DNA of 44,857 nucleotides from Limisphaerales bacterium (GTDB taxonomy: Bacteria; Verrucomicrobiota; Verrucomicrobiia; Limisphaerales; SIBE01), in the NCBI GenBank assembly GCA_044225505.1, contig JBGAIN010000052.1, positions 1-44,857 of the forward strand. Direction: 5' to 3'. Both the position numbers and the translations under genes were made by a program. Shown here in pieces: positions 1-44,857 of the stretch. The notes under the pieces are model-generated. The model saw nothing but the letters and a program-made list of their open reading frames with translations. It was not told the origin of the DNA and made no database searches. The number at the start of each line of letters is the position of its first letter. The first letter of the stretch is position 1.

Positions 1-202
1 ATCCGGCCGTCGCAGACCAGCCGGGTTGCTGCCAGGAAGGCAGGAGTCTGGAATGTCTCATCGCTCTTAATCACGACCGGCCCGGGCCTGAATTCCTCAC
101 GCTCCCGGCACCTGGAGACCCGGACGGTCGGTTGCTGCTGCCTGACGGACACCCTTTCTGACAATGGAAACTCACGACCCATCTCGACGGTAAATCGCAA
201 CG

Positions 203-1501
203 TTGAAAACCATTATATCCGCGACGCGGCTCATTCACGCCGCCTTGTGTTCAACGACGCAACGTTTTATGGACGCTTGTCAGCGGCTTGGCGTTGGTCG
301 CGACGATATCCCGTTTGCACGCTGCCGAATGGCCGATCGTCGAGCCGGAACAAGCCGGTCTTTCGACCTCTAAACTGGCGGAGGTGGATCGGTATATGGA
401 GCGTGCCATTGCCCAACAGAAAATGGCTGGAGGAATTGTCATGGTGTCGCACGGAGGGAAGATTGGATGCTTCCGCAGTTACGGGCAGATGGATCGCGAA
501 GCGGGCAAAGTGATGCAGCGCGATACCATATTCCGCATCTACTCCATGAGTAAGGCGATCACGACGGCGGCTGCCTTAACGCTCTATGAAGCCGAGAAAC
601 TGGATCTTAAAGACCCGGTCTCCAAATACATTCCGAGTTTCGCCAATTTACAGGTGGCGGCGCTGGAAGGATTGCGCATGCCCGTTCGGGAAATGACGGT
701 CCGGGACCTGATGCTGCATACCGCCGGCTTGTCTTATGGGTCTGGGCCAGACGCGGTGAAGGAAGGATATACGCGCTTGAAGCCGCTGGAATCGACCAAC
801 CTTACAGAAATGATGGAGAAGCTTGCCCAGATCCCTCTGGCGTTTGATCCGGGCTCAGACTGGCTCTATTCGGTTGCCACGGATGTCCTCGGGCGCGTGA
901 TCGAAGTCGCAAGCGGCACGCCGCTCGACAAGTTCCTGCAACAAACCATCTTTGAGCCGCTCGATATGCCCGACACGGCCTTCAGCGTCCCTCCCGAGAA
1001 GCTCGCGCGATTTGCGGCCAATTACAGTCGCTCCACGAACGGTCTGAAAGTCATCGATGCACCCGTAGACTCCAAGTTCGCCAAACAGGTGACGCTGTTC
1101 TCGGGTGGGGGTGGGCTGGTGAGTACGGCTCGGGATTATATGCGATTCTTGAGAATGATCGAAGAAGGGGGAACGTTGGACGGACTCAGATTCTTCGGCG
1201 CGGGACGGTCAACTTGATGAGAAACAATCAGCTACCCGCGAAAGCGTTTCCGATCTATTTCGGAAATGAAGTCCGCTACGGCACAGGGTTTGGGCTTGGG
1301 TTTTGCGTCCGCACGGCGAACACAGACTGGGATCCAGCAGGGCATGTGGGCGAGTATGGCTGGGGTGGGGCCGCTTCGACGCATTATTGGGGTGGAAGTC
1401 CGGCAGATCGATTGATTGTGGTGACGCTGGAACAGATCATGCCGTATCAGTGGGACACGGAATTCGGGCTCAAGCGGGTCATTTATGATGCGCTCCGATG
1501 A
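203..1501 (+). CDS. Secreted serine hydrolase, beta-lactamase class C/EstB family; split by apparent frameshift(s)
   Basis: ORF 288-1217 has SxxK (IYSMSK), LMLHTAGL and WLYSVATD motifs. ORF 1214-1501 supplies the C-terminal YGWGGAAST. Adding one A at ~1190 joins them (GLRILRRGTVNLMRNNQL). An in-frame signal peptide lies upstream of 288; removing one A from the A-run at 206-209 gives a TTG start at 203. Confidence 0.85.
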
Positions 1502-1771
1502 GCCCACGGGGATGCGCGTCCCGAGGCGCAGTTTTCAGCGAGGCGGTGCTTCTGACCTGTTCATCTTTATCATTCTGGTTGTTTCAAGTAAACGGGCCTG
1601 GTTCAGCCCTGTGTCAGGAATCCGTGCGAAATACGGCTGAGGGGTGCATCTCGACAGCACACCTTTAGTTGGCGCGCGGATTCTTGAGTCCGCCGGACGG
1701 CGTCCGATGTACAGCAGCTCGAATCCTTCGCGATCGCGGTCGTGCCTGTGACATTCCTGCGGGATAAATCC

Positions 1772-2069
1772 TAATGCCATCCGGTACTGCTTCCCTGGCG
1801 CCCCGATGGGGCAACTTCGAGAATAGCTCGGCGTTTTAACGCCGAGGGCGAATGGCAAGGCGACCAAGTCCCGACGGACGGCCGAGGACGTGGCATTGAA
1901 CGGAAGAACCGAGATAAAGGGATCACAAGGTCGAACCCAAACGCCCTCTTCCTCGCCGCCCACGTTCTCCGGGGCTTGGGCCCTCTCACTGGAGCACCCG
2001 GCGCTAAAGCGACCGGGCTTCTCTCATTCTGTCCCTTCCGGGACTGAATAGAATTACCGAATGGCATTA
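1772..2069. mobile_element. Non-autonomous MITE-like element with IS4-type ends
   Basis: 15-bp terminal inverted repeats TAATGCCATCCGGTA (1772-1786) and TACCGAATGGCATTA (2055-2069), 14/15 match. Flanked by exact 10-bp direct repeats GGATAAATCC (1762-1771, 2070-2079). No transposase ORF. Confidence 0.8.
1800..2044. repeat. Inverted pair of bipartite REP-like palindromes inside the MITE
   Basis: GCCCC-GAT-GGGGC (1800-1812) plus CTCGGCGTT-TT-AACGCCGAG (1827-1846). Mirrored by CCCGGCGCTAAAGCGACCGGG (1997-2017) plus GTCCC-TTCC-GGGAC (2031-2044). Confidence 0.6.
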
Positions 2070-2440
2070 GGATAAATCCCGCGATCCTGGGGGTACTGTC
2101 AAGATACGCCCACGGTTGAGACCAAACGCGACTCAAATGCACGATCTTTCAGAGATCAAGGATTCTAAAATCGGACAAGAGGCTAGTTGACAACGATCGG
2201 AGTTACGTCAGCTGGGTGAGACTTCCTCCTGGTGCCGGGATTGACAGCGCCGGGGCGGGAGGTGCTTTTCGCCAGTGCATAAAAGGCAACCTGCTGGCTA
2301 AATTCCCACAGTTTTCCCAGAGACAACTGGCCAAGATCGTTCCGCTGCCTATTCCGAACACACTCGAGAGCCGCAGCGAGAGACGCTGGCGGCGGATCCA
2401 AACGGGCACGATGAGATTAGTCCGCGTTGACGGCGCTTGA

Positions 2441-2456
2441 TGGCACCCGGCCTGCT
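2441..2456 (+). promoter_or_regulatory. Putative sigma54 (-24/-12) promoter
   Basis: TGGCACCCGGCCTGCT fits TGGCAC-N5-tTGCW with exact GG-N10-GC spacing, about 120 bp upstream of the DUF3445 start. Confidence 0.45.
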
Positions 2457-2577
2457 CTCGATCGAGCGAACGCTCGTTGGAGTTGGAGATGCGAGTGAAG
2501 AGATCCGCGGGCCTAGTCTGTCTGCGCCGTGACACCCATCGCTCAAAGGAAGCTGAATCTTAGGCCATACGCAAGCC

Positions 2578-3507
2578 ATGTTGCCTTACTTCCCATTTGG
2601 AGACCAGTTTGACCCTGGAATGGGGATGCGCCTGCTCAGAGCGGACGAGCCGCTTTGCCATGTGGAATTACCTCAACTCCAGGAACAGCTAACTCTCAAA
2701 GAAAAATTGCTAACGGACGATCTTCCTTACTACTTCCAAGGAGGCGAGGAGACGTTGCAGGCGCAGTGGGATGTGGTGGAACTGGTTGCCTCAGACCTGG
2801 CTCGCCAGTTTCCGCAGGAAGTAACTTGGCGTTCCAACGAGGCGAACCGAGAATGGCAGAATCGGTTGATCGGGAACTCGGCCAAGTTCGAGTGGGGCAA
2901 CTCCGCAACGCTGTCGCTTGAGCCGCTGGACTGGATCGGTCGTCAAGTTCAAGAGGACTTGGTGTTGTTAAGCGCCGACTCGGCGGCAAGTTTCGTCGGA
3001 GGCCATTTGTGCTTTGCCAACGGATGGGACATCCAGGACCGTTTGGGAAAATCATTTCTCGAGATTCATCAAAGGACACCCCAAGCGACCATGGCCTCGG
3101 TGCACACGGGAGCGCGCTTTCTGGAGAACCTTAAGCCAGGTCGGACGTTCTGGTGGATGAGCTGGAATTTCAAACTCACCGATCAAATGGATATGACAAC
3201 GCGGCATAAACGCGCTTACAAGGCTGAATTTGCGCGGGTCGCGCCGACGTTGACGGTGGATACGGTCGGGGCCGCAGTGTTCATTCGGATCGAACGACAA
3301 ACGTTTACGCGCCTCGCCAAGTCCGGAATGCTGCTCTTCGGCATTCACACGTATAACAGCCAGGTTGCGGAAGAGGCGAAAGATCCACGGCGTGCGCGCA
3401 GCATTCTTAATGTGATTCGAGGAACGCCGCGTGAGGTTATGGATTACAAAGCCATCACGCCGATCGAGGGGCCGCTGGTTGCCTTTCTCGAAGCCCACGC
3501 TGCCTGA
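2578..3507 (+). CDS. DUF3445 / heme-dependent oxidative N-demethylase alpha-subunit-like protein
   Basis: Family motifs QVQEDLVLL, CFANGW-x3-RLGK-x3-EIH and RIERQTFTRL-x2-SG-x2-LFGIHTY. Confidence 0.85.
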   Translation: MLPYFPFGDQFDPGMGMRLLRADEPLCHVELPQLQEQLTLKEKLLTDDLPYYFQGGEETLQAQWDVVELVASDLARQFPQEVTWRSNEANREWQNRLIGNSAKFEWGNSATLSLEPLDWIGRQVQEDLVLLSADSAASFVGGHLCFANGWDIQDRLGKSFLEIHQRTPQATMASVHTGARFLENLKPGRTFWWMSWNFKLTDQMDMTTRHKRAYKAEFARVAPTLTVDTVGAAVFIRIERQTFTRLAKSGMLLFGIHTYNSQVAEEAKDPRRARSILNVIRGTPREVMDYKAITPIEGPLVAFLEAHAA

Positions 3508-3560
3508 GATCGAAGCAGTGTCATTTTGCCAGGCAGGTTGGTCGTTCTTGGACCGGACTG

Positions 3561-6500
3561 TCAAACTAGGTCCTTCTCGAGCGCCGTGCACAGCCAAGCT
3601 TGATTGATTCTCCAAAAAGGGAAGCGCGCGCGAATCTCTCCGGTGCGCCCTCTGGTCTCCAGCAGGCGCAGGATCGAGCCGCGGCCGTCCTCAGCGGTTT
3701 TCCATGTGACGACGCTCACGTGTTCCGACCCAAGATCAAGAAACGATCCGCTCGTCCCGGGTAAATAGCCGCGGTCGGGGGAGGCTTTATCGTTGGAGGT
3801 GACTTCATTGATTTCAAGCGGGGTGGTAGCTTCTGCACCCAGTCGAGCCAGAGCAGAGGCGCCCAGGTGCGGACCGCTTGTCAGTGAGTAACGGAAAACG
3901 AATGTTCCACCCTGTCCGGCTTGGTAGCCTTCAGGAGTGTAGTTATTCATCACGTAGCTGTATACCGTCGCTGGCCGGTGACCGAACTCGCGTGGCCATT
4001 TCCCTCGTGCGATGTCGCCTAGCGTGATCAACGGCGCGTCGACCAGGGCCAGGCCAATACTGACGTCCTGGTCGTCTACGGCTATCCAGTCTTGCGGGCA
4101 AAACCATTCCAGAGAAGCGCCTGGCAATAGATCTTTCTCGGGATCCACGACTCCGTTTTGGGTGCCAAAGCGAAAGTGGGGATTTGCCAGTGCGAAAGGG
4201 AAGCAAAAGTAAGCTGCTTCCTTGCGCTCGGTATAGGTTTTCTGAACGCGGTTTAAAATCTCGATTCTTTTGTCGCCTTCGCGGAGCGAGAGTTCGGTCA
4301 GCACGCTGGGACTATTGACCGTGGAAGATTCAATGCGCGCGGTCAGGCCCAGGGGCGATCGTTCTGCGGATAGCAGTCGACTTTGCGTGGCCGGTCGGAG
4401 ATGCAGATCTGGCAGTGGCGTGACAGTACTGTATTGCACTAATCGGTTAGGCAGGGTATCGGCCCCTTCGACATAGAGGTACTGACCAAACCCGGACGTC
4501 TCGTTCGATCGAGCGAGGTTCCGCCCGAGCTGTTTGTCGTAGAGACTGAGGATTTGACCGGATACCGGATCCAGCTCGACGCGATAGGCTGCTGTTTCCA
4601 GCACGCCGTCTTGAATTCGTTGGTTCGCATCTCGCTTGGGAGCATCGCGCACGATACGGAAGCATCGGTAGCCGATGCCAGGCACGGCACGGGCGAGAAC
4701 TTTGAGATGCTCGATCTGGTTTCCCTTGGAGAGGACCTGGTCGGGTGCCCAGGCGCCGCTTTCCACATCCTGAAGTCGAGCGCCCACGGGAACATCGAGT
4801 TCGATTTCTCCGTCCCGGGTCCAGTTTAAGGGGTTGAAGACAAGAATCGTTCCTGCGGGGGCCCGCACTTCGTCTGCCAGGGCGGCCAGACCCCGTTCGA
4901 GCAGTTGATCGATCTGGCTTTGCGCGCGGGTTGCGCGGGCGTCTTTCGCTGCCCCTTGGCGAACGGATTGTTGGCTCTTCGGTTCGCGCACGCTACAGTC
5001 GGCATGCCAGGTGTGTTCATCGATCAGGAGAATCTCTCTCCAAGCGTCGCCCAAGGCTCGTTGGTCCGGGGCGACACGGCGGTTCGCTAGGGATGCCAAC
5101 GCGCCGACCTTCTCGGCCGAAAGTATTCTGCGCATGTTCCGGCGTGCCAGAGCCGTCGTGAGCGCGTTCGCTCCCAGGCCGTCTTCCCAATAGGGGCCGC
5201 CATCGCCTCGCACTAGCGGCAGGTTAGTGGAGGCAATCTGATTGGTGATGGAATGAAGTGCTTCATCGAAACGGGCAAACTGTAAGCGCGGGTAGGCGAA
5301 GCGCGCATTCCATTCTTCAACGAGCTGAGTCTGGGCCGGGTGAAGGTCTCCATTTTCAGCTTGAGAACCATAGAGAATGACGGCATCGGCAGTGTAGCTG
5401 GGACGGTCGTAGGCTTGGAGATACCTGGGGAGAGAGCCCCGACCGTTCTCGAGTTGAGGCGGCAGGCCAAAGAGGCTGGCCAACTGATGATAATGACGGG
5501 AGTACCACGTCAAGACCCGACCGCCATCAGGTCCTTCCCACAACTGCGGCGATTTTTCATGATAGCGATTGTAGAGGAGGAAAGGGGCTCGGTAAGCGTC
5601 GCTCGCCGCGACAAACGCTGTCACGCCACTGGCCGCCAGAACCGAGGCGAAGGACCAGGAGTAGTTTGGGACGTCCGTGTTCAGAGCAACTCCGAGCGGA
5701 ACGCCGTGCTGCTCGGCAAAACGTTGACTCGGATAGAGCAGGCGAATCAGGTTTTCGAGCGACGCAAACCCTGTAAACGGACTGCAGTAGACGGCAGGGA
5801 GAGAGATTCTCCCATCGCGCATGGATCGCAGCAGTCGTTCTCGTTGCTCTGCCTGGCGTCCATTCCAGAACTCTTCAATGCACCAGTAACCATCGGGCGT
5901 GAAGCGGAAACTGGGATCGCGCTCCGTCCAATCAATCGCGCGGTCTAAGATTCGGCTCTGAATCTCCGAGACTTTCGAGGCGGAATCGGTGTAGCCAACG
6001 TCCAGGTGAACGTTGGGCACGACGTAAAGGGTCCACTTGCGCGCGGGTTTGACGAGAGTATGGAAAGTCCAGGATTGTGGATCCGCTCGGACGATCACCT
6101 CAGCCAGTTGCTCGCCCTGAAATTCCGAGACCAGGAACGGCACAAGGACCTCGCCAAACTGTGCGTCGGTCTGGAAGCGTTCGACATAAAGTTGGCCGCC
6201 GAGAACGAGGGTTGCCGTCCCCGAGCCTGACGGAAGGGGAAATCCGACGAGCGTGACATCGACACGCTCTCGGGTTGGGTAAGCTCCTTCGTAAAAGATC
6301 GTTGGTTCAACACGAACGGACGGACCGTTTGGGTCCGGCTGATCGGTTGCCGTCAAAGCGAGCGCGTCGTAGTGAATGCCTGAGCTGCCCGGCCAAGCAA
6401 ATCCTGCGGGACGAGTATCGTCCCGAGCGTTCGGATCATCGACCGCTGTCAAGACGATGGAGTTCGTTCCAGATTGCAGAAACTCAGTGGGTATACTGGC

Positions 6501-6992
6501 CTTTAAGGTGACGTGAGAATAATGGGGCAAGAAGAACACGCCAGGATCACCGCCGCTATACTCGAGCCGTGGCTCTTGGAGAAAGTATCCCTTACGGCCG
6601 TTCACTTCGACTTGAAGTTTTGGAAGTCGTGCGCTGTAGGCTAAGAGGCTCAACTCGAGGTCGTAGGCGCGCGCTCGGGGTTCCGCGAGATCAAATTGAA
6701 TGGTGCAGGGGTGAGGTCGATAACCCGCACCGCCATTGGCCGTTCCTGGTTGAAAGGCGGGCCAATCACGGGCGGGTGACGATTTACCGATCTGGTAGAC
6801 GAAATCCTGATTCGGGTCCGAATAGTTGAACCGTGCGTTCGACGTTGGGTCGATCCATGGACGGAACTCGGCCGAGGATCGATCCAACGTTCCGATCTGC
6901 CATAGGGTTCCAGGGCCTTCGCCCGCGCTTATCCAGGGAATCATGCAGGAAAGAAAGAGAAGCAGCAAAGACCAGGATAGAACCGGTGGCAT
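3561..6992 (-). CDS. Secreted GH38 alpha-mannosidase-like glycoside hydrolase with N-terminal PL4/CBM-like beta-sandwich
   Basis: Signal peptide; HLDVGYTD metal-binding motif, DVPNYSWS, WEGPDG, DEHTW, VFNPLNWTR and WKTAEDGRG-x-ILRL. The C-terminus looks slightly truncated. Confidence 0.85.
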   Translation of the reverse strand: MPPVLSWSLLLLFLSCMIPWISAGEGPGTLWQIGTLDRSSAEFRPWIDPTSNARFNYSDPNQDFVYQIGKSSPARDWPAFQPGTANGGAGYRPHPCTIQFDLAEPRARAYDLELSLLAYSARLPKLQVEVNGRKGYFLQEPRLEYSGGDPGVFFLPHYSHVTLKASIPTEFLQSGTNSIVLTAVDDPNARDDTRPAGFAWPGSSGIHYDALALTATDQPDPNGPSVRVEPTIFYEGAYPTRERVDVTLVGFPLPSGSGTATLVLGGQLYVERFQTDAQFGEVLVPFLVSEFQGEQLAEVIVRADPQSWTFHTLVKPARKWTLYVVPNVHLDVGYTDSASKVSEIQSRILDRAIDWTERDPSFRFTPDGYWCIEEFWNGRQAEQRERLLRSMRDGRISLPAVYCSPFTGFASLENLIRLLYPSQRFAEQHGVPLGVALNTDVPNYSWSFASVLAASGVTAFVAASDAYRAPFLLYNRYHEKSPQLWEGPDGGRVLTWYSRHYHQLASLFGLPPQLENGRGSLPRYLQAYDRPSYTADAVILYGSQAENGDLHPAQTQLVEEWNARFAYPRLQFARFDEALHSITNQIASTNLPLVRGDGGPYWEDGLGANALTTALARRNMRRILSAEKVGALASLANRRVAPDQRALGDAWREILLIDEHTWHADCSVREPKSQQSVRQGAAKDARATRAQSQIDQLLERGLAALADEVRAPAGTILVFNPLNWTRDGEIELDVPVGARLQDVESGAWAPDQVLSKGNQIEHLKVLARAVPGIGYRCFRIVRDAPKRDANQRIQDGVLETAAYRVELDPVSGQILSLYDKQLGRNLARSNETSGFGQYLYVEGADTLPNRLVQYSTVTPLPDLHLRPATQSRLLSAERSPLGLTARIESSTVNSPSVLTELSLREGDKRIEILNRVQKTYTERKEAAYFCFPFALANPHFRFGTQNGVVDPEKDLLPGASLEWFCPQDWIAVDDQDVSIGLALVDAPLITLGDIARGKWPREFGHRPATVYSYVMNNYTPEGYQAGQGGTFVFRYSLTSGPHLGASALARLGAEATTPLEINEVTSNDKASPDRGYLPGTSGSFLDLGSEHVSVVTWKTAEDGRGSILRLLETRGRTGEIRARFPFWRINQAWLCTALEKDLV

Positions 6993-7210
6993 GGCCGAGG
7001 AATAAAGATGAACCTCGGTAGTTGTCCAGTCGGTTTATGGTAAGACCCGAGTTGGGGTGCGGGAGACTCAGAGCGAGTAAGGACCAGGGCAATTGGCGAA
7101 ACTCGCCGCAGAGGCAATGGTTGCGTCGCGACAAATCGCCATGGCGAGCTCGCCAAACGGAAGGGAAGGAGTCATTCTAGCGGACAGCCGTGGCGGTCCG
7201 CGGTTCTCAT

Positions 7211-7960
7211 ATGGCGAGGGTTCGATTGGACCAGGCACTCGTGGAGCGTGGCTTTTGTCCGAGCCGTGAAAAGGCGCAGCGAGCGATTTTGGCAGGCCAG
7301 GTTCGAGTGAATGAACAGCTGGGTCGCAAACCGAGCGATCTGGTGCATTCCTCGGACCAGGTAACTCTCCTGGCGCCGGAGAGGTATGTCAGCCGCGGCG
7401 GGTACAAGCTGGAACATGGACTGAGCTATTTCCAACTCCATGTGCAAGGATGCACTGCCGTTGACTTGGGTGCATCGACGGGCGGTTTTACGGATTGCTT
7501 GCTGCAGCACGGAGCAGCGCGCGTCTATGCGGTAGACGTTGGCCAAGGGCAACTTGCCTGGAAACTCCGGCAGGATCCTCGCGTCGTGGTGATGGAACGA
7601 GTCAATGCCCGCCGTCTGACCCGCGGGGATTTTGCGCAGCCCTTTTCCGAAGTGGATCTGGTGGTGATTGATTGCTCGTTTATTTCGCTGCAGAAAGTCT
7701 TGCCGAATGCGGTCAGTCTAGTTCGCCCTGCAGGCACGATCGTGGCCTTGATCAAGCCGCAGTTCGAAGCGGGCCGCGAGGAAGCGGATCGAGGCGCTGG
7801 GGTGATTACCGACCCGGCCATCCATGCCCGTGTCTTGCAGGAGTTGGAGCGGTTCGCCCAGGAAAAGATGTTGCTAGACTGGTGCGGGGTTGTGGAGTCG
7901 CCTCTGCTTGGCCCCGCTGGCAACAAAGAGTTTATCGTAAAACTGAAACGCCGAGCCTGA
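7211..7960 (+). CDS. tlyA: TlyA family rRNA (cytidine-2'-O)-methyltransferase
   Basis: S4 domain (RLDQALVERG..SREKAQRAI), YVSRGGYKL, DLGASTGGFTDCLLQ, DCSFISL, LIKPQFE and GNKEF. Confidence 0.95.
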   Translation: MARVRLDQALVERGFCPSREKAQRAILAGQVRVNEQLGRKPSDLVHSSDQVTLLAPERYVSRGGYKLEHGLSYFQLHVQGCTAVDLGASTGGFTDCLLQHGAARVYAVDVGQGQLAWKLRQDPRVVVMERVNARRLTRGDFAQPFSEVDLVVIDCSFISLQKVLPNAVSLVRPAGTIVALIKPQFEAGREEADRGAGVITDPAIHARVLQELERFAQEKMLLDWCGVVESPLLGPAGNKEFIVKLKRRA

Positions 7961-8077
7961 GATCACGGTCAGGATAGAGCGCAGAACGGCGACTAACCTC
8001 TGTCCTGGCGAGCGGCGGAAGCAGAATCTTTCCCCCTTTAGTCTGGCAAGCTGCATTGAGCGTTCTAAAATTCAGGA

Positions 8078-9157
8078 ATGATCCGCTTGAAAGATGTCGC
8101 TGCACGAGCCGGCGTGTCGTTAATGACCGTTTCCAAGGTTCTGCGCGATGCTCCAGACGTTTCCCAGGCCACAAAGGCTCGGATTCGTCGCTTGGCGCAA
8201 GAGATGGGCTATGTCCCGGACGCTCTGGCACGCGGGTTACGCACCCGGCAAACGCGATTGCTCGGCCTGGTTGTCCCGGGCATCGAACATTCCTGGGTGA
8301 GTGAGGCCGTCAGCGTCATGCAGGACCGGGTCCATGAGCTCGGCTTTGACCTGCTCCTGGCACAAACGGACGAGAATGTGCAGCGGGAGGAGATCTCGAT
8401 TCGCCGGTTATTATCGCGTCATGTGGACGGGATTTTCCTTTTTCCGGTCTATCGGCTAGCTCCTGTCTCTGCCATTTATCAGGAGCTGGAAAGGTCGCGC
8501 ACGCCCACGGTCTTGCTCGGGCATCGCGCCCCGTTCTGTGCGACTTTTCCCGCGGTGGAAACGGACGATTTGTCGGCAAGCTATCGCGTGACGCAGCACC
8601 TGCTCAAGCTGGGGCATCGGCGCATTGCTTTTGTGACTGGGCCGTCTTCTGCACCGTGGGCGCAAGAACGTTTTGAAGGCTACCGACGCGCTTTGCGCGA
8701 TTCCCAGATCGGGCTTGAGGACCGCCTCGTCTTTACGGGCGGAACGACGCTGGCGGATGGCGAAAAGGCCGGGACGCAATTGCTGGGTGAATTGACGGGG
8801 GCGACGGCGATTCAAGTCGTTTCGGACCTGGTCGCGGTCGGTATCGCGCGCGCGATTACTCAGAATGGGCTTCGCATTCCCGATGACATTGCGTTAGCCG
8901 GTTTCGGCAATCATCCCTTGGGCGAGCACGGCCGAGTCCCACTAACGAGCGTACAACTCCCTCGCCAGGAGATCGGGTGGGCCGCTGTGGACGTCATGCA
9001 ACGTCTGTGGCGTGGCGAAATTCCCGAAACCCAGCGGCTCCTCGGGGAGCTGGTGATCCGTGCCAGCACAGCGCGGCCCGCACCACACGAAGAGCATGAG
9101 GCACTGGTTGGGCCAGCGCCTGTTCCCACGTTGGATTCAGAAGACGACCTTCAGTAA
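8078..9157 (+). CDS. LacI family transcriptional regulator
   Basis: N-terminal HTH LKDVAARAGVSLMTVSKVL followed by a sugar-binding domain (GHRRIAFV, ERFEGY, IPDDIALAGF). Confidence 0.95.
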   Translation: MIRLKDVAARAGVSLMTVSKVLRDAPDVSQATKARIRRLAQEMGYVPDALARGLRTRQTRLLGLVVPGIEHSWVSEAVSVMQDRVHELGFDLLLAQTDENVQREEISIRRLLSRHVDGIFLFPVYRLAPVSAIYQELERSRTPTVLLGHRAPFCATFPAVETDDLSASYRVTQHLLKLGHRRIAFVTGPSSAPWAQERFEGYRRALRDSQIGLEDRLVFTGGTTLADGEKAGTQLLGELTGATAIQVVSDLVAVGIARAITQNGLRIPDDIALAGFGNHPLGEHGRVPLTSVQLPRQEIGWAAVDVMQRLWRGEIPETQRLLGELVIRASTARPAPHEEHEALVGPAPVPTLDSEDDLQ

Positions 9158-12040
<2,883 letters not shown>

Positions 12041-12070
12041 AGCGTCATTACAGCCCGTTCCAAAATACGA

Positions 12071-12099
12071 AAAATGAGGGTTGCCAAATTCAATGTCAA
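12071..12099 (-). promoter_or_regulatory. sigma70-type promoter of acnA
   Basis: TTGACA-17 nt-CATTTT on the minus strand, about 30 nt above the ATG. Confidence 0.55.
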
Positions 12100-12299
12100 G
12101 CAACCGGCCACGGATCATGCTGGGAGCTATTATCATGCGGGCTTGGCTAGCGAGGAACGAGGATTAGGTTTGCTTGACTTTTGTCATGTCCCAGGGCGGC
12201 CGCATTTGCGATGGTGCTCGCGCGCCCCATTCCGTCCGCGGTCCGGCCGACTGTCTGGAGCGCACCTAAACTTAGAGAACGCCCGCAACGACATCTTAA

Positions 12300-13745
12300 A
12301 TGAAGATTACACTCGCCAATGGTCAGATGATCCCCGTCGAGATGCACAAGGTTCGCATCGTTCAGAAGCTGAATCTGCCGCCGGCCGCCCGCCGTTTACA
12401 AGCCATGCAAGAAGCAGGGTACAACACGTTCCTATTGCGCACGCGCGATGTGTTTCTGGACATGTTGACGGACAGCGGCACGAACGCCATGAGCGACCAG
12501 CAATTGGCCGCGATGATGGTGGCGGACGACGCTTACGCGGGTAGCGAGAGCTTTTATCGACTCGCGGAGACGGTTCAAGACGTGCTGGGCTTCAAGTATA
12601 CGATGCCTGTCCACCAAGGCCGAGCGGCGGAACATCTCCTGGCCAAGGCGTTTGTCAAACCAGGCGATGTGGTCCTGATGAACTACCATTTCACCACCAC
12701 CAAAGCTCACTTTGAACTGGCGGGTGGCACGGTCGTCGAGATCTTCACGGACGAAGCCATGGATACCCAGAGCACCCATCCGTTCCGTGGCGACTTGGAT
12801 CTGAAGAAGCTCAAGGAGTGTATCCAACGCTACGGTGCGGCGAAGATTCCGTTCGTACGCATGGAAGCCACCACCAATCTGATTGGCGGCCAGCCGTTCT
12901 CTTTGGGCAATCTTCGGGAGGTCAAGAAGGTAGTGTCGGCGGCCGGGATCCCGTTGGTGTTTGATGGCAGCCTGATTTCGGAGAACGCCTACTTTATGAA
13001 GGAACGGGATGCCTCTTGTACTGGGATGTCCGTGGCCGAGATCGTCCGGGAAATGATGAGCTTAGTCGACATCCTGTATTTGTCTGCGCGCAAGAGCACG
13101 TGTGTGCGCGGTGGATTGATTGCCACAAATCGGAAGGAGTTATTTGATCGCATTTTGCCCTGGCTCCCCGTTTACGAGGGGTTTGCAACGTATGGTGGGA
13201 TGTCGATCAAGGAGGTGGAAGCGATGAGTGTGGGTTTGCGCGAGATGACCGAGTACGATGTGGCGAGTGCGTCGCCCGAACTGATCGAGTATTTCGTGCA
13301 TCGGCTGGTGGAAAGTGGCTTGCCTGCAGTCACCCCGGCTGGCGGTTTGGCTTGCCATTTGGACGCAAAACGATTCTTACCGCATCTGCCGCAAAGCCAA
13401 TATCCTGCCGGGGCGTTGGCGGCTGGCATCTATTTGGCGTCCGGCATCCGCAGCATGGAGCGGGGGACGATCTCGACCGATCGAGACGCCCAAGGGAACG
13501 ATGTCATGGCCGACCTCGAGTTGGCCCGTTTGGCCGTGCCGCGCCGGGTCTATACCGTGTCCCATATCGAATATGCCGTGGATCGCCTGATCTGGCTCTA
13601 CAAGAACCGGCATCTGATCGGCGGACTTAAATTTGTCGAAGAACCCAAGGTTCTCAGGTTCTTTTTCGGCCGACTGGAGCCCCTGGGCGATTGGGGCGGG
13701 CGATTGACCAAAGCATTCGCCGCGACCTTCGGAAACGCGTGTTGA
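12300..13745 (+). CDS. PLP-dependent beta-eliminating lyase, tryptophanase/tyrosine phenol-lyase family (TPL-like residues)
   Basis: DMLTDSGTNAMS, DAYAGS, HQGRAAE, SARK (PLP lysine), YEGFATYGGM, RSMERG, RLAVPRRVYT and LRFF. Confidence 0.92.
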   Translation: MKITLANGQMIPVEMHKVRIVQKLNLPPAARRLQAMQEAGYNTFLLRTRDVFLDMLTDSGTNAMSDQQLAAMMVADDAYAGSESFYRLAETVQDVLGFKYTMPVHQGRAAEHLLAKAFVKPGDVVLMNYHFTTTKAHFELAGGTVVEIFTDEAMDTQSTHPFRGDLDLKKLKECIQRYGAAKIPFVRMEATTNLIGGQPFSLGNLREVKKVVSAAGIPLVFDGSLISENAYFMKERDASCTGMSVAEIVREMMSLVDILYLSARKSTCVRGGLIATNRKELFDRILPWLPVYEGFATYGGMSIKEVEAMSVGLREMTEYDVASASPELIEYFVHRLVESGLPAVTPAGGLACHLDAKRFLPHLPQSQYPAGALAAGIYLASGIRSMERGTISTDRDAQGNDVMADLELARLAVPRRVYTVSHIEYAVDRLIWLYKNRHLIGGLKFVEEPKVLRFFFGRLEPLGDWGGRLTKAFAATFGNAC

Positions 13746-13794
13746 GGCCGCATGCCTGCCGCCTGGCTGGAAGAGCTTGGCGGAGCATTGCCAT

Positions 13795-14316
13795 TCAGGG
13801 GCTGCTGCAAGACTCCGGCACGCAAAAACCGATATGGCGCCGCGGCGGGTCTGGGGGTGGCTGGAGCAGGGGCAGGAGCTTCTCGTATAGGTCGCGCAAG
13901 GCGTTGTCATGAAGCAGCAAAGTGCGGTCAACTTCCGCGAGGCGCTTTAGCATCGCTGCGCTGGCGGTAATTCGTTCGCGCTGTTTGATAAACGCACGGA
14001 TGATAAATACGCTCATTTTTACCGCTGGAATGCTATGCAGGATGTTAGCTGCCATGAGCGCCCCGTGCTCGGTAAACGCATAAGGGAGTGTGGCGGCAAA
14101 TCGCAGACTTCGAAGGTGGTCACAACTTGTGACCACCTTTTCCTTCTCTTCGGCAGTGAGTCGGAAAGCGAAATCCGCTGGAAACCGTTGCTGGTTGCGG
14201 CGCACCGCTTGGTTTAGTGCCTTCGTCGGGACTCCGTAGAGCCGGGCCAGGTCCGCGTCGATCAGCACGCTGACGCCGCGGATCACCTGAATGGGAATGG
14301 GCTTTTGCGCGTGCAT
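13795..14316 (-). CDS. ORF6N domain DNA-binding protein
   Basis: IRG-x2-VLIDADLARLYGVPTKALNQAVRRN-x2-RFP-x-DF-x-F-x-LT and LPYAFTEHGALMAANIL; C-terminal coiled coil and RRxIGF tail. Confidence 0.92.
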   Translation of the reverse strand: MHAQKPIPIQVIRGVSVLIDADLARLYGVPTKALNQAVRRNQQRFPADFAFRLTAEEKEKVVTSCDHLRSLRFAATLPYAFTEHGALMAANILHSIPAVKMSVFIIRAFIKQRERITASAAMLKRLAEVDRTLLLHDNALRDLYEKLLPLLQPPPDPPRRHIGFCVPESCSSP

Positions 14317-14452
14317 GAGGTTCCAATGTTGAGGCTCAGCCTATCAGAACCGGTTGGACATCCGCTGTCCATGGCTCCGCGTTTGTTTCAAGCGCCCGCT
14401 TTGCCCCCTGGACCGTGCGTCGCGTCGCGCGCGTTCGTTACCCGCGACCCTC

Positions 14453-16102
14453 TCAGAAGGTGCGCGCTCGATAGAACCGGTTCGTAAACTGGGTGATGTT
14501 AGGATCGAGGTATTCGACGACGCCATTGGTGGTCGTAACGAATCCTAGCGAAGTCCAGGTTCTAAGGTCGGAGCTGGCTTCCAAAGCGTAATTGGCACTG
14601 GAGTCTCCCGTAACCCGCAGCACCGGCTTGCCCGCGTTCGGACGGTTCATCTGTAAACTCGGCCGTGAACCTGGCGGGGTAGTGGAGGCAGGTTTGCTGG
14701 CGACCACTCGGAACTCGTCGAAAACCATGAATTCGTCGCCCGGGAGCGTGCCATCGCGGAGCTGCCATTGTGCATCGATGCTCTCCAGGGAGAGCGTCAG
14801 GTTGGTTGTTGTGATCGGCTGGTTTGTTGCCACAACACGGGAGTCAAGCGTCGCGTACCAGCGGTTGGCCGCGAAATTCATACTCAGTGTGAATCGATAC
14901 GGCACCGCGTTGGTGTAGGTAATACCGCTGTCTTGATAGTCGCTATCGCCAATCAGGTAGTAAACCGGGTGATCCCCGTCGCCCGCGGGAAACTCAAACG
15001 AGAGCAATCGCTTGCCGTCGCTATTGAAGAAGGCCCAATCAAACCAACCGCTCCGATTCGTGGTGGACGCGTGCACTGCCATATCCACCGAGAATGTCAG
15101 ATTCGATAGCCCCCGGTCGCCAGGGCGATAGTTCACCGGATAACCTACAGCATGGAAATCGCCACTTTCCGTTGGGGCCTTGAATCCCAAGAAAGCGGTT
15201 TGCAGCTGCCCATCAAAAAAGTTACTAACGAACCCATCTCCGCCATCCCCCGATCCAAGCCAGCCATTTTGTCCGACGAGCTTCTGGTCGAACTGGAATC
15301 CTTCAGATGACTCAAAACTAGTTGAATAAAGGACCATCTCCGCGACCGTGGGAAGTGGCTCAGCGGAGAGATGAAACTCGTCAAAGACCATAAACTCATT
15401 GCCAGGCGCATGACCGTCAAACAAAGCCCACTGGGCGTCGATATTACCCAGAGTCAGGCGATTCGTGCTGGTCGTGATCGGTTGGTTGGTCGCCAGGGGC
15501 TTGGAGTCCAGCGTTGCGCTCCATAAATTGGAGGCAAAATCCATGCGCACGGTCAGCGTGTAGGCCAGCGCATTGGTGAAGGTTTGGCCGGTGTTCTGAT
15601 AATCGCCCGTGCCGAGCTTATAAAAGACCGACTGAGCACCGCTCCCGCTGGGGAATTCCAAGGAGAAAAGGAGTTTGCCGTCGGCATTAAACACCGCCCA
15701 ATCGAACCAACCTTGATGATTGGTAGTCGAGGCGTAGACCGCCATTACGGTGGAAAACGTCACCAGGGGCATTCCCGACGCCGAAGGATCAAAGTTCACG
15801 GAGTGCCCTACAGCGTGGAAATCTCCCGCACTGACTGGCGGACGAAAGCCAATAAAAGCATTTTGCACCTGGTTCGCGAAAAAGTTCGTTACAATTCCGT
15901 CCCCGCCATTTCCCGCGCCTAACCAGCCATTCTGTCCGACCAAGTCGATGCCTGTCTTGTAGCCCTCACTGGCTTCAAAGCTGGTCGAGAAAAGATTGGT
16001 TGCCGCGGACGTGGCGAGTGCGCTGGCATAGAATATCGTGGCGATCACCAAGAGCGGAAAACGGACTTGCCAAGGCTGGACGCGGCTCAGGTTCTGTTCC
16101 AT
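14453..16102 (-). CDS. Secreted protein with two tandem ~221-aa beta-sandwich repeats and a conserved C-terminal DLxxW...RFYR domain
   Basis: Signal peptide after MEQN (16102). Repeats begin LFSTSFEASEG (15994) and LYSTSFESSEG (15331), a 663-nt period. A P/T linker precedes the terminal domain. Confidence 0.8.
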   Translation of the reverse strand: MEQNLSRVQPWQVRFPLLVIATIFYASALATSAATNLFSTSFEASEGYKTGIDLVGQNGWLGAGNGGDGIVTNFFANQVQNAFIGFRPPVSAGDFHAVGHSVNFDPSASGMPLVTFSTVMAVYASTTNHQGWFDWAVFNADGKLLFSLEFPSGSGAQSVFYKLGTGDYQNTGQTFTNALAYTLTVRMDFASNLWSATLDSKPLATNQPITTSTNRLTLGNIDAQWALFDGHAPGNEFMVFDEFHLSAEPLPTVAEMVLYSTSFESSEGFQFDQKLVGQNGWLGSGDGGDGFVSNFFDGQLQTAFLGFKAPTESGDFHAVGYPVNYRPGDRGLSNLTFSVDMAVHASTTNRSGWFDWAFFNSDGKRLLSFEFPAGDGDHPVYYLIGDSDYQDSGITYTNAVPYRFTLSMNFAANRWYATLDSRVVATNQPITTTNLTLSLESIDAQWQLRDGTLPGDEFMVFDEFRVVASKPASTTPPGSRPSLQMNRPNAGKPVLRVTGDSSANYALEASSDLRTWTSLGFVTTTNGVVEYLDPNITQFTNRFYRARTF

Positions 16103-16178
16103 GGATCCGGAATTTAGCAGCGATTCGCCAAGGTGCCTAGTCCTGAACCTCGCGTTCCCTGGTTGGAGCGAGTGGTCA

Positions 16179-16207
16179 TTGTAAATTCTCGGTGACGCTT
16201 CTAGAAT
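16179..16207 (+). promoter_or_regulatory. sigma70-type promoter of the beta-helix/GEVED gene
   Basis: TTGTAA-17 nt-TAGAAT, ending 13 nt before the TTG at 16221. Confidence 0.55.
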
Positions 16208-16220
16208 ACGAGCGTCGACC

Positions 16221-18113
16221 TTGAAGACGATCTCGACGCTATCTTGGATATGGATTGCCTTTATGCTGCTCCGCGGCACGCCCCGCGAGGTGCTGGGAGG
16301 GGTGTACTCTTTAGATTTTTCGACGTTCAATCCTCAGGCAGATTCCGTGCTGGAGCCGGGCAAAGTCTATGACGGCAGCACGGCGGATCGAGTGGACGAC
16401 TTTCTGCGCAAGGTTCCAGAGAACAGCACCATCCACCTTGGGAGAAACACCTTCGAGACTCGAGGCGTCTGGGATATTTGGCTGGGAGACTTGACCAAAG
16501 GGTTTCGTCTGAAATCCGGATGGACCATCCTCGGGGCAGGGACCAACAGCGCGGGAGGAACGGTCTTGCGCTTAATCGACGTGCCGGTGGACAAAAGTGG
16601 GCTTTACAACAATAACTCGGTCCTTTCGACGGGAGGCGCTGGCCTCTACAGCGAGAACCGGCCCGTGCACCTCCGTCCAAATGTGAATCACGTCGCCATC
16701 CGAGATTTGCAGGTGGACTGCAATTATCCGACCTTAGCGAAGCAGAAGGGGACCACCGCGTTGCAGTTGTCGGGGATTCAAATTCTGGGCAATTCGGACA
16801 TTACAATCAGCAATGTGCTCGTGCGCAATGCGGTTTCGAAGAAGCTCGATCACCGAGGGCGGCAGTTTGAATGCTTTCAGGTCTACGTTTATAATAAGTG
16901 GTCGACGAATCTCCCTGGCTCGTACTTTTTAGATCGGATCGCGATCGCGGAGTACCAAGGCGGGTACACGTCAGCGATCTGCGTCAATGGCCACGCTTCG
17001 GGCTCGATTCGGAATTGCACGGTGGACTTAGCCCCAGACGGTACTCAGCAATACGGGCTGAACTTCGCCGCTGGGATTGAGCATTTCACAATCGCGAACA
17101 ATCGCGTCAGTAACGTGAGCCGCGGCATCAATAATGATACGGGACCGGTCTGCAAGGACGTGCGAATCGTGGGGAACCGATTGCTGCAATGTGCGACCGG
17201 CATGCTGTTGGCCAATAGCGTCAGCAACATCATCGCGGCCAATTCGATCGAGTTGAACGGGACCGGGACGGGGATTGCCATCCGGTGTCATCCAACGATG
17301 GAGCATGTCAAATCGAGCGCTTGCACGGTGATTAGCAATAGTCTTTCCGGGCCAGGCGGGGAGGGCATCAGCTTGTGTTATGCCAACGAGTTTACACCTT
17401 TGGATACTTCCCTCTATTGGTCGACCAACAATATCGTGCAGAACAACGTGCTCTCGCCCGCGCTGGAGAACAAAATTCCGCCTGCCTCCGTGGCTCAGAA
17501 CCTCGTTCGACCGGGCAATCGACGGCACGTCGAAAACTATGCCGCCTGTAATCGCGCGAATCAGTTGGTCAATCTCGCTGCTGTTGGATTCCCGTCGGAT
17601 ATTGGGATCGGGGCGGCTTGTGCTTATCCTGAAGCGAGGGCCGTTGACACCGGCTACGGTTATATAGCGCGGGTCAAATTGAGCGGGACGGCGTTGGATA
17701 TGAAATCCGACTGGGGAAACGGTTCGGGTTACACCGACTTCACCACGGGTTACCCGTTAGGAGAAGGACGGAACAAATTACGTCGAACCTATTACGTGCA
17801 ATCCGCGGATGTGCATCGTGGGCAGCGCTACAAAATGACCATCGATGCGGGCGGATTTAAGTATCCCATGCCTGCGAGTTTTCGCGTTTACATTGACTGG
17901 AACCACAATGGGAGTTTTGAAGAGCCCGATGATCTGGTTCTGTCCGAGGCTAGCCGAAGTTCAGTGAATCGCAATCTCACGATTCCCGAGGGTGCTCCAG
18001 TAGGTTCTACTCGGATGCGAGTCATATTGGCGTGCGGCCGAATTCCTGGCCCGGCGGATTCCAAAACGTTTTGGGGCGAGGTGGAAGACTACACGCTAAA
18101 CGTCGTTCCCTGA
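16221..18113 (+). CDS. Secreted right-handed parallel beta-helix protein with C-terminal GEVED domain
   Basis: Signal peptide; Asn/Ile-rich beta-helix repeats (TIANNRV, RIVGNRL, IIAANSI, IVQNNVL); YIDWNHNGSFE, GSTRMRV and terminal GEVEDYTLNV. Confidence 0.85.
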   Translation: MKTISTLSWIWIAFMLLRGTPREVLGGVYSLDFSTFNPQADSVLEPGKVYDGSTADRVDDFLRKVPENSTIHLGRNTFETRGVWDIWLGDLTKGFRLKSGWTILGAGTNSAGGTVLRLIDVPVDKSGLYNNNSVLSTGGAGLYSENRPVHLRPNVNHVAIRDLQVDCNYPTLAKQKGTTALQLSGIQILGNSDITISNVLVRNAVSKKLDHRGRQFECFQVYVYNKWSTNLPGSYFLDRIAIAEYQGGYTSAICVNGHASGSIRNCTVDLAPDGTQQYGLNFAAGIEHFTIANNRVSNVSRGINNDTGPVCKDVRIVGNRLLQCATGMLLANSVSNIIAANSIELNGTGTGIAIRCHPTMEHVKSSACTVISNSLSGPGGEGISLCYANEFTPLDTSLYWSTNNIVQNNVLSPALENKIPPASVAQNLVRPGNRRHVENYAACNRANQLVNLAAVGFPSDIGIGAACAYPEARAVDTGYGYIARVKLSGTALDMKSDWGNGSGYTDFTTGYPLGEGRNKLRRTYYVQSADVHRGQRYKMTIDAGGFKYPMPASFRVYIDWNHNGSFEEPDDLVLSEASRSSVNRNLTIPEGAPVGSTRMRVILACGRIPGPADSKTFWGEVEDYTLNVVP

Positions 18114-18185
18114 AATGCTCTGGCAGGTCGGATCTCGTGGCCAAGGACTTGGAGGGTCTGTTTCTCCACTCATTGTTTGACCCCT

Positions 18186-18974
18186 TTACGGGAGGAGCAG
18201 CGCACGGTAAAACCGCTGCGGTAATGTTAAGGCATTGGTATCCGACACTCGCATCGAGCCATTGGCTGACAAAGGAAGTCCCAGCACCGTCCAAGTGCGC
18301 AGGTCCGGGGATGTTTGCACTGAGTAACTCCGCCCTGGATTACCGGTAAGTTCCAACTGCATCCCGACGCTTCGATCAAAGAGCACCGAGGTGAAGTGAG
18401 CGTCAATTCCGCTGGCGGAGACCGTCAACACTCCGTTGAGCGTCGTGACCGGAGCAATCTTCTTGAAAGTACCGTCCGACAAGACCACATCGCTCAGCTG
18501 GATCGTTGCTGCACCCTGGGGCGCGGTGGCGGCGATGGTGATCGGAACATTGACGAGCACACCGGTGGGCAAAGGTTCGCTCCGCTTCGAGTAAACGAGG
18601 ACTCGTCGGACGCCTGGTGTGGTCTCGCGTGAATCCACAATCACATCAGAGAGAGGGGACTCCAAGACGGCGCCATCCGAGAAAAGGTTTCCCGGGGTGT
18701 AGGAAACGTCAAACTGCGCGCCAACGACAGTCGAATTGCTCGTCAGGCGGATCGGCACGAGAACAGTGCTCCCTGCAACGCCAGATCCTGTCCCGACAGC
18801 GAGCTCTGTGGCGGCAAACCCAGCCTGCGGCGTCAAAGTGCTCAGGAGCAGACCGAGTATTCCCAGTTTTATCAGCGGTCCCCAAAGACGGGCTCGCGAT
18901 GGCGGGAACGCTGCGTCTGCAGCGGTGCTCCCAGCGTCCCAGCAGCCAAAGACGGGAAAGATTGTCAGACTCAT
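18186..18974 (-). CDS. Single cohesin-domain secreted protein with conserved C-terminal DLxxW...RFYR domain
   Basis: Hydrophobic signal (aa ~30-55). Cohesin-like pattern GSTVLVPIRL..VVGAQFDVSY..G..RVLVYS..G.LV.V.I.I...A..G...IQL..V.LSD..NGVLTV. The ATG overlaps the upstream stop (ATGA, 18971-18974). Confidence 0.8.
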   Translation of the reverse strand: MSLTIFPVFGCWDAGSTAADAAFPPSRARLWGPLIKLGILGLLLSTLTPQAGFAATELAVGTGSGVAGSTVLVPIRLTSNSTVVGAQFDVSYTPGNLFSDGAVLESPLSDVIVDSRETTPGVRRVLVYSKRSEPLPTGVLVNVPITIAATAPQGAATIQLSDVVLSDGTFKKIAPVTTLNGVLTVSASGIDAHFTSVLFDRSVGMQLELTGNPGRSYSVQTSPDLRTWTVLGLPLSANGSMRVSDTNALTLPQRFYRALLLP

Positions 18975-21900
18975 GGTTCGCGCTTTGTTTCGATCTCGTA
19001 AGTTCCTACCTCGGACTCCCGGTCATCGCCGACCGTGAGCGTGTAGGTCCCTTTCTTAAACGTAAAGGTTCCAGGCTCCGAACAGCCCAGGCAACTTCGG
19101 AAAATCTGCGTCCCGGCGGCATCTTCCAATAACCAATCCGCAAACGACAAAGTTGTGGTAACAACGCGGAACGAAATCTTGTCTCCGTCTTGCGCTTCGA
19201 AGGTATAGACATCTTTGGATCCGGGCGTCTCAATTCGACCTGCCCCTGGTCCGGGAATATCCGGACCAACATTCTGTCCGATCGAAAGTGGAAATGTACT
19301 GAACGGCGGGATATCCCATAATTTGAATGAGTATGCTCCCGTGGTAAAGAAATCTCGATCGTCAACGACGATCGTGTAAGTTCCGCCGCGAGTCAGGGTG
19401 AAAGCGCCGGGCTCGAACGCATTGAAACCTTCGGAAAAAATGCGTTCGCCCGTCTGGTCTCGCAAGGTCCAGTTTTTGAAGTCAAACGGGTCGTACTCAC
19501 CTAACAACTGAAAATAGACCCGCTGTCCTGGAGTGGCCGTAAAGGTATAGATGTCCTGCACGCCTGGAGTTTCCACGAGGCCCGCGCCGGGGCCGGGAAC
19601 GTTATTCGTGATGGTGTCGCCCACCGCAATCGTGAACTGCTGCGAAGGTGGGACATCCCAGATCTTAAACTCGTACGTTCCGGTATCGGGCGGGGTGGGG
19701 TCGAAGGAAAACTCCAGGCCGTTGCCGAGCTTCAAGAAGTAGGTTCCGCCCTTCTTGAACGTCAGCACGCCCGGGTTGAGGCAGCGGACGCAGTCGGACG
19801 TAATATAACCTTCTTCATTCTCCAGGCGCCATTGCAGAGGCGAGCTTGGGGACGGCTCTTTAAAGTCAAAGTACACCTGTTGATTCGATTGCACCGTGAA
19901 TCGATAGACATCAATCGCGCCGGGTATCTCCAGATTGCCTGCACCTGGCGCGGGAAAACCGTTGGTCACCGCATCCCCCAAGTGGAGCGAGAATTCTTGC
20001 GGCACAACATCCCAGAACTTGAACTGATAGCTCCCAGTCTGATTGGTCCCTCCTTCGCCCACCGTTAGCGTGTATAATCCGCCTTCCTCCAGTTGAAAAC
20101 GGCCAACGTTGCCGTCCGCCAGTTTACTGGCAAAATACAATTCGCCCTCGGCACTTTCCAATTTCCATTCCACGCAGCATGGGATCGTATTGCTGATCAA
20201 GCTGAGATAGACGATCTGTCCTGGCTGCGCGGTGAACGTATAAAAGTCCTTCGCGCCCGGGTATTCGATGACGCCAGCTCCAGCGGTCGGACTACCGTTC
20301 CCTACGACATCACCAATTTGAATTGGATACTGGTCCGGGACGAACTGGCGACCGTCCGGAACTCCATCGCCGTCACTATCGACCGCGTCCGGACTGGTTC
20401 CCAAAATCAGTTCAGGCAGATCTGGCAATCCATCCTTGTCACTGTCTGCGGAATGATCTTCATGGAGGAGGACGGCAGGCAGATTAAGCGTCAAGCCTGG
20501 GTCAGGGGTCGTGAAATCGGAACTGCCAAGCATCATCGTTCGGGCTTGCAGGATGAACTGCCGGTAATGGGTATTGGGAGCGAGAATGAGATTATGGAAC
20601 GCTTGGCCGTTGCTGTCTGCTTTACCTCGTTGCTCCACCTTCCCGGTATCCAGGTTGAGAAGCGCAAAGTAATGCAGGCCAACTTGCGGGGACGGATCGG
20701 GTTCCTCAAAACTGAGTGGGTCGCTCCCTTCCAAGACCTCAAGCCCGTCCGACACACCATCGCCATCGGTATCCGCACGGCTGGGATCGGTGCCGAGCAT
20801 TAGCTCTTGACGATTGGTAAGTCCGTCGCCGTCGGCATCTTTTTCCGCGTCGGTTGGATCGTTGGCGTTTAACCCGTGCGCCCGTTCCCATTCGTCCGGC
20901 ATACCATCTCCATCCAGATCTCGAGGAGACCGCACGGTCAACGTGACTGTCGTTGCCAGGTCGAAGTCCTCCATCTCGATGTCTTCCAGATACCAAACGC
21001 GGATATCGACTCTGCCCGGCTTCAAGCCATCGACGCTGCCGTCCGGGTTGACACGGACGACTTGCCCGTTGCTCGCGCGGTACTGAATGCCCGAGGCGTG
21101 GGTCAAGTCCGCTTTGCTGCCATCGGAGTAAATGCCAGTGACTTTGATCTGGGCTTTTCCACCCGGGTCGATGACCGCGGGATTGACCTCAGCGACGATT
21201 TCGACGAGGGTCCGCAACACTTTCGGGCGTGGCCCTGGGGGTGGACAGGCAGGGAAACCTTTGGCGCCGGCGTATTTGAGAACGCGCTGCGCCAACTCGT
21301 CGTTGTACTTCTGTCCTTCGTGATAAGCGCCGTCGTCGTGTTTAGCGCTGTGGTTGATGTTGAACTTGATCTGTTCTTCCCAATAGTTCGCCTGCATTTT
21401 GCGAAAGGCGTCGTTGGCGTTTTCCTGCAGGATGTCCGCCGCGTCTCCTGCAGACACGGTGCAAGGGATGCAGAGCGACTCCATCGCGAACTCGGCTAAG
21501 CGCCAATGCTTGCGCACCAATTCGGGAATGTCGACGTCCCGGTGATAGTACTCATGCGCTCGGGTTGCTGCCAGCGACTGCCACTTCCCGCGTCCGAGCT
21601 TGGCGTATTCCTGGAGATAACGAAGCATCTCGCAATAGTTACCCGAAGTGACGTTGCCGCCGTCGACCGGGTTTGGCTCCTGGCTCCCCAGAATCGAAAT
21701 GTTCACGAATCCATCGACGTCCATGGTACTCGCCTGGAAACGACGGCACTTCGACGTTGGGTCGTAACAGGTGCTACCGTCGTAATCAAAATCTCTCACC
21801 ACTGTATGCGGTTCCACCTTCGGATTGTTTTCCTCGGTCCAGTGAAAGCCGAGGATCGCGGGCGCATCGGCGCGGCAGGCATCCGACGGTGGATCTCCTT

Positions 21901-23509
21901 TGCAGACCCCACCTTGGCAGCGGTCATTCGTCGTGCATGGATCTCCATCATCGCACGGTTGACCGTTCTGCTCGCAAGGCCTTTTCTTTTTGGGTAGTTT
22001 CACTTTGCTCCCCTTGCCCGTGACGCCTGGAGTACTGCCGTGCCAGCCCGGTTGCCGGATTCCCACGCCGGGATCGCTCTCGATGAATTTCCCGTCCGCG
22101 CTCACCGTCATCTGTCCTTGCAACTCCCATTCCCCCGTGTCGTGGTTGAAACTCCATAGCCCGCTCTTCGCCCCGGGAGGAAGCGGTTTGCCCGTTGCTG
22201 GCAACGGAAGGTTAGGAAAGCGTGCGGGAACTGGACGATCGAAGTTGCTCGGTCCGTCTGTCTGGACGGTGATGACAACAGGAAACGACAAGCCGTCCGG
22301 GAGCGGACTGGGCAAGCGGTCCGGCGCGACCGGGGCAATTCCCACTTTGCCACCGCGCGTGCCATCATTGCTGAACAACGAGTTCGCAGGGACATCAATG
22401 GCGACGCCTTCCAACCCTGGGTTCGCTTGCAGGACTGTCGAAGAAAACGTCACACTGGTATCGTTGGTCTGACTGACCGATTGCAGCGTGCCGGGAGCAA
22501 TTACCGGGAGATAAATGAGCCCGGTGCCTCCCGCCAGATTCGTGCGGATGCCTGGGACTGTCGTCCATTGTTTGCCAACGACAGGGTAGTAAGGCTCTTT
22601 GGGCCACTGGCTTTCCGTGGCCGTTCGTCCATCGATATGGACAAAGAACTGTCCCGCGGGCGCCGGCTCGAGTTTGAAATCGCCGTTCGCATCCGTCGTC
22701 GTGAACAACGTTTCTTCCATTCCATCCACGGTGATGCGGACGCCTTGGAGCGGATGTTCATTCCGATTGGTTCCGCCTGCAGAGATCGGCTCCGAGGCCA
22801 ACACTCGGCCCAGAACCGCTGTCCCCGGCGCCGCGGCCGAATTCAGAGTGGTGAAATTGACTCGAGCGGTCCCCCCGGGGAGGCCGTTTCCGTCCGGATC
22901 GATCGAGCGGCCCAAGTCATCCCTTAAGTCGGTGCCGCTCAAGGTGACTTCAACCTCCATGTTGGACGGCAGATTCTCCAAATAGAAGAGGGTCACAGAT
23001 TTGCGGTCACTGGAAAGTTCTCGGCGAGCGAGCAAACGTCGACCCCCCGCTTCAGCATAGAGGTTATCAGCGCTGATCACGGATCCTACCGCCAGAGGCT
23101 GGGTCAAACGGAAGATCGTCTCTCGCGTTAGCGCGACGTCCGACTCAAGGTCTGCGGGAGACGTCTCGAGCACTTTGGCGAAAGGGAAATCCGGGAGCGC
23201 CTCATCTCCGAGGACCCTATTGGCGAGCAGAACGGCATCGGCTTCATTGACCACGCCGTCCTGGTTGAGGTCGGCCGCCAAAACCAGATCGGGCGGCAAG
23301 GGCTGCCGTCCGTTCAAATGAGCGATCAGGCGAGCCAGATCAATGACCGTCGCGCTGCCATCTTCGTCGAGGTCACCCAGTCGCCCCGGCCCCGCTGCTT
23401 CGAGTCGCAGCAGCATAAACCCCATGTGGAAGAGGCACGAGTAAAGCGTGCAAACCGCTAGAGCCCGCGCCAGGCGCCCGTGCGATCGAAACCGAGTCTG
23501 AAACATCAT
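18971..23509 (-). CDS. 1512-aa secreted modular protein: dockerin, Ig-like, carboxypeptidase-regulatory-like, Cys-rich, HExxH module, Ig-like, Ca-binding DxDxDG repeats, 4x PPC-like repeats
   Basis: Duplicated dockerin loops GDLDEDGSATVID and ADLNQDGVVNEAD (23377-23207); CDDGDPCTTNDRC; HEYYH (21556-21542); DLDGDGMPDEWE-type repeats; four 110-119 aa repeats containing GAGxxExPGxxDxYxF. Confidence 0.85.
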   Translation of the reverse strand: MMFQTRFRSHGRLARALAVCTLYSCLFHMGFMLLRLEAAGPGRLGDLDEDGSATVIDLARLIAHLNGRQPLPPDLVLAADLNQDGVVNEADAVLLANRVLGDEALPDFPFAKVLETSPADLESDVALTRETIFRLTQPLAVGSVISADNLYAEAGGRRLLARRELSSDRKSVTLFYLENLPSNMEVEVTLSGTDLRDDLGRSIDPDGNGLPGGTARVNFTTLNSAAAPGTAVLGRVLASEPISAGGTNRNEHPLQGVRITVDGMEETLFTTTDANGDFKLEPAPAGQFFVHIDGRTATESQWPKEPYYPVVGKQWTTVPGIRTNLAGGTGLIYLPVIAPGTLQSVSQTNDTSVTFSSTVLQANPGLEGVAIDVPANSLFSNDGTRGGKVGIAPVAPDRLPSPLPDGLSFPVVITVQTDGPSNFDRPVPARFPNLPLPATGKPLPPGAKSGLWSFNHDTGEWELQGQMTVSADGKFIESDPGVGIRQPGWHGSTPGVTGKGSKVKLPKKKRPCEQNGQPCDDGDPCTTNDRCQGGVCKGDPPSDACRADAPAILGFHWTEENNPKVEPHTVVRDFDYDGSTCYDPTSKCRRFQASTMDVDGFVNISILGSQEPNPVDGGNVTSGNYCEMLRYLQEYAKLGRGKWQSLAATRAHEYYHRDVDIPELVRKHWRLAEFAMESLCIPCTVSAGDAADILQENANDAFRKMQANYWEEQIKFNINHSAKHDDGAYHEGQKYNDELAQRVLKYAGAKGFPACPPPGPRPKVLRTLVEIVAEVNPAVIDPGGKAQIKVTGIYSDGSKADLTHASGIQYRASNGQVVRVNPDGSVDGLKPGRVDIRVWYLEDIEMEDFDLATTVTLTVRSPRDLDGDGMPDEWERAHGLNANDPTDAEKDADGDGLTNRQELMLGTDPSRADTDGDGVSDGLEVLEGSDPLSFEEPDPSPQVGLHYFALLNLDTGKVEQRGKADSNGQAFHNLILAPNTHYRQFILQARTMMLGSSDFTTPDPGLTLNLPAVLLHEDHSADSDKDGLPDLPELILGTSPDAVDSDGDGVPDGRQFVPDQYPIQIGDVVGNGSPTAGAGVIEYPGAKDFYTFTAQPGQIVYLSLISNTIPCCVEWKLESAEGELYFASKLADGNVGRFQLEEGGLYTLTVGEGGTNQTGSYQFKFWDVVPQEFSLHLGDAVTNGFPAPGAGNLEIPGAIDVYRFTVQSNQQVYFDFKEPSPSSPLQWRLENEEGYITSDCVRCLNPGVLTFKKGGTYFLKLGNGLEFSFDPTPPDTGTYEFKIWDVPPSQQFTIAVGDTITNNVPGPGAGLVETPGVQDIYTFTATPGQRVYFQLLGEYDPFDFKNWTLRDQTGERIFSEGFNAFEPGAFTLTRGGTYTIVVDDRDFFTTGAYSFKLWDIPPFSTFPLSIGQNVGPDIPGPGAGRIETPGSKDVYTFEAQDGDKISFRVVTTTLSFADWLLEDAAGTQIFRSCLGCSEPGTFTFKKGTYTLTVGDDRESEVGTYEIETKREP

Positions 23510-23563
23510 AAGACTTGCTGGGGTCCTTTGGCGCCAAGGGAACCGGTCTTGGAGGCCGCGGGC

Positions 23564-23593
23564 AGAATAGGGAACGACAGATTGATGTCAATC
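23564..23593 (-). promoter_or_regulatory. sigma70-type promoter of the dockerin-cohesin operon, overlapped by an inverted repeat
   Basis: TTGACA (23591-23586)-16 nt-TATTCT (23569-23564). The inverted repeat GATTGA-TG-TCAATC (23580-23593) covers the -35 box. Confidence 0.55.
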
Positions 23594-23766
23594 ACTGCGA
23601 TGGGTGGAGCGCATCAGGCCGTTGAGGAATCGGTCCTTTGTCTATGGATCCTTCGGCCCATAGACCTCTCCCCAACGGGGAGGTAAAGATGCTGCAAGCC
23701 CGCGGCTTAAGCTCAAGTCCCAGGCGTGCCTTGAAACATCATTGGCGAAAAGCGTCAAACACTACT

Positions 23767-26322
23767 ATGACTCCTGGCCAGTTCCATATGGAGTCCGTCT
23801 TCTCGCTCCTGTTTACCCGCACCACCGATGCCATGTCTCTCTTCGATCCGGCAACCGGGTGTTTCACGGAGTCCAACGAAGCCGCGGCGCGACAGATGGG
23901 CCTCGAAAGTCCAGAACAGCTGCGCAACGTGTCGCCTGCTGGCTTGTCTCCAGAACGGCAACCGGATGGAACGCTTTCCACCGAGAAAGCCGAACAGATG
24001 GTGGTTCTAGCCTTAGCCGAGGGGAGTCACCGTTTCGAATGGATGGCCCGGCGGCAAGACGGAACCGAACTGCTTCTCGACGTGGTTCTCACGGCCGTCT
24101 CTTACGGAGCTCGCCCGCTGTTATTAACCGTGGCGAGGGACATCTCCGAGCATAAGCGCGCCGAACGGCATATTCGCCAACTCAACGAGACCTTGGAACT
24201 CCGGGTCGAGGAGCGGACGGCCGAATTGCTCCAACTGAACGAGCAACTCCGCAACGAAATTGCCGAACGTCAACGAGCTGAAGCACTCCTGCGCGAGAGC
24301 GAGGCCAAGGCGCGGACTTTGGTCGAACAGGCCCCCGAGGCGATTGTCGTCTTCGATGGCGAGTCCGGTCGCTTTCTCGACGGCAACGACAACGCCGCCC
24401 GGCTCTACGGCTTGAGCCGCGAGCAGTTGCTGAACAAGCATCCCGCCGAACTTAGCCCTCCACTGCAGCCGGATGGACAGCCCTCAATCGAGGCTGCGCG
24501 CGAGCGGATTCAGCAAGCGATGGCGGGGGAATCCCCCGTGTTTGAATGGACCCACCGACATTCCAGCGGACGTCTGATTCCCTGTGAGGTTCGGCTGGTC
24601 CGTTTCCCTGGCGAACGGGCCAACCTCATTCGCGGGAGCGTCCTCGACAACACGGAACGGCGGCGCCGGGAGGAGATTCAGAGGGCCATTTACGAAATCT
24701 CCGAAGCCGTGCACCGGGTGGCAAATCTGGAACACCTCTACGAACGCATCCACGGCATTGTCCGAATGCTCATCCCCGCCGAGAATTTCTATATCGCTTT
24801 GCTCGACTCTACAACCGAGCTCATTCAGTTCGCGTATCACGTGGACGAAATGACCCCGCGCCCGGCACCGTGCCCGGTCGAAACCGGGTTAACAGGCTAT
24901 GTTTTGCGCCTTGGCCAGCCCCTGCTCGTCGATGCTGGGATGGGCGCACGCAAGCGCGTTTCCGGACAGGCCGCGCGCTTCGAAGGAATAGACGGGTTGA
25001 CTTACGTCGAGAGCGGGCGGCCCGCGGCGATCTGGTTGGGCGTGCCATTAACCATCGGAGAGAGATGCTTCGGAGTCATGGCCGTTCAGGACTACCACAA
25101 CCCAAATGCGTACGGAGAACCGGAAAAACAACTGCTCAGTTTCGTGGCGGGCCAAATCTCGCTCGCCATCGAGCGAAAGCGCGCTGAGGCCGAATTGCGG
25201 GCGAGCGCTTTGCGGCTGCGCGAAAGCGAAGCCCGATTTAGCACAGCGTTCCGTGCCAGTCCCGTCTTCATGAGCATCGCTCGCGTTAGCGACAGCAAGT
25301 TTGTCGAGGTCAACGAAGCCCTGCTGCGCTGGAGCGGGTTCAGTCGGGAGGAAGTCATCGGACGGACGTCTCTCGAACTTGGAGTCTGGGTGAATCTCGA
25401 GGATCGGCTCCGGTTTTGGGATGAGCTTCGTCAACAAGGTTCTCTTCATGATCGCGAGTACCTGATGCGCAACCGCGCGGGCGCTGTTCACACGCTGGCG
25501 TTTTCCGTGGATCTGATCGACATCAATCATGAACCCCATGTTCTGATCGTCGGTCAGGATGTTACCCAGCGTAAGAAAGTTGAAGAAGAGCTGCTCCGCA
25601 GCCTCCAGCGCGAACGCGAGCTCGGACAGTTACGGAGTAACTTTGTTTCCATGGTCTCGCACGAATTCCGGACTCCTCTCGGAATCATCCAATCGTCTGC
25701 CGAGATCCTGGAGGACTATTTCGACGTATTAGATCCGGGCGAGCGGAGAGACCACCTCCGCTCGGTGCACAAGAATACGCGGCGGATGGCCTCCATGATG
25801 GAGGAGGTGCTTCTTATTGGCCGTTTCGACGCCGGCAAAATGGACTTCAAACCCGAAGCGATCGACCTGCGGTTGTTTGCCAATCGCCTGATCGACGAGG
25901 TCTTGTCGGCCACCGAGCAAAAGTGCCCCATCACCTTATCGCTCGGATTCGAATCCGGAGACGCCAGCGGGGACGAACGGTTGCTTCGGCACATCTTCAC
26001 GAACCTCCTCACCAATGCCGTCAAATACTCCGATTCTGGTCGCGTCGTCGCGTTTAGTATCCTTCGCGAAGGTCGAGACGCTGTTTGCACGATTCGCGAT
26101 CAAGGGATTGGAATTCATGAAGCAGATCGCGAATGGGTTTTCGAGGCTTTTCATCGCGGCCGGAATGTGGGCGATCGGCCGGGCACGGGGTTGGGATTGG
26201 TGATAGTCAAACGCTGCCTGGAATTACATGCCGGGCGTATAGAACTCCATAGCACGCTAGGGCAGGGCACCGTCGTCACAGTGCGCTTGCCACTGTTTAC
26301 CGCCGGCCGAGTCCCAGGGTAG
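23767..26322 (+). CDS. Cytoplasmic PAS-PAS-GAF-PAS sensor histidine kinase
   Basis: Three PAS-like segments ending (R/L/Q)D(I/N/V)(S/T), GAF (WLGVPL), H-box SHEFRTPL, N-box NLLTNAVKYS and G-boxes DQGIGI and GTGLGL. No transmembrane helix; start codon uncertain. Confidence 0.93.
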   Translation: MTPGQFHMESVFSLLFTRTTDAMSLFDPATGCFTESNEAAARQMGLESPEQLRNVSPAGLSPERQPDGTLSTEKAEQMVVLALAEGSHRFEWMARRQDGTELLLDVVLTAVSYGARPLLLTVARDISEHKRAERHIRQLNETLELRVEERTAELLQLNEQLRNEIAERQRAEALLRESEAKARTLVEQAPEAIVVFDGESGRFLDGNDNAARLYGLSREQLLNKHPAELSPPLQPDGQPSIEAARERIQQAMAGESPVFEWTHRHSSGRLIPCEVRLVRFPGERANLIRGSVLDNTERRRREEIQRAIYEISEAVHRVANLEHLYERIHGIVRMLIPAENFYIALLDSTTELIQFAYHVDEMTPRPAPCPVETGLTGYVLRLGQPLLVDAGMGARKRVSGQAARFEGIDGLTYVESGRPAAIWLGVPLTIGERCFGVMAVQDYHNPNAYGEPEKQLLSFVAGQISLAIERKRAEAELRASALRLRESEARFSTAFRASPVFMSIARVSDSKFVEVNEALLRWSGFSREEVIGRTSLELGVWVNLEDRLRFWDELRQQGSLHDREYLMRNRAGAVHTLAFSVDLIDINHEPHVLIVGQDVTQRKKVEEELLRSLQRERELGQLRSNFVSMVSHEFRTPLGIIQSSAEILEDYFDVLDPGERRDHLRSVHKNTRRMASMMEEVLLIGRFDAGKMDFKPEAIDLRLFANRLIDEVLSATEQKCPITLSLGFESGDASGDERLLRHIFTNLLTNAVKYSDSGRVVAFSILREGRDAVCTIRDQGIGIHEADREWVFEAFHRGRNVGDRPGTGLGLVIVKRCLELHAGRIELHSTLGQGTVVTVRLPLFTAGRVPG

Positions 26323-26861
26323 CAGCTTTGTCCTTGGAGGCGCGGCGCGTTCGATTCGAAGGGTGCCGGCCAGACCTGAGAGTTCAAGGGCCGTGTCGTC
26401 CGCAGTATTATGACTCCGAGATCCTGGATTTACAGCGGGGCTTCGTTGGAACTGCAATAAGGTCCGGGGCCGAAGGTTTACGGGCATTAGGTTTGTGGCC
26501 TTAGGCGATTACGCGATCGGTCTTCCCAAGGGTTGAAGTGAGTCCAAAGTCCGCCCGTGACCCCTCCGCGATGACTCCGTTCTATCTTGGAGGATCACTG
26601 GAGGATCATTGGAATTAGCGGGCGTGGGAATGGGGAAGGGACTGTCCTGAGTTGCGACAATTTTGGGTTGATTTCGCTAAATCGGGACATATCAAGGGAC
26701 AAAAGAATCGAGGGTTAGCGTTATCGTTCCCTGGGTGCTGGGCATGAAGAAGGGAGGCGGATTGCCTGCAATGACGGGTCTTAATCGTCTTTCCGCGTTT
26801 CCAACGCATACCCAAAGACCACCGTTTCAGCAACTTGGCGGGGTTTTTGCTGATTCCAAGC

Positions 26862-27671
26862 GTGAACTTCGCGGAAGTCAGCAAGGAGAAGATCAACCTG
26901 CTCCGAGCTGGCATTGTTTTACTCGCATTAGTCGTCGCAGCCATTTTATGCGCTGGGTATTGGACTTTTCGCGACTTCCAGGGCGCACTGGGCGTGGCGA
27001 TGCGGACCTACGAAGTCCTGGAATCGATGGAAACGACCGTCGCTGTGCTGGAGGACGCCGATACTGGGACGCGGGATTTCGTGCTCACGAGAAAGCCGGA
27101 GTTTCTCGATGCCTACCAGCGGAGCGCCGAGAACCTGGATGCCCACTTGGAACACCTCCGCACTCAGACGTGCGATGACCCCTGGCAACAAGGCCGGTTA
27201 GACCGACTGCAGGAGCTTGCGAACCGGCTGACCGGCCATGCTCGGAAAGCCGCGGAGCAGAAGAACAAGTCGTATGCTGCTGCCGTGCGAGTGATACGGG
27301 CAGAGGAGGGGCGGTTGCTCCGTCAGGATATTCGACAAGTCGTGAAAGAAATGAAGGATCACGAGAAAGCCTTGCTCGGCGACCGGCAAGAGGCTGCCTC
27401 CCACCGGATGCGCCTTAACCTGATCTCGTGTGGCGTGCTGTTGACCGCGGATGTGGGGTGTCTCATCTGGATTGCGGTCTTATCCCTTCGACTAAACCAA
27501 TTGCATCAGGTGATCAAGGTGTGCGCCTGGACCAAGCAAGTCGAACACGAAGGAAAATGGATCACCTTGGAAGAGTATCTCCAAAAGATGCTGGATGCGC
27601 CCGTAACGCACGGGATTTGCGCCGAAGCGGCCGCGAGTTTGATCGATAACTCCGAAAAAGTGGCGAGTTGA
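26862..27671 (+). CDS. CHASE3-domain membrane sensor without catalytic output domain
   Basis: Two transmembrane helices flanking a CHASE3-like region (EDADTGTRDFVLT...FLDAY, QQGRL, EG-x5-IR, MKDHEKALLGDR); short C-terminal VCAW...THGIC module. Confidence 0.8.
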   Translation: MNFAEVSKEKINLLRAGIVLLALVVAAILCAGYWTFRDFQGALGVAMRTYEVLESMETTVAVLEDADTGTRDFVLTRKPEFLDAYQRSAENLDAHLEHLRTQTCDDPWQQGRLDRLQELANRLTGHARKAAEQKNKSYAAAVRVIRAEEGRLLRQDIRQVVKEMKDHEKALLGDRQEAASHRMRLNLISCGVLLTADVGCLIWIAVLSLRLNQLHQVIKVCAWTKQVEHEGKWITLEEYLQKMLDAPVTHGICAEAAASLIDNSEKVAS

Positions 27672-27958
27672 CGACTACCAGAACGGCTCTGAAGTCGGAG
27701 GGGATTTCGGCAAGTAACTCGGTAAGACGATCGAAATGGAAGGGGTCTGTCCGTGTTGGGAAGACCGCATTGGTGGCTGACCTCGTTGTCGAGTAAGACC
27801 CGGCTCGTTTCGGCGGGCGTCGCGCAACCTATTGATGATTTGGGGGGGCTACGAGAGGAAACCAGGAACGCAAGCGAGATTCCGCTTGATTTACCCGTGA
27901 ACCTAGCTTATCGACATCATGAAGTTCCGAACTAATCACCAACTTAAAGGAATTCATT

Positions 27959-28300
27959 ATGTCCAAATCGCTATTGATCGCTTTGTCCGCCGCGGGACTT
28001 TTTTTTATGACCGGCACCAAGTCCTTTGCAGAGGACGGCAAGACGGTCTCCCTGACTGGGGAGGGCAAATGCGCCAAGTGCAGCCTGAAAGAGGCTGACA
28101 AGTGCCAGAACGTGATTCAGACCAAGGAAGACGGCAAGACGGTCACCTATTACATCGCCAAGAACGATGTTGCTGACAAGTTCCATAAAAACGTCTGCTC
28201 GAGCACCAAGCACATCACCGCCAAGGGAACGGTGAAAGACGTCAACGGCAAGAAAGAGTTGACCGCATCCGAACTCAAGGTGGCTGAATCCGAGAAGTAA
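27959..28300 (+). CDS. DUF6370-like small secreted Cys-containing protein
   Basis: AAGGA RBS, signal peptide, GEGKCAKCSLK..KCQNVI..YY..FHKNVC pattern and a downstream terminator. Confidence 0.8.
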   Translation: MSKSLLIALSAAGLFFMTGTKSFAEDGKTVSLTGEGKCAKCSLKEADKCQNVIQTKEDGKTVTYYIAKNDVADKFHKNVCSSTKHITAKGTVKDVNGKKELTASELKVAESEK

Positions 28301-28319
28301 ATCCCGGAATCCGATTTCG

Positions 28320-28359
28320 ACCCGCAGCTGAGCGAACGCTTGGTTGCGGGTTTTTCTTT
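28320..28359 (+). terminator. Rho-independent terminator
   Basis: Stem ACCCGCAGCTGAGC / GCTTGGTTGCGGGT followed by TTTTCTTT, between convergent genes. Confidence 0.75.
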
Positions 28360-28412
28360 GGGAGAGGGAGCGGGGAAGAGCAGCAACCTTGGAATGGACC
28401 AAGGCCAGCTGC

Positions 28413-29759
28413 CTAGCGGCGCATCATTCCGGGCGGGGGATTGCCGCCCATCTTGCTCATCATGCGCTGGAACTTGCCCATCTTGCGCATCATCTGCTGC
28501 ATTTGGCCAAAGCGGTTGAGCAGATTGTTCAGCTCGGCCACACTCACGCCGCTCCCTTTCGCGATGCGGAGGCGCCGACGCGCATTCAGTATCTGAGGAT
28601 GACGGCGTTCCTGGAACGTCATGGCGCAGATCATGCCTTCCATGCGGCGGAACTCCTTTTCACTCTTGCTCAGATCCGCGTTTTGAAGGACCTCGGATCC
28701 GCCTGGAAGCATGCCGACGATACTTTCAAGAGATCCGAGCTTTTTCATCTGGCGAAGCTGATCGAGGAAATCCTCAAGGGTGAACTGCCCCTTGCGCATT
28801 TTCTCTTCGAGCTTCTTGGCCTCATCCAAGTCGACCGCTTCCGCGGCACGTTCCACAAGGCTGACGACGTCGCCCATCCCCAGGATCCGCGAGGCCATTC
28901 GTTCCGGGTGAAACGGTTCGAAGTCTTCGATCTTTTCGCCAACACCGACGAGTTTGATTGGTTTACCGGTGACGGCTTTCAAACTGAGGGCCGCTCCACC
29001 GCGCGCGTCACCATCGAGTTTCGTGAGGATGGCGCCGGTAATACTCAGTGCGCGATCGAAGTGGGACGCAACGTTGACGGCCTCTTGTCCCGTCGCGGCG
29101 TCGAGGACCAGCAGAATTTCCTGGGGCTTGACCAGATCACGGAGCCGTACTAGCTCTTGAACCAAAGGTTCGTCGATCTGCAAGCGGCCTGCGGTGTCGA
29201 AGATGATTGAGTTACAGCTGTTGGCTCGACCAAATTCGAGAGCTTCTCGAGCGATCTTCAAGACATCCGTTTCGCCCTTCTTGACAAAGACTGGAATAGA
29301 CAACTGCTGGCCTAGAGTCTGAAGTTGGTCCATGGCCGCCGGGCGATAGACATCGCAAGCGACCAACAGGGGAGCGCGTCCTTGTTTATGCAGGAGGCGC
29401 GCCAGTTTGCCAGAGGACGTGGTTTTGCCTGAGCCATGGAGCCCCACGAGCATCACGGAGGCGGGGTTGCCATTCAATTCCAGGCTGGCGTTCTCCGAGC
29501 CGAGCAGGGAAACCAGCTCGTCATGGATGATCTTGATGATCTGCTGCCCGGGATGAATGCTCTGAATGACTTTTTCGCCAATCGCCTGCTCTTTGACTTT
29601 CTCAATGAAATCGCGAGCGACCTTGAAATTCACGTCGGCGTCAAGCAATGCCAGGCGCACTTCGCGGAGAGAGTCACTGACGTTGGATTCGGAGATCTTC
29701 CCCAGCCCGCGCAAGTTCTTAAACGCGTTCTGGAGTTTGCCGGTCAGTGTCTCAAACAT
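28413..29759 (-). CDS. ffh: Signal recognition particle protein Ffh
   Basis: ALLDADVN, GLHGSGKTT, DVYRPAA, DTAGR, TKLDGDARGG and a Met-rich M domain. Confidence 0.98.
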   Translation of the reverse strand: MFETLTGKLQNAFKNLRGLGKISESNVSDSLREVRLALLDADVNFKVARDFIEKVKEQAIGEKVIQSIHPGQQIIKIIHDELVSLLGSENASLELNGNPASVMLVGLHGSGKTTSSGKLARLLHKQGRAPLLVACDVYRPAAMDQLQTLGQQLSIPVFVKKGETDVLKIAREALEFGRANSCNSIIFDTAGRLQIDEPLVQELVRLRDLVKPQEILLVLDAATGQEAVNVASHFDRALSITGAILTKLDGDARGGAALSLKAVTGKPIKLVGVGEKIEDFEPFHPERMASRILGMGDVVSLVERAAEAVDLDEAKKLEEKMRKGQFTLEDFLDQLRQMKKLGSLESIVGMLPGGSEVLQNADLSKSEKEFRRMEGMICAMTFQERRHPQILNARRRLRIAKGSGVSVAELNNLLNRFGQMQQMMRKMGKFQRMMSKMGGNPPPGMMRR

Positions 29760-29765
29760 AACTTA

Positions 29766-29794
29766 ACCGTACGATAACGATCGGCGATTGACAA
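29766..29794 (-). promoter_or_regulatory. Putative leaderless sigma70 promoter of ffh
   Basis: TTGTCA-17 nt-TACGGT ending 6 nt before the ATG; no Shine-Dalgarno sequence. Confidence 0.5.
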
Positions 29795-29812
29795 GGCACG
29801 AGGCGGAGCTGC

Positions 29813-30745
29813 TTAGCCATTGTTTTCCGGCAACCCTTCCAGATGGCCGATATTCTTGACCGGTTCGAAGATCGCCTGGACCTGCTGCAAAAGCCCTTTG
29901 TCCAACGGACTTTCGATCCAATCTGCCCATTTTCGGATGTTCTTGGGATTGGCCGACCCCGCGACCGTCGTGGCGATGGCTGGATGCGAGACGGAGAACT
30001 GCAGGGCGAGTTGTGCTAAGTCAACTCCGGCCCGGGCGCAGTGCTCGGCCGCCTGGCGGGCGGCGGCTTTGACCGCTTCCGGTTCTTTTAGCCACTTCGG
30101 GAGAGGCGCGTTGGTCAGGAGACGGGCGGAGAACGGTCCAGCGTTCATAATGCCGACATTCTTCTGCTGGAGGTATTCGACGAGGTCTGCGAGACGGGTG
30201 TTTTGCAGCGTGAACTGATTATAGCTGAGGACCACGTCCACATCCGTCTGATCGAGGACAAACCGGAAGATCTTCATGGGGTAGCCGCTTAGGCCGATGT
30301 ATCGCACTTTGCCTTGGGCCTGCGCTTTCCGGAGGGCTGGAATGGTTTCGTCGACGATCTGTTGCATCGGAACAAACTCGATATCGTGGCAAAGGCAGAT
30401 ATCCAAATGATCGGTCCCGAGGCGGTGCAGGCTCACGTCGACGCTTTCCGCAACGCGCTTGGCGGAAAAATCAAAATGCTGGAGGTCGTAGCGCCCCAAT
30501 TTGGAGCTAAGGAGGTAGGACTCCCGGGGGACATCGCGCAGCGCGATGCCGAGCAATACCTCGCTCATGCCGCGGCCATAGAAGGGCGAAGTATCAATCA
30601 AGTTGAGGCCACATTCCAAAGCGACTCGCACCGATTGCAGGGCTTCATCGACGGAGACGGCGCGAAACTCCTGTCCGAGCGAAGAGGCCCCAAAGCTGAG
30701 GACAGGCACTCTCAGGCCGGTTTTGCCAAGCAGTCGTGTTTCCAT
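29813..30745 (-). CDS. Aldo/keto reductase (L-galactose/aldose dehydrogenase-like)
   Basis: LGKTGL, catalytic tetrad in DTSPFYG, SKLGR and CHDIEF; GKVRYIGLSG. Confidence 0.92.
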   Translation of the reverse strand: METRLLGKTGLRVPVLSFGASSLGQEFRAVSVDEALQSVRVALECGLNLIDTSPFYGRGMSEVLLGIALRDVPRESYLLSSKLGRYDLQHFDFSAKRVAESVDVSLHRLGTDHLDICLCHDIEFVPMQQIVDETIPALRKAQAQGKVRYIGLSGYPMKIFRFVLDQTDVDVVLSYNQFTLQNTRLADLVEYLQQKNVGIMNAGPFSARLLTNAPLPKWLKEPEAVKAAARQAAEHCARAGVDLAQLALQFSVSHPAIATTVAGSANPKNIRKWADWIESPLDKGLLQQVQAIFEPVKNIGHLEGLPENNG

Positions 30746-30775
30746 GGACTGATTTCAACGCATGGCGCTGCGAAA

Positions 30776-32308
30776 TCAACGAGAATTCTTGACCTCAGAA
30801 TCTCGAAGTGCGAACAGGCGTTTCATGGTGGCGACGTAAAGCACCCCGTTGGCGGCGGTGGCCGTCGCACTGATCGGATCGCCGAGATTGAGGCGGGTGA
30901 GCACCGACTTTGTCCGAGATGCTTTCCAAACCGTAAACTGACCGGCGCGCGTCCCGAGGAAGACCTTGCCATCGGCAACGAGGGGGGAAGCCCAGGCCTC
31001 GCCCTCAAGTTCGTCCGTCCAAAGCGCCTCGCCCGTCTGGGCATCAAGGCAATGAAAACGACGTCCGCAATCGGCAATGAATGCCAGCCCTTCATACAGG
31101 GCCGGTGTTGCAAGAACGTGCCGTTCGAGTGGATAGGACCAGACCTCGGCATTCGTCGCGTTGCCCGGATCAAGGCATTTCAACCACGCTTCATTCTTAC
31201 CCCAAAACACATCTCCCCCGCCCGCGACATAGATCTTTCCTTCTAGAAAGACCGGCATGCCGTACATGTTGCTTGGGCTTTCCCGGCGGTTGGTGTTGAA
31301 CCGATGCACGTTTTCCTTGGGCGCTTTGGGATCAAAATCGAACTGCCAAACCTTATGCAGAGTTCCGATCTCTCCCTGGGACAGAACCCCCGCTTTTCGA
31401 ATCGGCTCAAACCCATAAACGATGCCATTGCCGCCGCAAAAGAAGATCGTGTCACGCCCGTGGATTTGTCCGAGCGATGGGGCTGACCAGGTCGAGTGAA
31501 AGATGGTTGGGGCAATATGCTCTTGATCGCGGGCGAGTAGACGACCGGTAGCTTTGTCAAGAACGACGAGGCTGGGAGCGTCTGGAGTTCGGATGCGCTT
31601 GTGCGTATTGTCAACGCCCGTGCCGGTATTCAGGTAGAGATGATCGCCGTCGATCAAGATCGAGCTGTGCGCGGCGTCATGCGACCAGATCCCAGCGCCG
31701 CTCGTGAGATCAAACAGCCAGAGAATATCGGCATCGATTGTGCCTGGTTCCACCGGAGGCGCCCCGCGCAAGGCCATATGTTTCCCCTCGTCGCGGTAGG
31801 GACCGTCATTTCCATTCTGCAGTCCGTGCACATCCAGGCAGAGCACTTCGCCTCGGTTGCTGACAACGTAGACTCTGTCTCCTTCGACTGTGACCGGCGA
31901 GGAAATGCCGCTATTGGGCCAGTCATAGTAAGGATCATCCTCACGCTTGGGAACAACGAGTTGCCAGAGCAGGTGCCCGTCGGACTCAGCCAGGCACATC
32001 AGAACGCCACGGTCGCCTTGGTGTCGGACATCTCGAGGTTGGCCGTTATTGGTCCCGATGTAGATCCGCCCGCCCGCGATCACAGGTGTGGAATGGGCTT
32101 CAGTGCCCAGATCGATAGCCCATTGCACATTCTGACCTGTCTTGGGGTCGAATTTTCCAGGCAAGCCGGTTTCTGCGGAAACCATGTTGCGAGACCACGC
32201 TTGACCCCATTGTGGCTGGTCGCCAGCCCAGCAGGCTGGACTGAGAAGGGCGCTGATACACCACGCTCCGGCTAGAACAGTTGCCAGGGTTGAAGAAAGA
32301 TCAGTCAT
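30776..32308 (-). CDS. Secreted PQQ-like/BamB-like beta-propeller repeat protein
   Basis: Signal peptide, DQPQWG and repeated S(T/S)PV-x3-(G/D)-x-(I/V)Y blades with GxxLW. The start overlaps the NUDIX stop (ATGA). Confidence 0.88.
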   Translation of the reverse strand: MTDLSSTLATVLAGAWCISALLSPACWAGDQPQWGQAWSRNMVSAETGLPGKFDPKTGQNVQWAIDLGTEAHSTPVIAGGRIYIGTNNGQPRDVRHQGDRGVLMCLAESDGHLLWQLVVPKREDDPYYDWPNSGISSPVTVEGDRVYVVSNRGEVLCLDVHGLQNGNDGPYRDEGKHMALRGAPPVEPGTIDADILWLFDLTSGAGIWSHDAAHSSILIDGDHLYLNTGTGVDNTHKRIRTPDAPSLVVLDKATGRLLARDQEHIAPTIFHSTWSAPSLGQIHGRDTIFFCGGNGIVYGFEPIRKAGVLSQGEIGTLHKVWQFDFDPKAPKENVHRFNTNRRESPSNMYGMPVFLEGKIYVAGGGDVFWGKNEAWLKCLDPGNATNAEVWSYPLERHVLATPALYEGLAFIADCGRRFHCLDAQTGEALWTDELEGEAWASPLVADGKVFLGTRAGQFTVWKASRTKSVLTRLNLGDPISATATAANGVLYVATMKRLFALRDSEVKNSR

Positions 32309-32796
32309 AATGGGCTCATTTCGGCACGATTCTGCAGCAGTTTCAGAAGACGGTCGAGGAATGGAAGTTGCGCTTCCTTCAGCTTGATCCGTGCCTCGGA
32401 GAGGGGGAAAAACGCTACCCGATCCACTTCTGGAAACTGTTGCATGCGGCCGGATTTGGGCGGCCATTCCATGGTAAAAGAATTGCAGACGTGCCGGTGG
32501 GCATCGGTCCAGTCGCCGGCAAACGCCCAACCATGGACGACTTTTCCACCTTTTTGCCGGATCCAACCGAGAGGCAAGAAGGGGCCCTGGGCTTGCAGGC
32601 CGACTTCCTCTTCAAATTCGCGTTGGGCGGTCGCCAGGAGTTCTTCGTTGGGCTGCACTTCGCCCTTTGGGATTGTCCAATGACCCTGGTCCCGGTTGCG
32701 AAAGACCGGTCCGCCAGGATGGGCGAGGAACAATTCTAATTGTCCCGATTTGTAGCGATACATAAGTAACCCAGCACTGATTCGCTCACGGCTCAT
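32305..32796 (-). CDS. NUDIX hydrolase (COG4119-like)
   Basis: SAGLLMY, LAHPGGP, Nudix box PKGE-x4-E-x7-REFEEEVG and MEWPPKSG-x4-FPEVDR. Confidence 0.92.
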   Translation of the reverse strand: MSRERISAGLLMYRYKSGQLELFLAHPGGPVFRNRDQGHWTIPKGEVQPNEELLATAQREFEEEVGLQAQGPFLPLGWIRQKGGKVVHGWAFAGDWTDAHRHVCNSFTMEWPPKSGRMQQFPEVDRVAFFPLSEARIKLKEAQLPFLDRLLKLLQNRAEMSPL

Positions 32797-32996
32797 AAGG
32801 GAAGAAAAGTGATCGCCGACATGAATCCCGTTGAGTTGCCAAGGCGAGTCTGTTATAGCCCAAGCATTCGAGAATGTCGCTGCCTGCCGCACCACTCCGT
32901 TTTACCAGGCGTCTCCGTTGCGCGATCACAACTCTTTTGTCATTTACTTTTTCTTCTCCCGCAACCTTTTTCAATGACAGCCGCTGACTAACTCTT

Positions 32997-34442
32997 ATGG
33001 CCGAAGCCCCATTCTCCACCGCTGGGAACCAGCCCCGGTTGGATCGCCGGTTTGGACTATTGCCCGCGACGGCCTTGAACATGTCCAACATGATCGGGAT
33101 TGGTCCGTTTATTACCATCCCAGCGCTCATGTCGAGCATGGGAGGGGGGCCTCAGGCAATGATCGGTTGGTTCGTCGCGGTCTTGATTGTCATCCCGGAT
33201 GGATTGGTATGGAGCGAGTTAGGAGCCGCCATGCCAGGGTCAGGCGGGAGCTACGTTTATCTGAGGGAAGGGTTTGGACGGGAATCCTGGGGGCGACTGA
33301 TGGCGTTTCTTTTCATCTGGCAGTTCATCCTGAGCGGGCCGCTCGAGATCGCGTCAGGTTACATCGGGTTCACCCAATATGCGGGGTATCTCTGGCCGGA
33401 CTTGGCTCGACCTGTGTTAGGTTCCGTGACGGTAGGGCATTTGGCCACTCTCGGGGTTGGCTTGCTCAACATCGTTCTCCTCTACCGGCAGATCACAGCG
33501 ATCGGGCGCATTACCGTGGCGCTTTGGATTGGCGTGCTGATGACCGTGGCGGTCGTGGTCTTTACCGGAGTGATTCACTTTGACGCGAGGAAAGCGTTCG
33601 ATTTTCCACCGCACGCCTTTGACTTTTCGATCGGGTATATTTTCGGCATGGGCGCGGCGTCCCGGATTGGGATCTACGATTATCTCGGGTACTACGACGT
33701 TTGCTACATCGGCGACGAGGTCAAAGATCCAGGACGAGTGATTCCCCGGTCGATCATCTTAAGCATTTTGGGAGTCGCTCTCATCTACTTCTCGATCAAT
33801 CTTTCGATTGTCGGCGTGGTTCCATGGCGTGAATTTGTTCCAGCAGAAGGCAACAGCAACGCGAATTTCATCGTTTCCATCTTTATGGAGAAGATTTACG
33901 GCTCGCGCGTGGCGGCCGTTTTCACCGCGATGGTCCTTTGGACCGCGTTTGGGTCTTGCTTTGCGCTGCTTTTGGGATACTCACGCATCCCTTACGCCGC
34001 GGCGCAGGATGGTTGTTTTTTTAAGATTTTTGGCCGGTTACATCCGCGTAAACGCTTTCCTCATGTTTCGTTGGTGGTCATTGGGTTCATCGCGAGTGCT
34101 TGCAGCTTCTTGCCTTTGCTGACGGTTATCGACGCTCTCCTGACCACGCGCATTCTGGTGCAGTTTGTCGGCCAGATCCTGGCGGTCACGCTCCTTCGCC
34201 GGCGACACCCAGAGCGGCCTTCGCCCTTCCGGATGTGGCTATATCCGCTACCAAGCCTGGTGGCGTTGGCCGGTTGGATATTCGTGTTCTCGACGACGCC
34301 GCGGAATCTGATTGCCTTCGGTTTGGGGACTCTGGCCGCCGGGATTGTTTTCTTCCTGGTCTGGTCGGCCTACACGCGCCGATGGCCGTTCGCTGGAACG
34401 ACCCCGGGCGAAGCGAGTTCAAGTCCTGCGCCGTTTAATTGA
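32997..34442 (+). CDS. APC family amino acid permease
   Basis: About 12 hydrophobic segments; MIGIGPF, ELGAAMPGSGGSYVYL, EVKDPGRVIPRSI and SRIPYAAAQDG. Confidence 0.93.
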   Translation: MAEAPFSTAGNQPRLDRRFGLLPATALNMSNMIGIGPFITIPALMSSMGGGPQAMIGWFVAVLIVIPDGLVWSELGAAMPGSGGSYVYLREGFGRESWGRLMAFLFIWQFILSGPLEIASGYIGFTQYAGYLWPDLARPVLGSVTVGHLATLGVGLLNIVLLYRQITAIGRITVALWIGVLMTVAVVVFTGVIHFDARKAFDFPPHAFDFSIGYIFGMGAASRIGIYDYLGYYDVCYIGDEVKDPGRVIPRSIILSILGVALIYFSINLSIVGVVPWREFVPAEGNSNANFIVSIFMEKIYGSRVAAVFTAMVLWTAFGSCFALLLGYSRIPYAAAQDGCFFKIFGRLHPRKRFPHVSLVVIGFIASACSFLPLLTVIDALLTTRILVQFVGQILAVTLLRRRHPERPSPFRMWLYPLPSLVALAGWIFVFSTTPRNLIAFGLGTLAAGIVFFLVWSAYTRRWPFAGTTPGEASSSPAPFN

Positions 34443-37215
34443 GAGCGTCGAGAGAGGCTTTAACTTGCTGCAGCTTGCTCTGCCAATCAGCCAGGCGCTT
34501 TTGATGGTCCTGCAGAACGGCTGGCGGAACCTTCTCAACGAAACTCGGATTCGCCAGTTTCTGTTGCACTTTCTCGATTTCCGCCGCGATGCGGACGACT
34601 TCCTTCGTCAGGCGCGATTTTTCCGCGGCGACATCGACAATCCCTTCCGTCGGCATGTAAAGGTCGCCCAAAGTTGAATGGACCAGGGGCGTCCCTTTTT
34701 TCGCTTCGTACCGCTCGGTGATCTCAACGGCTTCCGCGTTTAGCAGCACCCGCAAGACTTCGATTTCGTAGGCCGGGAAAGGTGGGGTCGCTGGGACCAG
34801 GTAGAACTTCACCTTTTTGCCCGACGGAATGCCCGCCTCGCGGCGTAGATTGCGCGCCTGAGTGACCAGGTCATACTTGGCGGTGACAAAGCGTTCGTCG
34901 CTTTCGTCCAGCCCATAGTGTTCGCGAAAGGCCGTGTCAAACGGCTTGGGCCAGTGGGCAAACATGATGGAGTCGCCGCCTTGTCCCTCGGGTAAGTCGC
35001 TGGCAAAACCAAGACCTTGCCATAGCTCCTCGGTAATAAACGGGATGAACGGGTGGAACAAACGCAGCGTGTTTGACAAAATGAAGTCCGTCACGGCCAG
35101 AGTATTGGCCTTAAGTTCTGGATTGGCACTGGGCGAGACGGCTTTACTCGCCTCGAGATACCAGTCGCAAAACTCGCTCCAGAAGAAGCGGTAAAGAGCT
35201 TGCGTCGCTTCGTTGAACCGGTAGTTGTCCAACGCGTTACTGATCTCGCGAATCGCCGCATCCAAGCGCAGCAGGATCCATTTATCGTCGCTGGTCAATA
35301 ATCGCGGATCAATCTCCGCCTCGGATTCGCCGCCTTGCATCTGCCGGAAGCGGCAGGCATTCCAAAGTTTGTTGCAGAAGTTCCGACCCAGCTCGACGTC
35401 CTTCTCGTCGAAAAGCACATCCTGGCCGAGCGGGGCGCTACGCATGGTCCCGAACCGCAGCGCATCGGCACTGTAGCTGGCGATCAGCTCCAAGGGGTCG
35501 GGAGAGTTTCCTAAGGTCTTGGACATCTTCCGCCCAAGCTTATCGCGAATGATTCCGGTATAGTAAACGTTGCGGAAAGGGAGGTCTCCCATGAACTCAT
35601 AGCCAGCCATGATCATGCGCGCGACCCAAAAGAAGATAATGTCCGGTCCGGTCACAAGGTCTGTTGTCGGATAGAACGCGTGCAACGTGGGAGATCCTTC
35701 CGGCCATCCCATAGTGGCAAATGGCCAGAGCCACGAACTGAACCAGGTGTCGAGCACATCGGTGTCCTGTTCCCAATTCTCGGGATCCGCCGGGGGAGTG
35801 ACGCTGCAATGGATTGCGGCGGACCCTTCCGAACTCGAGCTTCCTTTGCGATACCACACCGGAATACGATGTCCCCACCAGAGCTGGCGGCTGATGCACC
35901 AATCCTGGATGTTCTCCATCCAATGGTCATAGACTTTGGCCCAACGCTGCGGATGAAAACGCATGCGCGACATGCTTGGGCTTGACGATCTTGTCCCATG
36001 TCCATTCTGGGACGCGGGCACGGCGCTATCTGGCAGCGCTGCCTCGGGGGATTCCTGTTCCACGCACGAACGAGCGGCGGGGACGCTCGGGTATTTTAAG
36101 AACCACTGTTCGCTCAGACGAGGTTCGATCGGCACGTTAGCGCGCTGGCTGTACCCAACCTTGTTCTCGTAAGGTTCTTCTTTGACCAACGCTCCGGCCG
36201 CTTTAAGTTGGTCGACCGCGACCTGCCGGGCCTTGAAGCGATCCAGACCGCGAAGTTCGCGACCGGCGAGTTCGTTCATTCTCCCGTTGGGTTGCATGAC
36301 ATCAATGGCGCGCAACCCATGCCGTTGGCCAATTTCGAAATCGGCTTTGTCATGGGCTGGCGTGACCTTGAGCACGCCAGTTCCAAATTCCGGATCGATA
36401 TGGTCGTCCGCAACGATGGGAATGAGACGCTCGTCGCGGGGCAATTCCGGTGGCAATGGCCGAATCGCATGGCGTCCTATGAGATTGGCATAACGCGGAT
36501 CTTTTGGGTTCACTGCGATGCCGGTATCTCCAGGAATCGTTTCCGGACGGGTGGTGGCTATGGTCAGAAATCGCCCGGGCTCTTCCGCAATCTCCACTTG
36601 GAAATAGTAGAGAGCGCCTTTCTGCGGAATCATGTCGACTTCTTCGTCCGAGAGCGCGGTGAGTGTGGCGGGACACCAGTTGACCATGCGCTTTCCGCGA
36701 TAGATCAGCCCTTTGTGATAAAGGTCGACAAAAACCTTCTGCACGCACCGGGAATACTCGGGATCCATCGTGAAACGCTCGCGCGACCAGTCGCAAGAGC
36801 ATCCAAGCTTCTTCAACTGTTGGATGATGATGCCGCCATGCTTTTCCTTCCATTGCCAGACTCGTTCCAGGAACTTCTCGCGCCCAAGGTCGTATTTGCT
36901 CAGCTTCTGTTTCGCGAGGTCCTTTTCCACCATGACTTGCGTGGCAATCCCTGCGTGGTCGGTCCCTGGCAGCCAAAGGACCTCCTTGCCATCCATACGC
37001 GCCTTGCGCGACAAGACATCCTGAATGGTGTTATTCAGCACATGCCCCATGTGGAGCATCCCCGTCACGTTGGGTGGGGGAATGACGATCGCGTAAGCCG
37101 GTCGGGAAGGAGAAACACGTCCCGGGTTCGCCACGAAGAACTGGCGTTCGAGCCAGTAGGCGTACCATTTGCCTTCGACATGTTGAGGTTCGTAGACTTT
37201 GGAGATCTCGGCCAT
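34435..37215 (-). CDS. valS: Valine--tRNA ligase
   Basis: PPPNVTGMLHMGH, GTDHAGIATQ, ATTRPET, DWCISRQLWWGHRIP, KMSKT and a C-terminal coiled-coil arm. Confidence 0.98.
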   Translation of the reverse strand: MAEISKVYEPQHVEGKWYAYWLERQFFVANPGRVSPSRPAYAIVIPPPNVTGMLHMGHVLNNTIQDVLSRKARMDGKEVLWLPGTDHAGIATQVMVEKDLAKQKLSKYDLGREKFLERVWQWKEKHGGIIIQQLKKLGCSCDWSRERFTMDPEYSRCVQKVFVDLYHKGLIYRGKRMVNWCPATLTALSDEEVDMIPQKGALYYFQVEIAEEPGRFLTIATTRPETIPGDTGIAVNPKDPRYANLIGRHAIRPLPPELPRDERLIPIVADDHIDPEFGTGVLKVTPAHDKADFEIGQRHGLRAIDVMQPNGRMNELAGRELRGLDRFKARQVAVDQLKAAGALVKEEPYENKVGYSQRANVPIEPRLSEQWFLKYPSVPAARSCVEQESPEAALPDSAVPASQNGHGTRSSSPSMSRMRFHPQRWAKVYDHWMENIQDWCISRQLWWGHRIPVWYRKGSSSSEGSAAIHCSVTPPADPENWEQDTDVLDTWFSSWLWPFATMGWPEGSPTLHAFYPTTDLVTGPDIIFFWVARMIMAGYEFMGDLPFRNVYYTGIIRDKLGRKMSKTLGNSPDPLELIASYSADALRFGTMRSAPLGQDVLFDEKDVELGRNFCNKLWNACRFRQMQGGESEAEIDPRLLTSDDKWILLRLDAAIREISNALDNYRFNEATQALYRFFWSEFCDWYLEASKAVSPSANPELKANTLAVTDFILSNTLRLFHPFIPFITEELWQGLGFASDLPEGQGGDSIMFAHWPKPFDTAFREHYGLDESDERFVTAKYDLVTQARNLRREAGIPSGKKVKFYLVPATPPFPAYEIEVLRVLLNAEAVEITERYEAKKGTPLVHSTLGDLYMPTEGIVDVAAEKSRLTKEVVRIAAEIEKVQQKLANPSFVEKVPPAVLQDHQKRLADWQSKLQQVKASLDALN

Positions 37216-37272
37216 GATTTCGAATTGCTAAGGGTGACTTGCCGCGCGTTGAGCTCGACCGCCTAAGCAGCA

Positions 37273-38842
37273 TCATTTCTTCGTCAACGCGTACTCAACG
37301 CTATCGACGAGAGCTTGAAGACTCGCTTCGATGATATTCTCACTCACTCCCACCGTGCCCCACTCCTGCTTGCCGTCCGTCGTTTCGATTAAGACCCGGG
37401 TTTTCGACGCCGTCCCGGTGGCTGAATCGAGGATGCGCACTTTGTAGTCTGTCAGACGAACTTGTTCGAGTTGCGGGTAAAACTTGATCAACGCGGCGCG
37501 CAATGCGGAATCCAGGGCGTTCACAGGGCCGTCCCCCTCCGCCACCATATGCGCTCGCTTTTCGCCCACGCGAACTTTGATGGTGGCCTCACACACCGAC
37601 GCGGTGGTGTCGCGGCGCATCGAGACGTGGTAAGCGTCAACCCGGAAGAGGGCATCCTCGTGTTTGAGCGTTTTGCGAATGAGGAGCGCCAACGACGCTT
37701 CCGCCGCCTCGAACTCCCAACCTTCATGCTCAAGCTCTTTCACCCGAGCGAGAATGTTTTTGACCTCAGGGGTTTCGCTGTCGATCTTGAATCCCAGTTC
37801 CTGAGCTTTCATCAGAATGTTGCTGCGACCTGCCAGATCGCTGATGAGAACGCGGCGGGTATTGCCGACGAGCGCAGGATCAATATGTTCGTAGCTGCGG
37901 ATGACTTTTTGCACGGCGTTGACGTGGGTGCCTCCCTTATGGGCAAACGCCGCCGAGCCGACCCATGGCTGACGCGGGTCGTGTCGGATATTCGCGATTT
38001 CATCGACGAACTGGGATACTTCTTTCAGTTTGGCAATGGCCTCTTTAGGCAAACATTTTTTCCCCATTTTCAACGCCAGACTGGGAATGACGCTCGTCAA
38101 GTTGCAGTTGCCGGTACGTTCGCCGTAACCGTTGATCGTACCTTGCACCTGGATCGCCCCGGCTTCCACGGCCACCAGAGCATTCGCAACCCCAAGCCCA
38201 ATGTCATTGTGAGTGTGAATCCCGATCTTCCCGTGGAGGCGAGCGCCGGCGGCTGCCACGATCTGACGGACTTCGCTCGGGAGTCGGCCGCCGTTGGTGT
38301 CGCAGAGCACGACAAGGTCCGCGCCACCTTGCTCCGCGGCCTCGAACGTCGAAAGCGCGTAGCNNNNNNNNNNNNNNNNNNNNNNNNNNNNNGTCGAAGG
38401 CGTGTTCGGCGTCGTAGATGACGTAGCGCCCCTGCGATTTCAGGAATTGCACCGTATCGCGAATCATGGCCAGATTCTCCTCCGGCGTGGTGCTCAGCAC
38501 TTCCGTCACGTGGAGCATCCAGCTCTTTCCGTAGATTGTGATGACCGGGGTTTCCGCTTCCAGGAGTAGTCGCACCTGTTCGTCCCGTTCCACGGCCACG
38601 TTCTTGCGCCGTGTCGATCCAAACGCCGCGAGACGGGCGTTTTTCCAGGAGCGCCGCTTGGCTTGGGCAAAAAATTCAATATCTTTCGGATTGGATCCCG
38701 GCCAACCGCCTTCAATGTAATGGACCCCAAAGCTGTCGAGTTTCTCGGCAATGCGGAGTTTGTCCGCCACCGAGAAATTGATGCCTTCGCCCTGACTTCC
38801 GTCCCGCAGGGTCGTATCGTAGAGTTCCACTTCAGGTTTCAT
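37273..38842 (-). CDS. cimA: Citramalate synthase (one gene interrupted by an assembly gap at 38364-38392)
   Basis: [53 protein letters not shown] and the regulatory-domain motif GDGPVNALD. The frame break coincides with the N run. Confidence 0.93.
38364..38392. other. Scaffold gap (29 N)
   Basis: Run of n characters. The true length must be 1 mod 3 to keep cimA in frame. Confidence 0.99.
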
Positions 38843-39080
38843 GACACAGATTCCGTCAACCGGAAACGCGACTACTACGCTAACTGAGGCTGGTTGCAAA
38901 GTCCAAACCGCGTCCGTCCCAGGGGCTGCCAAGGGTGCTCCCGAATGGATTTGGGTGGCGTTTTCCAGCCGTTGCAGAGGGCGAACCTTGCGTTTAGGTT
39001 GAGGCCGCGCCGCGGCTTGAGAGGTTTGGAAACTGGCGCAACTGCGGCACGGGGTAGGTGTTTAGTTGTCTAAAATAGTA

Positions 39081-40070
39081 ATGAAAAGCACGATGATCAC
39101 TCCTGGCCAGAGTCGCGGGCCGACGTTGAGGCCCCCTCTTGGGCCCCAGGAGACCTATCGCGTTCTTTTGGCGAACATTGAGCGCGTCATCCGGGGACAA
39201 CGCGTCGGGCTGCGTCAATTGTTGGCAGCCTTTACCAGTGGCGGGCATGTCCTGCTGGACGATTTCCCAGGGACCGGGAAGACCACCCTGGCGAAGGCGC
39301 TGGCGAAATCGATCGATGCCACCTTTCGGCGCGTCCAGTTCACCCCCGATTTGCTGCCTTCCGATATTTTGGGGGTTTCCATCTACAACCAGCGTGATCA
39401 ATCGTTCGAGTATCATGAGGGGCCGGTCTTCACGAATATTCTCTTGGCCGATGAAATCAATCGGGCTTCACCTCGCACTCAGTCTGCGTTGTTGGAGGCG
39501 ATGGCTGAAGGGCAGGTGACCGTGGATGGGAAACGCCGCCAGCTCCCGGACTTATTCTTCGTGATTGCGACGCAGAACCCGGTGGAGTTTCGGGGTACCT
39601 ATCCGTTGCCTGAGGCGCAGATGGACCGTTTTGCGATGCAATTTGCCTTAGGCTATGTTTCCGCCGAAGAAGAAGTCGCCATTCTCACGTCGCACGCGGA
39701 TCTGCCTCCTGTGGAATCAATCACCAGCGTTATCTCCACCGAGGAATTGCTGGCTCTCCGCGAAGCGACGAAAGAAGTGCAAGTGAGCGAAGAGCTGAAA
39801 CGGTACATCGTGGATTTAACAAGCGGAACGCGGCATGCAACGGGCGTCCAGCTCGGCGCTAGCCCGCGGGCATCTCTGGCACTGATGAAGGCGGCGCAGG
39901 CCGCGGCCTTGTTCGACGGCAGCGATTTTGTGACGCCGGAACACATTCACGAAATGGCTGTGCCCGTCATCGCGCATCGTCTGGGGCTTGAGCCGCAAGC
40001 GAGGTTCTCCGGGGCGACAGCGGCTGGAATCGTTCGCGACATTTTGAAGACGGTGCCGGTTCCGATGTGA
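39081..40070 (+). CDS. moxR: MoxR family AAA+ ATPase
   Basis: Walker A FPGTGKT, RVQFTPDLLPSDI, Walker B LLADEINRA, ATQNP and YPLPEAQMDRF. Confidence 0.95.
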   Translation: MKSTMITPGQSRGPTLRPPLGPQETYRVLLANIERVIRGQRVGLRQLLAAFTSGGHVLLDDFPGTGKTTLAKALAKSIDATFRRVQFTPDLLPSDILGVSIYNQRDQSFEYHEGPVFTNILLADEINRASPRTQSALLEAMAEGQVTVDGKRRQLPDLFFVIATQNPVEFRGTYPLPEAQMDRFAMQFALGYVSAEEEVAILTSHADLPPVESITSVISTEELLALREATKEVQVSEELKRYIVDLTSGTRHATGVQLGASPRASLALMKAAQAAALFDGSDFVTPEHIHEMAVPVIAHRLGLEPQARFSGATAAGIVRDILKTVPVPM

Positions 40071-40104
40071 TCGGCCCCGAATGTCGGAGTGCGGTTTGTT
40101 GACC

Positions 40105-41452
40105 ATGTTGCGGCTTAGTTATCGACTTTATCTCCTTGCCACCGGGTTGCATGCCCGCATTCCTCGGCGTTTGACGAAAAGCGGGCTGCTTATGGCTTCG
40201 ACCATGGTGCTGGTCGGTGCTATTGGCAGTGACATCGATCAATCGATGGCGTTTCAGGCGTTCGCCCTTTTGCTGTGTCTTTTGCTTGTGGCGTGGATCT
40301 GGGTGCCGTTCTTTCGGGGCCGCTTCGCGGCAGAACGGGGTTTACCTCGCTTGGCAACGGTCGAGCAGCCATTTCGTTACCGGATCCATGTCCGGAACCT
40401 CTCCGGTCGTCCGTGGCGGGGGTTGGAAATTCTCGAAGACTTTGCCGACGCTCGACCGAGCTTCGATGAATTTGCGCGTGCCATGCGTCCAGTTGGGCGG
40501 ATGCGGGCCTTTCGGCTCGCGGCCCCGTCACGACCACAATTAGAGCCTCGGGCCGCCGTATCGACGCCTGCGACGCTACCAGCGCTGCTGCCACATCGTG
40601 AGGTAGATGCCCAGGTTGAAGTCATCCCGCTGCGCCGCGGCCCGCTGCGATTGACGGGGGTGACGGTGGCCCGGTGCGATCCACTAGGTTTGGTCCGTTC
40701 CTTTATCCGAGTCCGAATCCCGCAAACCGTATTGGTGTTGCCAAAGCGGTATCGAATTCCGGCTTTAGCAAACCCGGGAACGCAGCATTATCAGCCTGGT
40801 GGGGTAGCGATGGCTTCCGCGATCCGGAAGGTCCAGGGTTACCGTACTACGCGACTATCGGCCAGGCGATGCGCTCCGACGGATCCATTGGCGAAGTTGG
40901 GCCCGGGCGGGACGCCCGATCGTTAAAGAGTTCCAGGATGAAAACATTGTCCGGCAGGGCCTGGTCCTCGATACTTTTGCCAAAGGGACCGAGGCACTTA
41001 ACGCCTTTGAAGAGGCGGTGTCCGTGGCAGCCTCGTTCGCGTGCACACTCGAGACGCAGGAGTCACTCCTCGACTTGCTCTTTGTCGAAAGCCGGGCTTT
41101 CTGCTTCACGACGGGCCGCGGTCTGGGCTATTCCCAGCAAGTCCTAGAAGTGCTTGCCTCCGTTCAGCCCAATCAAACTGGGGCTTTCGAGATGTTGAGT
41201 ACGCTCGTCCTGCAACATGCAAACGTTCTGGCGGCGTGCACTTGCGTTTTTGTTGACTGGGACAAAGCCAGACAAGATTTGGTCCGGCAATTGACCGCAG
41301 CGGGTCTATTCGTTCGGCCGCTCCTGGTGGTGAACGAGGCGCGGGAGCGCAAGCTGAGTCAGCAGTTTCCCGACCTGGCCAGGGAGGTCTGCATTCTAAC
41401 CCCAGGCCAGATCGAAAAGGGACTGCTTTCCTTGGAAAGGAGAGGGCCATGA
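40105..41452 (+). CDS. DUF58 domain membrane protein; apparent frameshift near 40825-40845
   Basis: The N-terminal ORF has TM helices and RRG..DPLGL. The alternate frame from ~40846 reads LRDYRPGDALRRIHWRSWARAGRPIVKEFQDE..LVLDT..FEEAVSVAAS and runs to 41452. Confidence 0.88.
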
Positions 41453-43519
41453 GAGCACCTCGTTGGTTGCTCGGCGCAGCGATGCTGTTTTGGGGCTGGC
41501 AGACGGAGTGGCTTTGGCTGGGAGCGTTAGCGGCTTTGCTGCTGGAGAGCCCGCACTGGGCGTCATCGCGGTGGGATCTAACTCAGGCCGATCTGGATCG
41601 GGTCTGGAACCTTTGCGTGGCTTTGTTTCTGGGAGCGACCGTCTACGTATTTCTATCGGGGGACAATCTCACCGCCGTCGGTGAGCTATTAAAGGACAAC
41701 TCGGCGTCGAGCCGTCTGGCGACGTTGAACCAGAGTAAACGGAACTTCTTCCAGTTGCTCCAGTGGCTGCCGCTCATGTTCCTGCCCATTGCGCTGGCGC
41801 AAGTCTACTCCGGGCAAGATCGATTTGCTCTTAGCACGTTTTCCTGGTGGCTGCGACGCCGGCGGGCCGACCGCGGGTTGGCGCTTCGTTATCCGGCTGG
41901 TCTGAATGTCAGCTATCCCTATTTTGCCTGCTGCCTGTTTTCGGCGAGCGCGGCCAACCAAAGGAGTTGGTGGTTTACCGCTGCCCTGGCGGGACTTTGC
42001 GCCTGGTCGCTCTGGCCGCACCGTTCCGAAAGCTTTCGGGCCCACGGTTGGATCGGGAGCTTGGTGCTGGCACTGGGCTTGGGCTTCGGCGTCCAATTGG
42101 GCTTGTTGGAAATGCAGAAGTTGATTCAGCGGTTGGATGAAGTTCTCCTGGCGAGGTGGGGAACGTCTCGTAACGCTGATCCCAAAGAGAATCAAACCCG
42201 TCTGGGCTCGATTGGTCGGCTCAAGCTGTCCGGTCGATTGGTCATGCGCGTCACGCCAGCGACTCCAGCCCCACCGGCGTTGTTGCGCGAGACTAGCTAT
42301 AGTCTGTTCCACACCCCCTATTGGACCGCGTCGAAACGGGTTTCGAACGAGTCACACTCCGGAGCTGAACCAGTCGAGTTGGATCCTTCAACCGTCGCGC
42401 GAAAAGCCAGCGAGCGCGCGAATTGCTGGTTATATGCCTGGGGGTAACGGGATTCTCGCTCTTCCAGGCGGAGTCGATCGCCTTGAACAGCTGCCGGCCA
42501 GTGGGGTGGCGACAAACCTCTTTGGCAGCGTTCGAGTGGAAGACGGGCCAGGGTTTGTGGAATTCGACGCGTCCTACCAGCCTCACAGCACCATCGACAG
42601 CCCCCCTACCGTGGAAGATACCGGAATTCCACCAGCGGAATTGGACACGGTGACTGGGGTGGCCCGGAGTTTGAACCTCGAAGGCTTGTCTCCGGAGTTG
42701 GCGGTTCGGACGTTGGAAGACTTCTTCCAAACGAATTTCACTTATTCAACCTGGCAAGGGTTCGCTCATCGAGGCCGTGCCGAACGGACGCCCCTCGCGC
42801 GATTCCTTTTGGAGAATCGGTCGGGGCACTGCGAATATTTCGCCACGGCTACGGTCTTGCTCCTGCGTGCAGCTCACATTCCAGCACGATACGCGACGGG
42901 CTATAGTGTCCAAGAACGAAGCGGCCGCCATTACCTCGTCCGCGAGCGCCATGCGCACGCTTGGTGTTTAGCCTGGATCCATGGTGCCTGGCGCGATGTC
43001 GACACCACTCCCAGCAGTTGGGGGGCCGCCGAGGCCAGTCGGGCGTCTCTCTGGGAGCCAGTTCGGGACATTTTCTCGCGGCTATGGTTCGAATTCTCCC
43101 GATGGCGTTGGGGACACGCGGATTGGAAACGATACTTGCTCTGGTTGCTCGTGCCGCTTCTTGCGCTGGTCGGCGGCCGCGTGCTCTTGCAGCGGCAATG
43201 GAATCGGACAAGTTCGGCTCGCGGATTGCGCAAAAGCCCCGCTTGCTGGCCGGGATTGGATTCCGAGTTTTACCAAATTGAGCAGAGACTCTCTGCCGAA
43301 GGGTTAGGGCGCAACCCAGGCGAGACCGGATTTGCCTGGTTGCAGCGCGTGGGGAGCAGGGGGGGAGAAACCCCAAATGAATTGGCAATGCTGCTCTCGC
43401 GCCACTACCAACTGCGCTTTAATCCCCGCGGGATCAGCGCGGTGGAACGGCAGCAACTTCGCGCCGAGGCCAAGACTTGGATGTCGCGGTCGAACGTAAG
43501 TGAGTCACGACAGCGGTAG
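41449..43519 (+). CDS. Membrane-anchored transglutaminase-like (TgpA-type) protein; apparent frameshift near 42335-42360
   Basis: Multi-TM N-terminal ORF 41449-42447 with ATGA coupling to the DUF58 gene. The second frame carries the Cys-His-Asp triad: GHCEYFA, HAHAW, DTTP. Confidence 0.88.
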
Positions 43520-43523
43520 ACCG

Positions 43524-44456
43524 CTAATCCTCGTCTTTACCGGGTTCCCGCAAGGCGCGGATTCGATCTCGAACCCATTCGTCGGTGAGACCTTTGTCTC
43601 GCGCAGCGCGAAAATCCCGCCGTGCATCGTCTCGTTTGCCGAGAAGGTCATAAGCGAGAGCGCGGTCCGCCAGCAGCAAGGCGTCTGTGTTACTTGAGCT
43701 GATGCGACTGTTTAACTCTTCGATGGCCGCGTTCAGATCGACTTTGGCATCGGCGCCATGCTCGGTCGCTTGGCGCACTTTGGCGCGGCGAATCAGCCAG
43801 GCGGCCCGCCATCGGGATTCGTTTAACTCCACTTCTATTTTCTCCAGGGCGGCTGCGTATTGTTGATTGTCGATCAGCGCGTCGACCCACTCGGCCAACA
43901 ACAGGCCACTGCCCGTTTCGCGCATGCCAGCTTCAATGCCGCTGACGCGTTCGGGTCGGAGCTTTAGGAGTGCCTGGAGTTGGCTTCGGATTAAGTACCA
44001 CTCGACATTACTTGGATACTTAGCGATGGCTTCGTTGGCATCGCTCAAGGCCTTCGTGAAATCGCGGCGTGCCCGAAGAATTTCGACGCGTACCATCAAA
44101 AGCGCGGCGCGATCTGGGGTGTCCGTTGACGCTCGCAGTGCGCGCGTCACGGTCGTCAGCGCTTCGTTTGTTTTTCCCAACGAGAAATAGGTCTGACTTA
44201 ATTCTCGTTGCGCTGGAAGCGACTCCGCATCGAAATCCAATGCTCGTTCCAGGTCTTTGGCCGCCTCCGCCAGTTTGCCAATGATTTTGTACTCGATAGC
44301 GCGCTGGATGAGAAGGTCGGGTGTCTGGCCTTGCACCTTCATCTGTTCGGTCAGTTCATCGATTTCGTGCTCTGGACCATCATGGGCATAAGCGGACAGG
44401 CTGAGTACCCCGCCACCGGCCAACGCCACGAGTAAGTATCTGAGAAAAGTGCGCAT
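43524..44456 (-). CDS. Secreted tetratricopeptide repeat protein
   Basis: Signal peptide ending AYA-HDG; repeated TPR helical patterns (AAKDLERALDFD, ALSDANEAIAKYP, DRALAYDLLGKRDDARRDF). Confidence 0.85.
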   Translation of the reverse strand: MRTFLRYLLVALAGGGVLSLSAYAHDGPEHEIDELTEQMKVQGQTPDLLIQRAIEYKIIGKLAEAAKDLERALDFDAESLPAQRELSQTYFSLGKTNEALTTVTRALRASTDTPDRAALLMVRVEILRARRDFTKALSDANEAIAKYPSNVEWYLIRSQLQALLKLRPERVSGIEAGMRETGSGLLLAEWVDALIDNQQYAAALEKIEVELNESRWRAAWLIRRAKVRQATEHGADAKVDLNAAIEELNSRISSSNTDALLLADRALAYDLLGKRDDARRDFRAARDKGLTDEWVRDRIRALREPGKDED

Positions 44457-44459
44457 GGA

Positions 44460-44857
44460 TTAGTCCTCGATGACCAACACGGGGTCGACGCAGAAATCGA
44501 GTGCATCCGCGTTAGCGTGCGCTTCGATCGCCAGGACGTTCCGATCGTTGCGCAAGTGCTGATGCGCATCCTTGAGAACCAGGTAGACCGGTCCTCGATC
44601 CGTTCGAGATTTGACGTTTTGCACTTGGCGTCCGCTGCTCCGGCCGATATTGACTCGGGCGACTTCTTGCCCGTTCAGATAAACGATCAAGCCATCGGAA
44701 TGATCCACGAGCAGTCCGAGCTCCGTGACCGCGTCGGCTTGTCGGATCTGAAATTCTTTGCGCATATACACGGCGGCTGGTTGACCAGTCACCTTTTCGA
44801 GTTTGGTGCGGACTGGGCGATCGCCAAAGCCGAAGCCTGCTTGGCCATTTTGCCAGC
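44460..44857 (-). CDS. 3' end of a gene (5' part outside the window) ending in a jelly-roll/galactose-binding-like domain
   Basis: The frame is open to the window edge: WQNGQAGFGFGD..YMRKEF..DG-x2-VYLNGQEVAR-x-N..NVLAIEAH. Its stop is 3 nt before the TPR gene start. Confidence 0.75.
   Translation of the reverse strand, partial: WQNGQAGFGFGDRPVRTKLEKVTGQPAAVYMRKEFQIRQADAVTELGLLVDHSDGLIVYLNGQEVARVNIGRSSGRQVQNVKSRTDRGPVYLVLKDAHQHLRNDRNVLAIEAHANADALDFCVDPVLVIED

Follow-up and report, generated by a model that had tools for sequence, protein, structure and literature searches.

We found that a conserved gene pair in the window (the whole stretch of DNA analyzed here, 44,857 nt) encodes a large multidomain protein with an N-terminal dockerin, the cargo, and a small protein made up of a cohesin and a C-terminal domain that we call FYR, the adaptor. 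The pair can probably be read as a tethering system, in which the cohesin-FYR adaptor holds the dockerin cargo through predicted binding. The big protein would thus probably be hooked onto an FYR tail via a conserved gene pair instead of carrying the tail itself.

The host is a soil or sludge Verrucomicrobium and a diderm. Both genes lie on the minus strand, and their features are listed below, with the basis of each assignment in brackets.

18971..23509, minus strand: gene 1, cargo, 1512 aa (ORF list)
23393..23509, minus strand: putative signal peptide of the cargo, aa 1 to ~39 (read from the sequence; most hydrophobic 12-mer aa 16-27)
23210..23380, minus strand: Dockerin_1 with two intact Ca loops, aa 44-100 (Pfam, family alignment)
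22010..23188, minus strand: conserved N-terminal module, aa ~108-500, comprising Big_5-like and CarboxypepD_reg-like parts and ~200 uncatalogued residues (55-64% identity to the G009 and G033 cargos)
21185..21994, minus strand: Cys-rich stretch and uncatalogued domain with an invariant HExxHRD (motif, AF2)
20996..21175, minus strand: Big_2-like Ig domain, aa 779-838 (Pfam E 6.4e-4, below cut-off)
20705..20947, minus strand: bacterial TSP3 (Ca-binding) repeats, aa ~855-935 (E 5.6e-15, three stretches)
18980..20332, minus strand: four tandem PPC-like repeats of ~115 aa each, aa ~1060-1510 (repeat motif)
18971..18974, minus strand: ATGA stop/start overlap, 4 nt (sequence)
18186..18974, minus strand: gene 2, adaptor, 262 aa (ORF list)
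18813..18974, minus strand: long N-terminal region and putative signal peptide of the adaptor, aa 1 to ~54, ...AGFA/AT (read from the sequence)
18423..18806, minus strand: Cohesin domain, aa 57-184 (Pfam, profile against the PDB, Foldseek)
18189..18404, minus strand: FYR tail domain, aa ~191-262, ending ...RFYRALLLP (shared-tail profile)
23591..23564, minus strand: promoter-like hexamers TTGACA-16-TATTCT upstream of gene 1 (consensus match, 10 of 12 positions)

The first-pass annotation had described translational coupling of the two genes, which agrees with the 4-nt overlap, where the junction reads ...GAA CCA TGA with the ATG in the +1 register. The same ATGA overlap of cargo and adaptor is present in two related loci (L023 and L051); the adaptor start thus lies at -4 nt from the cargo stop in these two loci and the window, and at -35, +27, +52 or +54 nt elsewhere. 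An assembly artefact does not account for the split into two ORFs: the junction is covered without an indel by contigs that come from three studies, one of which may be the window's own source, and cargo and adaptor also recur as separate ORFs in related loci, so that the alternative of one frameshifted gene was not borne out. The term two-gene operon is true at the window, but many relatives have one or two extra genes between cargo and adaptor. As for the promoter that had been assigned to the pair, the consensus match stands, but the two promoter-like matches in the region are no excess over the 1.7 expected from shuffles. It should be noted that a contig from an RNA library (18769-19024) also bridges the junction, from a run that left other parts of the stretch without cover; the bridge was not counted as evidence for co-transcription because such contigs can include DNA and do not establish a single transcript.

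The dockerin call on gene 1 was upheld by a Pfam HMM search, in which PF00404 matched over its full length (profile positions 1-57 of 57, E 5.4e-11, 42.9 bits against a cut-off of 22.9). The two Ca loops, DLDEDGSATVID and DLNQDGVVNEAD, both fit the EF-hand-like pattern DxDxDGxxxxxD and are kept in the family alignment. Their asymmetry, also pointed out previously, was read again in the window (VI at positions 10/11 of loop 1, EA in loop 2), and in 17/17 aligned family dockerins, loop 1 has a small or hydrophobic residue at position 10 where loop 2 has a polar or acidic one. Internal symmetry of the recognition residues, the hallmark of a dual binding mode, was not found in the cargo dockerin at these positions.

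The cohesin in gene 2 likewise passed the Pfam cut-off (PF00963, E 3.4e-9, 37.5 bits against 24.1; 39.3 bits in the genome scan), and a profile of the adaptor family matched the solved cohesin 6kg8 in the PDB (E 8.9e-14). An AF2 model of the adaptor (pLDDT 88.5) confirmed the nine-stranded jelly-roll cohesin fold at the level of predicted structure: its Foldseek match was the type I cohesin 6kgc_A (E 1e-10, TM (target) 0.80, rmsd 2.7 over 146 columns), followed by dozens of further cohesins. The signal peptides of both proteins were read from sequence only. In the adaptor, the model has a helix at aa 32-45, the KD hydrophobicity maximum (12-mer) falls at aa 34-45, and no alternative ATG, GTG or TTG start was found ahead of this hydrophobic core. 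Relatives of the adaptor are numerous, with 1190 library proteins at E<=1e-3 and 248 at E<=1e-10 in an exhaustive search, and the best 150 are mostly signal-cohesin-tail proteins of ~230 aa. A word-indexed protein search retrieved only two of them, and the exhaustive search was needed for the rest.

The pairing was surveyed from both sides. On the cargo side, the first ~500 aa of the cargo, a multi-copy family, gave 268 related loci, of which 80 were kept and joined with the window to a sample of 81. A dockerin lies ahead of the module in 17 of these. Twelve of the dockerin loci have a complete 3' end, and each of the 12 is flanked by a cohesin-tail gene, which in 11 is a downstream ORF on the same strand. 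The twelfth locus (L039) was considered as an exception to the pairing and ruled out, as a genome search showed a cohesin-FYR ORF directly upstream. Among the 64 dockerin-less loci, none has a downstream same-strand cohesin ORF, and cohesin matches anywhere in the 81 loci comprise these 12 and a weak one in a distant, dockerin-less locus (L091), where the cohesin-like domain is fused to a tail with a weak resemblance to the T9SS CTD. On the cohesin side, 25 of 40 places could be assessed (6.7 kb or more of upstream sequence). A same-strand ORF with a family-type dockerin lies upstream in 22 of the 25, five of the 22 being contigs already in the cargo-side sample; three (L140, L141, L145) have no dockerin upstream. 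Although the related genomes in these counts are non-independent samples, conservation and exclusivity of the cargo-adaptor pairing are shown by the survey, and the pairing is kept across many genera of Limisphaerales/Pedosphaerales-type genomes with widely different cargo bodies. The recurrence of dockerin-cargo and cohesin-tail gene pairs from both sides supports the earlier idea of a dedicated adaptor. As to independent origins, a quick tree built from 78 modules requires eight changes for the dockerin type, and at least two are forced by well-supported branches.

The genome composition could be taken to favor a general scaffoldin, whose cohesin serves several dockerin proteins and whose adjacency to the cargo is an operon accident: there are 10 Pfam Dockerin_1 places, nine outside the cargo gene and several on very large ORFs (6,815 to 12,706 aa), compared with only two Pfam cohesin places. 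However, the adjacency in 12/12 and 22/25 loci, across many genera and unlike cargo bodies, and the single further weak match of a family-specific dockerin profile in the window's genome make this very unlikely. Cross-binding with the other dockerins of the genome and with its other cohesin-bearing proteins, which do exist, may nevertheless occur. Modules that resemble dockerins or cohesins but have no known role occur widely outside cellulosomes, and binding in the present pair is deduced from genomic co-occurrence. The two modules might hence be independent structural or Ca-binding domains, linked by shared regulation only. We consider this quite unlikely, since the dockerin and the cohesin gene strictly co-occur and are both missing from paralogs with FYR in cis, a pattern that is difficult to account for unless the two interact.

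FYR is a beta-sandwich of ~70 aa that terminates unrelated exported proteins and ends in ...W...(F/Y)YR; in the adaptor model it comprises six strands and a short helix (aa 193-260). As the first-pass annotation had it, the adaptor tail is a shared C-terminal domain, found in the window also on a 625-aa ORF (14453..16330, minus strand), and the cargo lacks it. FYR is present in 38 of 41 related genomes. The window's genome has 252 ORFs with FYR; in 208 of them the domain ends no more than 10 aa from the stop, and in 29 it is N-terminal, so it is not strictly a C-terminal signal. The tail had no match in Pfam even at E 10 and none in NCBIfam at E 1, searches that also gave no match to the T9SS C-terminal domain (Por_Secre_tail, TIGR04183), and no SLH or sortase-signal (LPXTG) family was matched by the adaptor in either collection. 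In Atlas, FYR lies closest to unnamed Verrucomicrobiota clusters (score 0.94), and a reading as FN3 is an Atlas lead at 0.76.

These properties bear on a reading in which FYR is an export signal for an unknown outer-membrane translocon. The adaptor would then pick up the cargo in the periplasm through cohesin and dockerin and take it through the outer membrane. In favor of this reading, cargo and adaptor both start with Sec-type N-termini, FYR is distributed over its carrier ORFs much like a sorting tag, and the cohesin-like domain with a T9SS-CTD-like tail in L091 is in line with export. However, a position-dependent cleaved signal would not sit at the N-terminus, as FYR does in 29 ORFs, no translocon gene was found in the operon, and the tail has no Por_Secre_tail match; we regard such carriage as unlikely. 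The T9SS C-terminal domain of Bacteroidota is likewise a small beta-sandwich that ends hundreds of exported proteins per genome, and it differs from FYR in sequence and in FYR's additional N-terminal placement. To our knowledge, T9SS is not known in Verrucomicrobiota.

Further evidence for tethering came from the paralogs without a dockerin. An FYR-like domain lies right before the module in 33 of these 64 at E<1e-3, and in 40 at E<0.1, as judged with a profile whose 186 input tails are all strictly C-terminal. In the window's own genome, the dockerin is on the window's module gene alone, and seven other module genes have an N-terminal FYR-like domain. Cargos are without FYR, and adaptors have it. 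Such a tail-like domain in cis, at the place of the dockerin, is what a tethering adaptor predicts, and we read the cohesin-dockerin pair as supplying in trans the domain that the paralogs appear to carry in cis. The remaining 31 dockerin-less paralogs have neither a dockerin nor an FYR-like domain at E<1e-3; the N-terminal regions of 27 were long enough for Pfam and mostly gave no match. C-terminal and N-terminal copies of FYR align with a probability of 99% in hhalign (E 7e-18). The mean score of adaptor tails is 17.9 bits with the N-terminal type, compared with 49-60 bits with the C-terminal types, and as judged from these profiles, the N-terminal domain of the paralogs is a distinct subtype, a divergent copy. 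Because of this distinctness, and because a small profile of 16 tails found the N-terminal copies in 0/64, the adaptor tail and the N-terminal type can be taken as presumably equivalent at the family level only. Two other arrangements were rejected: derivation of the adaptor tail from the N-terminal subtype (0/37 adaptor tails prefer it) and a tail at the dockerin-less paralogs' own C-terminus (0/64).

We propose that cargo and adaptor would both be exported by Sec, after which the adaptor cohesin would bind the cargo's dockerin, located at the N-terminus of the mature protein, presumably in a Ca-dependent manner. The cargo would thereby gain non-covalently an FYR domain, the small beta-sandwich that some 250 exported proteins per genome appear to carry in this lineage and that most likely holds proteins at the cell surface or sorts them to it. 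The pair would mimic in trans the [signal]-[FYR-like]-[module] layout that most cargo paralogs seem to have in cis, and it would work as a single-cohesin anchoring scaffoldin in which FYR replaces SLH repeats or a sortase signal. A bolder version, which we consider unlikely, takes FYR as an address tag by which a so far undescribed route in Verrucomicrobiota sorts proteins to the surface or exports them. Such a tag would need only physical attachment to its passenger, and therefore the covalent N-terminal FYR could have been exchanged repeatedly for a dockerin plus a cohesin-FYR 'tag carrier' encoded by its own gene, which would assemble with the passenger in the periplasm and bring it to the surface. 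If true, cellulosome parts would here make up a naturally occurring split-tag system for piggy-back secretion.

What is understood of cohesin-dockerin pairs comes almost entirely from Gram-positive cellulosomes, where OlpA, OlpC and SdbA are single-cohesin anchoring scaffoldins with SLH repeats. These proteins of Clostridium (Acetivibrio) thermocellum likewise combine one cohesin with a surface module and a dockerin-bearing partner, and the cohesins of OlpA (3ul4_A) and OlpC (4dh2_C) match the adaptor model in Foldseek. In contrast, the adaptor's putative anchor is the uncatalogued FYR rather than SLH, the host is a diderm Verrucomicrobium, and the predicted partner is one dedicated, operon-encoded surface protein with an N-terminal dockerin, not cellulases or a scaffoldin. 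The GH84 NagJ/NagH complexes of Clostridium perfringens and the Archaeoglobus fulgidus cohesin are also cases of cohesin-dockerin outside plant cell-wall degradation, and the model matches 2w1n (cohesin and FN3 of GH84C), 2jh2 and 2xdh as well. The present cohesin protein differs from these in being a minimal adaptor (signal, cohesin and tail) with a conserved operon partner, and in that the pair alternates with a covalent version in paralogs. Searches of the literature on cohesin/dockerin in Verrucomicrobia, noncellulosomal cohesins and dockerin in Pedosphaera showed no description of the pair among the papers listed; a passage of PMC11557425 mentions only a cohesin-containing PVC species.

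Our study thus describes a minimal dedicated cohesin-dockerin pair that is kept across many diderm Verrucomicrobiota genera with no link to polysaccharide breakdown. The cis/trans alternation offers comparative evidence suggesting that the pair binds, and that the passenger needs the FYR function rather than a mere spacer. The pair provides a direct experimental handle on a very common, unexplained domain, and, as a small plug-and-socket of natural origin, may be of use for displaying proteins on the surface of Gram-negative hosts.

The cargo itself, a predicted surface protein of large size, combines Ig-like, TSP3, four PPC-like and HExxHRD domains and is not a carbohydrate-active enzyme. No glycoside hydrolase family was among its Pfam matches, as had been noted before. 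The HExxHRD motif (HEYYH at aa 652-656, nt 21542-21556) is invariant in 17/17 sequences and falls within helix 141-171 of an AF2 model of its domain (pLDDT 92.4). For this domain (aa 506-775), Pfam gave no match even at E 10, a sequence search of the PDB nothing informative, Foldseek against the PDB 0 matches at E<=1e-3, VIA wide only generic helical matches (best Z 4.6), and Atlas only DUF922 as a lead (score 0.77). A protease role, as a zincin-type metallopeptidase, is putative, from the HExxH motif alone. The Ig domain matches Ig domains of LigA/LigB and teneurin-like proteins in sequence. The PPC-like repeats share PG..D.Y.F at aa 1084, 1196, 1315 and 1429, and their PPC score (PF04151) is 15.4 bits (E 0.036), below the cut-off of 25.9. 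The public gene call for the cargo (P0152, 1484 aa) starts 28 aa later than ours, and the longer start gives a basic-then-hydrophobic N-terminus, as in relatives.

The window comprises an entire contig (C121) of a 9.04 Mb genome in 342 contigs, and carries a cargo gene and an adaptor gene with the following layout:

18971..23509, minus strand: gene 1, the cargo (1512 aa), with a basic and then hydrophobic N-terminus
18186..18974, minus strand: gene 2, the adaptor (262 aa)
18971-18974, minus strand: ATGA, the stop of gene 1 overlapping the start of gene 2
23591..23564, minus strand: promoter-like TTGACA-16-TATTCT, a consensus match only

The ATGA overlap confirmed the first-pass annotation, which had placed the start of gene 2 within the stop of gene 1, and no alternative ATG, GTG or TTG precedes the hydrophobic core of gene 2. 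The promoter-like element was treated as a mere consensus match, since the region held 2 such matches versus 1.7 in shuffled sequence, i.e., no excess. The reading of two separate ORFs rather than one frameshifted gene was upheld: contigs from runs of three studies (one run may be the window's own source) spanned the junction without insertion or deletion, an independently assembled 262-aa protein (P0001) was 99% identical to the adaptor, and related loci kept two ORFs, with every adaptor there having its own hydrophobic N-terminus. In a sludge metatranscriptome library, one contig of 256 nt matched window positions 18769-19024 perfectly and crossed the gene junction, and the stretch was also present in activated-sludge and bioreactor metagenomes of several studies. 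The operon neighbours are a 625-aa protein without a family match (14453-16330, minus strand), which ends in the same tail domain as the adaptor, and a 630-aa NosD-like beta-helix protein with a GEVED domain at its end (16221-18113, plus strand); because their starts overlap by 110 nt, at least one of the listed starts is probably wrong.

The two proteins contain the following domains and repeats, all encoded on the minus strand:

Cargo aa 44-100: full-length Pfam Dockerin_1 (E 5.4e-11, 42.9 bits, cut-off 22.9)
Cargo, after the dockerin: weak Pfam Big_5 and CarboxypepD_reg matches
Cargo aa 506-775 (window 21185-21994): Cys-rich stretch, then an uncatalogued HExxHRD domain (HEYYH at aa 652)
Cargo: weak Pfam Big_2 match
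Cargo: three TSP3 repeats (E 5.6e-15)
Cargo, closing the protein: four PPC-like repeats of ~115 aa each (weak Pfam PPC match)
Adaptor aa 57-184: Pfam Cohesin (E 3.4e-9, 37.5 bits, cut-off 24.1)

The HMM search thus recovered the dockerin proposed for gene 1. Its Ca loops, DLDEDGSATVID and DLNQDGVVNEAD, differ at positions 10/11 (VI versus EA), as had been read originally. Both loops were intact in all 17 aligned family dockerins, and position 10 was V, I or A in loop 1 and E, D, Q, S or G in loop 2 (17/17); the loop asymmetry is conserved across the family. In classical type I dockerins, dual binding depends on symmetric Ser-Thr pairs, so this conserved asymmetry makes a single binding mode plausible for the family dockerin. 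Gene 1 had been described as lacking a recognizable glycoside hydrolase domain, and Pfam gave no glycoside hydrolase family match. The HExxHRD motif was invariant in 17/17 family members; the domain also has five invariant cysteines and was found in dockerin-less members too. Orthologs of the cargo (P0153-P0158) are ~1500 aa long with a dockerin and TSP3 repeats, and show 50-69% identity in the aa 506-775 region. The structure prediction (AF2) of this region was confident (pLDDT 92.4) and combined three long helices with a sheet of three strands; Foldseek found no PDB fold match at E<=1e-3, and VIA wide gave only generic helical matches (best Z 4.6). Judging from the motif, we would guess that the domain is metal-dependent and perhaps a peptidase.

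The cohesin claimed for gene 2 was corroborated by both the Pfam match and the fold. NCBIfam gave no match for gene 2. The profile of the adaptor-family alignment (A2, 116 sequences) matched the solved structures 6kg8 (E 8.9e-14) and 1g1k and 2vn5 (~1e-10). In a Foldseek search with the AF2 model built on A2 (pLDDT 88.5, pTM 0.70), type I cohesins took the top ranks (6kgc_A, E 1e-10, TM 0.80 on target, rmsd 2.7), followed further down by the single-cohesin anchors OlpA (3ul4) and OlpC (4dh2), the archaeal non-cellulosomal cohesin 2xdh, and 2w1n, a cohesin+FN3 construct of Clostridium perfringens GH84C. Other cohesin-bearing ORFs of the genome are C94:15403-19137 (minus strand, 1245 aa) and C281:8414-11905 (minus strand, 1164 aa, two cohesin-like domains), both with the adaptor-type tail; Dockerin_1 occurs at 10 places, several within giant ORFs of 6,815, 8,480 and 12,706 aa.

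The N-terminal ~500 aa of the cargo showed 55-64% identity to proteins adjoining cohesin-tail genes in two other genomes, and the remainder differed. Species-representative genomes were scanned with that alignment, yielding 268 loci. From these, 80 were retained and classified along with the window, using one profile each for the conserved cargo module (aa 108-500), family dockerin, cohesin and tail. A dockerin preceded the module in 17 of the 81 loci, five of which were cut by the contig at the 3' end, so that the cohesin was not assessable. In 11 of the 12 complete dockerin loci a cohesin gene followed downstream on the same strand, and in the other, L039, it lay directly upstream (E 7e-35; tail E 4e-16); none of the 64 loci without a dockerin had a same-strand downstream cohesin gene. 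The only other cohesin match in the 81 loci, on either strand, was weak (L091, E 2.4e-5). One of the 12 cohesin genes, in L023, is broken by frame shifts; it runs over two frames (L023:14392-15211, plus strand), as a pseudogene or through an assembly error. The cargo encoded at this locus is the nearest relative of that in the window, with a module 73% identical.

A sample taken from the cohesin side comprised 40 places from an order-wide search (rows with E <= 2e-49 spanning cohesin and tail), omitting G000, G009, G033 and G037 (genomes already read), the partial matches G067 and G114, and G171 and G199. At least 6.7 kb of upstream sequence was available in 25 places, and in 22 of these the cohesin gene was preceded on its own strand by a family-type dockerin ORF (exceptions L140, L141 and L145); five of the 22 were contigs shared with the first sample. 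The other 15 places, with <4 kb upstream, were not assessable. Among 401 genomes of the order, ~39 had a best match at E <= 1e-45, the level of full cohesin-plus-tail matches among the rows listed. The gene pairing thus recurs (12/12 from the cargo side, 22/25 from the cohesin side), a point that the first-pass annotation had proposed to survey, in related genomes that are non-independent samples. In a quick tree covering 78 modules, 8 changes were needed to account for the dockerin type, at least 2 of them forced by well-supported (starred) branches, so the association does not trace to one inherited event. The conserved family of minimal cohesin-tail adaptors is new, as is its link exclusively to those members of a single surface-protein family that are of the dockerin type; that the adaptor acts instead as a general scaffoldin is very improbable.

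The adaptor tail (aa ~191-262, ending ...RFYRALLLP, hereafter FYR) forms six strands and a short helix in the AF2 model and had no Pfam match even at E 10. It had been called a shared domain, and a single phmmer pass through the window's genome showed it closing many ORFs. With jackhmmer it was found in 224 ORFs, 183 of them <=10 aa from the stop, and a C-terminal-only profile made from 186 strictly C-terminal copies recovered 252 ORFs (208 C-terminal, 29 near the N-terminus). FYR in this genome is therefore not restricted to C-termini, a new observation. It was present in 38 of 41 related genomes and, at profile level, in 336 of the 401 genomes of the order (a set that includes an unpublished genome, G316, not used for any claim). 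The closest Atlas clusters were unnamed Verrucomicrobiota clusters (0.94).

No family cargo ends in the tail, in agreement with its reported absence from gene 1. An FYR-like domain lies directly before the module in 33 of the 64 dockerin-less paralogs, exactly where the others carry the dockerin. The initial tail profile had taken in N-terminal copies during iteration, so the test was redone with the C-terminal-only profile, giving 33/64 at E<1e-3 and 40/64 at E<0.1. Alignment of C-terminal with N-terminal copies by hhalign gave a probability of 99% (E 7e-18), and a 16-sequence tail profile detected 0 N-terminal copies. The N-terminal copies form a distinct subtype, against which adaptor tails scored a mean of 17.9 bits versus 49-60 against C-terminal types. 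The window's genome has 13 module ORFs (about 10 genes), with a dockerin only in the window's and an N-terminal FYR-like domain in seven. The remaining 31 dockerin-less paralogs have neither domain; in 27 of these the N-terminal region was long enough to search, and mostly had no Pfam match.

This alternation of FYR in cis and in trans, seen like the pairing in related and thus non-independent genomes, is new. Paralogs have an FYR-like domain covalently attached in the same place, and the cargo family therefore appears to need it. Both proteins would be exported by Sec, the adaptor cohesin would bind the N-terminal dockerin of the cargo in a Ca-dependent manner, and the cargo would thereby acquire FYR non-covalently. 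The domain would most likely serve to keep the cargo at the cell surface or to direct it there. We regard this as probably the correct reading, the binding being predicted from comparative genomics; it is quite improbable that cohesin and dockerin do not bind at all. Piggy-back export, with FYR as the export signal, is somewhat less improbable, though still unlikely. Non-cellulosomal cohesin-dockerin modules are already known. The proposed Sec-exported cohesin-FYR pair would work like anchoring scaffoldins of the OlpA/OlpC/SdbA type, but falls outside that group because its anchor differs. A full-text literature search and the portion of PMC11557425 covered contained no description of such a pair.

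Cargo stop and adaptor start share 4 nt in the window, L023 and L051; in four other loci the adaptor begins at -35, +27, +52 or +54 nt relative to the cargo stop. In many loci the two genes are separated by one for a Gly-rich exported protein of ~390 aa, and in some by a further ORF as well. The window's locus lacks this protein, which has three copies elsewhere in the genome. The copies were located as follows:

Related loci: L014:15534-16694, L015:7007-8215, L019:5487-6716, L079:7679-8818
Own genome: C123:36705-37937, C339:6682-7938, C198:25887-27137

They share 47-55% identity, have no Pfam match and follow module genes of the dockerin and FYR types alike; as the protein also occurs downstream of dockerin-less module genes, it goes with the module family rather than with the tether.

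One ORF of a Candidatus Poribacteria MAG (L091:514-2100, plus strand), located upstream of a module gene, carries Dockerin_1 (26.6 bits) along with cohesin and T9SS-type tail (FlgD_ig / Por_Secre_tail) matches that both fall below threshold; it may be a counterpart of the adaptor in which the tail differs. In a MAG labelled Chloroflexota, an ORF just before the module (L048:9143-10168, plus strand) has sub-threshold Cohesin (aa 106-216) and Dockerin_1 (aa 287-337) matches, and may hold plug and socket in cis within one protein. L014, L018 and L034 come from MAGs of a 5-10 Mb Limisphaerales-type group deposited as Akkermansia muciniphila, an apparent placeholder or mislabel.
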